Below are positions 1 through 64,000 of a stretch of 64,000 nucleotides of DNA, piece by piece; within the stretch, counting starts at the first letter, position 1, and the number at the start of each line of letters is the position of its first letter. Position numbers and translations under genes: made by a program. The notes under the pieces are model-generated. The model worked only from the letters and a program-made list of their open reading frames with translations. It made no database searches and had not been told where the DNA came from. The stretch is from Salinivirgaceae bacterium. GTDB taxonomy: Bacteria; Bacteroidota; Bacteroidia; Bacteroidales; SZUA-534. The DNA lies in the NCBI GenBank assembly GCA_024405635.1, contig JAKSOL010000010.1, positions 32,001 through 96,000 on the forward strand, in the 5' to 3' direction.

Positions 1-74
1 TGTATTGTGGTTGCGAGTTTAGTCTACAAGGTGTAAACCAATGGCGCAAGCAAAACGGAAAAACCTATTATTAA
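1..74 (+). CDS. queH: 3' end of epoxyqueuosine reductase QueH (DUF208), partial
   Basis: Not in the ORF track. The frame starting at nt 3 reads YCGCEFSLQGVNQWRKQNGKTYY*; YCGCxFS followed by an NxWR tail is the QueH C-terminal Fe-S motif. Confidence 0.75.
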   Translation, partial: YCGCEFSLQGVNQWRKQNGKTYY

Positions 75-143
75 TGTTAAGGCCGATTAGCCGAGTTATC
101 GACAATAAAAGGGCATAAATAATAGTGTGCTAGGGTACAAATT

Positions 144-1259
144 CTACTTTGCAGTAGCAATGCACTCCATTTCGATTAGCCAAGTTGGACGGCAAACAGG
201 AGCCAATACAATAACTTTTGGTGTATTAGGGAATCGTGTATTAAAGATATCGGCAACAGTTGAATAATCGGCCACATCGCGCAGATACACAATCATTTGA
301 GCCACATCGTCGAAAGTGCATTTTGCTTCGTCAAGCAGTTTTTCAACATTTTCAATCATGCGGTTGGCTTGCAATTCAATGTTGCCAACATGCACAACTT
401 CGCCCTTGTTATTAATACTAGCAGTACCAGAAATAAACACTTGTCTATGGTCGTCGTACCAAACACATGTACCACGCTCAAAACCAACACCATATTCGTA
501 AGTTGGATTTAGGTGAGTTGGTGCATAAAGGAATTGTATTTGATGAGGAGCCACTCCCCCAACAGCATAGGCATCCATAGTAACAAGCGAGTTGTGAGTT
601 TCGGTTCGACCTTGTATGCCTGTACTTGCAATAAAGTGAGTATCGGGCGAAAGTGCCTGAGTATCAAATATATGATTGCGTGCAGTAACAATGCCTGCGT
701 AGTTGCGGTCAATGTTTTGCACAAAAATCCAAGTGCGAATGCAATTGTTTGACAATGAGAGATTAGAGTCAACTAGTTTGCTGATATATTGCAAAAAGAT
801 GCCGTGCATTTGTTGGTACGAATCACCTTGAACATTGCGCAATGCTGTAGCCCAATAGTGTGTATACTTACCATTCTTAACAGTTACTAAACCGTTGTTG
901 TTCAATACTTCAACATTTGTTTGCAAATATGCCCATAGTGCAATTTTTGACCCGTTTAAAGGTGTCTGTTCAATAATAGACACTGCACAATTCAACTTAT
1001 TAGCCTCGTTTGCAACAAGTTCGAATTGGTTAGCTGCATCGCTCACAAAAAAGCGAAGAAAAACAGGTTTATAACCAACAAGTTCAGTTTGTACAAGATT
1101 GTTGAATGTATCTATTACCGATTGCAATTGATTTTCGAAAGACAAACGTTGTTGGTCAATAGCAATAACGGCCATACATTCAGAATTCAGTTGGCCGTTA
1201 AATACCGACAACTGAACCGAAGTGTTTGATTCTGAAAATGTTAATAGTTTAAATTCCAT
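144..1259 (-). CDS. Rid/YjgF-fold protein, long form, FkbO/Hyg5 chorismatase-like ('endoribonuclease L-PSP')
   Basis: C-terminal FERG, FISGTASI, VYLRD and VCRPTWLIEMEC motifs; an upstream Rid-like repeat (RTWIFV...ASTGI). Confidence 0.75.
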   Translation of the reverse strand: MEFKLLTFSESNTSVQLSVFNGQLNSECMAVIAIDQQRLSFENQLQSVIDTFNNLVQTELVGYKPVFLRFFVSDAANQFELVANEANKLNCAVSIIEQTPLNGSKIALWAYLQTNVEVLNNNGLVTVKNGKYTHYWATALRNVQGDSYQQMHGIFLQYISKLVDSNLSLSNNCIRTWIFVQNIDRNYAGIVTARNHIFDTQALSPDTHFIASTGIQGRTETHNSLVTMDAYAVGGVAPHQIQFLYAPTHLNPTYEYGVGFERGTCVWYDDHRQVFISGTASINNKGEVVHVGNIELQANRMIENVEKLLDEAKCTFDDVAQMIVYLRDVADYSTVADIFNTRFPNTPKVIVLAPVCRPTWLIEMECIATAK

Positions 1260-1287
1260 TATTTGCTGTTTTTAATTAGCAGCACGG

Positions 1288-1295
1288 CAAATCTA
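1288..1295 (-). promoter_or_regulatory. Bacteroidota -7 promoter element (TAGATTTG)
   Basis: Exact TAnnTTTG about 30 nt upstream of the 1259 start. Confidence 0.55.
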
Positions 1296-1358
1296 CAATT
1301 ACTTTTTAGAGTTGACTTGCAAAATGACAAAATTTAGTATCACTAAAAATGACTATTT

Positions 1359-2141
1359 TTAAATAACCCCAAAATGTTTAAGTGCGTTTTCAACTCCATT
1401 GTTATCAATATGCGATGTAACATAATCAGCCGCACGTTGCACATTGATGCCGGCGTTGCCCATAGCGATACCGATTCCAGCTTTTTTTAGCATTGAAATA
1501 TCGTTACCTCCATCGCCAAAAGCAATCGTATCGGCAATTGAAATTCCAAAATGTTGAGCAATAGCCTCCAAACCATTGTCTTTGCCCGCCATTGACGATG
1601 TTATATCGGTAAAAAGCGGAGTCCAACGGCCCGACACACAACCAACAAGCCGTTGCATTAGGTTAAGTTCTTGCTGCTCGGTGCAAAAGGCAGTAAGTTG
1701 CAATATTCGTTGCGATGCAATAACAGACTCGGGCGATGGCATAGTGCGCAAATCGGCATTCAGTTCACCCAAGAAAGTATCAACAGCTATGGCTTTAGGA
1801 TTAAAGATGCACATGTCTTTTTCAGCCGACACAACAACTGGATAATCAAGCGCTTGCGCATCAGCCAAAACGGTTTCCACATCGGTTTTTATTATTTCGT
1901 TGGTAAGAACAACCGTATTGCCTACAAAGCAATGAGCGCCGTTGGTGGTTATGTAACCATCGACCAAATGCTCAATTTGCCCAACGTTGTTCAAAATTGG
2001 TTTGGGCCTACCTGTTGAAATAAAAATTTTGTGTCCATTGGCTTTTGCTTGCTCCAATGCAGCAATGGTTGACTGCGGTATGTTATGTGTGGAAAAACTG
2101 ACTAAAGTTCCATCAATATCGAAAAAAAGTGCCTTTGACAT
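1359..2141 (-). CDS. Cof-type HAD-IIB hydrolase
   Basis: FFDIDGTL, STGR and AFGDGGNDISM motifs; TATCTTTG promoter box at 2161-2168. Confidence 0.93.
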   Translation of the reverse strand: MSKALFFDIDGTLVSFSTHNIPQSTIAALEQAKANGHKIFISTGRPKPILNNVGQIEHLVDGYITTNGAHCFVGNTVVLTNEIIKTDVETVLADAQALDYPVVVSAEKDMCIFNPKAIAVDTFLGELNADLRTMPSPESVIASQRILQLTAFCTEQQELNLMQRLVGCVSGRWTPLFTDITSSMAGKDNGLEAIAQHFGISIADTIAFGDGGNDISMLKKAGIGIAMGNAGINVQRAADYVTSHIDNNGVENALKHFGVI

Positions 2142-2249
2142 CGGTTTGCGATTTATGGGACAAAGATAGTCAATGCTGTTGCTACGATTTAATTTTAAAC
2201 AAATAGTTTATGCTGAAGTAAGAATGATTATCTTCAACAAAAAAACCTT

Positions 2250-2702
2250 ATGGAACTTACTAAATACAATTTCGCTTTTCAATTTATACCGATGCTGGTT
2301 AACGACTTAAAATCGGATTTTAAACTGATTGAATTCCTGATAAACAAAACAGCAATGCAAACATTGGCAAAGCACATTTATGGCGACGAGTGTACAAAAT
2401 CATTTGATTGGGAACAGCTAACAATTGAACCACAAAAGTTAAACGAACGTTACATTATTGTGTTGTTTATATTGCCCGAAGCTTTGGTTGAAGGCGAAGC
2501 AAAATATGGATTGATTATTGCCGATTGCGCAAACGATACTAATCCAAGATTGGGATATTTTACACTTGAGCATCCCGAAAATGGAGGATGTTGGTTTATT
2601 GGATCAAAGGACAACGATAATCACACTAACTACGGGATACTTGAAGATGAACCCAATTACAAGAACTTTATCGCAAAATCGTTTGAAATTTTCACTGCAT
2701 AG
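2250..2702 (+). CDS. hypothetical protein
   Basis: 150-aa ORF with an A-rich start context; YFTLE and HTNYG motifs, no function recognised. Confidence 0.7.
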   Translation: MELTKYNFAFQFIPMLVNDLKSDFKLIEFLINKTAMQTLAKHIYGDECTKSFDWEQLTIEPQKLNERYIIVLFILPEALVEGEAKYGLIIADCANDTNPRLGYFTLEHPENGGCWFIGSKDNDNHTNYGILEDEPNYKNFIAKSFEIFTA

Positions 2703-2811
2703 TTAAAGTATTTAGCAACATTTGTTGATAAACTCGCAAACAAGATACCAACAAAAACACTATCTTGCTTTCAGTTTTTTCAAACAAAAATCAGTAAAAT
2801 CAAAAACAACG

Positions 2812-4023
2812 ATGAATAAAAAACTACTTGCGATAGCACTCATCACATTGTGTTTCTGCGGAGCAAAAGCCCAAAAGTTGCCAACATATTCGCAATGGTC
2901 GGCAGAAGAAATTAAACAAGCAAACACAGCAGTTAATGCCATTTTATCGCCACAAGAGAAAAACGTTTACACACTTTGCAACCTTGCACGACTAAATGGT
3001 CGCAAATTTGCCGAGACATACGTTGACGACTACTGTAAAAAGCATGATATTGATAATGTACACGTAAACTCGCTAAAAGCAGATTTGATAAACGTAATAG
3101 ACTTGCCCATGTTGCGACCAGTGGCAGAACTTTGCGAAGTGGCCACCTTTCATGCGCTCGACATGGGAAACAATGGTCTTACAGGCCACACCTCGTCAGA
3201 CGGTACCGATTGGTCAACAAGGTTGAGAAGACAACTTGGAGCATCAACCAACTGCTCAGAAAGCGACTCGTATGGTTTATCATCGGCATTAGACATTGTT
3301 ATGAGTCTGCTTATTGACGAAAAAATACCATCACACGCAAATCGACGCTCAATTATTAACTCGCGATATATAAATATGGGCGTGAGCATTCAGCCGCACA
3401 AGCGATTTAAATATACTTGCGTAATAGACTTTGCAGGCCGCGTGGCTCAGAAAAATGTTCCTCACTATGCCGAATGGAGCGCCGAGGAATACAAACGCGC
3501 CAACACTGCAGCAAATCAAAAGATGCTTCAACAAGAAAAAGATATTTATCTGCTTTTTAATCTTGCTCGCATCGATGGCGACAAGTTTGCAAGAACTTAT
3601 GTAGCATCGTATTTTAAATACATTCAAAGCGATGAAAAAAAGCAACTAATATCGGCACTGCAAGCAACTTATAATCTTCCAGTGATTGAACCATCGGCTG
3701 AGCTTTGCCAAGCAGCTATTGACCACGCAACTGAAATGGGACGCGCAGGAAAGATGGGACATAAATCGCTTAACGACGACGGTCCAGGCAACCGTATTAG
3801 TAGATACAAAAAAGGAGCAACAAATATTTCAGAAATATGCAACTATGGCAACCCTTGCGCCATGGACATTGTTATGAGCATTTTGATTTGCGAAGGAGAA
3901 GAAGATAGCTCGCAACGCGACAATATTTTAAGCCGTTCAAACTCTCTAATGGGCGTGAGCATAAAACCTCACAAAAACAAAGATTACAATTGCGTTATTG
4001 ACTTTGCAACTTTTAACAAATAA
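2812..4023 (+). CDS. secreted protein with two tandem CAP/SCP domains
   Basis: Start moved to MNKKLLAIAL (signal peptide ending AKA-Q). Two copies of WSAEE..ANTA..NLAR..H..M...GH...SE...YG..DIVMS..MGVSI.PHK...CVIDFA. Confidence 0.85.
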   Translation: MNKKLLAIALITLCFCGAKAQKLPTYSQWSAEEIKQANTAVNAILSPQEKNVYTLCNLARLNGRKFAETYVDDYCKKHDIDNVHVNSLKADLINVIDLPMLRPVAELCEVATFHALDMGNNGLTGHTSSDGTDWSTRLRRQLGASTNCSESDSYGLSSALDIVMSLLIDEKIPSHANRRSIINSRYINMGVSIQPHKRFKYTCVIDFAGRVAQKNVPHYAEWSAEEYKRANTAANQKMLQQEKDIYLLFNLARIDGDKFARTYVASYFKYIQSDEKKQLISALQATYNLPVIEPSAELCQAAIDHATEMGRAGKMGHKSLNDDGPGNRISRYKKGATNISEICNYGNPCAMDIVMSILICEGEEDSSQRDNILSRSNSLMGVSIKPHKNKDYNCVIDFATFNK

Positions 4024-4039
4024 CCCCACAACCGACACA

Positions 4040-4077
4040 AAAAAGCCCCGATTTTCAATTGAGCATCGGGGCTTTTT
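4040..4077. terminator. bidirectional intrinsic terminator
   Basis: AAAAAGCCCCGAT...ATCGGGGCTTTTT inverted repeat between convergent genes. Confidence 0.85.
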
Positions 4078-4088
4078 GTTGCATATAA

Positions 4089-5909
4089 TCAACGTTTTTT
4101 TCGCCGTTTATCGCGATGGTTGTTATCGCCAAAACGGTTGTCTTTGAATTTACCACCACGACGTTGGTTTACCTCAGACCAATCGTTGCCACCACGTTGT
4201 TTCTTAGGTTTGCGAGCCGCTTGCGGACCAAGATCTTCTTTCACCTTTCGGCGCTCAAATCCAAATCGGTCGTTTTTGTCAAAATTATCGTCGGCAGGGG
4301 CAGTAACTTCAACCTTAACTGGAATATTCTCGTACACTACTCCATTGAACGACGAAAGTATTTTCTGCTCAAAGTCCTTTTCAATTTCAAAGAACGAGAA
4401 CTTGCGCAAAATGTCAATCTTGCCAATATCAATGCTCTTATCGTCAGTAAGTTCGTTAATTAAACCGATGAGCGAAGTAGCATTGAGTCCGTTTTTCAAG
4501 CCTAAATTGATATAAAAACGGCTATAAGTTTTGTTGCGTTTTTGCTGACGCTTATTCGATGTTGAATCTTTTTCTTTTTCTTGAGCCACATTCAAATCGG
4601 GAGCGCCTTTGTAATACTCAATAAAATGGTTGAACTCCAAACCGACCAAACGTTTAATAAGTTCATCTTTATCGAGCCACGATAGTTTTTTAATTGCAAG
4701 AGGCAAGAAATCAGATATTTCGTTTTCGTCAACCTCAATACGTTCAAGTTTATCGAGAACGGTAAATAGTCGTTTTTCGCAAATTTCGCGACCACTGGGC
4801 ACTAATTTCAACTCAAAGTGCTTACCCGAAATTTTTTCAAGTTCTTTAATCTTACGAGTTTCGCGCGAGTGAATAATAGTCATTGACACTCCCGATTTTC
4901 CTGCACGGCCAGTTCGACCACTACGATGAATGTACACTTCGGGATCGTCGGGCAAGTTGTAGTTAATAACGTGAGTGAGGTCGTTAACATCAAGTCCGCG
5001 AGCAGCCACGTCGGTTGCAATAAGCAGTTGGAGGCTTTTGTTTCTAAAACGGTTCATTACGTAATCGCGTTGAGCTTGCGACAAGTCGCCATGCAACGCA
5101 TCGGCATTATATCCGTCTTGAATAAGTTTATCGGCCACCTCTTTTGTTTCTTGACGAGTGCGGCAAAAAACGATGCCGTAAATTTTTGGATTTATATCGG
5201 CTAATCGTTTAAGCGCAAGATAGCGATCGGCCGCCTTAACCATATAATACTCGTGCTTAACATTGTCGGCAGCTGCATTTTTGGCACCAACCGCAATTTC
5301 AACCGCGTTATTCATATAGAGGTTAGCAATGTCGCGAACCTCATTAGGCATAGTTGCCGAAAACAGCAAGGTTTGTTTTTCGCTAGGCGTTGATAGCAAA
5401 ATTTCGTCCAAATCCTCTTTAAAACCCATGTTGAGCATTTCGTCGGCCTCGTCGAGCACAAGCCATTTAATGCGACCTAAGCGTAGAGCGCCACGTCGTA
5501 TAACGTCGAGTGTGCGGCCAGGAGTGCCAACTACAATTTGAACACCAGCCTTTAACATTTTAATTTGAGGGACGATGCTAGCTCCACCATAAATTGCAGC
5601 AATGTTAAGGTTGCTAATGTGTTTTGAAAAACGTGTAAGGTCAGAAGCAATCTGCAAACAAAGTTCGCGAGTTGGGGCAAGCACAAGCGCTTGTGGTTGA
5701 CGCAAATCGTTGTCGATTAACTGCAACACAGGCAGGCCGAATCCGGCAGTTTTTCCTGTACCGGTTTGCGCAAGAGCAACAACATCGTTTGCCGAAGAAA
5801 GAATTGTTGGAATGGTTTTTTCTTGAATGGGTGTAGGCGTTTGAAAACCTAAATCGCCTATGGCCTTTAAGATACTGTCGTTCAGGCCCAAATCGCTAAA
5901 TAATGTCAT
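4089..5909 (-). CDS. deaD: DEAD-box RNA helicase with DbpA-type RNA-binding domain (DeaD/CsdA-like)
   Basis: Q motif, AQTGTGKT, PTREL, DEAD, SAT, ARGLD, HRSGRTGRAG and a basic C-terminal tail; TACATTTG box at 5931-5938. Confidence 0.9.
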   Translation of the reverse strand: MTLFSDLGLNDSILKAIGDLGFQTPTPIQEKTIPTILSSANDVVALAQTGTGKTAGFGLPVLQLIDNDLRQPQALVLAPTRELCLQIASDLTRFSKHISNLNIAAIYGGASIVPQIKMLKAGVQIVVGTPGRTLDVIRRGALRLGRIKWLVLDEADEMLNMGFKEDLDEILLSTPSEKQTLLFSATMPNEVRDIANLYMNNAVEIAVGAKNAAADNVKHEYYMVKAADRYLALKRLADINPKIYGIVFCRTRQETKEVADKLIQDGYNADALHGDLSQAQRDYVMNRFRNKSLQLLIATDVAARGLDVNDLTHVINYNLPDDPEVYIHRSGRTGRAGKSGVSMTIIHSRETRKIKELEKISGKHFELKLVPSGREICEKRLFTVLDKLERIEVDENEISDFLPLAIKKLSWLDKDELIKRLVGLEFNHFIEYYKGAPDLNVAQEKEKDSTSNKRQQKRNKTYSRFYINLGLKNGLNATSLIGLINELTDDKSIDIGKIDILRKFSFFEIEKDFEQKILSSFNGVVYENIPVKVEVTAPADDNFDKNDRFGFERRKVKEDLGPQAARKPKKQRGGNDWSEVNQRRGGKFKDNRFGDNNHRDKRRKKR

Positions 5910-6013
5910 TATATATTTTTAAAATGGCTGCAAATGTAACCAAAAAACGAGAAGATTACTGGAATCTACAAATTCACTATTTTAGCAAAAACAACACTGA
6001 CACACAGCTACAA

Positions 6014-6862
6014 ATGCAACCACGAACCGACTATAACTCAATAAATTACAACATAGTTGTACCTTGTCAAAAGTTACAGCCCTATATTGTTCACTATTGG
6101 ACATTGCAAATTGCTGCCGAAGTTGGACGTTGGCACGAACGAACTTTACCAAACGGGTGTGTAAGTTGGTTTTTCCATCGTCGTAATCCTCTTTTATTTG
6201 GCAACAGAAGCCAACAATCTCAAGCTTTGGTGCGCGGACAAGACTTTAGTTTTGTTGATGTTTGTACTCAAGGCGAAACCGACTTTATTGCTGTTGTTTT
6301 TAGGCCATTTGCCGCACATTTGTTTATGCCGCACTCAGCCAATGATTTTAGCAATCAAATGATTGACATTGAACAACTTGACGATAAAAGGCTAACAATT
6401 CTTGCACAAAAAATTGAAGAATCGGACTCAAACCTTAAAGCGATAGAACTAATTGAAACCGAACTGATTAACCGCCTTACAAATGTTAAACAAAATGTTG
6501 CGAGCAACGCCAAAAGAGTTGAATATGCAGTGCAACTAATTAACAATGAGCCAAGTATAAACATTGGAAGGTTAGCACAGCAAACATGCGTAAGCGAGCG
6601 GCAACTGCGCCGACTATTTGCTGAGCATGTTGGTCTTTCGCCGCAAGAACTAGTTCGTGTAGCCCGGTTTAACCAAGCTATGCTGCTGATGCTAAACAAT
6701 CCAACATGGGCATTTGTTGACATTGCATTAGAACTAAATTACACCGATAGTGCACACTTTTCGCACGATATTAAGCAATTTACAGGCTGTGCGCCAACGC
6801 AGTTCAACAGCAAATGCCGCCCCTACTCCGAATTTTTTACTTGTCCAACTATAAACTCGTAA
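6014..6862 (+). CDS. AraC-family transcriptional regulator (DUF6597-like N-terminus)
   Basis: C-terminal SERQLRRLFAEHVGLSP...YTDSAHFSHDIKQFTG double HTH; start moved to ATG 6014 to avoid overlap with deaD. Confidence 0.88.
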   Translation: MQPRTDYNSINYNIVVPCQKLQPYIVHYWTLQIAAEVGRWHERTLPNGCVSWFFHRRNPLLFGNRSQQSQALVRGQDFSFVDVCTQGETDFIAVVFRPFAAHLFMPHSANDFSNQMIDIEQLDDKRLTILAQKIEESDSNLKAIELIETELINRLTNVKQNVASNAKRVEYAVQLINNEPSINIGRLAQQTCVSERQLRRLFAEHVGLSPQELVRVARFNQAMLLMLNNPTWAFVDIALELNYTDSAHFSHDIKQFTGCAPTQFNSKCRPYSEFFTCPTINS

Positions 6863-7635
6863 CCATAAAAACGGTTATACTTTTCAAACATTTCAATCTC
6901 GCTTTTCAAACCTTCGACCAGTAGCTGTGCTGTTTGATTATTTGGTTTTTCACTCAAAAAATGTTGCAGACGATTGCGCATTGGTGCATAGTAATTTTCG
7001 GTCCAACAATTGTTTGGCAAGGTAAAATGACCTAAAACATTGTATCCACACTTTTTCATTGTTTCAACTTTTGACTCAGCTGTGGCAATTTCAATAAAAT
7101 TTTGATGTAGCCAATCGTCAAGTTGATGTGGCAGAGGTTCAGTTGTAGGTTTTAGTACGCACTCGGTTAATGCTACCAAACCGTTTGGGGCCAAATAGTT
7201 ACGCCATTTTTGCAGCCCCAATTCGTAGCCTACATGATAAATGGAACCCTCGGCCCAAATAAGATTAAGAGTATTAGCACAAATTTCATTGCAGTCAATC
7301 ATTGACCCTGTAACTGTTTTAAGCTCAATGTTATGCACACTCGATAGCCTATTTGAGGTTGCAGCAAGCATTTCGGGAGCAATGTCAACTGCAATAATTG
7401 AACTACCATTTGGTAGTAGTTTCGACAAAGTTTCGGTTTGATGTCCCGAACCACACCCCATGTCGGCAACACACAATTCTTGATTTGGCAAATTAGGTTT
7501 AACAAATCCGTTCCAAGCACGTTGAGTTGTCGCGGCACTACCAGGTCCTTGCTGTGGCAAACCTAGCATAAAATCAACAATCACTTGAAAATCGAAATTT
7601 TCCATTTCAGCTACTTGATTTTCATTTTCGTTCAT
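6823..7635 (-). CDS. class I SAM-dependent methyltransferase
   Basis: QGPGS, ADMGCGSG, AVD and IWAEGSIY motifs; start taken at MNENENQ. Confidence 0.88.
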   Translation of the reverse strand: MNENENQVAEMENFDFQVIVDFMLGLPQQGPGSAATTQRAWNGFVKPNLPNQELCVADMGCGSGHQTETLSKLLPNGSSIIAVDIAPEMLAATSNRLSSVHNIELKTVTGSMIDCNEICANTLNLIWAEGSIYHVGYELGLQKWRNYLAPNGLVALTECVLKPTTEPLPHQLDDWLHQNFIEIATAESKVETMKKCGYNVLGHFTLPNNCWTENYYAPMRNRLQHFLSEKPNNQTAQLLVEGLKSEIEMFEKYNRFYGYEFIVGQVKNSE

Positions 7636-7782
7636 CGCTATTATGTTTTGATTAATCCACAAAACTATGGTGCGGCAAACAACCAAGCTTGTAAAAAACG
7701 GCCAATGTTTGTTTTAACAAATGAGATTATGACTCGCGTTTTGATTAAAAAAGGCTCAATTATTAAAGTAATTGCAAAAAAC

Positions 7783-7819
7783 AACAAAGGGACTTACAAA
7801 ATTTGCAAGTCCCTTTGTT
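7783..7819 (-). terminator. intrinsic terminator
   Basis: AACAAAGGGACTT / AAGTCCCTTTGTT 13-bp stem with a U-rich tail on the minus strand, just after the 7838 stop. Confidence 0.8.
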
Positions 7820-7837
7820 TATTTAACTATAAATCAC

Positions 7838-8122
7838 TCACTTATACTCAATTTGGGTTACCAAATCGGAAAGAGGGCAACCTTCATATTCAATTTGCAG
7901 GCCTTGTATCGATTTGGGCATAATAAGCGGTTTTACCAAATGCCATTGTGGACAGCCAAAATCGTACGATTGTCCACTGAGAATCAAACGGTTGCTAACA
8001 TAATCGAACTCATAAAATCCACCGCCCAAACAATGTTCAGTGCCAACCAAGAGGTCTTTGTGCAAAAAAACATTGCCAAAACGAAAGTAGTTGTGCGTGG
8101 TGATGATAAACTTTTGAGCCAT
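7838..8122 (-). CDS. small hypothetical protein, Janus/Ocnus (PHPT1)-like
   Basis: Last gene of a tightly spaced run; motifs KFII..FRFG..LHKDL..HCLGGG..LSGQSYDFG. Confidence 0.7.
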   Translation of the reverse strand: MAQKFIITTHNYFRFGNVFLHKDLLVGTEHCLGGGFYEFDYVSNRLILSGQSYDFGCPQWHLVKPLIMPKSIQGLQIEYEGCPLSDLVTQIEYK

Positions 8123-8131
8123 TGACAATTA

Positions 8132-9190
8132 CTATTTATCCAACATTTGCTCAATGGTTTGGCTAAAATCAGAAATGCTTAAGCCACAATCAATTATAAC
8201 ATTATTCTCGTCGAGCAAAAAGCAAGTTGGGATGCTACTTATAGCGTATTTGGCAAACGCATCGTTTCCGCTGAAATCACAAACGTTTATCCAAGGTAAA
8301 TTGTCTTGTTTAACAGCATCGGCCCAACGGGCAAATTCCTTGTCGCCCGAAATGCCAATAACCTCAAGGCCTTTTGAATGTAATTCGTTATAAATCTGAA
8401 TGTTTGCTGGATTAGCTGCACGACATGGACCGCACCACGATGCCCAAAAATCAAGAACTTTAACCTTAGCTTTTACCGCCGACAATGCAATAGAATCGCC
8501 ATTAATTGTTGGCAAAACAAAGTCGGGTGCAATGTGACCTGGCAAAACAGCTTCAAGGTCGGCAATGCTTTTTTCAAGTAACTTGGCCATATAGAATTTT
8601 GAACCTTTTTTGCTAATAAGAGAATTGAAATGTTTAAGTTCGTCAATTGACATATCGGCTTGCAAAGCAGTGCAAATTAACACTATAGCAACTGGCGAAT
8701 CGGCATTATCATTACACCAATTAAGCATATAATTTAGTCGCACTTCGCCTTGGTCAATAATTTCGTTTATGTAACGTTGAATTAGTTGATTGTTGTTTTC
8801 AGACTCGCAAGCTTGGCGATATAAGACAAAAAGACTGTCGATTTTTGAAATATTGTAGCTATACACATCGTTGTAAATAGTCTGATTTTTAGGACCTTCA
8901 ACAAGGTGATCCTCGTTTTCATCAATGAAAGCCTTGTACTGTCCGCTCTCAAGAATAAAGTTAGTTCCGGCATCTTGTACCAAAATTGATGCGAAAGTAA
9001 TAGAGTCGATGCTACCAGTAAATTCAAATTGATTGTTGACAATTGGTGCTGAAGCAACAATGTTAGAATTGGCTAGCAGATAAGCCGAATCGGCAACAAT
9101 GTTAGTTGTACCTTTAATGGTGAAGGTTGAGTTTTGCGAACATGACGATGCAAAAAACGCAACCATCAAAAAAAGAAGTAATTTTTTCAT
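8132..9190 (-). CDS. TlpA/AhpC-TSA thioredoxin-like lipoprotein (DUF4369-type N-terminus)
   Basis: Lipobox FASSC; DFWASWCGPC active site; cis-Pro loop SIPT. Confidence 0.9.
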   Translation of the reverse strand: MKKLLLFLMVAFFASSCSQNSTFTIKGTTNIVADSAYLLANSNIVASAPIVNNQFEFTGSIDSITFASILVQDAGTNFILESGQYKAFIDENEDHLVEGPKNQTIYNDVYSYNISKIDSLFVLYRQACESENNNQLIQRYINEIIDQGEVRLNYMLNWCNDNADSPVAIVLICTALQADMSIDELKHFNSLISKKGSKFYMAKLLEKSIADLEAVLPGHIAPDFVLPTINGDSIALSAVKAKVKVLDFWASWCGPCRAANPANIQIYNELHSKGLEVIGISGDKEFARWADAVKQDNLPWINVCDFSGNDAFAKYAISSIPTCFLLDENNVIIDCGLSISDFSQTIEQMLDK

Positions 9191-9209
9191 ATTCAATTAT
9201 TTATAAAAT

Positions 9210-9971
9210 TTATCTAGCTTTTTGACTTAATGGATATTTGGCTATAATAATAGCGTGAGCCCAAAGCGTGCGCAACAAACCAAAATGCGAGCGCATACTA
9301 TTAAAACGCTCAATCCACGAAGCTTTTCGGTTTGCGTTTGAAACGCCAGCTAACATGAATCGCGAAATGTAACCGTTTATAAAAACATTCTGGCGCGACA
9401 CCTCAAGCACTTTACAAGTCCAATCGTAATCGGCTGAAACTCTATATTTTAAGTTATAATCAGGAGCAATAGTTTTGCGAACAAGAATAGATTGATGGCA
9501 AACCACAAGTCCATTTAACAGATGCTTTTTTTGCAAGTTGGCTGGTGCAATTTTGTGGCGCTCGCCCACTGGATTGTCGTTGTGGTCGATAACAAGTGTT
9601 TGGCCGTAAACAACATCGCATTGTGGGTTTGCTTGCACAGCATCGGCAATGTGTTGTGCTGTTTGGTTGTCAAAAATCTTGTCGCCAGCATTCACAAACC
9701 ACACAAAATCGCCAGTTGCAAGATGCAAACCTTTGTTCATTGCATCGTACAAACCGCTGTCGGGCTCGCTAATCCAACGTAGGCTGATGGGTGAATTGGA
9801 GTTTTTAAGTTCACTCTCAAACTCTTTAATCTGCTCAACTGTACGGTCGGTCGATTTACCGTCAACAATAATATACTCAATGTTGCTATAAGTTTGACTA
9901 GCAACACTTTGCATTGTTTTTGGCAAAAACTGTTCGGCGTTGAATGTTATTGTTACAACCGATATTTTCAT
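9210..9971 (-). CDS. GT2 glycosyltransferase (WcaE-like)
   Basis: ISVVTITFN, VDGKSTD, GLYDAMNKG, NAGD, CHQS and ADYDW motifs. Confidence 0.92.
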   Translation of the reverse strand: MKISVVTITFNAEQFLPKTMQSVASQTYSNIEYIIVDGKSTDRTVEQIKEFESELKNSNSPISLRWISEPDSGLYDAMNKGLHLATGDFVWFVNAGDKIFDNQTAQHIADAVQANPQCDVVYGQTLVIDHNDNPVGERHKIAPANLQKKHLLNGLVVCHQSILVRKTIAPDYNLKYRVSADYDWTCKVLEVSRQNVFINGYISRFMLAGVSNANRKASWIERFNSMRSHFGLLRTLWAHAIIIAKYPLSQKAR

Positions 9972-10000
9972 TTTTCTGCAAAAAGAGTTATAACCTATTG

Positions 10001-12442
10001 TTAATCAGCCTCTACTGTTTCTTCTTTGCGTTTTTTTAAAACTAAAGCAATAACAAGGCCAAGAGTAACCAATCCAACAATCCACGACGAACAAGTAGAA
10101 ATTTTGTTGCTCAAAACATACACATCGTCAATGCACTTAAACTCAATTGTATGCTGGCCAGCAGGAATTGGCAAACCGCGCAAAATGTAGTTTACTCGCA
10201 CAATTGGAGTTTCTTGACCATCGATGTATGCTTTCCAAGTTTTGTAATAAACCTCAGAAAACACAGCCAACTGATCTTTACTATTTTGACTTTGATAAAC
10301 GAGGTTTCCTGGATTAACATATTCAGTTAAAACGATGCTTGCGTTATCGCTATCGTGCTGAAGTTCAGCGGCATTTGGAAGTTTATCGGCCCAGCAACGA
10401 TCGATAAACGCGGTGGTTTGCGGATTAAATTCGTCAAGAGCCATAATTTCTTGGTCAGGCGAGTCAACCCACACTATTTCGTTAACAAACCAAGCATTAC
10501 CGAGTGCATCAGGATTTTGATTTACAGCAGGTTGGCCATCTTGACCGCGAGTAATAACATAACGTGTGTTGAGCATGTTAAGCACATTGATGTTAATACT
10601 GCCCGATAGATGGTGATCGATAATGTCTTGATAGCGTTGCAATTTGGCAGCACTATAACCACCAACCGATTTATGGAATAACGATGTAGTTGCATCGTTA
10701 AAGGTGCTTACGGTAAGATTCAGTACGCGATAATCAGGGTCGGTATCTTTCATAATCAGACGATCGGCAGCAGTTGGCTGAACAACTTTTGCTGTTTTTT
10801 TAGGAACAAAATCGGCATCGTTAAGAAAACGTTTGTCAACCATCCATAAATCGAGCAGAATTAGCGCACCCAAACATGCAACTAACGTGTTGGTTTTCAG
10901 TTTATTATTTACTAACATCAGCATTAAAACAAATGCCAAAGCAATGAACACAAACGAGCGGAAAGAGTCGCTACGTAGCATATTGGCGCGGTCGGCCTCA
11001 AGACTCGAAACCAACCAACCTGGGAAGTTGCTATCGATAGGTGAACTGAAACTGCAGAATGCACCGCCAATTGTAGCAAACAAAAGGCACAAGCCACCGG
11101 TTATTCCTGCTGCTATGCACATTGGTTTTACAAATTGCTTTCGGTTTTCGGTGGCCAAAAATTCTTTAACAGCCAACATTCCAAGAGCTGCCATTGTAAC
11201 CTCGGCAATAACCAAGGCCATTGATGGTGTTCGGAACTTATTAAACAAAGGCAAAGTGTTGAACATAAGCTCGTTAAAAGCCATAAAATTGCCTCCCCAC
11301 GATAGCATAAGCGACAATATGGTAGCCAACAATAGCCACCACCTATCGGCTGTTTTTACAACTATGAGACCTAACACAAACAAAAAGCAAATGATGGCTC
11401 CCATGTAAACTGGTCCCGATGTGAAACTTTGTGTTCCCCAATAAGTTGGCGCATTGGCGCAAAATTGCTTTGCTTGGCCCGATTGGCGCAGAGCATTATA
11501 ACATTCAGATTTGTTACCAATATTATAATGTGAGCTACCACCGTAAAAATTAGGAATAAGCATAGTCATAGACTCGGCAACTCCGTAGCTCCATTGAAAG
11601 GCATAGTCAATATCAAGGCCGCTTTTTTTCTTCTGATTTTCAGACTTTTGAGTTTTTAAAACTGCCCCACCTCGCATTGTATCTTTTGAGTAATCGTAGG
11701 TTGGCAATAAAGTTCCTGTTGATGGAAGAACCGCTAATATGGCAACCAAACCAAGCACAGCCGATGATATAAAGAACTGTTTAACAGTTTTTTGGCGAAT
11801 GGCATACACTAAATATACACCTGCCAATATTAACAACATCAAAAGCAAATAGTATGATATTTGTTGATGAGCCCAATATACATTTAACCCAGTAAAGACA
11901 AGAGTTACAAGCGCTCCAACTAAATATTTTTGCTTATAAGTAAGAATAACGCCAGCAATAACCGGCGCCATTGTTGCCATAACTAATGCTTTATTTACAT
12001 GCCCCGCCTCAATAATTATAATATTATACGAAGCAAAAGTATAGGCAATTGCCCCCACAATAGATAACCACGGTTTACAACCAAAAGCAAGCATAAGTAT
12101 ATAAAAACCAATGGCATACAAGAAAATTAAGCCCAAGTGATAAGTAGGCATCTTAAACCTAATCCAACGAGAAATTGGTCGAAAAATGTTAGTAGTTTGC
12201 GGAGCGTATGCCATATTGGCTGGCATACCACCAAACATTCCGTTTGTCCAATAAGCAAATTCGCCAGTCTGCTCATGATAGTCGCGCAAATCTTTACTTG
12301 ACATACGTCCACTTGCGACATCGCTTTGCGGCAAATCTTTGTTATCGAATGCTGCTGGCGCCATGTACACAACCGACATTAGCACAAACGACACAACCGC
12401 AACCAAGTGCGGCAACATTTTCTTTAAATTGAGGTTCTTCAT
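10001..12442 (-). CDS. YfhO-family polytopic membrane protein (putative GT-C glycosyltransferase)
   Basis: Many TM segments; WTNGMFGGMP, FTSGPVY, FNKFRTP, SVGGYSAAKL, FSEVYY and NYILRGL motifs typical of Bacteroidota YfhO. Confidence 0.85.
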   Translation of the reverse strand: MKNLNLKKMLPHLVAVVSFVLMSVVYMAPAAFDNKDLPQSDVASGRMSSKDLRDYHEQTGEFAYWTNGMFGGMPANMAYAPQTTNIFRPISRWIRFKMPTYHLGLIFLYAIGFYILMLAFGCKPWLSIVGAIAYTFASYNIIIIEAGHVNKALVMATMAPVIAGVILTYKQKYLVGALVTLVFTGLNVYWAHQQISYYLLLMLLILAGVYLVYAIRQKTVKQFFISSAVLGLVAILAVLPSTGTLLPTYDYSKDTMRGGAVLKTQKSENQKKKSGLDIDYAFQWSYGVAESMTMLIPNFYGGSSHYNIGNKSECYNALRQSGQAKQFCANAPTYWGTQSFTSGPVYMGAIICFLFVLGLIVVKTADRWWLLLATILSLMLSWGGNFMAFNELMFNTLPLFNKFRTPSMALVIAEVTMAALGMLAVKEFLATENRKQFVKPMCIAAGITGGLCLLFATIGGAFCSFSSPIDSNFPGWLVSSLEADRANMLRSDSFRSFVFIALAFVLMLMLVNNKLKTNTLVACLGALILLDLWMVDKRFLNDADFVPKKTAKVVQPTAADRLIMKDTDPDYRVLNLTVSTFNDATTSLFHKSVGGYSAAKLQRYQDIIDHHLSGSININVLNMLNTRYVITRGQDGQPAVNQNPDALGNAWFVNEIVWVDSPDQEIMALDEFNPQTTAFIDRCWADKLPNAAELQHDSDNASIVLTEYVNPGNLVYQSQNSKDQLAVFSEVYYKTWKAYIDGQETPIVRVNYILRGLPIPAGQHTIEFKCIDDVYVLSNKISTCSSWIVGLVTLGLVIALVLKKRKEETVEAD

Positions 12443-12481
12443 AAACAATTCATTTTAGCGCACGAAGATAAAAAAGCAAAT

Positions 12482-14017
12482 TTAGTTATGTTTTTTACCT
12501 TTAATTTGATTTATATACTTGATAATGTACGAGTTAACAACTTCAGAAATCTGCCATTTATAAATTACCCACATTCCCAATCCTCCTAGAACCGAAGTAC
12601 GAACAATAGAATCGGCAAATAAATTGACAAGTTTTATGCTGCTTAAGCTTAAAAAGGTAGGTGCAACAAACAATTGCCACAACTTATTTAAGCCAAATAA
12701 TGCCAGAATAACAATAGCACATTTAAGTTGCGGCCAACAAAAAAGCGAAATGTTATCTTTAATCTTGACAACCAAAAGCAACAACGAATATTGAATGCAA
12801 TATGCTAACAACGAAGCAATTACAGCGCCTTCCATTCCCCAAATTGGGATAAGAAGAATGTTTAGCACAACGGCTGAAACCGACAGTAACAGAGTAAAAA
12901 TTAACGAATAATAATAGTATCGCGAATAAGAAAGCACGGTGCTACCAATGCTCAAAACCGAATTAAATAGCCTTGTAAATCCCAAAATAAGCACCACATT
13001 TTTTGCAGCGGCATATTTTTCACCATCGTGTAATATGCTGAATATCAAATCGATATTAATCCACATCAGGAATAAAATAAATGCACCAACCAAAAACTGA
13101 TGCAAAGCCACATTTTTCACCAACGAGTTACATTCGGTAACATTGTGATTTTTCATGTGATCGGCCACAAGAGGGCGAGCAATTGCGCCAAGCGAACGAT
13201 AAGGCATTTCAACCATTCCCGCCATGTAAAATGCTATAGCAAACACTCCTGTAGTTGCCAATCCCATTTTCATACTTATAAAAAATGAGTTTATGTATGG
13301 CGTTATGGTTCCACTCAAAGCAGCGGTTATCAAAAACAAAGAATAAAGCAGGTAATCTTTTCGTAATGAAGGAGTTATGTGTTTAAAATCGGGTTTAAAC
13401 GAAATCTTTTTAAGCGACAGCAAATAAACAATGTTTGCTAATGTAGCAATACCATAAACGGAACTAAACGCAACCACAAATCCATCAAAATCAAGCATTT
13501 GCGCAGCATAAAGTGCATAAACGCCTAATGTTAACACGCGAATTAGAACCTCTTTAATGAATTTGGGAACTGCCACACGCATCAGCACATTGGCATTGGT
13601 CTCAAACACAGCAGAATAGAGTATGAAAAAGCCAATAGGGAAAACAAAATTGTAACAGCTGACAAACAATGCCGACTTATCGGAAAACAGACTTGTAATG
13701 GGTTCGCGAAGGAACCAAAACAGCATTCCGTACAAAGCAAAGCCAAACAAGGGAACCAAAACCGTCCAAAAGAAAAAACCATGGTCGTTATGGTCGGCAT
13801 CTTTAAAATATGGATAAAAGCGCATAGCCGATGAGTTGGTGCCCAGTTGCGCCAATCCACTCAATAATGTTGCAGCATCAACCAAAACTCGGGTTAGTCC
13901 AATCTCTTCGGAAGTGAGAACGCGTGTAAGAACAAAAAAAGTTGTTACCGCACCTATTGCTGCACCTAAATAGGTGGCAAGTGTTCCTTTAATACTCTGA
14001 TTAACAATCACTCCCAT
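12482..14017 (-). CDS. MOP-superfamily oligosaccharide flippase (Wzx-like)
   Basis: MGVIVNQSIKGT start, roughly 12-14 TM helices, LNILLIPIWGMEGA motif. Confidence 0.87.
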   Translation of the reverse strand: MGVIVNQSIKGTLATYLGAAIGAVTTFFVLTRVLTSEEIGLTRVLVDAATLLSGLAQLGTNSSAMRFYPYFKDADHNDHGFFFWTVLVPLFGFALYGMLFWFLREPITSLFSDKSALFVSCYNFVFPIGFFILYSAVFETNANVLMRVAVPKFIKEVLIRVLTLGVYALYAAQMLDFDGFVVAFSSVYGIATLANIVYLLSLKKISFKPDFKHITPSLRKDYLLYSLFLITAALSGTITPYINSFFISMKMGLATTGVFAIAFYMAGMVEMPYRSLGAIARPLVADHMKNHNVTECNSLVKNVALHQFLVGAFILFLMWINIDLIFSILHDGEKYAAAKNVVLILGFTRLFNSVLSIGSTVLSYSRYYYYSLIFTLLLSVSAVVLNILLIPIWGMEGAVIASLLAYCIQYSLLLLVVKIKDNISLFCWPQLKCAIVILALFGLNKLWQLFVAPTFLSLSSIKLVNLFADSIVRTSVLGGLGMWVIYKWQISEVVNSYIIKYINQIKGKKHN

Positions 14018-14028
14018 TGGCTATGGTG

Positions 14029-15336
14029 TTAATTTTTTATCTCGTTTAATATTATATCAATAATTTTTTGCGAAGGCATTACCCCATCAGTTGGGCATAA
14101 ATACTCTTCAAAAAACTGCACACGCTGAGTTTTCATAGCATCGTTACCGGCAATAACAACATCGGCAACATAGCGTTCAACATCGGCTGGTGAATGTGCA
14201 TGATAGTGCAAAGCAAAGCACTTTTCGCCAAAAGAGTTCAGGTGGTCGGTTGTGTGCTCGTCTTTAACTATAAACATGGTTGGTTTTTGTGTATAAAGGT
14301 ACTCGGCAGTAAACGACGCGCAATCGTGAATCATTGCATCTGAGGTTGCAAACAAATCGATGTATGCGCCATCTTCAAGCTGGCCGTTGGGCAAATTGCG
14401 CCAACGTTGGTAGTATTCTTCAGTTTTTTCTTCGCCCCAAATGTTTATCAATTTAAACTTTAACACTGGATGAGGCTTAAATGCTATCTGAATTTCGTCT
14501 TGATACTTTTCGGCCAGTTGCAACATTAACTCGCAGTAGGTAAAAAAGTTTGAAAAGTTAAACAGATAATCAACAGTGTGATGCGGTGCCCAAATGATGC
14601 GTTTTTTAGGTTTTGACTGCGGTTTCCAAACATTGCGAGGTTGGTAGTTGGGGCTAATAATTGGCTCCATTCCTAAACATCCTGACACAACTACATTTTC
14701 GTCAGACCGAATGCCATATTTGTTGTAGTATTCCTTTTGATAAGGAGTTTCAACAAACGATTTCCAAAGCATTGAATGGAAAATAGACCCATAGTTATTT
14801 TTGTAATTATCGATGCACACAAATCCGTAAGGAACATAGCACGACAATTTGTTGGCAAAAGAGTAAACATGATACTTTGGCAGAGTATCTTTATATGGTT
14901 TAGTAAAGAAAACAATGTCGGGATTCACCTCTTTTTTCACGTCAATCCACTTGTGATTTGACGCACAATAAGCCGATATGTATTTATAATTGCTTGATTT
15001 AACAAACTCTTCAGTTTGAGCCATTACGTTAATGTACTCTTGCTTAGAATAATATAGGTGTACATTGAACGGAACAATAACCACAATGGGGTCAAAAATG
15101 TTGTAACGCTCAAATAATCGGTACAGATAGTCATATTTCCAAGTGGTTGGAGTTTGTATAAAAAAGGCTACTTTAATTTTATCTTTTTTAGCCAATTGTT
15201 TAACAAGTTTTTGCTGGCTATGCACTATTTTTTTTAAACGTTTGGCTAGCAATTTGGGGAATAGAGAGATGAAAAGGTCTCCAAAAGAAACCGATTTGTA
15301 CAATACATCTACTTTTTGCAACAAGTTGGAAAACAT
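14029..15336 (-). CDS. CDP-glycerol:glycerophosphotransferase (TagF/TagB-like) family protein
   Basis: YVPYG, IIWAPHH, FKPHP and SDAMIHDCASFTAEY..QKP motifs. Confidence 0.8.
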   Translation of the reverse strand: MFSNLLQKVDVLYKSVSFGDLFISLFPKLLAKRLKKIVHSQQKLVKQLAKKDKIKVAFFIQTPTTWKYDYLYRLFERYNIFDPIVVIVPFNVHLYYSKQEYINVMAQTEEFVKSSNYKYISAYCASNHKWIDVKKEVNPDIVFFTKPYKDTLPKYHVYSFANKLSCYVPYGFVCIDNYKNNYGSIFHSMLWKSFVETPYQKEYYNKYGIRSDENVVVSGCLGMEPIISPNYQPRNVWKPQSKPKKRIIWAPHHTVDYLFNFSNFFTYCELMLQLAEKYQDEIQIAFKPHPVLKFKLINIWGEEKTEEYYQRWRNLPNGQLEDGAYIDLFATSDAMIHDCASFTAEYLYTQKPTMFIVKDEHTTDHLNSFGEKCFALHYHAHSPADVERYVADVVIAGNDAMKTQRVQFFEEYLCPTDGVMPSQKIIDIILNEIKN

Positions 15337-15337
15337 A

Positions 15338-16681
15338 TTATATAAGTGTAGTTTTTTGTCCTTTTATATAAATGTCAATTACAGATGATATTGCAGTAGA
15401 TTCTTTGATGGACAATTTGTATGATTCTTTTTTAGGAGAATTAATTAGATGCAAGAACTCTTCAATTTCGTATCTAAGTCCATCGCCATCAAATTTGTAG
15501 AAGTATTTTTTAGTATTATTCAAATCCTCGTAACGCAATTCAAAATATTCGGTTTTCCACCATGGTGCAGGTACATAGGCGTAACCTTTGGTACCCGAAA
15601 TAATAAGGCAGCCCTCTGTTTTAACGCCTAAACCAACTTTAAACGAAGCTGTTGACTGTTTAAACTGGAACAATCCTTTTGTAAAGATATCAACACCATT
15701 TTCGTAGCTAGAGAAAAAACGCACATCACAAAAATCGTTTCCAAACAATTTAACTATTGGCAACAACACATAAGAGGCAAGTTCGGTAACACTACCACCT
15801 GCCATTTGAGGATTCAGTTCGCGTAAGTTTCCGGTTGTTAGTTTGGTAAACGATGCCTCAACATCTTTTATAGTTCCTATGCATCCGCTTTTTACTAATG
15901 AAATTAAATGAGTAAATCCGGGCGAATAGGCGGTTTTTATTGCCTCAAGCAGAACTAGGTTCTTAGAGTTTGCAAGTTCATACAAACTTTCGGTTTCAGT
16001 TTTTGACAAGGTAATTGGTTTTTCACAAAGAACATGTTTACCCTTGTTTAATGCTTGTCTAATGTAATCGGCATGAGTTTTATGAGGTGAGGCTATGTAT
16101 ATAGCATCAACATTTTCGGCAAATGAATCAAAATTTGATGATGCTATTTTTAGTTCGTGTTTGGCACAAAAGGCATCGGCCGATGCTTGATTGGGGTTAT
16201 ATACACCAACAACATCAACGCCGCTCACATATTTTGATTCTAAAACAAAGCGATTTGCAATTCGGCCACTTCCAATTATACCTATTTCAACTATTCGTTG
16301 CGACAAATCGCGTATTTGAGTGCTTGATATTCCCTTTGTGCGCTCCAAATAAACAACATCGCAATATTCTTTTAGGTAATCAAATTTACCAACCCAATCT
16401 GAACCTATAGCAAAAATGTCTATTCCATATTTTTGTATATCGTCAATTTTTTGTCCTTCGTATTCTTCAATAATAATTTCGTCGGCCAAACCTGTTGCTC
16501 TTACGTCATTTATTCGATCAATGCAACTTTTCTGAACATTTAATTTACCACGACCTTTATCATAGTTTTCGGTAGTAACGCCTACAATTAAATAATCGCC
16601 AAGGGCTTTTGCTCTTTTAAGCAAATTGATATGCCCATAATGTAGCATATCAAATGTTCCGTATGTTATTACTTTCTTCAT
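15338..16681 (-). CDS. tagD: TagD-type cytidylyltransferase fused to a Gfo/Idh/MocA oxidoreductase
   Basis: N-terminal YGTFDMLHYGH, GSDW and RTKGISST; C-terminal GIIGSGRIA Rossmann motif and HVLCEKP. Confidence 0.88.
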   Translation of the reverse strand: MKKVITYGTFDMLHYGHINLLKRAKALGDYLIVGVTTENYDKGRGKLNVQKSCIDRINDVRATGLADEIIIEEYEGQKIDDIQKYGIDIFAIGSDWVGKFDYLKEYCDVVYLERTKGISSTQIRDLSQRIVEIGIIGSGRIANRFVLESKYVSGVDVVGVYNPNQASADAFCAKHELKIASSNFDSFAENVDAIYIASPHKTHADYIRQALNKGKHVLCEKPITLSKTETESLYELANSKNLVLLEAIKTAYSPGFTHLISLVKSGCIGTIKDVEASFTKLTTGNLRELNPQMAGGSVTELASYVLLPIVKLFGNDFCDVRFFSSYENGVDIFTKGLFQFKQSTASFKVGLGVKTEGCLIISGTKGYAYVPAPWWKTEYFELRYEDLNNTKKYFYKFDGDGLRYEIEEFLHLINSPKKESYKLSIKESTAISSVIDIYIKGQKTTLI

Positions 16682-16751
16682 ATATGCATGAACTTCAAAT
16701 AATTCATTTAAGTTGCACGTTTTCGTTTTATGCCTCTTCTAAAATAGTTTG

Positions 16752-17552
16752 TTAATCATTGAATTTTATTTCCAAGCTATGTATTTGTCGCTTTTCAATT
16801 GGCGGCACTTGCATATAATCTCCATAAATGTTTGATAAATATGCATCAAAATTGCCTGGACACAAGAATTTATGTCCTTCAAATTCAATTTCGGTTAATG
16901 GAAATATTGTATTAGAGTTTACTCGTTTATTTCGCATTAGAGTAAAAAAGTCAATTGCATAGCTATAAATCAAGTTTTTAATTTGAAAAACCGAGAAAAA
17001 AGTACGCAATGTAAACTCAATCAGCAAGCAAGGCAAATACAATATGCAAGCAACTATGTATTCTGATTTAGAACTTGAAAAATGATTTACCCGTCGGAAA
17101 GTACGGCCATAGATTAAATCAAATGCTGTTTTAATTTTTACCGATCCTGTTTCCATTGGAAAGATATCGACAAACAGGCCGTTGTGCGCTTTGGCAAATT
17201 CGGTTTTATGAATGCTCACTATCTCCGATTTGGTATCAACAACTCTTCCGTATGCTAAAAAGTAGTTTTTGTCGGTTTTATGGTTTTGCAAAACGTATTT
17301 TTCAGGTAGTTCTAATTCTAATGCTTTGTATAACCGTTTTTGGTCTTTTCTGAGTATTGTAATATCCACGTCATCGTCCCATGGAATAAAACCTTTATGG
17401 CGAACAGCGCCAAGTAGAGTGCCAAAATCAAGCCAATATGGAATATTGTTTTTTCGGCACACTTTATCTATTTCCACCAAAATGTCGAGGAGTCGTAATT
17501 GTGCTTTACGTAATGTTGTTCCTTCGGCATTATAATGTGACAAATCTTCCAT
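16752..17552 (-). CDS. licD: LicD-family phosphotransferase
   Basis: GTLLGAVRHKGFIPWDDDVD, VDIFP and YGDYMQVPP motifs; start taken at MEDLSHY. Confidence 0.9.
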   Translation of the reverse strand: MEDLSHYNAEGTTLRKAQLRLLDILVEIDKVCRKNNIPYWLDFGTLLGAVRHKGFIPWDDDVDITILRKDQKRLYKALELELPEKYVLQNHKTDKNYFLAYGRVVDTKSEIVSIHKTEFAKAHNGLFVDIFPMETGSVKIKTAFDLIYGRTFRRVNHFSSSKSEYIVACILYLPCLLIEFTLRTFFSVFQIKNLIYSYAIDFFTLMRNKRVNSNTIFPLTEIEFEGHKFLCPGNFDAYLSNIYGDYMQVPPIEKRQIHSLEIKFND

Positions 17553-17654
17553 TTTTAACTTGTTATTTGCTTTGCAAAGTAAGCACAAGCCCGCAATATC
17601 ACGTTATAAATAGGCCATTGTTTTTATTGATAAATTGCTTTTTGCTATAAACAA

Positions 17655-17695
17655 CAAACTCCGCCCCAAAGTTGAAGGCCTTTGAGCGGAGTTTG
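17655..17695 (-). terminator. intrinsic terminator
   Basis: CAAACTCCGC / GCGGAGTTTG stem with a U-rich tail on the minus strand, after the aminotransferase stop. Confidence 0.7.
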
Positions 17696-17719
17696 CTATG
17701 TAAAGCTATTGTTGAGCTA

Positions 17720-19009
17720 TTATTTTGCAACCTCTTTGCAAGCTGCGTATATTCCCTCAAACAATGGTTTAATATCTTTTTCAGCAACTGCTGAGAATGC
17801 AATGCGCAACAATCCGTTAAGGTTGATTGTTCCAATGCTATATTTTTCAATTAGCAACATACGAACAGCTTCTGCATCAATGTTTTCGTTTAGTTTGATG
17901 CACATAAAATAGCCTGAGTTGTATGGTAGTGGAGCAAAACACTCTTTGTATTTTTCGTCTTTAAGAGTCTCTTTTACTGCATTGTAACGTTGTTGCATTG
18001 TTTGCAATTTAGCTTTCTTTTCGTCGGCATAGGTAGGCGACTCAAAGGCTTGCAACAACAACGATTGCGACAAGTTGCTTGCATTTGAAATGTTGCCACG
18101 AACGGCGCCTGCTGTTTTGTTTTCAAGTGCTGCATATAGGTCGGCATCGCCACCTTTTACTCCGTATGTGATAAAGCCTACACGGAAACCCCAAACGTAA
18201 TCTTCTTTGGTTGGGCCGTCAACTTTTACAGCAAGTACATTTTCGTGCAAGTCGCACAAGTATGCAAATGGCGATTGAAGGTCAACGCCTTGTTCGTAAA
18301 CTAAGCCAAAGTATGCATCGTCGCAAACTACCGCTATTTTTTTGCCACTCTCGGCTGCTTTTTTAATGGTTGCAACCAATTGTTTCATTTCTTCAACAGT
18401 TGGAGAGTAACCTGTTGGGTTGTTTGGGAAGTTAAGCAATAGTACTTTTTTGTCGCCTTCGGCCATAAGTGCAGCCTCAACAGCGGCAATGTCCATTGCG
18501 TTGTTTTTAAACAAGTTGTATGTTACAACTTTTGCACCGTAACCGTTAGTTAATGCCAAATTGTAGTTGCCCCAATAAAGGTTTGGTACAAGAATTTCTT
18601 GCCCTTCGTCTAACAACATATAGCCAACCATGCTAATACCATGAGTTAGTGCGCTTGTTGCAACTGGTAAACTGTAAACTTTGCCTTTCAACGATGGATT
18701 TTTCTCAGCAATCATTGTTTGCCAACGTTTACGAATGTCAGGGCGACCAAAACTTGGAGCGTATAGGAATGCTAGTTTTGAGTCGATGCCCAATTTTGAA
18801 CTGATGCTCTCAAGGTGCATTGGAGTGCCATCGTCTTCAATTGCAGTACCAATTGTTGCATTGATTTTTGTTCCTTTGGCATCGGCCGATTGGCCTAGAA
18901 TACCTTTTTTAGGGAAGAAAATGTTTTTGCCACGTTGTGACAACAATTCAAAAACTGCATTGTTTTTTTGCTGAATTGTGTTGTTTAATTCTTGCGCTTG
19001 GGGATTCAT
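17720..19009 (-). CDS. class I/II PLP-dependent aminotransferase
   Basis: NFPNNPTG, DDAY and DGPTKEDYVWGFRVG (PLP lysine); TAAATTTG box at 19044-19051. Confidence 0.9.
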   Translation of the reverse strand: MNPQAQELNNTIQQKNNAVFELLSQRGKNIFFPKKGILGQSADAKGTKINATIGTAIEDDGTPMHLESISSKLGIDSKLAFLYAPSFGRPDIRKRWQTMIAEKNPSLKGKVYSLPVATSALTHGISMVGYMLLDEGQEILVPNLYWGNYNLALTNGYGAKVVTYNLFKNNAMDIAAVEAALMAEGDKKVLLLNFPNNPTGYSPTVEEMKQLVATIKKAAESGKKIAVVCDDAYFGLVYEQGVDLQSPFAYLCDLHENVLAVKVDGPTKEDYVWGFRVGFITYGVKGGDADLYAALENKTAGAVRGNISNASNLSQSLLLQAFESPTYADEKKAKLQTMQQRYNAVKETLKDEKYKECFAPLPYNSGYFMCIKLNENIDAEAVRMLLIEKYSIGTINLNGLLRIAFSAVAEKDIKPLFEGIYAACKEVAK

Positions 19010-19095
19010 ATTTGTATCAATTTATTGATTTCGTAATTGGTCGCAAATTTACAAAAAATGCCACTGACAGCATACGTGTTTCACGTTTCTATCTA

Positions 19096-19770
19096 TCACT
19101 TTTTTGAGTAGTCGCGCTCGCCAAAAATAGAGGAGCCTATACGTACTATTGTACTGCCTTTTGCTATTGCCAACTGGTAGTCGCCCGACATGCCCATTGA
19201 TAGTTCACAAAAATCGTCTTTGGTGCTAAAAAAATCGCGTTTCAAGTTGTTGAATATGCTTTGCAAATGAGCAAACTCTTGTTCGGTTTGTTGTTTATTG
19301 TCAGTAAAACTGCCTATTCCCATAACACCTACAATGTTTACGTTTTGCAGTTGAGCAAACTCTTCTGATTTAAGTATTGCGTACGCTTCGTCTTCGGTTA
19401 ACCCAAATTTGCTCAACTCGGTTGCTATATGGAATTGTAGCAAGCAATTGATTACACGATTGTTTTTTGCTGCCTCTTTGTTTATAACTTGCAGAACTTC
19501 AAGGCTATCGATGCTATGAATAAGCGAAACAAATGGTGCTATATACTTAACCTTATTTGTTTGCAAGTGACCAATAAAATGCCATTCAATGTCGGTTGGC
19601 AATTCGTCGTGTTTTTGTCGCAATTCTTGCGGTTTGTTTTCGCCAAATGCACGTTGTCCAAGATTGTAAGCTGCCAAAATATCTTCGTTTGGCTTGGTTT
19701 TAGACACTGCCAATAGTTTTACGTTACTTGGCAGTTCGGCTCGCAGTTTTAGCAGATATTCCGAATTCAT
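19096..19770 (-). CDS. yggS: YggS/PLPBP pyridoxal phosphate homeostasis protein
   Basis: AVSKTK, FGEN, WHFIGHLQTNK, LSMGMSGD and VRIGSSIFG motifs. Confidence 0.96.
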   Translation of the reverse strand: MNSEYLLKLRAELPSNVKLLAVSKTKPNEDILAAYNLGQRAFGENKPQELRQKHDELPTDIEWHFIGHLQTNKVKYIAPFVSLIHSIDSLEVLQVINKEAAKNNRVINCLLQFHIATELSKFGLTEDEAYAILKSEEFAQLQNVNIVGVMGIGSFTDNKQQTEQEFAHLQSIFNNLKRDFFSTKDDFCELSMGMSGDYQLAIAKGSTIVRIGSSIFGERDYSKK

Positions 19771-19779
19771 TGCTGAAAT

Positions 19780-20865
19780 TTATTGTTCGTTGAGCACCAT
19801 ATAATCGTAATGCACAACAGGTTTTGATAGTTTTTTGGTAATCGACTTTTCCAAAATTTCGGAGCTGTAGGCTGTTTTTCCTATTCCAATTTGTTCGCCT
19901 TGTGGTCCGCAAATAGCAACAATGTCGCCTTTTTCAAAAAATCCACTTACTGCTGTTATTCCAACCGAAAGTAAGCTTGATGCTTTTTCGCTTAACAAGG
20001 CTTGCATTGCGCCGCTATTTACAGTAACAACACCTTTAGCAAACGACTGCGAATGTGCTAACCATTTTTTTACACTTGTTGCTTTTTTGGTATGTGGCAC
20101 AAAGTGCGTAAAGTCTTTAAGTTTACCATTTACAAGGTCTGAAATAACATTTGGACGTGTGCCATTGGCAATGTACACGTTTATGCCCTCGCTTGCAATT
20201 TTTGAAGCAATTGAGCATTTGGTAAGCATTCCACCGCGACCAAAGCCCGATTTAGTAGGCGCTATGTATTTTTCAACTGCTGCAAAATTGGTGTCAATTT
20301 TTCGTATCAGTTCCGAACCTTCTTTGTCTGGAGCTCCGGTGTAAACTCCATCGATGTTTGATAATATGATTAGCGAGTCGCAATTCATCATTGAGGCAAT
20401 GAAACCCGATAGTTCGTCGTTATCGGTAAACATCAACTCGGTTACGCTAATGGTATCGTTTTCGTTTACTATTGGCACAACATGATTTTCAATCATGGAT
20501 GTGATGCAGTTTTTCATTGTTAGATAGTGTCGGCGGTCGGCAAAGTTTTCTTTTGTGGTTAAAACTTGTGCGCAATGCAAATCGTTTGCCTCAAAACGTT
20601 GAATGTATAGCGACATTAGTTTTACTTGTCCCACCGCTGACCAAACTTGCTTAGCCGACACAAGGTCAGTTTTTTTCGATACCTCAACCTCGCCACGACC
20701 TGCTGCCACTGCTCCCGACGACACTACTATAACCTCGGTTCCTGCTTTTTGTAATGCCGATATTTGATTTACCAATTCGGTAATGCGTTCGGTGTTGAGC
20801 GAGCCGTCGTTTTTGGCTAATACGTTGCTGCCTATCTTTATTGTTATTCGTTTAAACTTTTGCAT
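19780..20865 (-). CDS. proB: glutamate 5-kinase with PUA domain
   Basis: KIGSN, VSSGAVAAG, NEND, DNDELS and GRGGMLTK motifs. Confidence 0.96.
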   Translation of the reverse strand: MQKFKRITIKIGSNVLAKNDGSLNTERITELVNQISALQKAGTEVIVVSSGAVAAGRGEVEVSKKTDLVSAKQVWSAVGQVKLMSLYIQRFEANDLHCAQVLTTKENFADRRHYLTMKNCITSMIENHVVPIVNENDTISVTELMFTDNDELSGFIASMMNCDSLIILSNIDGVYTGAPDKEGSELIRKIDTNFAAVEKYIAPTKSGFGRGGMLTKCSIASKIASEGINVYIANGTRPNVISDLVNGKLKDFTHFVPHTKKATSVKKWLAHSQSFAKGVVTVNSGAMQALLSEKASSLLSVGITAVSGFFEKGDIVAICGPQGEQIGIGKTAYSSEILEKSITKKLSKPVVHYDYMVLNEQ

Positions 20866-20884
20866 CTGCTTGTATTATTGTATG

Positions 20885-23800
20885 TTATTTTTTCTTCTTT
20901 TTTCCTTTATCCTCTTGTGGCACAGCATCAACAGGAGCATCGGCTGGAGCTTCAATTTTCATCAAGCTATCGGTGCGTATGCTGTCTAATCTAATGCTAT
21001 CGAGTTGCAGTTGATCGAGTTCGTCAAAAGCCGAAACGCTGTCGCTTGCCTGTAGCACGTTACCGTCTTCGTCAACAAACACTTCGTCATCAATGTCGCC
21101 ATCGCCTTCTGGGGCTTCAATATTAAGGTCGATGCGCTTCAAGAAATCGTCTTTCTTCTTTTTGTTCGATAAGAAGAATGAATAAGCCATTTGTCCACGA
21201 ATTGCAGGCAACCTACGTGCATTACCTTTTATTGATGTGATTACTGAATTGAATTTTTGGTCGCAGCTGTATGCCTGCATCAAACCTCTTTTGTATGAGA
21301 AGAAGTACCACAAATCGGGGTTAAGTTCCATGTAAATGTTGAGAGCATCGGCACTTCGTTTGCGGTCAATTTCAATAACAAACTTAACGCGACGGTTAAT
21401 TTGGTATCCACCAAGGTTAACCAATCCAATTTCGCCAACCGATTGCCACGAGCGTGTTTTCTTGTTCCAAACCATACGCATTTCCGACAATACCATGGCT
21501 TTGTTCATTTCCTCTGGTATTTGGTTCAGTTTACCAAATATGTTTTGCTCGGTAAACATTTTCTGTGCACGTCCTGAACCCATCAATTCGCGCACGCCTT
21601 TAGTATAAACCGAGCTGATAAGACTAATGTTCTTGCGGTTTTTATCGGCAAGAATTGTATCGGCAATAACCTTAAAGCACTCTTGTGGCAGATAGAAATC
21701 AAGTGTCATAAGAATGTCCATTGAGTATTGGTCAAAGGCAATGTCGTAGGTTGTTTTACCTTTTGCCACAGCCTTAACACGTCCAAGATTTGCGACAAGA
21801 TCGATGCTACCGTCGGTTGTAATGGTGCAAGCTTTTTTGTTTAGTCGCATGTAGTTGCCCAAACTATCGTTGTAGGTTATGCGCTCGCGGCTACCTATTT
21901 CATAAAAATCGCCATAACGGTTGTAGTGTAGATAACCTTGTGTGTGGGTAATGTGGCGGTTGCTGTACCAACGACGAGGCGACAAGAATGCTGGGTAAAG
22001 GTAAACCGAGTCCATACCCATCATGGCTCCCGAAGTTAGGAATGCGTTATTGATGCTCATTGGTTGGCTATCGATTGGCACAAACACATCTTTTGGGTCA
22101 ATTTCAGCATGAAAGTTTACCCAAGTTTTTGGAATGTCGCAGTTATGAACAATGGCTGTTGCTCCGGTGTAATCAAGCAACGGATTTTGCGACTTCATAT
22201 TAACTTTTCCTTGATACTTAAAGGCTGGCGAAAGTGTAAAGTCGTCGATACTTTTAATTCTACCCTCGCCTATGGTTTGTCCAGCAGTGTCAACCTTAAT
22301 TGGATCAAACGCAATGTACTCTACTTCGCCATTGTTTTGAGTATATGTATAGTCGCCATTTCCGTAATATTTATGGCGAGTTTCAATATCAACATTTGCA
22401 TTTACCAAATGGTGGTAGTTATGAAGTGTATCGGCATCAATTTTAGCTTTTTTCAATTTGCGAATTTTTGCCATTGGTTCAATGGTCATTTCGCCTTGAT
22501 CAGGATAAATGCGAGCATCGGCAATAGGCACATAGTTTACCTTGTGAGCCGACATAATGTTGTCGGTTAGGCTGAAGTCCAACAGAGGCGAAACCCAATA
22601 GAGCGAATCTTGCCCTTTGTGTGTTGACACAAACAAGCTACCAGTGTTGCGGTCGATATTGGATGAGCTACGTGTGCGGTCAACTTCTTTTGAGCTGGCA
22701 AACTGCATCTGTTTTTTTCGCATCATCCAACTAAAATTCTCAACCCAAGCTAAATAAAGGTTTTCAGGAAAATCGACTCGTTCGGTTCCACTATTGCTTT
22801 TAAAGGTTGCTTTACCTGATGCAAAATCGACATGGGCTTTTAAATTTTTAGTACTAACGGCCAGATTTTCAGGCCTATACGACTTAATTTGCAAACTTGC
22901 AGTATCGCAGCTATAATCGGTGTGGCGCATTTTGAACAAATTTGAGGTTATAGCTCCATCAAATTGTGTTGCAGTTCCTTTGGCTGTGATGCTGTTTGTG
23001 CCATAAAACACGTGACCTTTGAGTTCGCACTCGCCTTTAAACAGAGCAAGAGGAGCACCAAGGCTCTTAATGTCAAGCACATCGTTATATGGTTCCCAAT
23101 GAATGTAGGCTTGTGTAGCTGCCACGTTGGTATGAATGCCAGGTTTGTTATCAATTGTCATTGATGTTGTTATGGCATTGGCCGAGTCGGGGAAGAACAA
23201 AAAGTCGTCGGATTTAATATCGGCAAGTTGATATTTAACCTCACCATTTCCACGCAAACCTTTGTTACTCATGTAAATATCGTTGTAGTATGTGCCCTTG
23301 CCTTTGTAGGCGGAATAGCCTTGAGGCGCATGCTCAACAAAACCAAACGAGAAGTCGTCTTGCACCGACAATCGTTGTTTGAAAACTGGGAAGATGTCGG
23401 CAGAATGTAGTTCGCCATCGTAGCCCAATGCTTCGGTTGAGAAGTGGTTCAAACTGTCGATGGTGTAAGGATAAACTTGGAAATAGAAGTTGTCGCGAAT
23501 GTATTTTCCGTCGGCAATATGCGGTGCGTCGTAGTAAACGTACGAGTCTTTTTCTGATGCAAAAATTGGGTATTGCAAGTATCGCTTAACGCCCGATTTG
23601 TTACCGGGGTCGTCAATTTTCAGTTTTCCGGTAATGTTCTCAATGGAGTTTTGCACGTTGGCAAGCATACGCTCACCTTTAGCGTTAGTTCCCGTTTTAA
23701 CTTTTACTTTAAGAGAGTCAACGTGACTAAGCTCAACCATAAAATCGTCGTAGTTGAAGTGGAAATCGGTACCATAGAAAGTGAACAAACCTGCCTCAAT

Positions 23801-25612
23801 TCGACCACCGAAGTCAAAGTTCATGTCGCGTTTCACAAGGATTTGACCTTTGCTGGGATAAAAAATAACGTTTTGGCTATCGGACACGTTAACCATAGGA
23901 ACACCACGAATGGCCAAGTCCATATTCAAAAGATTTAGTTCGGCATTGTTTATGCCTGAGCCTGTTTCCGATTCAAGTTTAATCAAGTCGTAGTCGCGTT
24001 TTCCAACCACACAATCGAGATATCGGTACAATTTTGGAAGAACAACAACCCAATCGGTTTCGGTATTCAGTTCTACTATCTTATTATAAGCCAACTGAAT
24101 AAGCAAACGTTTGGTGGTTGTCATGCCCATTTTTATATATTTAGCAAAGTCTTCAACATAAAACTCTTTGCTTCCAAAACGCTGAACAAACGACCTCAAC
24201 ATTAAATATGGGTGAGTTTCTTCCAATCCTTGAGCCTCGTAATAACGTTGAGCACTGAAATAGTTTTGCGACTCAAAGTTTGCGTAGTTGATGGTACTAC
24301 CAATGGTATTACCCATAAAAATTTTGTCATCGTCCATTTGCCAAGTAAGCAACGAAAAGTCGAGCTCCATTTTGTGGTACGAGTCAACATACGGACTTCG
24401 CGACATGTTTTCGGGGCTATTATCGCGCAACAATTCAATGGTTCGAGTATCGTTGTTGTACTTAAACTCCAAACCTGGGTGAAAAATTGAATCGTCTTCA
24501 ATGTATATTGATGTTTTGGCGTTGAGCGAACGGGCACGATCTGATTTAAAGCTAAAGTGCTTACCTTCAATGTACATCACCTTGCGCTTGCCAGTTACTG
24601 TTTCACCCTTTTCGTTTGCATAAAGGTACTCGCGATAGAATGTCAGTTTTGCAGGATTATCAGCGGTTCCAGCACCCGAAACCTTTGAACCACTAGCTAT
24701 AAAACCGCCTTGAAAATCAATATCGGTATATAGGTTTTTAATTTTCAGTTGTTGGTCGTCCGATTGAAATTTAGGATAGTTGCCTTTATATGAGTTTTCA
24801 ACCACTTTATCGGTTATTGTACCAATAATGGCGTCTGAGAAATATGGCAAGTTGTAGTAGTACACGTTTTTCATGGTGTACGACTGGTGGGCAAGGTTAA
24901 TTGTGTATTGGTCAACCTCGGCCCAAGTTGAGTCGCGCGACAAACCTACGCGTTCCCAAAACACCATACCCGAGTTGCCATACCACATGTTTGATATTGG
25001 GTTAAAGTAGCCCGATGTGTTATAAATTGTCAAACTATCGTTGCGTACTTTGCAATGAAGGTCAAGGTTGTCGTAGTAGTAACATGTTGTGTCGCCCAAC
25101 GACATAATTTGGAAACTACTGTTGCTACCATACCAACGCATTCCGTATGACGAATAAATGGCGTTTTCTTTCAACATTCGCACAATACTGCTATTGTACT
25201 TGTCCATATCGCTCAATTTTGACTTTTTATTGTTGAGCATGCGAATCAAGCCATCTTGCCACGAATCGTAACTATATTCTGATATTTCGACAGTGTTTAC
25301 AGCCTCAAGAGCAAGCAAATAGTTGTATATATTTGGATATGCGCGGCCTTTGCGAGTCAAGTATTGGTTGCAAATTTCGTAAACCTTTTGGCGTCGTTCG
25401 GGAGTAAAAATTTCGTCGTTGTACCAAATTGGGTTCAACATAGCCACAATTTCCTTGCCCTTTGGTGCGCTTACATCGTTTTGCGAGAACAAATCTTGAA
25501 GGTCTTTGATAAACGCTTTTGGTTCGGGAGTGAGCGTACGTACTGGTTTTTGTGCCAACGCAACCATTGGCAACAAAAGTAAGGTTATGATAAATAGTTT
25601 TAGTTTATTCAT
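20885..25612 (-). CDS. very large secreted beta-rich hypothetical protein
   Basis: About 1575 aa, Sec signal peptide ending ALA-Q, acidic then basic low-complexity tail; lies between prmA and proB. Confidence 0.85.
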   Translation of the reverse strand: MNKLKLFIITLLLLPMVALAQKPVRTLTPEPKAFIKDLQDLFSQNDVSAPKGKEIVAMLNPIWYNDEIFTPERRQKVYEICNQYLTRKGRAYPNIYNYLLALEAVNTVEISEYSYDSWQDGLIRMLNNKKSKLSDMDKYNSSIVRMLKENAIYSSYGMRWYGSNSSFQIMSLGDTTCYYYDNLDLHCKVRNDSLTIYNTSGYFNPISNMWYGNSGMVFWERVGLSRDSTWAEVDQYTINLAHQSYTMKNVYYYNLPYFSDAIIGTITDKVVENSYKGNYPKFQSDDQQLKIKNLYTDIDFQGGFIASGSKVSGAGTADNPAKLTFYREYLYANEKGETVTGKRKVMYIEGKHFSFKSDRARSLNAKTSIYIEDDSIFHPGLEFKYNNDTRTIELLRDNSPENMSRSPYVDSYHKMELDFSLLTWQMDDDKIFMGNTIGSTINYANFESQNYFSAQRYYEAQGLEETHPYLMLRSFVQRFGSKEFYVEDFAKYIKMGMTTTKRLLIQLAYNKIVELNTETDWVVVLPKLYRYLDCVVGKRDYDLIKLESETGSGINNAELNLLNMDLAIRGVPMVNVSDSQNVIFYPSKGQILVKRDMNFDFGGRIEAGLFTFYGTDFHFNYDDFMVELSHVDSLKVKVKTGTNAKGERMLANVQNSIENITGKLKIDDPGNKSGVKRYLQYPIFASEKDSYVYYDAPHIADGKYIRDNFYFQVYPYTIDSLNHFSTEALGYDGELHSADIFPVFKQRLSVQDDFSFGFVEHAPQGYSAYKGKGTYYNDIYMSNKGLRGNGEVKYQLADIKSDDFLFFPDSANAITTSMTIDNKPGIHTNVAATQAYIHWEPYNDVLDIKSLGAPLALFKGECELKGHVFYGTNSITAKGTATQFDGAITSNLFKMRHTDYSCDTASLQIKSYRPENLAVSTKNLKAHVDFASGKATFKSNSGTERVDFPENLYLAWVENFSWMMRKKQMQFASSKEVDRTRSSSNIDRNTGSLFVSTHKGQDSLYWVSPLLDFSLTDNIMSAHKVNYVPIADARIYPDQGEMTIEPMAKIRKLKKAKIDADTLHNYHHLVNANVDIETRHKYYGNGDYTYTQNNGEVEYIAFDPIKVDTAGQTIGEGRIKSIDDFTLSPAFKYQGKVNMKSQNPLLDYTGATAIVHNCDIPKTWVNFHAEIDPKDVFVPIDSQPMSINNAFLTSGAMMGMDSVYLYPAFLSPRRWYSNRHITHTQGYLHYNRYGDFYEIGSRERITYNDSLGNYMRLNKKACTITTDGSIDLVANLGRVKAVAKGKTTYDIAFDQYSMDILMTLDFYLPQECFKVIADTILADKNRKNISLISSVYTKGVRELMGSGRAQKMFTEQNIFGKLNQIPEEMNKAMVLSEMRMVWNKKTRSWQSVGEIGLVNLGGYQINRRVKFVIEIDRKRSADALNIYMELNPDLWYFFSYKRGLMQAYSCDQKFNSVITSIKGNARRLPAIRGQMAYSFFLSNKKKKDDFLKRIDLNIEAPEGDGDIDDEVFVDEDGNVLQASDSVSAFDELDQLQLDSIRLDSIRTDSLMKIEAPADAPVDAVPQEDKGKKKKK

Positions 25613-25618
25613 TTTCAA

Positions 25619-26455
25619 CTATTTAGAACAAAACAGAGCACTTACCCACTCGTTTTGGTTTATTACTTTTTCGAGTTTCAAGCCTAGTTGTTCAGCTCGT
25701 TGGTTAAGTATCTCAACATCAGACTGATAAAAACCGCTCAAACAAACCAAAGCTCCTGCATTTAACTTTGATGCATAAACCGGCAACTGTTCAAGCAAAA
25801 TATTGCGGTTAATGTTTGCCAAAATCACATCAAAACTGCCACTTATAGCCTCGCTACCACCAAGTTTTACTTCGATTTTTGAAGCACCATTTGTTGCAAC
25901 ATTTTCAATGGCATTTTTATACGACCATTCGTCAATGTCGATAGCTGTAACTTGTGCAGCGCCAAGTTTTTCGGCTGCAATAGCAAGTACACCAGTTCCG
26001 CAACCCATGTCAAGCACTTTTTTGCCACACAAGTCCATACCCAACATTTGAGTAATCATTAAGCATGTGGTGGCATGATGTCCTGTACCAAACGACATTT
26101 TGGGGTCAATAACAATGTCGATGTCAAAGTTTGTATCGGGTTGGTGAAAAGGTGCACGAATTCGGCAACGATTTGCTATACAAATTGGAGTAAAATCGGC
26201 CTCCCACTTAGCATTCCAATCAACGTCGGGCATTTGGTTTGCTGCTATTTCTAATTTATCAAGCATTGCCTTAACCGGTTCAACTGCCGACTCAATTTCT
26301 TCAATATTAAAAACAGCGGTGGGAATATAAGCTAACACGCCTGATTTTGTATCCATAAAACTATCGCATTGTGTTTCAGACAACAACGCAGTTATTATCT
26401 CTTTATTTTCGGCCGATGCTGGCTCAATATCAATCTTTATTTCGGTGTATTGCAT
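25619..26455 (-). CDS. prmA: ribosomal protein L11 methyltransferase
   Basis: DWNAKWE, PKMSFGTGHHATT, LDMGCGTG and ANINRN motifs; TAATTTTG box at 26472-26479. Confidence 0.96.
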   Translation of the reverse strand: MQYTEIKIDIEPASAENKEIITALLSETQCDSFMDTKSGVLAYIPTAVFNIEEIESAVEPVKAMLDKLEIAANQMPDVDWNAKWEADFTPICIANRCRIRAPFHQPDTNFDIDIVIDPKMSFGTGHHATTCLMITQMLGMDLCGKKVLDMGCGTGVLAIAAEKLGAAQVTAIDIDEWSYKNAIENVATNGASKIEVKLGGSEAISGSFDVILANINRNILLEQLPVYASKLNAGALVCLSGFYQSDVEILNQRAEQLGLKLEKVINQNEWVSALFCSK

Positions 26456-26584
26456 GTCAAAATGTTTGAAGCAAAATTAAGCACAAAGTTAACCTTATTG
26501 CAAAAGAGAAACCTACTGCAAATAGTTGGCGTTTACACAATTTGTCAACAAGAAATATACCTACATATCAGAATGTGGGTTTAC

Positions 26585-26621
26585 AAAAAAAAAAGCCCCA
26601 CATTCATAACGAATGCAGGGC
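26585..26621 (-). terminator. intrinsic terminator
   Basis: GCCC-CATTC / GAATG-GGGC hairpin followed by a long U run on the minus strand. Confidence 0.75.
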
Positions 26622-26647
26622 CATAATTGTATTAACCTAATTACAAT

Positions 26648-28357
26648 CTATGCTTTGTAAAGATTGATTTCGTCAAGATTTGAGTTTTTGATAAATGCTG
26701 CACGTTGAGCGTTTTGTGCACGTGTGAATTTAACAAATACCTCAACCGATTTGTCGAACAAGTTGCAGTTGTTTGCATCGCGCAACAACAAGTACGACAT
26801 AATGGTGTAACCTGCCATTTCAACCATACGGCGAGCATGCAACTCAATGTACTCGGTCGATTCTTTTTCAACAACCTCTTTAACGGTTTCTTCGTACTCG
26901 TTGGTAATGTTGATAAGAATGTTGCGCAATGGTTGCAATTCTGCTTTTACGCTTGCTGTTTCAGCCTCAAGGTTACGAATCATTTCCAAATAGAAACCTG
27001 TTGTTACATAGCGAGTTGCAGCAACTACTTGCAATTGAGTTGTACCTTCGTAGATGCTGGTGATACGAGCATCGCGATACAAGCGTTCGCAAGTGTAGTC
27101 TTTCATAAAGCCCGAACCGCCGTGAACTTGAATACAATCGTAAGCGTTTTGGTTAGCAAACTCGCTGCCCAAACCTTTTGAAAGTGGGGTTAAAGCGTCG
27201 GCCATTTTTGAGTATTTTTTACCCTCAGCGCGCTCCTCTGGAGTCAATTTGCGTTCTTTTGAAATATCGTCAAGAGATTTGTAAATATCAACGTAACGAG
27301 CTGTTTCGTAAATAATTGCACGAGCAGCATCAAGTTTTGCTTTCATAGTTACAAGCATCTCAGACACTGCCGAGAACTCAATGATTGATTTACCAAATTG
27401 CTTGCGGTCGTTTGCATAAGCAAGAGCCTCGTTGTATGCTGCTTGTGAAATACCTGCCGATTGAACTGCGATGCCCAAACGTGCGCTATTCATCAAAGCC
27501 ATAACGTATTTAATAAGACCAAGTTTACGCTCGCCACAAAGTTCTGCTTTAGCGTTTTTGTAAACGATTTCGCAAGTTGGAGAACCTTTAATACCAAGTT
27601 TATTCTCAATGCGACGAACATTTACACCACCGTTGCGTTTGTCGTAAATAAACATTGAAAGACCACGACCGTCGTGAGTTCCCTCTTCAGAACGAGCCAA
27701 AACCAAGTGAATGTCGGCATCACCATTGGTAATGAAACGTTTTACACCGTTAAGGTACCAGCAGTTGTCTTTTTCGCTGTAGGTTGCTTTTAGCATAACC
27801 GATTGCAAGTCAGAACCTGCATCTGGCTCGGTAAGGTCCATTGACATTGTTTCGCCGTTGCAAACGCGTGAGATAAAGCGTTGGCGTTGGTCTTCGTTAC
27901 CAAACTCGTAAAGAGTCTCGGCGCAGTCTTGCAAGCCCCAAAGGTTTTCAAAACCAGCATCGGCGCTGCTCACCATGTCGGCAGCCATAATGTAAGGAAC
28001 GGTAGGAAGGTTTAGTCCGCCAAAGCGACGAGGCATTGACATTCCCATCAAGCCAGCCTTGCGGGTAATATCAAGGTTTTCAACAGTTCCCGATGCATAA
28101 CGCACGCGGTTGTTTTCGCAAACTGGACCTTCGTGGTCAACTCCTTCAGCGTTTGGAGCTATTGTTTCGGCGCAAATTTCGCCAACAATTTCCATAACAC
28201 GATTGTAGTTGTCCATTGCATCTTCAAAGTCGGTTGGTGCATAGTCATATTCCTTTGCATCAGCAAAATTTCTCTCTTTCAGTTCCACAATGCGACGCAT
28301 AAGTGGATTGTTCAAGTGAAATTTTAGTTCTGGGGTATCGTTATAATAATTTGCCAT
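26648..28357 (-). CDS. acyl-CoA dehydrogenase (Bacteroidales ETF-linked type)
   Basis: MDLTEPDAGSDL, NGVKRFITNG, KLGIKGSPT, QVHGGSG and IYEGTTQLQ motifs. Confidence 0.95.
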   Translation of the reverse strand: MANYYNDTPELKFHLNNPLMRRIVELKERNFADAKEYDYAPTDFEDAMDNYNRVMEIVGEICAETIAPNAEGVDHEGPVCENNRVRYASGTVENLDITRKAGLMGMSMPRRFGGLNLPTVPYIMAADMVSSADAGFENLWGLQDCAETLYEFGNEDQRQRFISRVCNGETMSMDLTEPDAGSDLQSVMLKATYSEKDNCWYLNGVKRFITNGDADIHLVLARSEEGTHDGRGLSMFIYDKRNGGVNVRRIENKLGIKGSPTCEIVYKNAKAELCGERKLGLIKYVMALMNSARLGIAVQSAGISQAAYNEALAYANDRKQFGKSIIEFSAVSEMLVTMKAKLDAARAIIYETARYVDIYKSLDDISKERKLTPEERAEGKKYSKMADALTPLSKGLGSEFANQNAYDCIQVHGGSGFMKDYTCERLYRDARITSIYEGTTQLQVVAATRYVTTGFYLEMIRNLEAETASVKAELQPLRNILINITNEYEETVKEVVEKESTEYIELHARRMVEMAGYTIMSYLLLRDANNCNLFDKSVEVFVKFTRAQNAQRAAFIKNSNLDEINLYKA

Positions 28358-28380
28358 TGTAATATCTTTTTAAGTGATTG

Positions 28381-29400
28381 TTACTTAGAGTTTTGCTTGT
28401 AGTATTTAATCATTTTTGGCAACACATCTTCAACGTTGCCCACAATCACATAGTCGGCAATTTTGTTGATTGGAGCCTCAGGATCGTTGTTGATTGAAAT
28501 AATCATGCTCGACTCTTGCATGCCTGCAATGTGCTGAATTTGGCCCGAGATGCCGCAAGCGATGTAAAGTTTAGGACGAACTGTAACACCAGTTTGACCA
28601 ATTTGGCGTTCGTGCTCAACAAAGCCAGCATCAACTGCGGCACGTGATGCACCAACTTCGGCGCTAATGGCGTTTGCCAAATCGAACAATAGTTGGAAGT
28701 TTTCTTTTGAACCTACACCGTATCCACCTGCCACAATGATTGGCGAGTTTTTGATATTGATTTTTGATTTTTCGATGTGGCGCTCAATGATGCTCACAAC
28801 AAAATCTTCGGCCTTAACATATTTGTTTACATCAAGATTAACGATTTCGCCTTTGTGGTTTGCGTCAAAAATTTCTTTACGCATAACTCCCTCGCGTACT
28901 GTTGCCATTTGTGGACGGCACTCAGGGTTTACGATTGTTGCAATGATGTTACCACCAAATGCTGGACGAATTTGATATAGAAGGTTTTGATATTCTTTTC
29001 CGCTTTTTGCATCGGTGTGAGGGCCAATTTCAAGGTTGGTACAATCGGCAGTCAAACCGCTATGTAAAGCCGACGAAACGCGTGGACCAAGGTCGCGGCC
29101 AACGGTTGTAGCTCCCATAAAGGCAATTTGTGGTTGTTGCTCTTGGAAAAGTTTGATAACGATTGATGAGTGTGGCAATGTTTGGTAGTGCTCAAGGCGA
29201 GCGTCGTCGGCCAAATAAACCACATCGGCTCCGTAAGGGAATACTTGCGATGGTGCGTTTTTAAGATCTTTACCAATAATTAAAGCCTCAAGCTTGCAGC
29301 CAAGTTGGTTTGCCAACGAACGGCCTTTTGTAAGCAATTCAAGGCTAACGTCGGCTACTTTGCCGTCTTCAAATTCGCAGTAAACTATAATGTTGTTCAT
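28381..29400 (-). CDS. etfA: electron transfer flavoprotein alpha subunit
   Basis: GLTADCT, RPAFGG, GASRAAVDAG, QIGQTG and GISGQIQH motifs. Confidence 0.96.
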   Translation of the reverse strand: MNNIIVYCEFEDGKVADVSLELLTKGRSLANQLGCKLEALIIGKDLKNAPSQVFPYGADVVYLADDARLEHYQTLPHSSIVIKLFQEQQPQIAFMGATTVGRDLGPRVSSALHSGLTADCTNLEIGPHTDAKSGKEYQNLLYQIRPAFGGNIIATIVNPECRPQMATVREGVMRKEIFDANHKGEIVNLDVNKYVKAEDFVVSIIERHIEKSKINIKNSPIIVAGGYGVGSKENFQLLFDLANAISAEVGASRAAVDAGFVEHERQIGQTGVTVRPKLYIACGISGQIQHIAGMQESSMIISINNDPEAPINKIADYVIVGNVEDVLPKMIKYYKQNSK

Positions 29401-29428
29401 ATTTCTTACTATTTGATTTGTGAGTTAA

Positions 29429-30301
29429 TTAGCCAATTGTGTGATTGCTTATCAATTCTTGCATCAGGTCGTTAATTTCGTTGTCGGTATCGCCCAACAC
29501 TTTCGACTCTTTGGCTTGGAATACAATGTTCATAACGTTTTTAACCTTGGTAGGCGAACCCGACATACCAAGTTGCTCGGCCTCGCAAGTAATATTTGCA
29601 ACGCCCCACTCTTTAATATCAAGATAAGGACGACCTTCAGCAACTTCAGCCAATTTTGGGTTAGCTGTGCGCTCGCTTGGTGTTGCAGCGTTTTTGAACT
29701 TCATAACGCGTTTTGCGTTACGAGGGCGGCAAGGTGCAGCCGAACCGTTTACGGTTATTAGCAATGGCATTGCGCCTGCAACAACTTCGGTTCCGTGCTC
29801 CAAACGACGTTTTACTGTTATTGTTCTTTCGTCAATCTTAACCACCTCTTCAGCGTAGGTAATTTGAGGAATGCCTAGTTTTTCAGCCACTTGAGGACCA
29901 ACTTGAGCGGTATCACCGTCAATAGCTTGACGACCACCAATAATAAGATCGAACTCGCCAATGCTGCGAATTGCACACGACAAAGCGTATGATGTTGCCA
30001 AGGTGTCGGCACCTGCAAATGCACGATCGGTAAGCAAAACACCACCATCGGCACCACGGAACATTCCTTCGCGCAAAATTTCAGAAGCACGACCAGGACC
30101 CATGGTCAACATTGTGATTTCGGTTCCTGGAACTTGCTCTTTGATGCGTAATGCTTGCTCAAGAGCGTTCAAATCTTCGGGGTTGAAAATAGCTGGCAGA
30201 GCCGCACGGTTCACGGTTCCAGCCTCGGTCATAGCGTCTTTGCCAACGTTGCGAGTATCTGGTACTTGCTTGGCAAGAACGATTATTTTTAATCCTTTCA
30301 T
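29429..30301 (-). CDS. etfB: electron transfer flavoprotein beta subunit
   Basis: KQVPDT, NPED, GADTLATS and GRQAIDGDTAQVG motifs; start taken at MKGLKII. Confidence 0.96.
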   Translation of the reverse strand: MKGLKIIVLAKQVPDTRNVGKDAMTEAGTVNRAALPAIFNPEDLNALEQALRIKEQVPGTEITMLTMGPGRASEILREGMFRGADGGVLLTDRAFAGADTLATSYALSCAIRSIGEFDLIIGGRQAIDGDTAQVGPQVAEKLGIPQITYAEEVVKIDERTITVKRRLEHGTEVVAGAMPLLITVNGSAAPCRPRNAKRVMKFKNAATPSERTANPKLAEVAEGRPYLDIKEWGVANITCEAEQLGMSGSPTKVKNVMNIVFQAKESKVLGDTDNEINDLMQELISNHTIG

Positions 30302-30374
30302 ATAGTATATTTTGAGGTAAAATTGTGTTTTCGACTTTGAGTTAAACAAAGATTGTGCCAATGTTATTCCTATC

Positions 30375-30412
30375 AAAAAAAAATCCTAACAACCATTGTG
30401 GATGTTAGGATT
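30375..30412 (-). terminator. intrinsic terminator
   Basis: AATCCTAACA / TGTTAGGATT stem with a U run on the minus strand. Confidence 0.75.
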
Positions 30413-30432
30413 CGTGTTCAATGTTTTGCTTT

Positions 30433-31572
30433 TTATATCAACGTTTTTAGATATTGTTCTACCCTGTCGAGTGCTATTTTGATATTTTCGAGTGAGTTTG
30501 CATACGAAAAACGAATATAGCCTTCGCCTCGGCTGCCAAAATCGACACCAGGAGTTACTCCAACGTGAGCTTTTTCAAGTATATCGAACGCAAATCGATA
30601 CGAATCGGTTGTAAATCGACTTGCATCGGCAAAAATATAAAACGCACCTTGCGGCTCTGTGTGAATGGTGAATCCCATTTGACGAAGGCGATTTATCATG
30701 TATATACGGCGCTCGTTGTAAATATTGCGCATGCGGTCAACGTCGGCCGATGCTTGTGTAAGTGCCGCAATGCCAGCGCGTTGAGCTATGCTTGGCGCAC
30801 AAATAAAAAGGTTTTGTTGTAGTACTTGAAGGTTGCGCATGTACTCTGGCGGTGCAATTAAATAACCTAATCGCAAGCCTGTCATTGCAAATCGTTTTGA
30901 AAAGCCGTTGAGTACAAATGCGTTTTGCGTATATTCAAGTATTGAGTGAACCTTGCCTTTGTAAACCAATCCGTGGTATATTTCGTCGGAAAGGATTGGT
31001 ATGTTGAGTTCCGAAAGTTGCTGCATCACACTGCCGCTGAGTAATGTCCCTGTTGGATTCATTGGCGAGTTGATAAAAATGGCACGTGTGCGTGGGGTTA
31101 TTGCTTGCTTAACTTTTTCAACATTGAACTGAAAGCCCGATTCGGCAGTTAAATCGACCTCAACGGGCACGCCATTGCATGCTCGTACAAAGTTGCTGTA
31201 ACACGCATAACCTGGATTTGACAGAATTACCTCGCCGCCTGCCTCGCACAGAACCATAATGGCTAATAAAATAGCTGGCGACGACCCCGATGTAACTACA
31301 ATGCAATCGGGATTAACGGTAACACCATATTCTTGATGATAAAAATTGGCAATGGCTTGGCGCAAATCGGCATCGCCTAACGAATGTGAATAATGTGTAA
31401 CACCTTGTTCTACAGCACTTTTAGCTGATTCGGCTACACATGATGGCACATCAAAGTCGGGTTCGCCCACCTCAAGGTGAATAACATCAATACCTTGCGC
31501 TTGCATTGCTTTTGCTCGCTCAAGCACATCCATCACTATGAACGATGTTATGTTATCAATTGCTTTATTCAT
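30433..31572 (-). CDS. PLP-dependent aminotransferase (aspartate aminotransferase subgroup I-gamma-like)
   Basis: GEPDF, NPTG, SDEIY, GFSKRFAMTGLRLG and IRFSYA motifs. Confidence 0.92.
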   Translation of the reverse strand: MNKAIDNITSFIVMDVLERAKAMQAQGIDVIHLEVGEPDFDVPSCVAESAKSAVEQGVTHYSHSLGDADLRQAIANFYHQEYGVTVNPDCIVVTSGSSPAILLAIMVLCEAGGEVILSNPGYACYSNFVRACNGVPVEVDLTAESGFQFNVEKVKQAITPRTRAIFINSPMNPTGTLLSGSVMQQLSELNIPILSDEIYHGLVYKGKVHSILEYTQNAFVLNGFSKRFAMTGLRLGYLIAPPEYMRNLQVLQQNLFICAPSIAQRAGIAALTQASADVDRMRNIYNERRIYMINRLRQMGFTIHTEPQGAFYIFADASRFTTDSYRFAFDILEKAHVGVTPGVDFGSRGEGYIRFSYANSLENIKIALDRVEQYLKTLI

Positions 31573-31595
31573 AAGTAGTTATGTAGCTTGTATTG

Positions 31596-33101
31596 TTACT
31601 TATTAATATTTGTTGCTCCGCTCAATGCGTCAACATTAACTGAGGCATCGGCCTCTACTTGAATAATTTTTCCACGTACTGAATTGCGCAATTCTATTTG
31701 CGTTTTTGGCACTGGGCAAATCATAAAGTCGGAGTTATTAAAGTTTAACAGAAAGTTTTTGTAGAAATCGGGCTCTTCTTGTGGAACCACAAACGGCTTG
31801 CCAAAGTTGCCGTTTGCATCAAAGTAAGCAATAAACGGACGAGTAAAAACGCCGTCGATGCGCTTACTGCCTACTACGAGCCAATGTCCGTTGCTTGACC
31901 ATGCGTGGTTACTTTCGGCAAAGTTGCTGTTTATCTGCGGTTTGGTTAGCTCTCCTGTTTCAACATCAAGCAGCGCAATGTCCGATTGTTTGTTTTGTAT
32001 GGCAAAGTAGCCGCGATTTGCTAAAGTTAATGCCACATAGCGGCCATTGGTTGGGCAAACCTTTGGGAATGAAATACTTGCACCAACTTGCGATGAACGC
32101 AAAACTGTATCAACGCTTCCCCACGAATTGTCGTCAACATTGTAGGTTATGCGGCAAAGGTCGTACAAGTCTTCGGCTTGCGGATTTTGCATTGGATAGG
32201 TGTCGCGTTTTTTACGAGTGATGTAGTAAAGTGTTTTTCCATCGGGAGCCCATGCTGGTAGGTTTTCGAGGTCGGGAGTTGAAAGTCTGGGACAAGTGGT
32301 AAGAGTGTTGGTTTTCATGTTAAGCAACACAATATCTGAAGCGCGGTCGCTTACAAAAATGCGGTCATCGCCACCGCTTGTAAATTGCTGACTAATGGCA
32401 TTGGTTGACATGGCAAGCAAGTATCCATTAGGATTCCACGACGAGTAAACTCCAGCCGACATTGATATTGGAGTTTTAGTGTTGTAGCGTTGCACTTTTC
32501 CGTTGTATATAATATTGGTACCGCCGTTGTGCATGCGCGTGTGAAACATCATTGTGTTTGGATTGTTGTTGCAAAAGGTGTGGCAATTGATGCACGCACG
32601 GTTAACCGACTGACTTTCGATGATTGGCGATTGTTCAAAATTTTCGAGACAACGTTGGTAAAGCCCCATTTTTTCCCAAAGCACATAGCCTGTGTTTATT
32701 AGTCGGTATGCCAAATACGAGTCAACGCTATCGGGTACAACATGCTGAACAATAGGTTGATATTGCGAATAACTACCATCAGCATTTTGCACTGCAATGG
32801 TTATGCTTATTGTTTTTCCGTTTTTCAGTTTTTCCCACACTTTGGCTGGCCACAACACTTTTCCTTGACAATTTTTTAGCACATACGAAAATCCGTTGTC
32901 GTTTTTTGCCTCAACAACAATTGGCAAAACAGTGTCGGCCAACATAAAATTTAGTGGCGCAATGTTACACGGAATGGTAACGCTGACATAATCAGGGAAT
33001 ATATTTGGCTGAGCATCAATCGGTTTGCAATTTGTAGGCATTTGTACTTTTCCGCAAGCCGACAATGCTGCCACCACCATCAGTAATATTATCTTTCTCA
33101 T
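31596..33101 (-). CDS. TolB/PD40-like beta-propeller lipoprotein with a CxxCH motif
   Basis: Lipobox LSAC; IFPDY...IAPLNF; CINCH; repeats SWNPNG, PAWAPDG and AWSSNG. Confidence 0.82.
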   Translation of the reverse strand: MRKIILLMVVAALSACGKVQMPTNCKPIDAQPNIFPDYVSVTIPCNIAPLNFMLADTVLPIVVEAKNDNGFSYVLKNCQGKVLWPAKVWEKLKNGKTISITIAVQNADGSYSQYQPIVQHVVPDSVDSYLAYRLINTGYVLWEKMGLYQRCLENFEQSPIIESQSVNRACINCHTFCNNNPNTMMFHTRMHNGGTNIIYNGKVQRYNTKTPISMSAGVYSSWNPNGYLLAMSTNAISQQFTSGGDDRIFVSDRASDIVLLNMKTNTLTTCPRLSTPDLENLPAWAPDGKTLYYITRKKRDTYPMQNPQAEDLYDLCRITYNVDDNSWGSVDTVLRSSQVGASISFPKVCPTNGRYVALTLANRGYFAIQNKQSDIALLDVETGELTKPQINSNFAESNHAWSSNGHWLVVGSKRIDGVFTRPFIAYFDANGNFGKPFVVPQEEPDFYKNFLLNFNNSDFMICPVPKTQIELRNSVRGKIIQVEADASVNVDALSGATNINK

Positions 33102-33109
33102 AATTTGCT

Positions 33110-34936
33110 CTATTTAATTGAAACCGAATTTTTGGTGATGCTTGGATGTTGAAACGCATAATAGGTCCAGTAACTATGCAAAAAACGAGTTACTGCATAC
33201 TTAGGATTTTGCGCTCGTAATTGCGAAAATGCTTGAAATTCGTTTTGTAAAGCACCACTGATTTTTATCGATTTGGCTAATTCAACAGGTTCGGTTTTTG
33301 AATTGGCGCACGAAGCGAAATAAGCAACTATTCCCTCTTGCCACACTTTTGGCAAATTGCTGGCATTAAAGCCTGGACTATGAGCAAGTAACTGTGCAAA
33401 AGTAGCAAGTTGACTATCGTCATTAACCGACGACGACAACAAGCATGTTGCCAACAAGTAATCGTAGGCAGGTTTGTTGCCCGGATTTTTTCGCACAAAA
33501 TTGAAGATGCTTGTAAGCTGATTGTTGGTGTAAAACACATCGGTTGGCTGCATTTCTCTCATTTGCTCAACATAGTCGCGGTTCAACTTGCTCTTTCCTC
33601 CTGAAATGAACGACCGGCGATCGGCTACAAAACGCTTGCAAAGCATCACTTTATCAAGTCGTTTCAAATACATTTCAGCTTGCTGATAATCGCCTTTAAT
33701 TATCAATAAATCAACAATTTGACGCAACACATATTTACTATATGGCAAATTAGTTTCGGCCTCGTAAGCAAAACGCAATGCGGGTTCAACAAAACCTATT
33801 TGCTTGTACAAATAGCTGCTTGGCATACAAATTTCCCCAACCATTGGCGATTCGATAAACATTCCGTCGATGCCCAACATTTGTGGATAATTGAAAAGCA
33901 TACTACCCATTTGCCCCGTTTTGGCCAACGCCAGGTTGTAACATTGGTTAATGTAACGCTCGTAAACCTTGCACGAGTGACGGTTGTTTAGCGCCAAATC
34001 AATCACGCGATTCCAATCTTCGTAATACGACGCCTTGCGCACTTGAACGCTCACACGCAAAACTGGATTTTCAACATGTGCGGCATAACCAAAGCTAACG
34101 CCAAAAACTGCAACCATTGCCAAGCTTGCAATAATTATACGCAAACGCTGCGAAAATTTATTTACACCAATGCTCGCAAATATCAAAAGTACAGGCACAT
34201 AACTTAACAATGCAACATGTTCGGCCTTAATGGTGCACGATTTAAATAACGGCGATTCTGGAAAAATATTTAAGAATGCCTGTTTGGGCGTAAGTGGCAA
34301 CAAAAACGAGTAGCATACTATTGGATACATCACCGTTACCAACAATATGATTATTTGATGTTTTATTATTGTTTTTCTGTCGGCAACCATCTTACAAACA
34401 GATATAAGCGACATTAAACCAAACATATATAAAAACAACGGACCGCTAATATGATAAACAAGTAAGACAAGAGCAACAAACACCAACTGACGCCATTTTT
34501 CGGGAGCATTTGCAAAAGCCAAAAAAGCCAAAAGTCCAAATATTAGACTTATGTGTATTGAAAAAGCATACAGCAAATCGATCCACGCAACAGCCGAAAA
34601 CACCGCAGGCAAAACAAAAGCAAACAGCTCTATAAGCAATCGGTTTGATGCAACTTTACGTACACTTAAAACCGAAAGCCAACCAACTACCAACGCCATA
34701 AGCACCATAAGCACGGCCCCCTGAAACTTATACACAAAATACTGCTCAACAAACTGCGACATGTAGTATGCCATTCCTCCCGGAACTTTAACAACATCAG
34801 CAAAATACTGAGCATCAAGCACAAACGATGGATTTTGGTAATAATCGAACAGCGATGGGTCGATTTTGAAAAACACATAGGCAAACAAGGTCAAATAAAC
34901 CACAGCAATGCCAAATAGCGTTATTTTTTTCTGCAT
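33110..34936 (-). CDS. DUF6057-like inner-membrane protein
   Basis: N-terminal multi-TM region with PGG..Y..QF; helical soluble C-terminal part with YNLALA..G and AYDYLLA motifs. Confidence 0.72.
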   Translation of the reverse strand: MQKKITLFGIAVVYLTLFAYVFFKIDPSLFDYYQNPSFVLDAQYFADVVKVPGGMAYYMSQFVEQYFVYKFQGAVLMVLMALVVGWLSVLSVRKVASNRLLIELFAFVLPAVFSAVAWIDLLYAFSIHISLIFGLLAFLAFANAPEKWRQLVFVALVLLVYHISGPLFLYMFGLMSLISVCKMVADRKTIIKHQIIILLVTVMYPIVCYSFLLPLTPKQAFLNIFPESPLFKSCTIKAEHVALLSYVPVLLIFASIGVNKFSQRLRIIIASLAMVAVFGVSFGYAAHVENPVLRVSVQVRKASYYEDWNRVIDLALNNRHSCKVYERYINQCYNLALAKTGQMGSMLFNYPQMLGIDGMFIESPMVGEICMPSSYLYKQIGFVEPALRFAYEAETNLPYSKYVLRQIVDLLIIKGDYQQAEMYLKRLDKVMLCKRFVADRRSFISGGKSKLNRDYVEQMREMQPTDVFYTNNQLTSIFNFVRKNPGNKPAYDYLLATCLLSSSVNDDSQLATFAQLLAHSPGFNASNLPKVWQEGIVAYFASCANSKTEPVELAKSIKISGALQNEFQAFSQLRAQNPKYAVTRFLHSYWTYYAFQHPSITKNSVSIK

Positions 34937-35176
34937 AAATAAGAATTAAGGTTTGCCCATTTTGGTTCCAAAAGACTACGACCAAAGCGGTTGGCGAATG
35001 TAACTCTTTATATTGTTAGTTGGTTGTGTTCAGTGTTTGTTGTTTGTAGCAATGAATTTGCTGTTTAGTTGCGAATGAATAATACACACGAGCAGACCTA
35101 CATATTGTTAATAAACAGATACAAGTTTTACGTTTCGACACAAAAAGTCAGCGCTTTGTCAATACAAAAAATATAT

Positions 35177-35196
35177 TTTTGCAACCGATTGCAAAA
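35177..35196. promoter_or_regulatory. LacI-family operator overlapping a -7 promoter box
   Basis: Near-perfect palindrome TTTTGCAACCGATTGCAAAA with central CG; overlaps TATTTTTG at 35174-35181, upstream of the LacI-family gene. Confidence 0.8.
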
Positions 35197-35242
35197 GCGT
35201 AAGTTTTTTATCTATATTTACGAAAAGCAACACAAACGCCAC

Positions 35243-36256
35243 ATGAACAATAACGAAGTAACCATATACGACATAGCCAAAAAATTAGGCATTTCGGCAT
35301 CAACAGTAAGCAGAGCGCTGGCGGGCAACAAATTGATAAAAAAAGCCACCGTTGACCGTGTTCGCCAATGTGCCGAAGAACTTGGCTACCGTAGCAATCC
35401 ATTTGCATCAAACCTACGCCGCGGAGCAACCAACACCATAGGCGTAGTTGTTCACCGGCTCGATAGTCCGTTTGTGTCGAGTTTTTTAATGGGAGCCGAA
35501 CAAACAGCCAACGCAAAAGGATATAACTTGATGATTCTGCAGTCGTTTGAAGATGTTGAGAAAGAGAAAGCAAACCTAAAAACTTTGCTCGACAAGCGCG
35601 TTGACGGCATTATTGCTGCCATAACCCGAAACACAAACAACGTTGACCACTTTAAAAATGTTCAATCGTTTAACATTCCGCTTGTTTTGTTCGACCGTGT
35701 TAGCGAAAAAATTGACTGCCAAAAAGTTGTAATAAACAACTATGCAGCAGCCGCCGAAGTTGCCCAACATTTAATTAGCCAAGGTTGCCACAACATTGTA
35801 AACGCAACTATCAATACACCTATAAGCACATATACCGAACGCACTAAAGGTTTTTCTGACACTTTAAAGAAGTCCAAAATTCAACTTCGCACCATATATA
35901 TGGATAATCTCGATTTTGAATCAGGACAAAAATTAGCCACCGAACTAAAACAAAACATGCCCGACGGAGTATTCTGCCCAAACGACATTTCGGCATGTGG
36001 ACTAATTGTTGGATTGCAACAAATTGGAATAAAAGTACCCGAAGATGTGGCGGTGATTGGATTCAACAACAGCAATGTAAGTCAAGTAATTACACCCAAC
36101 CTTACCACCATTGAATACCCAGCATACGAACTTGGAGTTACTGCTGCAAACAGCCTGCTTGAAGCTATTAGTTTAAAAGGCAGTAACATAATAAACCGCA
36201 CTATAACTTTGCAACATAAACTAATAATTCGCAAATCAAGTATTCACAACAAATAA
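35243..36256 (+). CDS. LacI-family transcriptional regulator of the hexuronate cluster
   Basis: TIYDIAKKLGISASTVSRAL HTH, YRSNPFASNL hinge and a sugar-binding domain; start taken at MNNNEVT. Confidence 0.93.
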   Translation: MNNNEVTIYDIAKKLGISASTVSRALAGNKLIKKATVDRVRQCAEELGYRSNPFASNLRRGATNTIGVVVHRLDSPFVSSFLMGAEQTANAKGYNLMILQSFEDVEKEKANLKTLLDKRVDGIIAAITRNTNNVDHFKNVQSFNIPLVLFDRVSEKIDCQKVVINNYAAAAEVAQHLISQGCHNIVNATINTPISTYTERTKGFSDTLKKSKIQLRTIYMDNLDFESGQKLATELKQNMPDGVFCPNDISACGLIVGLQQIGIKVPEDVAVIGFNNSNVSQVITPNLTTIEYPAYELGVTAANSLLEAISLKGSNIINRTITLQHKLIIRKSSIHNK

Positions 36257-36266
36257 ATTTAACCAT

Positions 36267-38369
36267 ATGAAAATAAACAAATTAACACTCAAATTGTTTA
36301 GTGCAGTAGCCATATTAGGATTGGTATCGTGCTCAAGCAATACACAATTAAACAGCAACATCAACGACCAATTGTGGTTTCACTCGTTACAAATTGGAAG
36401 CCCAGCTGCTTTTCAATCAACAACTATGCAAATTGTAGCCGACAACATTGACAAATATTGGAACGACAAAAGAACTCCAACATTTGACATTAAAAAACTT
36501 AACCCAAACGAAGAACTTGGACACGATGGATTTAAAATCAACATAACCGAATCGGAAATAAATGTTGAATCGAACAGCGAAATAGGTGCATTGTACGCCT
36601 CGTACGAACTGCTACGTATGCAAGAGTGTGGCAAAATGCCTAAAAACGCATCAATAACAAGCGTACCTGCTTTTCAACACCGCGTGCTTAACCACTGGGA
36701 CAACCTTGACGGAACCATTGAACGTGGTTTTGCAGGGCAATCGCTGTGGGATTGGGCAACAATTGACACCGCTAACATTAACAAAAACAGCCAAGTTTAT
36801 GCCGAATATGCTCGTGCAAACGCATCAATAGGCATCAACGGCACTGTACTAAACAACGTTAATGCAAATGCCAACATTCTTACCCCAGAGTATTTGGCTA
36901 AAGTGAAAATGTTGGCCGATATTTTTCGCCCTTACGGTCTGAAAGTGTATTTATCGCTCAACTTTGCATCACCAAAACACTTAGGAAAACTTAAAACTTC
37001 AGATCCACTTGACCGCAACGTTATTAATTGGTGGAGAGAAAAAACAGCCGAGATTTACAAAATAATTCCCGACTTTGGAGGATTTCTTGTAAAAGCCAAC
37101 TCAGAAGGCCAATCAGGACCTCAAGACTACGGTCGCACTCATGCCGATGGCGCTAATATGATTGCCGATGCAATTAAACCTTTTGGCGGCATTGTTATGT
37201 GGCGCGCCTTTGTGTACAACGCACAAAGCCCCGACCGTGCCAAACAAGCTGTTGAAGAATTTTTGCCACTTGACGGTCAATTCCGCGACAACGTGCTCAT
37301 TCAAATTAAAAACGGACCTATCGATTTTCAACCTCGCGAGCCATTTAGCCCACTTTTTGGCCAATTTGAGAAAACTCAAGCAATGGTAGAGGTTCAGATA
37401 ACACAAGAATATTTAGGACATGCTAACCACTTGGTTTACTTGCATCCAATGTGGAAAGAATGCCTTGACTCTGACACATACCAAAAAGGCGAAGGGTCAA
37501 CCGTAGGCGCCATTACCGAAGGAAAAATAATGCCATACAAATACACAGCCATTGCAGGTGTAAGCAACATTGGCAACAACCAAAACTGGTGCGGACATTA
37601 CTTTGCACAAGCCAACTGGTATGCATTTGGCCGAATGGCATGGAATCCACAATTAACATCGCTACAAATTGCAAACGAGTGGATAAAACAAACATTCACT
37701 AGCGATAAAAACTTTGTTGAACCTGTGCGCCAAATGATGATGGGCTCGCGCGAAGCAAACGTACACTACGAAATGCCTTTGGGCTTGCACCATACATTTA
37801 AAGGCCCCGACCACTACGGTCCAGGTCCATGGGATCGTTCAATACGCCCTGACTGGGAACCTGCATACTACCACAAAGCCGCAACCGATGGAGTTGGATT
37901 TGACCGCACTCTTGCAGGCTCAGGCGCTGTGGCTCAATACCACGAACCTTTGAAATCAATATACAACAATGTTAACACCTGCCCCGAAAACCTTATTCTT
38001 TGGTTCCACCACTTACCTTGGGACTACAAGATGAAAAGCGGACGTACTCTATGGAACGAGCTTTGCTACATTTATCAGCAAGGCATTGACGAGGCAAAAA
38101 GTTACATTACAACTTGGGACAACATGCAACAATATGTTGACGCTGAGCGTTTTGCATCGGTTAAAGAAAAACTAGAACGCCAAGCAAAAGATGCAATATG
38201 GTGGCGCGATGCCACAATGCTCTACTTCCAACAATTCTCAAACATGGAGCTTCCTCAAGATTGTTCGCCATTCCAACACACTCTTGACGAACTAATGGAA
38301 TTTAAAATGAACATTACTAACTACGAAAATCCCAAAATTGAAAACCTACCAGAATTTTCACTTAACTAA
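36267..38369 (+). CDS. aguA: GH67 alpha-glucuronidase, lipoprotein
   Basis: NHWDNLDGTIERG, GFLVKANSEGQ, WRAFVY, KNGPIDFQPREP and TQEYLG motifs; lipobox LVSC. Confidence 0.95.
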   Translation: MKINKLTLKLFSAVAILGLVSCSSNTQLNSNINDQLWFHSLQIGSPAAFQSTTMQIVADNIDKYWNDKRTPTFDIKKLNPNEELGHDGFKINITESEINVESNSEIGALYASYELLRMQECGKMPKNASITSVPAFQHRVLNHWDNLDGTIERGFAGQSLWDWATIDTANINKNSQVYAEYARANASIGINGTVLNNVNANANILTPEYLAKVKMLADIFRPYGLKVYLSLNFASPKHLGKLKTSDPLDRNVINWWREKTAEIYKIIPDFGGFLVKANSEGQSGPQDYGRTHADGANMIADAIKPFGGIVMWRAFVYNAQSPDRAKQAVEEFLPLDGQFRDNVLIQIKNGPIDFQPREPFSPLFGQFEKTQAMVEVQITQEYLGHANHLVYLHPMWKECLDSDTYQKGEGSTVGAITEGKIMPYKYTAIAGVSNIGNNQNWCGHYFAQANWYAFGRMAWNPQLTSLQIANEWIKQTFTSDKNFVEPVRQMMMGSREANVHYEMPLGLHHTFKGPDHYGPGPWDRSIRPDWEPAYYHKAATDGVGFDRTLAGSGAVAQYHEPLKSIYNNVNTCPENLILWFHHLPWDYKMKSGRTLWNELCYIYQQGIDEAKSYITTWDNMQQYVDAERFASVKEKLERQAKDAIWWRDATMLYFQQFSNMELPQDCSPFQHTLDELMEFKMNITNYENPKIENLPEFSLN

Positions 38370-38400
38370 CTATAACACAATTATTTAAATAACATAAAAC

Positions 38401-39225
38401 ATGAATAGTAATAATATGTTCAGCATCGAGGGCAAAGTTGCCGTAGTAACAGGCGGTGCTGGTGTATTGGGCGGAAGCATTGCCCAACATTTGGTTGAAC
38501 AAGGAGCAAAAGTGGCAGTGCTTGGTCGCCACAAAGAAAACACCGAGGCAAAAGTTGCCGAATTGCAAGCACTTGGAAAAGGTGAAGTTATGGCCGTTGT
38601 TTCAGACGTTCTTGACGTTGAAAAACTACGCGCAACACGCGAAGAACTAATTGCCAAATGGGGCAAGATTGACATTTTGGTGAACTGCGCAGGCGGTAAC
38701 GTTCCTGGAGCTACAATCCCCGACGACAAATCGGTTTTTGACATGAAAATTGAAGACTTTGAAAAAGTTACAACCATCAACATGAACGGAACCGTATATC
38801 CAAGCATCATATTTGGCGAGGCTATGGCAAAACAAGGTTCTGGTAGCATCATCACCATATCGTCAATGGCATCGTTTCAAGCCATTACACGCGTGCTTGG
38901 CTACGCAATTGCCAAAGGCGGCATTTTGAATTTCACACAATGGATGGCCCAAGAAATGGCTATTAAGTTTGGCGAAAAAGTACGCGTAAACTCCATTGCC
39001 CCAGGCTTTTTCATTGGTAACCAAAACCGTGCACTACTCATTAACCCCGATGGTTCGCTAACCGAACGTAGCAAAAAAGTATTGGCACACACACCAATGC
39101 GCCGCTTTGGCGACATTAGTGAACTTAACGGCACAGTACAATTCCTTTGCTCCGATGCAGCATCGTTCATTACTGGCGCTGTTATTCCAGTTGATGGCGG
39201 ATTTAACTCATTTACAGGCGTTTAA
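38401..39225 (+). CDS. uxuB: D-mannonate oxidoreductase (SDR type)
   Basis: TGGAGVLG, NCAGGN, YAIAK and PGFFIGNQNR motifs; adjacent to uxuA. Confidence 0.87.
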   Translation: MNSNNMFSIEGKVAVVTGGAGVLGGSIAQHLVEQGAKVAVLGRHKENTEAKVAELQALGKGEVMAVVSDVLDVEKLRATREELIAKWGKIDILVNCAGGNVPGATIPDDKSVFDMKIEDFEKVTTINMNGTVYPSIIFGEAMAKQGSGSIITISSMASFQAITRVLGYAIAKGGILNFTQWMAQEMAIKFGEKVRVNSIAPGFFIGNQNRALLINPDGSLTERSKKVLAHTPMRRFGDISELNGTVQFLCSDAASFITGAVIPVDGGFNSFTGV

Positions 39226-39246
39226 TCTTTCAAAATTCAGCATAAA

Positions 39247-40455
39247 ATGGCACTCGAAAAAACTTGGCGTTGGTTTGGACCCAACGATAAAATAACCCTC
39301 GACATGCTTGTTCAAATGGGTGTTGAAGGTGTTGTAACTGCACTTCACCACCTGCCTATTGGCGTGGTTTGGACAAAAGAAGAGATAATGAAACTGAAAA
39401 ACGAAATTGAAAGTCACGGACTTCGTTGGAGCGTGGTTGAAAGCCTTCCAGTTTCAGAAGACATTAAAATATGTGGTCCAAACAGAGAACAACACATTGC
39501 CAATTATAAAGAAAGCCTTAAAAACCTTGGCGAATGCGGCATCGACACCGTTTGCTACAACTTTATGCCAGTGCTTGACTGGTGCCGCACATCGCTCACA
39601 TACAAACACAACGGCGGTGGCGAAGGTTTGTATTTTGACTACTACACATTTGTTGCATTCGACGTGTTTATGCTTGAGCGTCCAAACGCAAAAGCCGACT
39701 ATGACGCCGAAACACTTCAGAAAGCTGAGGCTATTTTCAAATCGCTATCAAAAGAAGATGTTGACAAACTAGTTTACAACATTATTGTGGTAACACAAGG
39801 CTTTGTAAACGGCGTGATTGACGGCAGTGTAAAAGACCCCAAAGGACTATTCCTTGAATACATTTCGAAGTACAAAAACATAACAAAAGAGCAATATCGC
39901 GCCAACATGAAGGCGTTTATTGACGACGTTGTTCCAACTTGCGAGCAATACAATGTTAATTTGTGCGTTCACCCCGACGACCCACCATTCCCTGTTCTTG
40001 GAATGCCACGCATTGTTGGTTGCGCCGACGACTTGCGCTGGTTGCGCCAGGCTAACCCATCGTTGCGCAATGGTATAACATACTGCACAGGATCGCTTAG
40101 CGGTAGGCCCGACAACGACCTTGTGGCCATTGCCGAAGAGTTTGCTGATGCTATTCATTTTGTTCACTTACGCAACACTCAGTTCATTGGGTTCAAATCG
40201 TTTTACGAGAGCGGTCACCTAAAAGGCAGCCTTGACATGCCTGGCATTGTTAATGCTTTGCTAAAAGAACAACACCGACGCATTGCCGAGGGCCGAAAAG
40301 ATATTCGCATGCCGTTCCGTCCCGACCACGGAATTCGCATTCTTACCGACCTTGATAACGACATTTACAATGCAGGCTATCCTCTTTGCGGTCGCATGCG
40401 CGGATTGTCAGAAATATCGGGTTTAATGGCTGGCATTGAGTACAACATGAAGTAG
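39247..40455 (+). CDS. uxuA: mannonate dehydratase
   Basis: TWRWFG, VVESLPV, CYNFMPVLDW, HPDDPP, HLRN and RPDHG motifs. Confidence 0.97.
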   Translation: MALEKTWRWFGPNDKITLDMLVQMGVEGVVTALHHLPIGVVWTKEEIMKLKNEIESHGLRWSVVESLPVSEDIKICGPNREQHIANYKESLKNLGECGIDTVCYNFMPVLDWCRTSLTYKHNGGGEGLYFDYYTFVAFDVFMLERPNAKADYDAETLQKAEAIFKSLSKEDVDKLVYNIIVVTQGFVNGVIDGSVKDPKGLFLEYISKYKNITKEQYRANMKAFIDDVVPTCEQYNVNLCVHPDDPPFPVLGMPRIVGCADDLRWLRQANPSLRNGITYCTGSLSGRPDNDLVAIAEEFADAIHFVHLRNTQFIGFKSFYESGHLKGSLDMPGIVNALLKEQHRRIAEGRKDIRMPFRPDHGIRILTDLDNDIYNAGYPLCGRMRGLSEISGLMAGIEYNMK

Positions 40456-40483
40456 TATTTTTTTCATTAATTATTGTTTTTTG

Positions 40484-40510
40484 AAGCGCGGGGAAACCTG
40501 CGCTTTTTTT
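40484..40510 (+). terminator. intrinsic terminator
   Basis: AAGCGCGGG-GAAA-CCTGCGCTT hairpin followed by a T run. Confidence 0.85.
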
Positions 40511-40571
40511 GCTTTAAACAACAAGCAAACGAACCATACCTAAGCATTGTAAGTTGATTACCTTTGCGGCC

Positions 40572-41486
40572 ATGAACGAATCAGTACAAAAATATCACCT
40601 ACTAGCTTTTGCCATTGTTTCGGTTTGGGGAACAACATTTGTTTCAACCAAAGTTTTGCTAAACAACGGACTAAATGCCAGCGAAATTTTCTTCTGCCGA
40701 TTTTTGCTTGCATACATATTCATTTGGATTATTTCACCAAAAAAACTATTTGCGCAAAGCATAAAAGACGAACTAACAATGTTAGCTCTTGGTGTAACAG
40801 GCGGCTCGCTATATTTTCTTACTGAAAACATGGCATTGGTATCGTCGCCCGCATCAAATGTGTCGCTCATTGTTTGCACCACACCCATACTCACGGCCTT
40901 ACTACTTGGCACTATTTATAAGAGCGAACGACTGCATGGCGTACAAATAGCAGGCTCCATTTTAGCATTTTTGGGAATGGTATTGGTAGTGCTCAACGGA
41001 AAATTTGTGCTTAAAATATCGCCAGTTGGCGATGCACTTGCCTTTGCAGCTGCTTGGATGTGGGCATTTTACTCGCTATTTATGAAACAGGTAATGAACC
41101 GTTACTCAAGTGCATTTATAAACCGTAAAATATTTTTTTACGGACTCATAACCATTCTACCCATTTTGTTGATGCGCGGTATAAATGTGCCTACCGAAAT
41201 TTTTATTCGACCAACTGTTATTTTCAACCTACTGTTTTTGGGCATTGCAGCATCACTATTGTGCTACTACTTTTGGGGAATAACACTCGAAAAACTTGGA
41301 GTTGCAACCGCATCAAACTACATCTACCTAAACCCAGTGGTAACAATGTTAACGGCCTACGCGTTTATCAACGAGCGCATAACAATTTTTGCAATTCTTG
41401 GTTCGGTTATGATTTTAGTTGGATTATACTTCAGCAACAAAAAGACAAAACTCCACTCGAACCAATTAGGCACAAGCAAAAGTTGA
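40572..41486 (+). CDS. DMT/EamA-family transporter
   Basis: About 10 TM helices in two repeats; WGTTFVSTK and YIYLNPV motifs; TACCTTTG box at 40559-40566. Confidence 0.9.
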   Translation: MNESVQKYHLLAFAIVSVWGTTFVSTKVLLNNGLNASEIFFCRFLLAYIFIWIISPKKLFAQSIKDELTMLALGVTGGSLYFLTENMALVSSPASNVSLIVCTTPILTALLLGTIYKSERLHGVQIAGSILAFLGMVLVVLNGKFVLKISPVGDALAFAAAWMWAFYSLFMKQVMNRYSSAFINRKIFFYGLITILPILLMRGINVPTEIFIRPTVIFNLLFLGIAASLLCYYFWGITLEKLGVATASNYIYLNPVVTMLTAYAFINERITIFAILGSVMILVGLYFSNKKTKLHSNQLGTSKS

Positions 41487-41538
41487 ACATATAAACTCAT
41501 TTAACTTACCTTTGCAACCCTAAAAACACAAAGCAGAT

Positions 41539-43512
41539 ATGATTTCAGTTAGCAACCTAACGGTTGAATTTTCAGGCGTTCCACTCTTCAACAACATCAG
41601 TTTTTTAATCAACCCACGCGACCGCATAGGTTTAACTGGAAAAAACGGAGCAGGAAAATCAACCTTGCTAAAGGTGCTTTGCGGTGCCCAAAACTACGAC
41701 ACTGGCGCAGTTTCGGTACCTCGTGGTGTAACCATTGGTTACCTACCTCAACACATGTCGGTTGAAGATAAGCACACAGTTTTTGACGAAGCTTTGAGCG
41801 CTTTTGTTGAAGTAAAACAACTTGAAAAAGACATTGAAAAGCTAAACAACCAATTAGCCGAACGCACTGATTATGAGTCAGATGAATACATGAATCTGAT
41901 TCACGAACTAACTGAAAAAAACGACCGTTTTCATCTTTTGAGCGGACACAACATTGAAGGCGAAGTAGAGTCGACACTAATTGGTTTGGGCTTTGAGCGC
42001 ACCGACTTTACGCGCCAAACTGGCGAATTTAGCGGAGGCTGGCGCATGCGCATCGAACTTGCAAAAGTACTACTACGCCACCCCGATGTGTTACTACTCG
42101 ACGAGCCAACCAACCACCTCGACATTGAATCGGTTCAATGGTTTGAAGATATGCTTAAAACATACGAAGGCGCTGTTGTTGTTGTATCGCACGACAAAGC
42201 CTTTCTCGATAACCTTACAAACCGTACAATTGAAATATCGTTGGGCAAAATATACGACTTCAAGCTATCGTATTCCGACTACGTAAAACAACGCACCGAA
42301 ATGCTTGAGCAACAAAAAGCCGCATACGAGAACCAACAAAAAATGATTGACGACACCGAAAAATTCATTGAACGTTTTAGGTACAAAGCTACAAAAGCCG
42401 TGCAAGTACAGTCGCGCATTAAACAGCTTGAAAAAGTTGAGCGCATTGAACTTGACGAGTTCGACACTTCGGCAATTCACTTCCGTTTTCCACCTGCACC
42501 ACATTGCGGACAAATAGTGATTGAAACCAAAGGCATGAGCAAAAGTTTTGGCGATAATTTGATTCTTGAAAACATTGACTTTATGCTTGAACGCGGTCAA
42601 AAAGTGGCCTTTGTAGGACGAAATGGCGAAGGAAAAACAACCATGTCGAAAGTATTGCTTGGAATATACGAAAGCACAGGCATTGTTAAAATTGGCCACA
42701 ATGTTACAATAGGTTACTACGCTCAAAATCAGAGCGAAATGCTTGACGACAACAAAACCGTATTCCAAACTATTGACGACATTGCCAAAGGCGAAATACG
42801 AACTAAAATACGCGACATATTGGCATCGTTCCTATTTAGGGGCGAAGAAATTGACAAAAAAGTATCGGTACTATCAGGCGGCGAAAAAGCCCGCCTATCG
42901 ATGGCAAAATTGCTACTTGAGCCTGCCAACTTACTTGTACTCGACGAGCCTACAAACCACCTCGATATGCGCTCGAAAGACATTTTAAAACAAGCACTTA
43001 TAGCTTACGACGGAGCGCTTATTATAGTTTCGCACGACCGCGATTTTCTTGACGGCATGGTTGACGTGGTTTACGAGTTCCGCCACAAAAAAATGAAGCA
43101 ATATCTGGGCGGCATTGCCGATTTTCTGCATTACAAAAAAATGCAGAACCTGAACCAATTAAATGCAGTTCAGCAAAAAGGCAATCAAGCAAAAACTGAA
43201 AAACCAACCGCAGAGGCCAAACCGCAACCCGAAAATAAAACCAAAAGCAAATTAAGCTACGAGGAACAAAAAGAGGCCGAACGTAAACTGCGCACTGCTC
43301 GCAAAAAAGTTGAAGAAACCGAGCAACTGATTACCGAAACCGAGCAACAAATTGCCTCAATGGAAGAACTTTTTGCAAACGACCCACAAGCATCAGCCGA
43401 TGCTACCAAGTTTGAAGAATATAGCAACATGAAAAAGAAACTTGCCGATGCTATAAACCAATGGGAAAATTTTAGCGAACAACTTGACAAACTTGAACGC
43501 GAATTGAAGTAA
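41539..43512 (+). CDS. ABC-F family ribosome-associated ATPase (YheS/YdiF-like)
   Basis: Two NBDs (GKNGAGKST/FSGGW/LLDEPTNHLD and GRNGEGKTT/LSGGE), coiled-coil tail, no TM segments; TACCTTTG box at 41507-41514. Confidence 0.93.
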   Translation: MISVSNLTVEFSGVPLFNNISFLINPRDRIGLTGKNGAGKSTLLKVLCGAQNYDTGAVSVPRGVTIGYLPQHMSVEDKHTVFDEALSAFVEVKQLEKDIEKLNNQLAERTDYESDEYMNLIHELTEKNDRFHLLSGHNIEGEVESTLIGLGFERTDFTRQTGEFSGGWRMRIELAKVLLRHPDVLLLDEPTNHLDIESVQWFEDMLKTYEGAVVVVSHDKAFLDNLTNRTIEISLGKIYDFKLSYSDYVKQRTEMLEQQKAAYENQQKMIDDTEKFIERFRYKATKAVQVQSRIKQLEKVERIELDEFDTSAIHFRFPPAPHCGQIVIETKGMSKSFGDNLILENIDFMLERGQKVAFVGRNGEGKTTMSKVLLGIYESTGIVKIGHNVTIGYYAQNQSEMLDDNKTVFQTIDDIAKGEIRTKIRDILASFLFRGEEIDKKVSVLSGGEKARLSMAKLLLEPANLLVLDEPTNHLDMRSKDILKQALIAYDGALIIVSHDRDFLDGMVDVVYEFRHKKMKQYLGGIADFLHYKKMQNLNQLNAVQQKGNQAKTEKPTAEAKPQPENKTKSKLSYEEQKEAERKLRTARKKVEETEQLITETEQQIASMEELFANDPQASADATKFEEYSNMKKKLADAINQWENFSEQLDKLERELK

Positions 43513-43536
43513 ACAATATCTGCAATTAAGCTTACT

Positions 43537-43576
43537 ATAGCCAACCAATTGTAAAATTTGGTTGGCTATTTTTTTT
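43537..43576 (+). terminator. intrinsic terminator
   Basis: ATAGCCAACCAA / TTGGTTGGCTAT 12-bp stem followed by a T run. Confidence 0.85.
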
Positions 43577-43822
43577 GATTGTTAAACAACTAAAAAAACG
43601 CTTATTCTATTTTTATAGTTTTGATTAATAATTTTAATCATGCGACTAAATTCACAAGACAATCAAACATAATAATCGTCTATAGGACAATCAACTACGC
43701 AATAGTCAGCCACAAACATCAATTTCAAATTGTCATTATTTATTAGTATATTTAATGATAAATATTATTAAATTATAACTAATAATACATAAATATTAAA
43801 TGATATCTATTTACAATGAATG

Positions 43823-43830
43823 TATCTTTG
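43823..43830 (+). promoter_or_regulatory. -7 promoter element (TATCTTTG) with no adjacent CDS
   Basis: Exact TAnnTTTG preceded by a very AT-rich tract, about 270 nt before the next CDS, which has its own box. Confidence 0.55.
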
Positions 43831-43835
43831 GCATA

Positions 43836-43998
43836 AAGGTTATAGTTCTTTGAAAGGTTTGTTGCGAGGCTTAGAAAAATGATGCTTTTTGGGGCTGACT
43901 ATAACTTTCTTTTAGGGCTACAGTAATTTTTTTCATGGGTTAATTAATTTGGTTGAATACCATTAAGCACCTCTTCGCAACAATCTTTCATTTTTTCA
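43836..43998 (+). ncRNA. candidate structured small RNA or leader RNA
   Basis: Complementary segments 43851-43874/43963-43990 and 43836-43847/43897-43908, a promoter box directly upstream, and a U-rich 3' end. Confidence 0.5.
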
Positions 43999-44062
43999 TA
44001 TTTTTTTCAAAAAATCTCCCCTAACTATTAATACACAAAGTGTTTAATAGCTTGCATTGAGT

Positions 44063-44070
44063 TATCTTTG
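44063..44070 (+). promoter_or_regulatory. -7 promoter element (TATCTTTG) for the PKD adhesin operon
   Basis: Exact TAnnTTTG 30 nt upstream of ATG 44100. Confidence 0.65.
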
Positions 44071-44099
44071 CAACAAAATTTTTTGTTAAAAGAAACACC

Positions 44100-47000
44100 A
44101 TGAATACATACAAAAAACTCATAGCGGTTTTTACCATAATATTGTCAACATTAAGTGCCAATTGCCAAACCGACGTTGAGTTTTGGTTTGCTGTGCCAGA
44201 ACTAACATGGCGCCACGTTGCTGACCAAAAAACCTATCTGCATATTGCATCACTTGACGCTCCCGCCGATGTTGTTGTAGAAATGCCCCGAAACGCATAC
44301 GATGCAGTAAGCAACCCTAAAGGGTTTAACCCTATTTTGGTTACACTACCCGCAAACGGATATAACCTCATCGACCTCACTAGTATTATCACAGCCTCGC
44401 AAGACGACAATATTTTGGAGGTTGGTTTGGACAAAAACGCAGGCACCGTTGAAAACAATGGTTTGCACATTAAATCAACAGCTTTGATAACTGCATACCT
44501 TGAACGTGCCGATAACGACAACACCGACCTTTGGGCTCTTAAAGGTCGAAATGCTATTGGAAAAAACTTTATTGTTCCATCGCAAAACACATTCTACAAC
44601 AAAGCATTCGGAACTCCTGCAGCTTGGAATAGTATTGACGTTGTAGCAGTTGAAGATGCTACTGTAACATTCACTGTTCCAAAAGGCTCCGCTGTAAAGG
44701 TAAATGGTACAGTAAAAAACTTTACTTCTGCACCGGGCACAGTTTCGCAAAAACTAAAAGCTGGGCAAGCATTCTCGCTCCGTAGTGCCGCCGTTGGTAC
44801 AACATATTCTGGTTTTGAATGCGACCGTCACTTGGGTGGAACAATTATAAAATCGACTGGAAACATTGTTGTTCAATGGAAAGACGACTCAATGAAATCG
44901 GACTACACTGGTAGTTACGACGTTGCAGGCGACCAAATTGTACCTACTGATTTAGCAGGTTTTGAGTACGTTGTGATGCGTGGTCAACTTGGCAACGGAA
45001 ACAAGAATAGCGAATATGTTTACATAATGGCAACTGAGCCAAACACCACCGTAACATTTACTACCGAAGACGGTTCGCACACAGTACACAACCATCAAGC
45101 TGATATAATAAAAACTAGTGATAGTGATCGTGGTGTTAGTTACAAAGTTAATTACATGAAAGCCAACAGCAAAACCATTGATTATACTGAGGATGCACCA
45201 ATGGTATTGTCAAAAGTTGGCGAAATAAAGTATGTACGACTTAACGAGCTCTCTTTAAAATCAGAATCAGCATTTAGTGGCGATGCCGCAAACCTAAAAA
45301 ACTATGACGCCTTGCACATTAAGGCCGACAAAAAAATAATCGTTTTCCACATTTCAGGATTTGGTAGCGAAATGGGAGGCGCCATTTTACCAACCATTGA
45401 CGGCTGCACAGGTTCAAGCGAGGTTTCGTTTATGCGATCGAGCGTTCATGGTTTTTACCTTAACATAATGTGTAAAGGTCCTTTTATCGACTACTTTACC
45501 ATTGAAATTGAAGGCCGAGAATACCCAATACCTGGCAGTTGGTTTAAAAAGATTGAAGGCAGTGGCACAAACGAATCTAGCACTTGGTACTACCTAAACA
45601 AAAGTTATAACGAGTTTGGTAAAGCTCAAGGTGGTATTCCGGCCATTCAGGTTGGAAAAACTGTGAAGGTAAAAAACAAAGTAGGTTTGTTTCATTTGGG
45701 CATTATTAATGGTAATGCATCTGGAGGTTGCCGCTATGGTTATTTTTCCGACTTCTCCGACAATCAAAGCCGCGCCAACATTGCTAACTCTGGTTCCGAC
45801 TATCACGACTTTTGCGAAGGCGACACCATAACACTTCAAGCGAGCGGTGGTGTTGAATACAAATGGAAATACATTGAATCGGGAAGCAGCATATTTATCG
45901 ACCCCGACACAGAAAGTACCCCTCGTGTTAAACCAACACCAGGATTTAACCACTACGAAGTAACAATTAGACGCGCATGTTATACTGGCAACCAAAATCA
46001 AGATACCACAGTTGATGTTTACGCATTTGGTATTCCTCAAATCGTTGCCGATTTCGACATTAGCCCATCAACTGTTTGCAGCCCTAGAACTGTAACCTTT
46101 ACCAACAACACCACGGGCGCAAATACCTTTTATTGGACTATTGACGGACAACCAATAAGCGAGGAAAGCGAGATTGTACTCTATCCTTTTATAAATCAAG
46201 GAGGAACAGCTGCCGAATACCACATAGTGTCGCTAAAAGCATCGTTAGGTAACGGCTGCCCAAACTCAAAATCGAAAACAGTAACCGTTTGTCCATCATC
46301 TGAGGCCAAAGTTACAGCCGATGTTGCCATTGGTTGTCAACCTCTAACTGTAACATTTACTGACGAATCAACCGGTAACATAAGCCGAACCATTTGGAAT
46401 TTTGGCGATGGAACTGGCGACAAAGATTACGCACCAGGAACAATAGCAAAACACACTTACGTAAACCCAAGCGAAACCGATACAATATACTATGCAAAGG
46501 TTGTTACAACCAATACATTTAATTGTAGCGACACTGCCATTGTGCCAATTACCGTACACGGAATGGTTAAAGCACAATTCACTATTGACAAAGCTTCGGG
46601 TTGTGCACCTTTTGATGTCAACTTTAAGAACTATAGTATTGGCTACGGTCCAAAAACAGTTTACACATGGAACATTGGAGGCGACTATACAGGCACTCCA
46701 TCATCGACAAAAAATGCAGAATTTACACTTACTTACAACAATGAGACACAAGTGTTAAAGCAGTATAAAGACATAACACTTACTGCTACACTTACCGCAA
46801 ACAACGGAGATGTGTGTATAAGCACCAGCCAACGCGACACTATCACCGTTTATCCACATTTTACTATCGATTACGAAGTTTCGCCTATTTCGGGTTGCAA
46901 CCCACTTGAAGCCACTTTTACCAACCAATCAAACATTCAAGATTCAAAAACACAATTCAAGTGGTATTTTGGCGATGGATCTTCGGCAAACAACACTGGC

Positions 47001-50000
47001 ACTTTTTCTCATACTTATGCTCATGCTGAGCCAACTCAACAACATTTTCAAACTGCCCTTGCTGGCGAAAGTCAATATGGTTGCCGCGACTCGGTTGCAA
47101 AAGACATTATTACCGTTGAAGCTTACCTAGCACCACATTTCACTATCGACAATAGCGAAGGATGCTCACCTGTAACCATCAATTTAACAAACAACACTCC
47201 GGCTCATGCAAAATCCGACAATAGCACTTGGACTTTCACCAACACATCTGGAGCGAACTACCCTTACACATTGGTTTCTGGTTCGTTGAGCAACACTGCA
47301 AAATTGCGTTTCGAGAATAAAACAGGAACCATTCAAGTAATTACAATACGACTAACAGAATCAATTGACGGAACTCGTTGCTCTGAATCATATGAACAAA
47401 AAATAACCATCTACCCCGAAGTTTCGGCAAGTTTTGTAGCAAGCCAACCAACCGTTTGCGATAGCACTCAAATTGTTTTCACAAACAATTCAATTTTTAC
47501 AGGAACCACCTTAAAACCAAGCAAATACTCATGGATTTTTGGTAATGGTGCCACAAAAGATATGACTTCAGCTAGTGCCGTTTCACAACTATACCGCAAC
47601 ACAAGTGGAAGCACAGGAACTACCGCTCAAAACTACACAGTAACACTTATTGCTTCAGCAAATGGTTGTGCCGACACAGCCACCACACAAGTTGCAGTTT
47701 ATCCACCAGTAAAGGCTTCGTTTGTTGCCGAAGATGGCAAATACAATGTTTGTGCCCCTGCAACTATCAAACTAAAAAACACCTCAACAGGCGCAAACCA
47801 ATACTTGTGGGAATATAACGACGGAACACCAAGTAACTCAACATACAACTTAGCAAACGTAAACTACCCAGTACCAAGCACAACTACCCCAAACACTGTT
47901 GATGTTAAAATTGTTACAATGACAGCATCAAACGGAAGTTGTACAAGCACAGCAAAACGAACATTCAATGTTTCGCCTGAAATAAAACCATCGTTAACTG
48001 TTTCAAAATCGGCAGGTTGCGGTCCTCTTGATGTTACACTAAGCAGCGCTGGAACAACAGGCAACTCGTTGAGTTACGCATGGAACTTTGGCGACAACTC
48101 ACCTATTCTTAACCAAACCACCGAAAGCGTAAATCACACATTTGGCAACGATAGCGGCAATGACAAAACATACACTGCCAAACTTACCGTAACCAACAAT
48201 TTAGGCTGCAAAGCAACAGTACAAGCCAATGTTACTGTCTATCCAGAAATTGATGCACAATTCAGCATCATAAAAACAACCGAATGCTCGCCAATGGATG
48301 TTGATTTGGTTAACAATTCGCAAAACGGAAACAAATACATTTGGACATTTGGTGACGGACAAACCGAAACAAGCACCAGTGCTAGAGGAACTAAACATCA
48401 ATACAAAAACACTAGCCCAAGTGGCAACGACATTTCAACCTACACAATTAAACTTATAACCATTGACGCCAACCACACTGCTTGCCGCGATAGTATTAAG
48501 CACGATATAACAGTCTATCCCGAAGTTATTGCAGCATTTGATGCAACAAATACCGAAGGTTGCTCGCCTCTAACCTCATCGTTTACAAACAAATCGAAAG
48601 GTTATGGCTTGTCTTATGTATGGCAATACGACTACGACAACACTTCGTCAACCACAACCGATGCAACTCACAACCACACGTTTGATAACCGCGAGGCAAC
48701 TACCCGTACTTACAACGTTAAACTTATTGCTACCGATTTTAATAAATGTACTAGCACTGCAACAAAAACAGTAAAAGCCTACCCTCACGTTATTGCAGGC
48801 TTTGGGTACGTTAAAGAAGGAGTTTGTACTCCATACGAAGTATCGTTTAACCAACCAAACAACGCCATTAACGGCACCAAGTTCAGTTGGGATTTTGGCG
48901 ATGGTAGCAAAGAAGACAAATCAACCAAAGCAACATTTAAACACACATACGACAACACTACCGCAAACACGGTAAACACATACAACATTAAATTGCTAAC
49001 AACCGACACCAATACTGGTTGTAAAGACTCAACAACTCAAACAATTGAAGTATATCCTCGCTTAATTCCAGCATTTGAGGCCGATGTTACTGAAGGTTGT
49101 AACCCTGTTAGTGTAAGTTTTACCAACAAAACAACAGGTTTGGCAACTTACGCTTGGACATTTGGTGATGGCCAATCGTCAACACTAACAAACCCAGCGC
49201 ACACATTTACAAACTACAATACAACCGACGAAACATACACAACAACATTAACCACCACACAAAGTGCAACTGGTTGCCAAAAAACAACAAGTAAAGACAT
49301 TACAGCATACTCTTTTGTTCTTGCCAAATTTGGAATTAACGGAGCCGACCTTGAACAAGTAGGAAGCCAAGCAGGAGAACTGATGGGTGGTTGTACTCCA
49401 TTTAAAGTTGTTATAACCGACTCGTCGCGCATAAACGCAAACACAGGCTCTTGGAGTTGGAACTTTGGCGATGGCACAACGTCAAACAACCGCCAACCTT
49501 CAATTCTAACATACACAAACAACGATTCGGTAGCCCCACTTGAAAACAAGCGCTACGACATAAGTTTACGAGTAACCAACAACCACGGTTGCTATCACGA
49601 CACAGTTCAATCGCTTACTGTTTATCCGCGCTCTGTTCCAAACTTTACTGGCGATTTTGAAGGTTGCATGCCACACACTGTAACATTTGAAGACAAATCG
49701 GTAATTGACGATGGCACAAAATACTTTTGGTCATTTGGCGATGGTTCAACAGCTGTAACTGCTCCACCATTCAGCAAAACATACAACAACTACAGCAACA
49801 CCAACGACCAAGTGTTTACCATAAACCTTAAAACAACCACTCAGTACAACTGTACCGATGAAATTTCAAAAACAGTTACCGTACACCCAAAACCACAAGC
49901 AAGTTTCAGTCCACTAATCGACCGCGCTTGTCCACCCTTCAATGCCGAATTCAAAAACAATTCAATTGGAACAAACCTTACATACCATTGGGATTTTGAC

Positions 50001-51485
50001 AACGGCGAAACCATTGACACCAGAAGCCGAAGCAACCAACACTCAGAATATAGCAACGACACCAACGAACCTATTACTAAGTACGTTGAACTAATTGCCG
50101 AAAGCCCATTTGGCTGTCTCGACACAATGGTCAATCCTATGATAACATTCCCAAATGTGATTGTAGATTTTGAGGTTGACTCTATTGGTTGTAGTCCGCT
50201 AAACATTCAGGTTACAAACAAATCAACACAAACAGCAACAATCCACCACTGGGAGTTTGGCGATGGCAGCACATCGGTTGCAGCCGAGCCAGCATACACA
50301 TATTACAACACATCAAACAACGACGTTCAATACACAATAACATACATCGGCACCTCAAAATACCAATGTGTCGATACTGTTAAACACAACGTTATTGTTT
50401 ACATTAACCCAACAGTCGATTTTGTTGCCGATGCACCATCTCAACGATATCCAGACGATACCGTAATCTTCCAAAACTACACCCAAGACGGTCCTTGGAC
50501 ATATAAGTGGGATTTTGGAGACGGAAACACATCAACAACAGGCGAACGCGAATTCCTTTATAAATACGGCCGCTGGGCTCCAAACGATAGCAATAACATT
50601 TTCCACGTTACCTTAACCGTTGGAAGCGAGCATTGCAGCAATACCATTAGCCACGATGTTACAGTTTTGCCGCCTTATCCAAACATTGTTATCAGCAACG
50701 TAAAGCCAGCAGGATGCGTTCCTTTAACAGTCGATTTCCGCGTTGAAGAAGAATACACCACCTCATATTTGTGGGAATTTGAAGATGGAACCACATCAAC
50801 CGAAATGCAACCAACACACGAATTTACAGAACCTGGCTTATACAATGTTAAACTTACAGCTTTTGGCGATGGCGGATCTCATTACGACTACGAGATAATT
50901 ACCGTTTACGAACTACCAGAACCAAAATTCACAGCAGCGCCAACATTTGTAATGCTTCCAGACCAACCAGTGCAGTTCTTTAACCAAACACTTAACGGCA
51001 ACACATACATTTGGGACTTTGGCGATGGCACATATTCAACCGAGCAAAATCCAACACACCAATACAAAGAAGAAGGTATGTATGACGTTAAACTTATAGC
51101 ATTCTCAAACCAAATGTGTACCGATTCAATTATAGAAGAACAACACATTGAAGTAAGCGGCGAAGGTTACATACGCTACCCTAACGCATTCATTCCTTCT
51201 AGTTCAAGTCCAACCAATGGTTCGTATCCCGAGCCTGATGATATAAACAACGTATTCCACCCAATTTCGTTTGGCGTTAAAGAATACGAACTTTGGGTTT
51301 ACAACCGTTGGGGCGAAGAACTATTCCACTCAACCGACATTACAATTGGTTGGAATGGTCGTTACTCAAATTCTGGCAAAGAGTTAGGTCAAGATGTTTA
51401 TTTCTGGAAAGCAAAAGGTACATTCCAAAACAATACTCCTTTCAAAATTGCTGGTGATGTTACTCTAATTCGCAAAAAAGAATAA
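44100..51485 (+). CDS. giant T9SS-secreted adhesin-like protein: IgGFc-binding-type N-domain, about 19 PKD/Ig repeats, type B CTD
   Basis: Signal peptide; EFWFAVP N-domain; repeated GCxPLxVxF...WxFGDG units; C-terminal PNAFIP...N..F.P...YNRWGE...GWNG...DVYFW...GDVTLIR. Confidence 0.92.
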   Translation: MNTYKKLIAVFTIILSTLSANCQTDVEFWFAVPELTWRHVADQKTYLHIASLDAPADVVVEMPRNAYDAVSNPKGFNPILVTLPANGYNLIDLTSIITASQDDNILEVGLDKNAGTVENNGLHIKSTALITAYLERADNDNTDLWALKGRNAIGKNFIVPSQNTFYNKAFGTPAAWNSIDVVAVEDATVTFTVPKGSAVKVNGTVKNFTSAPGTVSQKLKAGQAFSLRSAAVGTTYSGFECDRHLGGTIIKSTGNIVVQWKDDSMKSDYTGSYDVAGDQIVPTDLAGFEYVVMRGQLGNGNKNSEYVYIMATEPNTTVTFTTEDGSHTVHNHQADIIKTSDSDRGVSYKVNYMKANSKTIDYTEDAPMVLSKVGEIKYVRLNELSLKSESAFSGDAANLKNYDALHIKADKKIIVFHISGFGSEMGGAILPTIDGCTGSSEVSFMRSSVHGFYLNIMCKGPFIDYFTIEIEGREYPIPGSWFKKIEGSGTNESSTWYYLNKSYNEFGKAQGGIPAIQVGKTVKVKNKVGLFHLGIINGNASGGCRYGYFSDFSDNQSRANIANSGSDYHDFCEGDTITLQASGGVEYKWKYIESGSSIFIDPDTESTPRVKPTPGFNHYEVTIRRACYTGNQNQDTTVDVYAFGIPQIVADFDISPSTVCSPRTVTFTNNTTGANTFYWTIDGQPISEESEIVLYPFINQGGTAAEYHIVSLKASLGNGCPNSKSKTVTVCPSSEAKVTADVAIGCQPLTVTFTDESTGNISRTIWNFGDGTGDKDYAPGTIAKHTYVNPSETDTIYYAKVVTTNTFNCSDTAIVPITVHGMVKAQFTIDKASGCAPFDVNFKNYSIGYGPKTVYTWNIGGDYTGTPSSTKNAEFTLTYNNETQVLKQYKDITLTATLTANNGDVCISTSQRDTITVYPHFTIDYEVSPISGCNPLEATFTNQSNIQDSKTQFKWYFGDGSSANNTGTFSHTYAHAEPTQQHFQTALAGESQYGCRDSVAKDIITVEAYLAPHFTIDNSEGCSPVTINLTNNTPAHAKSDNSTWTFTNTSGANYPYTLVSGSLSNTAKLRFENKTGTIQVITIRLTESIDGTRCSESYEQKITIYPEVSASFVASQPTVCDSTQIVFTNNSIFTGTTLKPSKYSWIFGNGATKDMTSASAVSQLYRNTSGSTGTTAQNYTVTLIASANGCADTATTQVAVYPPVKASFVAEDGKYNVCAPATIKLKNTSTGANQYLWEYNDGTPSNSTYNLANVNYPVPSTTTPNTVDVKIVTMTASNGSCTSTAKRTFNVSPEIKPSLTVSKSAGCGPLDVTLSSAGTTGNSLSYAWNFGDNSPILNQTTESVNHTFGNDSGNDKTYTAKLTVTNNLGCKATVQANVTVYPEIDAQFSIIKTTECSPMDVDLVNNSQNGNKYIWTFGDGQTETSTSARGTKHQYKNTSPSGNDISTYTIKLITIDANHTACRDSIKHDITVYPEVIAAFDATNTEGCSPLTSSFTNKSKGYGLSYVWQYDYDNTSSTTTDATHNHTFDNREATTRTYNVKLIATDFNKCTSTATKTVKAYPHVIAGFGYVKEGVCTPYEVSFNQPNNAINGTKFSWDFGDGSKEDKSTKATFKHTYDNTTANTVNTYNIKLLTTDTNTGCKDSTTQTIEVYPRLIPAFEADVTEGCNPVSVSFTNKTTGLATYAWTFGDGQSSTLTNPAHTFTNYNTTDETYTTTLTTTQSATGCQKTTSKDITAYSFVLAKFGINGADLEQVGSQAGELMGGCTPFKVVITDSSRINANTGSWSWNFGDGTTSNNRQPSILTYTNNDSVAPLENKRYDISLRVTNNHGCYHDTVQSLTVYPRSVPNFTGDFEGCMPHTVTFEDKSVIDDGTKYFWSFGDGSTAVTAPPFSKTYNNYSNTNDQVFTINLKTTTQYNCTDEISKTVTVHPKPQASFSPLIDRACPPFNAEFKNNSIGTNLTYHWDFDNGETIDTRSRSNQHSEYSNDTNEPITKYVELIAESPFGCLDTMVNPMITFPNVIVDFEVDSIGCSPLNIQVTNKSTQTATIHHWEFGDGSTSVAAEPAYTYYNTSNNDVQYTITYIGTSKYQCVDTVKHNVIVYINPTVDFVADAPSQRYPDDTVIFQNYTQDGPWTYKWDFGDGNTSTTGEREFLYKYGRWAPNDSNNIFHVTLTVGSEHCSNTISHDVTVLPPYPNIVISNVKPAGCVPLTVDFRVEEEYTTSYLWEFEDGTTSTEMQPTHEFTEPGLYNVKLTAFGDGGSHYDYEIITVYELPEPKFTAAPTFVMLPDQPVQFFNQTLNGNTYIWDFGDGTYSTEQNPTHQYKEEGMYDVKLIAFSNQMCTDSIIEEQHIEVSGEGYIRYPNAFIPSSSSPTNGSYPEPDDINNVFHPISFGVKEYELWVYNRWGEELFHSTDITIGWNGRYSNSGKELGQDVYFWKAKGTFQNNTPFKIAGDVTLIRKKE

Positions 51486-52462
51486 TGAAGAAAATACTCC
51501 ACATATTATCAGTTGCATTGCTACTGCCAATCTTTGCTAAAGCACAAGATCCGCAGTTTACGCAGTTTTACTCAAACCCATTATATCAAGCACCATCATT
51601 TGCAGGCGCCATTTCGGGTTATCGAGCATCACTTAACTACCGCGACCAATGGCCTAAAATGCCAGGAAAACTAAACACAATGAACGTGGCTATTGACGCA
51701 AATATTGACAAAATAAATAGTGGACTTGGTCTTATTGCATTGCGCGACGTTGCTGGATCAGCAAGTTATTCTAACCTTTCAGTGGGTTTGCTTTATGCCT
51801 ACAACATACGACTAAACCGACGTATTTATCTGCGTCCTGGCTTAGGATTCTACATGAATCAACGCAGCCTTGACTACGAGAAACTATTGTTTGCTAGCCA
51901 AATGTACGCCAACTCAACATCTCAACCAGTTTTGCCCGAAGACTTTTCAAACATTACTGCTTTTGATGGAAGTTGCTCGCTTTTGCTATTAGCCCGAAAC
52001 TATTGGGTTGGTTTAAGCGCCGACCACCTAATGCAACCTAATGTCTCAGTAACAGGTTACGACTACAAGATGCCTATCAAGTACACAGTTTTTGCAGGTT
52101 TAAAACTTCACAAACTTGAACGACTTATAAGTACAAAACGACAAACAGTAACACTTGCAGCAAACTTCCGTCACCAAGGCGTTACCAACCAAATGGACGT
52201 TGGTTTATATTGGTACTACTCGCCCATTGTTCTTGGTGTTTGGTACCGCGACCTTCCTCTAATAAAGGACTACAGCCGACGAGATGCTCTTGCTTTTCTT
52301 ATAGGCTACGAATACGAAAGCTTCAAAATTGGTTATAGTTACGACTTTACTTTGTCGCATCTAATCACCAACACAGGAGGCGCACATGAGGTTTCGCTAT
52401 CATACAAATTTGAAATTGAACGTAAACGCAAGTTCAAATCAATCCCATGCCCTGAATTCTAG
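51485..52462 (+). CDS. PorP/SprF-family T9SS outer-membrane protein
   Basis: AQDPQFTQFY..PL...P.FAG, NYRDQW and IGYSYDFTLS...GGAHEVSL motifs; TAATG stop/start overlap with the adhesin gene. Confidence 0.93.
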   Translation: MKKILHILSVALLLPIFAKAQDPQFTQFYSNPLYQAPSFAGAISGYRASLNYRDQWPKMPGKLNTMNVAIDANIDKINSGLGLIALRDVAGSASYSNLSVGLLYAYNIRLNRRIYLRPGLGFYMNQRSLDYEKLLFASQMYANSTSQPVLPEDFSNITAFDGSCSLLLLARNYWVGLSADHLMQPNVSVTGYDYKMPIKYTVFAGLKLHKLERLISTKRQTVTLAANFRHQGVTNQMDVGLYWYYSPIVLGVWYRDLPLIKDYSRRDALAFLIGYEYESFKIGYSYDFTLSHLITNTGGAHEVSLSYKFEIERKRKFKSIPCPEF

Positions 52463-52476
52463 CATTATTTAATATT

Positions 52477-52935
52477 ATGAACATAGGTGACAAACTACCA
52501 GAAATACTTGGTACCGATCAAAACGGCAAAACAATAAAAACTAGCGATTTTGCTGGTCGCAAACTAGTGCTATATGCTTATCCAAAAGACAATACTAGCG
52601 GGTGCACCGCCGAGGCATGCTCGCTACGCGACCATAAAGAGCAACTACAGCAATTAGGATTTGAAATTCTTGGCATAAGTAAAGATAGTGCTGACTCTCA
52701 CAAAAAATTCATTGAGAAACAAGAACTCAACTTCAACCTTATTGCCGACACCAACACCACTTTACTTCAACAACTTGGCGCATGGGGCGAAAAAAACATG
52801 TGTGGCAAAACAACTATCGGTACTTTACGCACCACTTTTTTAGTTGACGAACAAGGTACCATCACTCACATTTTCGGTCCCAAACAAATCAAAACCAAAG
52901 AACACGCACAGCAAATTCTAGATGTAATTAAGTAG
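52477..52935 (+). CDS. bcp: BCP/PrxQ peroxiredoxin
   Basis: YPKDNTSGCTAEAC active site. Confidence 0.94.
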   Translation: MNIGDKLPEILGTDQNGKTIKTSDFAGRKLVLYAYPKDNTSGCTAEACSLRDHKEQLQQLGFEILGISKDSADSHKKFIEKQELNFNLIADTNTTLLQQLGAWGEKNMCGKTTIGTLRTTFLVDEQGTITHIFGPKQIKTKEHAQQILDVIK

Positions 52936-53001
52936 ATTAAACTACAAATAAAGGCGACAAATAGTAGATTAAGTAACGCTATTCTACTCTCCCTTTCCCT
53001 C

Positions 53002-53044
53002 AAAAAAAACGCCCCTTACCAGAGTTCCTGATAAGGGGCGTTTT
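53002..53044. terminator. bidirectional intrinsic terminator
   Basis: AAAACGCCCCTTA / TAAGGGGCGTTTT stem between convergent genes. Confidence 0.85.
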
Positions 53045-53066
53045 AGGTGATATTCTCAACGGAAGA

Positions 53067-55703
53067 TTAACTCAAAAAACCAAGTTTCACAACCTTAATT
53101 AGGTTATCTCTATCATCAATTATAGGTTTATACACTTCTGAAACCTCAATTGACTTGCCGTTCACCGACAATTTCATGCTTAACTTAGCATCTTGTCCTT
53201 GTTTAAGTGCTGACATTATTTCAGCCAATTCACTTTTTTCTCTTCCACAAACATTAAACTCGTCAACCAACGTAGTACCAATAATACGATTAGCCGAACC
53301 TTCGCCCAACAATCGTTCCATAAATGGACTTATTGAAAGAATTACGCCTTCACTATCATATTCAACAACAATAGCATATTGCTTAATAATATCCATCATT
53401 GCCTTATTTTCTTCAATAGTTTTTTGAGCCTTTTCTTTATAATTCATTGCATCGGTAACATCTATCGACATACCAAAAGTACCAATCACATTACCATCAA
53501 CATCACGCAAAGGATACTTAGAAGTTGAAGTATATTCAACCGAACCATCATATCGAACTTCTCGTTGAACTTGACGAAGTATTGGCATTCCTGTACGCAT
53601 AATCGATTCCTCATCTGCAACATACTTGTCGGCCTCTTCAACAGGAACAAAATCGCGATCCGATTTGCCAATCAATTGATCTATCGAAGTCATATTAAAC
53701 GTTTCAATCATTGAACGTGAAGCTCTAATAAAGCGACTGTCTTTATCTTTAAAGTAAATCGATTCTGAAATATTATCAAGCAACGCATTAAGCAAAGCTG
53801 TTTCTTTATTCATCTCCTCTCGAATACGAAGATTTTCTTCCATTTGGCGTTGATTCTCCTCTTGAGTTGCCTGCATTTCCTCCATATTCTGACGCATTTC
53901 CTCTTCTTGTGCCTTCAACTCTTCATTTTGGAGTTTACTATCATTAACAAGTTTTTGAGTACGTTCTGCAGTTCTAACGTTTGCAACTGTTGATGCAATA
54001 CTTTCACCTAACTTCTCAACAAATTCAATTTCATAAGGTTTCATCTCACTAAATGAAGCCAACTCTATTACTCCGTAAATGTCCTCATTCAACATACAAG
54101 GAACAATAAGCACGCAACTAGGATTTGCTGTACCTAAACCCGATGTAATTTTTACATAATCATCAGGTATTTCGGTTAAGTATATGGTTTTCTTTTCGTA
54201 AATGCATCGACCTATCAAACCTTCACCAGAGTATATTTCCTTTTTCATAAACTTATCGCGGCCATATGCTATTGCCGTAACAAGTTCAAAATAAATATCA
54301 TTGCCATCATTGTCGTTTTGAACAAACAATGCACCTTGGTTCACATTCAAATACTCAACCAAGCTCGACATTACGTTATAACCCAACGATTTTAGGCTAT
54401 CTGATTCTTGACGCAAAATTTCACCAAATTTTGCTATACCTTCTGTTGCCCAGTTTCGTAATTCTTCTTCTTGTTTGTGAGCTTTTTCATTTTCGGCATT
54501 TTCAAGCAAATTATCACGCATTTTCATCAACGCCATACCCAAACCATCATTTTCGCTCAACTTAGTGTACTTAACACTAAAATCGCCTTCGCCAATGTGG
54601 GCGGCAAAGTCTGCACTCTTTTTAATTCCATCAACCACCATATTCAACGAATCGCCCATATCTTGCAACTCGTTACCTGTGTTAATCTGAATTTCGTGAA
54701 TATTTTCTGTATCACCTTTTGCTAGTGTCATTAACGCCTCTGTTGTTTGTTTAATTGGTTTTGCAATTGTTCCAAACAAATATGCAATGAGCATAATGAA
54801 CAATACAGAAGCCAATAAACCAACAATTGCTGCTATTACGCAAAATTTATTAACCGATTTAAAATATGCAGCTTGGTTAACCCCATATATCAAAGTCCAC
54901 GCTTGCAAGTTATTAGCCAATTTTATAGGCATAAACTCTACCAAAACTCTAACGCTATCATATTTATCACTAAACATATATGAGCCTTCGCTATGAGCTT
55001 TTGTTGTATACTCTGCTATTTGTTCTTCATTAATATCAAGACTTAAATCACCGAGGTTAACTAGTAATTTTCCATTTGAATTAACAACTGTTCCTGAGGC
55101 TTCTAACGCAGAATTAAATACTTCATCAAAAACCGAAGTTTCAACTGACTGACCTACAAAACCTTGAATTTCAAAGTCGTGATAAATTGGAGTAGAAATG
55201 TTCACCAACGTTTTACCTTCAAATTCATAAGGGTCTGATATCATTGGAGTTGAAGAGGTTACTACCGAATTAAAACGTTGTTCAAAGTTATGTACAGAGG
55301 TTTTTACAATAGGATTTCCTTCTTTATCAGACGAAACCAACACCCAATTGTTTTCCATCAAAGATGAATCGCCATAAAATGTTGAGTTCCAAATAACCCA
55401 TGCATCAGTTACCTTTTTTGCACCACAAACTATACGATTATACACCGATCGAGAAGCACTATCAAGCTGTTGTTCGTTACCCGAAAGGGTTTCAGCTAAT
55501 ACCATTGTTCCAGACAACAGATTATCGGCCATCGACCCAACTTTTGATGCCAATAAATTGGCACTTTCTCTTGTTATTTTCTCCGAGTTCCTTTTGGTTG
55601 TAACTCCAAGCGAAATGGTTATTGCCAAAATTGCAACAATCTCAAAACCAAGAATAACGGCGGAAATAATCCAACCTTTGCGAGTTATAGAGCGTTTACT
55701 CAT
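53067..55703 (-). CDS. membrane sensor: TM-Cache-like-TM-HAMP-GAF-coiled coil-PAS-PAS, with no output domain
   Basis: Two TM helices flanking an SDPY-containing domain; HAMP (PIKQ..NELQDMG); GAF (GEGLIG..IYLTEIP..ITSGLG); QEEEMRQNMEEMQATQEE coil; PAS (IYFKD..GKSD..SKYPLRD..GTFGMSIDVT). Confidence 0.85.
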   Translation of the reverse strand: MSKRSITRKGWIISAVILGFEIVAILAITISLGVTTKRNSEKITRESANLLASKVGSMADNLLSGTMVLAETLSGNEQQLDSASRSVYNRIVCGAKKVTDAWVIWNSTFYGDSSLMENNWVLVSSDKEGNPIVKTSVHNFEQRFNSVVTSSTPMISDPYEFEGKTLVNISTPIYHDFEIQGFVGQSVETSVFDEVFNSALEASGTVVNSNGKLLVNLGDLSLDINEEQIAEYTTKAHSEGSYMFSDKYDSVRVLVEFMPIKLANNLQAWTLIYGVNQAAYFKSVNKFCVIAAIVGLLASVLFIMLIAYLFGTIAKPIKQTTEALMTLAKGDTENIHEIQINTGNELQDMGDSLNMVVDGIKKSADFAAHIGEGDFSVKYTKLSENDGLGMALMKMRDNLLENAENEKAHKQEEELRNWATEGIAKFGEILRQESDSLKSLGYNVMSSLVEYLNVNQGALFVQNDNDGNDIYFELVTAIAYGRDKFMKKEIYSGEGLIGRCIYEKKTIYLTEIPDDYVKITSGLGTANPSCVLIVPCMLNEDIYGVIELASFSEMKPYEIEFVEKLGESIASTVANVRTAERTQKLVNDSKLQNEELKAQEEEMRQNMEEMQATQEENQRQMEENLRIREEMNKETALLNALLDNISESIYFKDKDSRFIRASRSMIETFNMTSIDQLIGKSDRDFVPVEEADKYVADEESIMRTGMPILRQVQREVRYDGSVEYTSTSKYPLRDVDGNVIGTFGMSIDVTDAMNYKEKAQKTIEENKAMMDIIKQYAIVVEYDSEGVILSISPFMERLLGEGSANRIIGTTLVDEFNVCGREKSELAEIMSALKQGQDAKLSMKLSVNGKSIEVSEVYKPIIDDRDNLIKVVKLGFLS

Positions 55704-55838
55704 AGTTTAAGGTATTCTTTTTACATATTTAGGCGAAAGATAACAACCTAACACCAAAAAAAAAATCTTTTTACTGCAAAAAAGTCAATAGATTATTGTT
55801 GCATAACAATTTGTCGGCTACTATAATTTAAGTTTTTC

Positions 55839-56288
55839 TCAAAAACCTAAAACTGGCGTTTTCATCTCCTCAATATGCACCGACACGCAGTCTGACAGAT
55901 CCGATTCAGTATCAAATTGTGGCACTATAATTTGCAATTCAGCATCAATATCATTCTTGCAACTAAACTGCATTGTTGAGCAATACTCGCACGATGCATT
56001 ATCATATACAATCTTTCCTGTAGTTCTATTTATTACCAATAACTGAACCACTCCATTATAAAGAGGTCCTGAACATGTGGTAATTCTATAATCATTACCC
56101 GATTCAAATTGCATAGAAACGCATTGGCCCTCGCCTGGACTCAACAAAAAACCACTCGATGCTGCGTTTTCTTTGTATATAAATTTTGTGAACTCTGTTG
56201 CACAATTATTAACAAAGAATGCATCGCAATTTTGTGCCGATATTGTATTAGTGCAAAATAGCGTTAGCAGCAAACTCAACCAACGCAT
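55839..56288 (-). CDS. secreted Cys-containing hypothetical protein (paralog of 56300-56836)
   Basis: Signal peptide; GNDYRITTC, IVYDN and CVSVHIEEMKTPVLGF. Confidence 0.8.
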   Translation of the reverse strand: MRWLSLLLTLFCTNTISAQNCDAFFVNNCATEFTKFIYKENAASSGFLLSPGEGQCVSMQFESGNDYRITTCSGPLYNGVVQLLVINRTTGKIVYDNASCEYCSTMQFSCKNDIDAELQIIVPQFDTESDLSDCVSVHIEEMKTPVLGF

Positions 56289-56299
56289 ATATAATGAAA

Positions 56300-56836
56300 T
56301 TAAAAACCTTTTGATGGGGTAATCATGTGCTCAACAAGCACACCAACGCACCCTATTTCTGTATCCTTACGAACAAAAATCAAATCATCATCAGGATTGT
56401 CTGCATTTTTTTCTGCAAAGTTGCTGGTTCCTTTAACCTCTACCTCAACCCACAAATCGCGAGTTTGAGTTACTGTAAATTCAAAATCAGTTGCGCCACC
56501 GTCTTCTTCGCTATTATACAAAACGTTATCGGTTTCTCTGTCAATAAGTTTAAAATAAACTTCAGAACCCAATTCGCTATCGTGACAAATAGAAACTCGA
56601 TAATCGCGACCATTATATATTGATAGTGCCACACGCGACTTTTGTCCTTTAACAAACAAAGCGCTACGCGAAGCCTCTTCGTTTATACGATAATAAATAT
56701 TTGAGCTTGTTTTACAGCTATCACGTTGATAATTAAAACATTTACGGATTGTATAGTCGTTTGTTTGACCATTTGCATTGGTTGCAAACAAAGTTACTAC
56801 AACGACAACCAAAGCTGCCAGTATTTTGCTCTTCAT
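56300..56836 (-). CDS. secreted Cys-containing hypothetical protein (paralog of 55839-56288)
   Basis: Signal peptide; GRDYRVSIC, VLYNS and CVGVLVEHMITPSKGF. Confidence 0.82.
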   Translation of the reverse strand: MKSKILAALVVVVVTLFATNANGQTNDYTIRKCFNYQRDSCKTSSNIYYRINEEASRSALFVKGQKSRVALSIYNGRDYRVSICHDSELGSEVYFKLIDRETDNVLYNSEEDGGATDFEFTVTQTRDLWVEVEVKGTSNFAEKNADNPDDDLIFVRKDTEIGCVGVLVEHMITPSKGF

Positions 56837-56841
56837 AATAG

Positions 56842-57291
56842 CTAATTAATAAATACTATTTTTATTGACTTCGACGACGGTTCACATACTCTTCCATCGC
56901 GAGTGCGCAAAAGTATATTTTTAAGATATACAAACTTATAATTAGGGGTTTTATTTATCACCACATTTCTAACATCATCACTTACTATCGCCCCAACATT
57001 TTCAACCTCAACGTTCTGTCCTAAACTGATTGCCGAAATAGTAAATTTTTCAACAGTCATTCCCTGAACATTCACCATTATGGTATCGCAATTAGCAAAC
57101 AATTTACGGTCAATTTGAACTCGATCAGAATCAAGCACTTTACCCGACACAATTAATAACGTATCAGTTTGCGTATCATACGTCGGTGCTAACGACATAC
57201 GATTCCTACTAAACGATTGTTGGGCACACGTCATCGACATGCACCCAACCATCATTATTATTGTCAAAAATATTTTTCTAACGAACGACAT
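56842..57291 (-). CDS. secreted protein, possible stand-alone GldM/PorM C-terminal-like domain
   Basis: Signal peptide; V.KF.IS...G......G......RNVV......FVYLKNI..RT.DGR pattern; 1-nt overlap with the Crp/Fnr stop. Confidence 0.65.
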   Translation of the reverse strand: MSFVRKIFLTIIMMVGCMSMTCAQQSFSRNRMSLAPTYDTQTDTLLIVSGKVLDSDRVQIDRKLFANCDTIMVNVQGMTVEKFTISAISLGQNVEVENVGAIVSDDVRNVVINKTPNYKFVYLKNILLRTRDGRVCEPSSKSIKIVFIN

Positions 57292-57968
57292 TAACCTATT
57301 TCGCTCAAACGTTCAAGTAGTTCATTGCTAATTATCTTAAGATGTTTACCCTCAACTTGAATTATTTTATCATCATGAAATTCCTTAAGAATTCTAATTG
57401 CGCTCTCGGTTGAAGTACCACAAAAATCGGCCATATCGCGACGTGTAACTTGTAGTGTAAAATTGTCGGAACGGTAGATGCGACGAGCCAAATAAATAAC
57501 TGCATCAGCCAAACGTCCATGCAGTTGTTTTTGTGTCAAGCTCAATGTTCTTTCCATAATTTCCTCTTGCTCAGCATTCAGGCACGAAATAATGTGTTCT
57601 GCAAAATCGGCATTAGCACGAATTATTTCTTTCACAATATCAACATTAAATGCATACAACACAGACTCGCAAACAGAAGCAACTGTATATTGTTGAATAT
57701 TAGAGTTATACATTGACGACAAGCCAACCATTTCGCCTTTTTGCGAGAACTTTACAATCAAGTTTTGGCCATGATATTCTTTGTATATTTTTTGAACACC
57801 CTTTGCTACAAAGAAAATAGTATTTGCAAAACTACCTTGTTTGCAAATGGTTTCTCCTTTATTGTAAGTAATACAAACTGTATTGCTTGATAGTTTTTTC
57901 CACTGCTCTTCAGTTAGCGAATCAAACCAATTTGAAAATTTTGAAAATTGATGTCTATCCATTGCCAT
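57291..57968 (-). CDS. Crp/Fnr-family transcriptional regulator
   Basis: cNMP-binding fold (YNKGETICKQG..KIYK..GEMVG), GRLAD, and HTH TRRDMADFCGTSTESAIRILKEF. Confidence 0.93.
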   Translation of the reverse strand: MAMDRHQFSKFSNWFDSLTEEQWKKLSSNTVCITYNKGETICKQGSFANTIFFVAKGVQKIYKEYHGQNLIVKFSQKGEMVGLSSMYNSNIQQYTVASVCESVLYAFNVDIVKEIIRANADFAEHIISCLNAEQEEIMERTLSLTQKQLHGRLADAVIYLARRIYRSDNFTLQVTRRDMADFCGTSTESAIRILKEFHDDKIIQVEGKHLKIISNELLERLSEIG

Positions 57969-57979
57969 AAACCCATTAA

Positions 57980-57993
57980 TTGATATGTATCAT
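57980..57993. promoter_or_regulatory. FNR-type box TTGAT-N4-ATCAT
   Basis: 9/10 match to TTGAT-N4-ATCAA, 12 nt upstream of the Crp/Fnr start codon. Confidence 0.6.
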
Positions 57994-58103
57994 AAAACAA
58001 TGCCGCAAGATACGATTTATTATTAAAAACAAAAATAGCACGCTGACAATTTCAGATTATTATTAGTTTTACGAGCGTATTATTGTTAAGAAATCTTACT
58101 ATT

Positions 58104-58481
58104 ATGAATTCACACACTCCAACAGTGTTAATTGTTGACGACTCATCAACTAACAATATATTGTTGCAGTCAGCACTTAGTGTCAATAAACTAAATGTTG
58201 AAATTGCCACAAGCGGCGAGGATGCCCTTGAGATTCTAAAAAGAAAGAACATAAATACTGTTGTTCTTGATGTTATGATGCCAGGAATGTCGGGATTTGA
58301 AGTTCTTAAAATAATTAAAGAGACTCCAAAAATTGCCCAAATACCTGTTGTTATTGTTACTGGAGAGAGCATAGGTGGAGAGCGTGAAAAAGCCGAAGAA
58401 CTTGGAGCTAGTGCTTTCTTTGCAAAGCCAATTGCACTCAAAACTTTAGTTACAAAAATCATTGAGTTGGCTGTAGTATAA
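58104..58481 (+). CDS. single-domain response regulator (REC only)
   Basis: LIVDD, LDVMMPGMSG (phospho-Asp), VTG and AKP; no output domain; start taken at MNSHTPT. Confidence 0.9.
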   Translation: MNSHTPTVLIVDDSSTNNILLQSALSVNKLNVEIATSGEDALEILKRKNINTVVLDVMMPGMSGFEVLKIIKETPKIAQIPVVIVTGESIGGEREKAEELGASAFFAKPIALKTLVTKIIELAVV

Positions 58482-58504
58482 TACTTGCCTCTTTTCTTTA
58501 ATAA

Positions 58505-60367
58505 ATGAATTATCTTCAAGCTGAATCTATAACCAAATCGTACGGTGATTTGGTTCTTTACTCCGACTTAAATTTCAGCGTTGAAAAGGGGCAACGTGTA
58601 GCTATTGTTGCCAATAATGGAGCAGGAAAAACATCGTTACTTCGCATATTAGCTGGAGTTGATCAACCTGACACTGGCAATGTTATTATTCGTAACGACA
58701 TTAGTTTAAGTTACCTTCCACAAGAACCGTTTTTAAATGCCAATCTAACTGTATTGGAAGAGGTGTTTGCTTCGGCAAACCAAACGATGCTTGTTATAAA
58801 AGAATTTGAAGAAGCTTGCCTTTCTAGCGACACACAACGAATTGACAAAGCCACTCAAGCTATGGAAAATGCCAATGCTTGGGATTATGAAGTTAGGATA
58901 AAACAAACATTATCAAAACTCAATATCACTAACTTTTCACAACCAATTAACGAGTTGTCTGGTGGGCAAAAAAAGCGATTGGCATTAGCTAAGGTGTTAA
59001 TCAACGAACCTGATATTCTAATACTCGATGAGCCTACCAATCACCTTGATTTGAATATGATTGAGTGGCTTGAAGATTTGCTTAACGCATCAAAAAGCAC
59101 ACTAATAATGGTCACTCACGATCGTTATTTTCTTGACCGCGTTTGCAACATAATTTACGAGATTGATAATCGTCAAATTTTCAAATACAAAGGCAACTAC
59201 TCATATTATCTTGAAAAACGCGAAGAACGTATTACCAACCAAAATATTGAGATAGAAAAAGCGCGCCAGTTATACAAAAAGGAACTTGATTGGATAAACC
59301 GAATGCCTCAAGCTAGAGGTACAAAAGCCAAATACCGCATTGATGCTTTTGACGATATTAAAGCCAAGGCTTTTAGCGAAGTAAAACGTCAAAACTTACA
59401 AATTGACATGCAAGGTTCGCGACTTGGAAACAAGATTATCGACATTTTCAACATCAGCAAAAAATATGGAAATAAAGTGCTTCTAAATGATTTTAGCTAC
59501 AAGTTTATGCGTGGCGAAAAAATTGGAATAGTAGGAGCAAACGGTATCGGAAAATCAACCTTGCTAAATATAATAACTGGTGCAATAGAATACGATTCGG
59601 GACATATCGAAATAGGGTCAACACTAAACATTGGTTACTACAAACAAGAGCATTTGCCTCTTAACGAAAACAAACGAGTAATTGAGATTATTCAAGAAAT
59701 TGCCGATGATATTGACATGAACGATGGCCGTCATTTATCGCCAACACAATATCTCAACTACTTTATGTTTCCACACGACATGCACTACTCTCTTGTTAGC
59801 AAGTTGAGTGGCGGCGAGCGGAAACGACTATACCTTATGACTGTGCTGATGCACAACCCTAACTTTTTGATTCTTGACGAGCCAACTAACGACATGGACA
59901 TTCTGACACTCAATGTGTTAGAAGACTTTTTGCAACAATTTAATGGTTGCGTAATAATAGTTTCGCACGACCGATACTTTATGGACAAAGTTGTTGACCA
60001 TTTGTTTGTGTTTGAGGGAGATGGCAAAATCAAAGATTTTCCAGGAAACTATACTCAATATAGAGAATGGCGCGCAGCAAAAGACGAAGCAGAAAAGCAG
60101 AAAAAAACCAGTAACATCAAACCTCAAAATGTAAAAGAGCGCTCAACTGAGAAGAAAAAAATGTCGTATAAAGAGACTAAAGAATTTGAACAATTGAGCA
60201 CCGACATTGAAAAACTTGAAACCGAAAAAGCTGAAATAGAAAATTTGCTTTCAGGCGGTGAATCTGACGCTAAAAAAATAATGGAGTTATCTCAAAGGTT
60301 TGATTTGATTGTAAAAGAAATTGACTCAAAAACTGAGCGTTGGCTCGAGCTCAGCGAGCTTTGCTAA
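58505..60367 (+). CDS. ABC-F family ATPase (Uup/YfmR-like)
   Basis: Two NBDs, ELDWINRMPQARGTKAKYR linker, and KKMSYKE...ERWLEL C-terminal coiled coil. Confidence 0.92.
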   Translation: MNYLQAESITKSYGDLVLYSDLNFSVEKGQRVAIVANNGAGKTSLLRILAGVDQPDTGNVIIRNDISLSYLPQEPFLNANLTVLEEVFASANQTMLVIKEFEEACLSSDTQRIDKATQAMENANAWDYEVRIKQTLSKLNITNFSQPINELSGGQKKRLALAKVLINEPDILILDEPTNHLDLNMIEWLEDLLNASKSTLIMVTHDRYFLDRVCNIIYEIDNRQIFKYKGNYSYYLEKREERITNQNIEIEKARQLYKKELDWINRMPQARGTKAKYRIDAFDDIKAKAFSEVKRQNLQIDMQGSRLGNKIIDIFNISKKYGNKVLLNDFSYKFMRGEKIGIVGANGIGKSTLLNIITGAIEYDSGHIEIGSTLNIGYYKQEHLPLNENKRVIEIIQEIADDIDMNDGRHLSPTQYLNYFMFPHDMHYSLVSKLSGGERKRLYLMTVLMHNPNFLILDEPTNDMDILTLNVLEDFLQQFNGCVIIVSHDRYFMDKVVDHLFVFEGDGKIKDFPGNYTQYREWRAAKDEAEKQKKTSNIKPQNVKERSTEKKKMSYKETKEFEQLSTDIEKLETEKAEIENLLSGGESDAKKIMELSQRFDLIVKEIDSKTERWLELSELC

Positions 60368-60390
60368 TAACTTAGCAAATTCTATTCATT

Positions 60391-61272
60391 ATGAAAAAGC
60401 CTACTTTTCTTTTATTGTTGCTAACCATTTTGTTTTGTAATAGCTCCTTTTCCCAATTTCAAAACGATGATAAACTAACAATAAAATCGCCCCGAGAAGT
60501 TAGAGCCGGCAGCAATTTTCAAATCACTTTTATAATTCAAAAGAACCAATACCATGGCAATGTTCGCTTGCAGATTGAAATTCCGCAAGGTTTTACAGTA
60601 ACTGCAAAGAGCAACGACAACTCAATTTTCAGGTTTGAAGACCAACGTGCCATTTTTCAATGGACAAACTTACCTTCTGTTCAAGATGACGATATAAAAG
60701 TATCACTTCAAGTTTCATCTGACCAATCAATGTTGGGATATTCAGTTTTTAGGCCATCAATTGTTGAAATAATAAACGGGGAAGCTATTCGCAACGATTT
60801 TACAGCTCACGCTATTATGATTACCGAACCAGACAAATCGGCCTCTGAACTAAAAAAGAGTAATGCAAAAACGAACTACTCATTTGACGAAATTCAGAAA
60901 GAAGGATTATGCTGCATACGACAAGTTCCTTTTGACAATGATGGTGAGATAATTGTAAACATACTAGTTAGCAAAGGTCAAAACACTAACTATGGTAAGG
61001 TTCAAGAAAAAGTACCATACGGGTACATAGCTTCAAACATTGATAGCAAAAACGGCATTTTTGTGTTCAATCAAACACAAAATTTGGTTAAGTATATGTG
61101 GATGAACATGCCAACTGACGAACAATTTATTATCAGTTACAAACTAACCCCCACTAACAATGTTCGCAAAGAACAAGCCTTTGTAATTCAAGGAGTTTTT
61201 TACTACACTGCCGACAACCAAACCAAAAGTGTAAACATTCAGGAACGAAGAATTGAACTAACACAAGAATAA
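60391..61272 (+). CDS. secreted hypothetical protein with two homologous beta-sandwich-like domains
   Basis: Signal peptide; repeated K.....G.(R/K)(L/V)Q..(I/V)P.G(F/Y).......N.IF.F.......W.N(L/M)P unit. Confidence 0.8.
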   Translation: MKKPTFLLLLLTILFCNSSFSQFQNDDKLTIKSPREVRAGSNFQITFIIQKNQYHGNVRLQIEIPQGFTVTAKSNDNSIFRFEDQRAIFQWTNLPSVQDDDIKVSLQVSSDQSMLGYSVFRPSIVEIINGEAIRNDFTAHAIMITEPDKSASELKKSNAKTNYSFDEIQKEGLCCIRQVPFDNDGEIIVNILVSKGQNTNYGKVQEKVPYGYIASNIDSKNGIFVFNQTQNLVKYMWMNMPTDEQFIISYKLTPTNNVRKEQAFVIQGVFYYTADNQTKSVNIQERRIELTQE

Positions 61273-61919
61273 TGCAGCGCACCGAACGATATAAGCAAGT
61301 TATTAAATGGTTTGAACTTAATATGCCGGTTGCGGAGACCGAACTCAACTACGCAAATGCTTTTCAGTTACTTGTAGCTGTAATTCTTTCGGCTCAATGT
61401 ACCGACAAGAGAGTAAATATGATTACTCCAAAACTATTTGAAAAACTACCCGATGCACAAGCCATGGCAAACGCAACTATCGACGAGATTTTTGAACTAA
61501 TTCGTAGTTGCTCATATCCAAACAACAAGGCAAAACATTTAAGTGCTATGGCTAAAATGCTTATAAACGATTTTAACGGCGAAGTTCCAAGTGACATAAA
61601 CGAACTTCAAAAATTACCGGGAGTTGGACGAAAAACAGCAAACGTTGTAGCTTCGGTCCACTTCAATATTCCAGCCATTGCTGTTGATACTCATGTATTT
61701 AGGGTTTCTGCCCGATTAGGATTAACTGTCAATGCAAAAACTCCACTTGCAAGCGAAACTCAACTAAAAAAATATATTCCAAAAGACATTTGGGCTATAG
61801 CGCATCATTGGCTAATATTGCACGGTCGTTACGTTTGTGTGGCACGAAAACCCAAATGTAATACTTGCGGACTATCAAACTATTGCGCTTATTTTGAGCA
61901 AAACAAAAATGAAGAATAA
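61272..61919 (+). CDS. nth: endonuclease III
   Basis: LSAQCTD, LPGVGRKTA, VDTHV and the C-x6-C-x2-C-x5-C Fe-S motif. Confidence 0.97.
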   Translation: MQRTERYKQVIKWFELNMPVAETELNYANAFQLLVAVILSAQCTDKRVNMITPKLFEKLPDAQAMANATIDEIFELIRSCSYPNNKAKHLSAMAKMLINDFNGEVPSDINELQKLPGVGRKTANVVASVHFNIPAIAVDTHVFRVSARLGLTVNAKTPLASETQLKKYIPKDIWAIAHHWLILHGRYVCVARKPKCNTCGLSNYCAYFEQNKNEE

Positions 61920-62061
61920 ATTAACCACCATACTTATTATCATCGCAACAACCTTTGTTACAAGCAGTTGTGTTTCTCAAAAAAAAGCACATGGCTATGC
62001 CCCATGTAATTGCGAGGTTATTGATAATCAAAGCGAGCGAGTTCCTTACACTCAACGATAG
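61909..62061 (+). CDS. small (50 aa) lipoprotein
   Basis: MKNKLTTILIIIATTFVTSSC signal/lipobox; start overlaps the nth stop and the ORF fills the gap to the convergent gene. Confidence 0.6.
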   Translation: MKNKLTTILIIIATTFVTSSCVSQKKAHGYAPCNCEVIDNQSERVPYTQR

Positions 62062-62063
62062 AA

Positions 62064-63392
62064 CTACAATTTAATTGAATTGAAAAATTCAAAGATTATT
62101 TGTGCAATTTCGTCTTTTCTGAAACCTATCAAATCTGAATGACCAGTTTTAGTCAGTTTCTTAAACTGAAATCCACGTTTATTCAAATCGCTGTGTTCAG
62201 TTTCAGACAGTTGTGATACTGCATCAAAATCGCCCTCAATTATTAACGACGGGCAGTTGAAATTGAATGTTTTATTTGCAGTTATAGCCCCCAAACCAAC
62301 TGGCGAAAACCATGTATTTACAACGTTGAGCATTTCACAACAACTTGATGAAACTGCGTTTTGCGACAAATAACGTTTTGCAACCACATCGCCCAACAAT
62401 ATGTTTTTTGAATACACACTACAAAACTTGCTATAATCAACTTTAATTGAATTCCAATCACCATTCTCTATCTGGTTACAAAAATCAACAAGTTGATTCA
62501 TATCATTATAAGTATATAATTTTGAGAAGATGTAAAGCAAGAAACGAACACGGTTAAATCCTTGTTTTTCAGCATCATCAACTTTTGATTGTAAATACTT
62601 CAATGGATTTACTTTAGTGGCATTAAACTCACTTTTTGCAATTCGCAACCCTATGTTTTCAATCTCATTTTCTGAAATACAAAAGTCGTTCAGTTTGCGA
62701 GGAGCAATAAGCACATTAGCCGCTAATTTATTAGGAAACAACTCGTTATACCGTTGAGCAATCATTGCGCCATAGCTAAAAGCCACCACACAAATACGTT
62801 CTGCGCCAATGTTGCGTCGCACATCTTCAATGTCTTGTACAACCTCATCAATAGTATATCCCGACACATTTATCTGATTTGACTGCCATTGTTTTTGTTG
62901 ATTGTTATATGCCTGGGCTACTTTTAAAGCAAAATTATCAATCGAAATATCGGTGGAATTAAACACCGAAATCATATCAGGACAACTAAGTTTTGTTGTG
63001 CCATCAACTCCCCTATATCCCACCATCACTAGTTGATGATGATAAGCTAATGTGTCAAAAAAAAGATTTGTACTAATATTTGTTTCACCAGGCCCCCCCC
63101 CGAGAATAAAAACAGGAACTCCACAATCAAAGTCCAAAGATTGTGTACGAACTACAGGTATTGAAATAAGTTTTGAATTTTTTGCCTGGCGCATTTCGCA
63201 AGCAACCAATGTACCATATTGAGCATCAATACCATTAAAAACTCCCTTATTCCACTCAACTTGACCAGATTTGCCAATAGCAACAACTTTTTGGCTTTCA
63301 GGATTATAAACCTGAGCAAAACAAGGACAAAAAAAAAGGCTCACAAACCATAATAATATCAAGTTTGTGAGCCTCATTTTATATAAAGTCAT
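62064..63392 (-). CDS. secreted alpha/beta hydrolase (TAP/S33 peptidase-like)
   Basis: LGGGPG oxyanion motif, YRGVDG, AFSYG nucleophile elbow, GDFD and GH; start may be 63377. Confidence 0.8.
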   Translation of the reverse strand: MTLYKMRLTNLILLWFVSLFFCPCFAQVYNPESQKVVAIGKSGQVEWNKGVFNGIDAQYGTLVACEMRQAKNSKLISIPVVRTQSLDFDCGVPVFILGGGPGETNISTNLFFDTLAYHHQLVMVGYRGVDGTTKLSCPDMISVFNSTDISIDNFALKVAQAYNNQQKQWQSNQINVSGYTIDEVVQDIEDVRRNIGAERICVVAFSYGAMIAQRYNELFPNKLAANVLIAPRKLNDFCISENEIENIGLRIAKSEFNATKVNPLKYLQSKVDDAEKQGFNRVRFLLYIFSKLYTYNDMNQLVDFCNQIENGDWNSIKVDYSKFCSVYSKNILLGDVVAKRYLSQNAVSSSCCEMLNVVNTWFSPVGLGAITANKTFNFNCPSLIIEGDFDAVSQLSETEHSDLNKRGFQFKKLTKTGHSDLIGFRKDEIAQIIFEFFNSIKL

Positions 63393-63767
63393 TTAGTAGG
63401 CTATCAATTCAAAATCAACATCAACAAGGTCTTGATATGAATCGCCAGCATCTGACATATCTTCATCTCCGTCCATATAATACCATTTAACAAGGACTTT
63501 TTTTCCTGCATTTTTTGCTTCTTGAAAATGCTCTAGTATGTCCAAAATTTGCTTTGACGATGCAGAATTAAAATAAATCATACGAAATTCTACAACTGTT
63601 TCATCGTTAGCATCTTTTGCATATTCCGAAATCCAATCAAGAATTGGTCGGTAAAATGATTTAACATCCTCTGGCAACGATTTTCCAGAAAATTTAAACT
63701 CGCCAGTATTTTTATCAAGCAACACTTCTGGACTTTCATCGGTTCCAGTCAGTTTCAATTGGTCCAT
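63393..63767 (-). CDS. siaC: SiaC-family (DUF1987) protein
   Basis: SPEV, SGKSLPED..FY.PI..W, YFNSASSK and KWYY...DEDM...G motifs; TAGTTTTG box at 63786-63793. Confidence 0.85.
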   Translation of the reverse strand: MDQLKLTGTDESPEVLLDKNTGEFKFSGKSLPEDVKSFYRPILDWISEYAKDANDETVVEFRMIYFNSASSKQILDILEHFQEAKNAGKKVLVKWYYMDGDEDMSDAGDSYQDLVDVDFELIAY

Positions 63768-63890
63768 AATTCAGATTGTTTTATGCAAAACTAACATTTG
63801 AAAGTAACATAACAAGTGTATTTTATATTTTTTGGTCAAAACAATTATTCAAAACACAACAAACGCATTTAACCTTATACACAATTATAA

Positions 63891-64000
63891 TTATACGCAT
63901 CCCCACAATTTGCGCAAAAACCACTCAACAGCCAACAAGAGTAAAATCAACCCCAACAACCATGTTTGACTAATGATTGGACTATTTGTAATTACAGAAC
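63891..64000 (-). CDS. 3' end of a membrane-anchored protein (partial)
   Basis: Not in the ORF track. Reads SVITNSPIISQTWLLGLILLLLAVEWFLRKLWGCV*, a C-terminal TM helix with the EWxxRKxxG tail seen in Bacteroidota VWA-type proteins. Confidence 0.7.
   Translation of the reverse strand, partial: SVITNSPIISQTWLLGLILLLLAVEWFLRKLWGCV

Follow-up and report, generated by a model that had tools for sequence, protein, structure and literature searches.

To our knowledge, post-transcriptional control in the Bacteroidota is known almost only from Bacteroides thetaiotaomicron. The closest described systems in this species are the small RNAs (sRNAs) GibS and FopS. In the parts of the two reports that we draw on, long AU-rich single-stranded seeds that are common to paralogs pair across the start codons of targets, and both the start-codon pairing and translational repression were shown by experiment (PMC7366714, PMC11697453). 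The same parts describe the Bacteroidota as being without Hfq and name an RRM protein as the partner (PMC7366714, PMC11697453). The FopS family is reported there as deposited in Rfam (PMC11697453).

Here we describe a predicted sRNA gene of a Salinivirgaceae bacterium, found in a stretch of 64,000 nucleotides that was analysed as a whole and is called the window below. As far as those accounts of GibS and FopS go, the locus shares with them a TAnnTTTG-type promoter, a long, AU-rich, conserved seed that is predicted to be single-stranded, and the occurrence of several RNAs with one seed. The genome is also like that of their hosts in having an RRM gene (one RRM_1 gene was found) and no Hfq match. 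However, there are differences. No Rfam family reaches its threshold here, and the Rfam 15 scan gave no match that would link the RNA to FopS, a comparison limited to the models in that release. The seed of the main RNA is placed in an internal loop that is closed by a 17-bp helix and adjoins a pseudoknot, and not at a free 5′ end. In addition, its distribution is confined to a different family within the order.

Two further kinds of RNA are close enough to be compared. CpxQ, SroC, OmrA/B and Qrr are known as 3′UTR-derived or seed-sharing sibling sRNAs. Like these, the core of the loop described here is found directly behind stop codons and directly ahead of intrinsic terminators (in the sibling type T2 and in the copy on contig C5 of genome G002), and the same core is also present in independent genes (the main RNA and the types T1 and T3), all known here from sequence alone. 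The RNA resembles 6S RNA in its similar size and in the long closing helix that joins its 5′ and 3′ parts, but it differs in having no model match, no rod with a central bubble and a one-family distribution.

The reading that we favor, at a probability of about 0.6, is that the plus strand carries a gene for a putatively transcribed non-coding small RNA, with a shared seed that would pair with mRNAs near start codons. Its action in trans, its target sites and the repression are presumed, and a 21-codon open reading frame (ORF) on the opposite strand would be an accidental by-product of the sequence of the RNA gene. The predicted RNA is a new sRNA family of a known kind, for which no description was found in Rfam 15.

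The predicted small RNA gene and its fold

The small RNA gene is located in a spacer of 587 nt (43513-44099), which also holds the 21-codon ORF. The features of the spacer and its borders are as follows.

41539-43512, plus strand: ABC-F type ATPase gene, the upstream border of the spacer
43823-43830, plus strand: promoter −7 box TATCTTTG of the Bacteroidota TAnnTTTG type, read from the sequence
43836-43996, plus strand: putative small RNA gene of ~160 nt, its ends placed from the promoter box and the U-tail; 137 bits with covariance model R1
43838-43845, plus strand: 5′ strand of helix A (GGUUAUAG), pairing with 43899-43906
43853-43869, plus strand: 5′ strand of helix B, predicted unpaired probability 0.05
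43899-43906, plus strand: 3′ strand of helix A (CUAUAACU), crossing helix B
43924-43959, plus strand: proposed seed, an invariant loop (UAAUUUUUUUCAUGGGUUAAUUAAUUUGGUUGAAUA) that differs among 34 distinct sequences only in the length of the U-run
43930-43943, plus strand: loop core UUUUCAUGGGUUAA, common to the sibling RNAs T1, T2 and T3 of related genomes
43973-43989, plus strand: 3′ strand of helix B, the partner of 43853-43869
43991-43996, plus strand: U-tail behind helix B, a terminator-like end
44100-51485, plus strand: gene for a 2461-aa protein with PKD repeats and a CHU_C type IX secretion signal, the downstream border of the spacer

The RNA has its own predicted promoter, of the sigma-ABfr type. 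Of the 33 distinct upstream flanks, 30 have an exact TAnnTTTG at a distance of 6-11 nt from AGGUUAUAG, where conservation begins, and the remaining three are one base off. At the 3′ end, helix B and the U-tail form a terminator-like structure, and the T-rich stretch behind helix B is also present in the aligned homologs. A simple terminator scan did not report this end because its loop limit is 8 nt and the loop here is far longer. Metatranscriptome contigs from three runs sharing words with the region (Logan) fall on the ABC-F gene and on 44768-45000 and none on 43508-44767, a contig-level result with no bearing on the absence of the RNA.

Conservation follows the boundaries of the gene. When 40 related genomes were searched, 43835-43997 matched at 71-84% identity across genera, and the rest of the spacer was without partners. 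By tally, all 24 genomes of the family had a match, counting one in G023 (a 65% complete genome) that is outside the RNA and one in G012 that covers just the first 29 nt of the RNA at a contig end. For the genomes of other families the result was one weak match in 16, in the T-rich tail. A 22-nt word of the loop, with at most one mismatch, is present in 31 of 33 Salinivirgaceae genomes. In a species-level genome collection, a 25-nt loop word was found in 33 stretches, of which 15 are titled Salinivirgaceae, 9 Bacteroidales, 6 Bacteroidetes, 1 Marinilabiliales, 1 Rickettsiales and 1 Rikenella microfusus. The RNA-bearing contigs titled Rickettsiales bacterium and Rikenella microfusus (L034, L047) are probably mis-binned or mislabelled. 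Over 149 genomes from the order's other families, model R1, built from 34 distinct sequences, gave no match; it was positive in both family genomes of that sample, in a search with stricter filters that scored only first-look candidates.

The original prediction had proposed to look for paralogous elements in the same genome. The small RNA is single-copy there, with one core match in G000 (the genome of the window), and elsewhere only T-rich tails match. Two copies of the main RNA stand in tandem, 450-600 nt apart, in four larger genomes (G002 C30:61221-61844; G005 C147:29006-29667; G011 C83:320-949; L052).

Rfam 15 gave no match at the gathering score in the whole 64-kb window. With E values up to 10, the sole match overlapping 43836-43996 was a minus-strand lncRNA model at E 9.2. 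There were also no Rfam matches in 11 loci carrying the main RNA or siblings, nine of them sibling-type loci (eight plus the variant L078). Judged by title, none of nine papers that mention Salinivirgaceae deals with RNA.

The predicted fold is supported by covariation in an alignment of the 34 distinct sequences, in which both helices were tested over 868 cells against 500 shuffles and controls with slid partners. Jointly, 95.3% of the cells are paired and eight pairs have changes on both sides. The slid controls reach 36-53% paired, and none of the 500 shuffles reaches any of the five measures. Helix B, with 17 pairs of which seven are changed on both sides, is paired in 93.5% of cells. Helix A, which has 8 bp in the window and 9 pairs in the alignment, is paired in 98.7%, with one pair altered on both sides and three pairs altered on one side by changes of G-U type. 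Because the 5′ strand of helix B is located between the two strands of helix A, the fold predicted from the covariation of both is a pseudoknot. G-U and U-G pairs are frequent (for example, columns 31-170 are UG in 11 rows and 36-165 GU in 7). On the opposite strand these would turn into A-C mismatches, which shows that the constraint acts on the plus strand.

Around the gene, several observations can be added. In 27 of 33 loci, two conserved genes (~580 aa and ~178 aa) form a pair that is transcribed away from the RNA, e.g., on the minus strand at L024:2277-4592. In the genome of the window this pair is on another contig (G000 C35:18930-21148). Neither protein has a Pfam or NCBIfam match; the ~580-aa protein has a signal-peptide-like start and a barrel-like C-end. 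A second TATCTTTG box is found 30 nt before the start of the 2461-aa gene, within a 25-nt direct repeat that it forms with the promoter region of the RNA (72% identity). The terminator hairpin of the ABC-F gene has a 9-nt loop (TTGTAAAAT, 43549-43557) that appears as its exact reverse complement in contigs of the DNA run X2. These five alternating substitutions are a hairpin-loop inversion polymorphism between strains.

The invariant loop and RNAs that share its core

The most constrained part of the RNA is its loop. About 36 nt of it are invariant and AU-rich, and around the T-run and CAT ~41 alignment columns are invariant in the 34 distinct sequences. The original prediction was that a UUUCAU seed would be conserved, and this holds for the whole loop if differences in U-run length are set aside. 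Nested thermodynamic ensembles, computed for the 34 sequences, leave the U-run and CAU unpaired with a predicted probability of ~0.6-0.8. The GGGUUAA of the loop is partly paired with UAACC in these nested folds, and UAACC otherwise forms helix A. Thus, the conserved seed shared with the sibling RNAs is predicted to be mostly single-stranded at the U-run and CAU and only partly so at GGGUUAA. In run X2, contig ends meet and overlap right next to the T-run of the loop (43921-43932 in the window), which may reflect variation of the run length within the population.

When the complement of the loop was searched with exact and degenerate patterns in 33 genomes of the family, and the extra sites were fetched and read, most of these sites were not gene starts. 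They carried UUUUCAUGGGUUAA, the core, in the same sense within other putative transcripts, which fall into three types.

T1 (L061, L063, L065, L067, L091, L097, L100, L103, L105): RNA of ~95 nt that has a promoter of its own
T2 (L062, L064, L066, L068, L090, L095): core like a 3′UTR tail before a terminator
T3 (L099, L101, L102): mini-gene of promoter, core and terminator

In T1, all nine loci examined have TATATTTG before the conserved start, the core after ~25 nt and a GC-rich 3′ hairpin with three compensatory pairs; the same ATG opens a 3-codon antisense frame. In the six T2 loci the core is followed by a hairpin and a U-run. A sense ORF was detected in three of them, ending 5-8 nt before the T-run, and the one product scanned has a weak Por_Secre_tail match below the cut-off (E 1.7e-4). 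Variants of T2 are present in G005 (L078) and on contig C5 of G002, where an aldehyde ferredoxin oxidoreductase gene ends in a stop codon at which the core begins, with a terminator behind it. It had been considered whether the C5 copy follows an ortholog of the ABC-F gene of the window; this was ruled out since the proteins are unrelated. In two of the three T3 loci TAnnTTTG stands directly before the core and in the third ~35 nt upstream.

Further core copies were found neither in the genome of the window nor in 14 of the 16 genomes of the rumen-type genus; the other two of the 16 have a variant copy. This diverged loop copy reads UUUUCAUAGGUUAAUAAUUUGGUUGG in the RNA sense (L116, L117; G174 C75, G176 C88).

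Because the core recurs in the same sense in RNAs of other designs, we read it as a shared seed. In four settings that are unrelated to one another, its orientation with respect to promoters and terminators is the same, and this is best read as a putative RNA-level module.

Target search and a possible protein partner

We suggest the following mechanism. The RNA would start just past the TAnnTTTG box, fold into the crossing helices A and B and end in the U-tail. The 17-bp helix B would close the molecule, with helix A as an 8-bp helix at the 5′ end and the AU-rich invariant loop in between. Most likely, the seed, which is the complement of ..UUAACCCAUGAAAAAAA.., would pair with mRNAs at or near their start codons. 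Such pairing would block initiation, as for GibS and FopS in Bacteroides. We consider pairing of the loop near start codons the most likely function because of the GibS/FopS precedent and because the genome has the RRM_1 gene, at G000 C34:99135-99344, and no Hfq match.

In the target search, RNAduplex with the 49-nt loop produced long, loop-rich duplexes that were no better than those of 10 shuffles, and a 21-nt seed was used instead and compared with 13 control seeds against 2661 crude start regions of the genome. The seed has 75 sites at or below −12 kcal/mol and 19 at or below −14 kcal/mol. The controls range over 14-86 and 1-20 sites, respectively, and two or three of them perform as well as the seed. 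The best-ranked start regions form a heterogeneous group: GH9, a TPR protein, a TonB receptor plug, a PAS sensor and an aldo-keto reductase, the last with a twin-arginine-type start. GH9 (−22.2 kcal/mol here) and the aldo-keto reductase (−25.6 kcal/mol) were rejected as conserved targets, since the values for their orthologs in other genomes fall to −5.6 to −16.4 kcal/mol. No conserved near-perfect target was found in 33 genomes of the family; the matches were sibling RNAs, chance intragenic sites and unrelated MKKI genes. A perfect 14-mer complement is present at one real start, in G016, which belongs to an ispF-like gene. For u1 and u2, the conserved neighbour genes, no conserved complementarity was found around the start.

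The original prediction had offered as its first option that the plus-strand RNA displays an anti-start-codon seed able to repress many MKK-type mRNAs. One half of this is supported by our findings: the plus strand is the working strand, the RNA is structured and the loop is its most constrained part. The other half, repression of many MKK-type mRNAs, stays hypothetical: predicted pairing with start regions is within the range of the controls, and no conserved target was found.

Complements of the seed core are rare words in G000, with ACCCATGA occurring 14 times and CCCATGAA 15 times against ~70 expected; their reversed controls occur 32 and 28 times. This rarity could be target avoidance or simple avoidance of CATG.

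The strongest alternative is a genuine RNA that acts through a protein and not by pairing with mRNAs. Its invariant loop and 5′ end would then be binding sites for sequestering or scaffolding, possibly in a 6S-like or other RNP RNA, and the siblings would carry the same protein-binding motif. The ~36 invariant nucleotides of the loop and the invariant 5′ end exceed a usual seed and are more than varied targets need. The outcome of the target search, with no conserved mRNA target in the family genomes and no enrichment of start-region pairing over the control seeds, fits this as well, and no 6S RNA was detected in the genome with RF00013 or RF01685. However, the missing 6S RNA is uninformative, because RF00013 matches in 0 of 41 genomes of the order and RF01685 in no control genome. 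For the same reason, the lack of a match of the small RNA itself to RF00013 and RF01685 is a weak test, with RF00013 blank in 41 of 41 genomes. As to 6S RNA in particular, only one helix closes the consensus fold, and it is crossed by the second helix that has support, so that there is no rod with a central bubble. The motif is present once per RNA, and in T3 it is at the very 5′ end before the terminator, which is the usual layout of a pairing sRNA. In addition, the RNA is restricted to one family, unlike housekeeping RNAs. We regard a protein partner as doubtful, though with enough weight to be kept in mind beside start-codon pairing.

Start-codon pairing could be extended to a seed module of the whole family, which we consider a long shot. 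The core sRNA would be present in nearly every Salinivirgaceae genome, and satellites with the same anti-start sequence would tune MKK-type signal-peptide proteins, with the pseudoknot of the core sRNA acting as a switch that gates the seed. If this were true, the satellites would be the mini-sRNAs, the 95-nt sRNA and the 3′UTR tails, all carrying the complement of UUAACCCAUGAAAAAAA. The tuned proteins would be cell-surface and type IX secretion proteins, often encoded beside these RNAs. CUAUAACC would pair either with the 5′ end, forming helix A and leaving the seed free, or with GGGUUAA, hiding the seed.

Neighbouring genes and the minus-strand reading frame

The remaining alternatives concern the position of the RNA and the opposite strand, for which two more features are needed.

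43871-43936, minus strand: ORF of 21 codons with an ATG start, reading MKKITVALKESYSQPQKASFF*; judged spurious since neither frame nor length is kept
51485-52462: PorP/SprF gene (PF11751, E 1.8e-57) with the protein start ATGAAGAAAATA

The RNA could be a cis-acting leader or an insulator for the giant surface-protein gene downstream (44100-51485). A same-strand gene for a giant PKD protein does follow the RNA, both in the window and at 5 of 33 loci. However, the RNA ends in a helix and a U-tail, and some of the copies in rumen MAGs have a second hairpin terminator after the RNA. The giant gene of the window has its own TATCTTTG box (44063-44070), and at other loci the gene that comes next either has the opposite orientation or is unrelated, e.g., Vut_1 or a BspA-type LRR protein. 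Given this separate promoter box and the varied downstream genes, a leader function is quite improbable.

The second option of the original prediction was that the minus-strand ORF encodes a real 21-aa peptide, with the plus-strand RNA as its cis-antisense regulator. Several of the observations behind it are correct. The ORF can be read from 43936 to 43871 and is present in the ORF listing: on the plus strand, seven T at 43927-43933 are followed by CAT at 43934-43936, which gives the minus-strand ATG, and tta at 43871-43873 gives its stop codon TAA. It is located within the loop closed by the long helix (43853-43869 / 43973-43989). The ATG is behind an A-rich upstream region and opens an MKKI start, and the porP/sprF gene at 51485, cited for comparison, has indeed an MKK-type start and the Pfam match listed above. 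As had also been noted, the minus strand is without a TAnnTTTG box upstream of the ORF; its complement, CAAANNTA, is not visible on the plus strand from 43937 to ~44050, which speaks against a gene for the peptide.

The peptide is not conserved. Across 21 homologous loci, the run of T that precedes CAT is 6 nt long in 1 locus, 7 nt in 8, 8 nt in 9, 9 nt in 2 and 10 nt in 1. Because of this variation the minus-strand frame shifts and the peptides differ in length, from 5 to 34 aa, and only 3 of the 21, including that of the window, start with MKKITVAL. The nine T1 loci carry frames of only three codons, and the G-U pairs of the helices mark the plus strand as the constrained one. We therefore reject a small protein gene here and give the micropeptide only a very slight chance. 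There are 96 ORFs of at least 20 aa overlapping the 6 kb around it, and the 21-codon ORF by itself is within chance; the conservation of the DNA is far beyond chance.

That the arms 43853-43869 and 43973-43989 are the inverted repeats of an inverton beside the surface-protein gene has a probability close to nil, since, though an inverted repeat flanks ~100 bp upstream of that gene, all 34 distinct homologs have the inner segment turned the same way with respect to the promoter, covariation of the arms passes through G-U intermediates, as is typical of RNA, the contigs of run X2 have the orientation of the window, and the two orientations side by side were found neither among these homologs nor in the X2 contigs.

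With the sRNA reading preferred, the 21-codon ORF is an example of how an A-rich start region and an MKK start can arise by accident opposite a U-rich RNA seed. Such accidental starts are a trap for small-ORF annotation in AT-rich Bacteroidota. The RNA, found by inspection of DNA only, has parts that can be tested, namely the promoter, the pseudoknot, the seed and the sibling RNAs. If the reading is right, these RNAs would form a second set of sRNAs with a common seed, unrelated to the first and belonging to a largely uncultured family of bacteria from animal guts and sediments.
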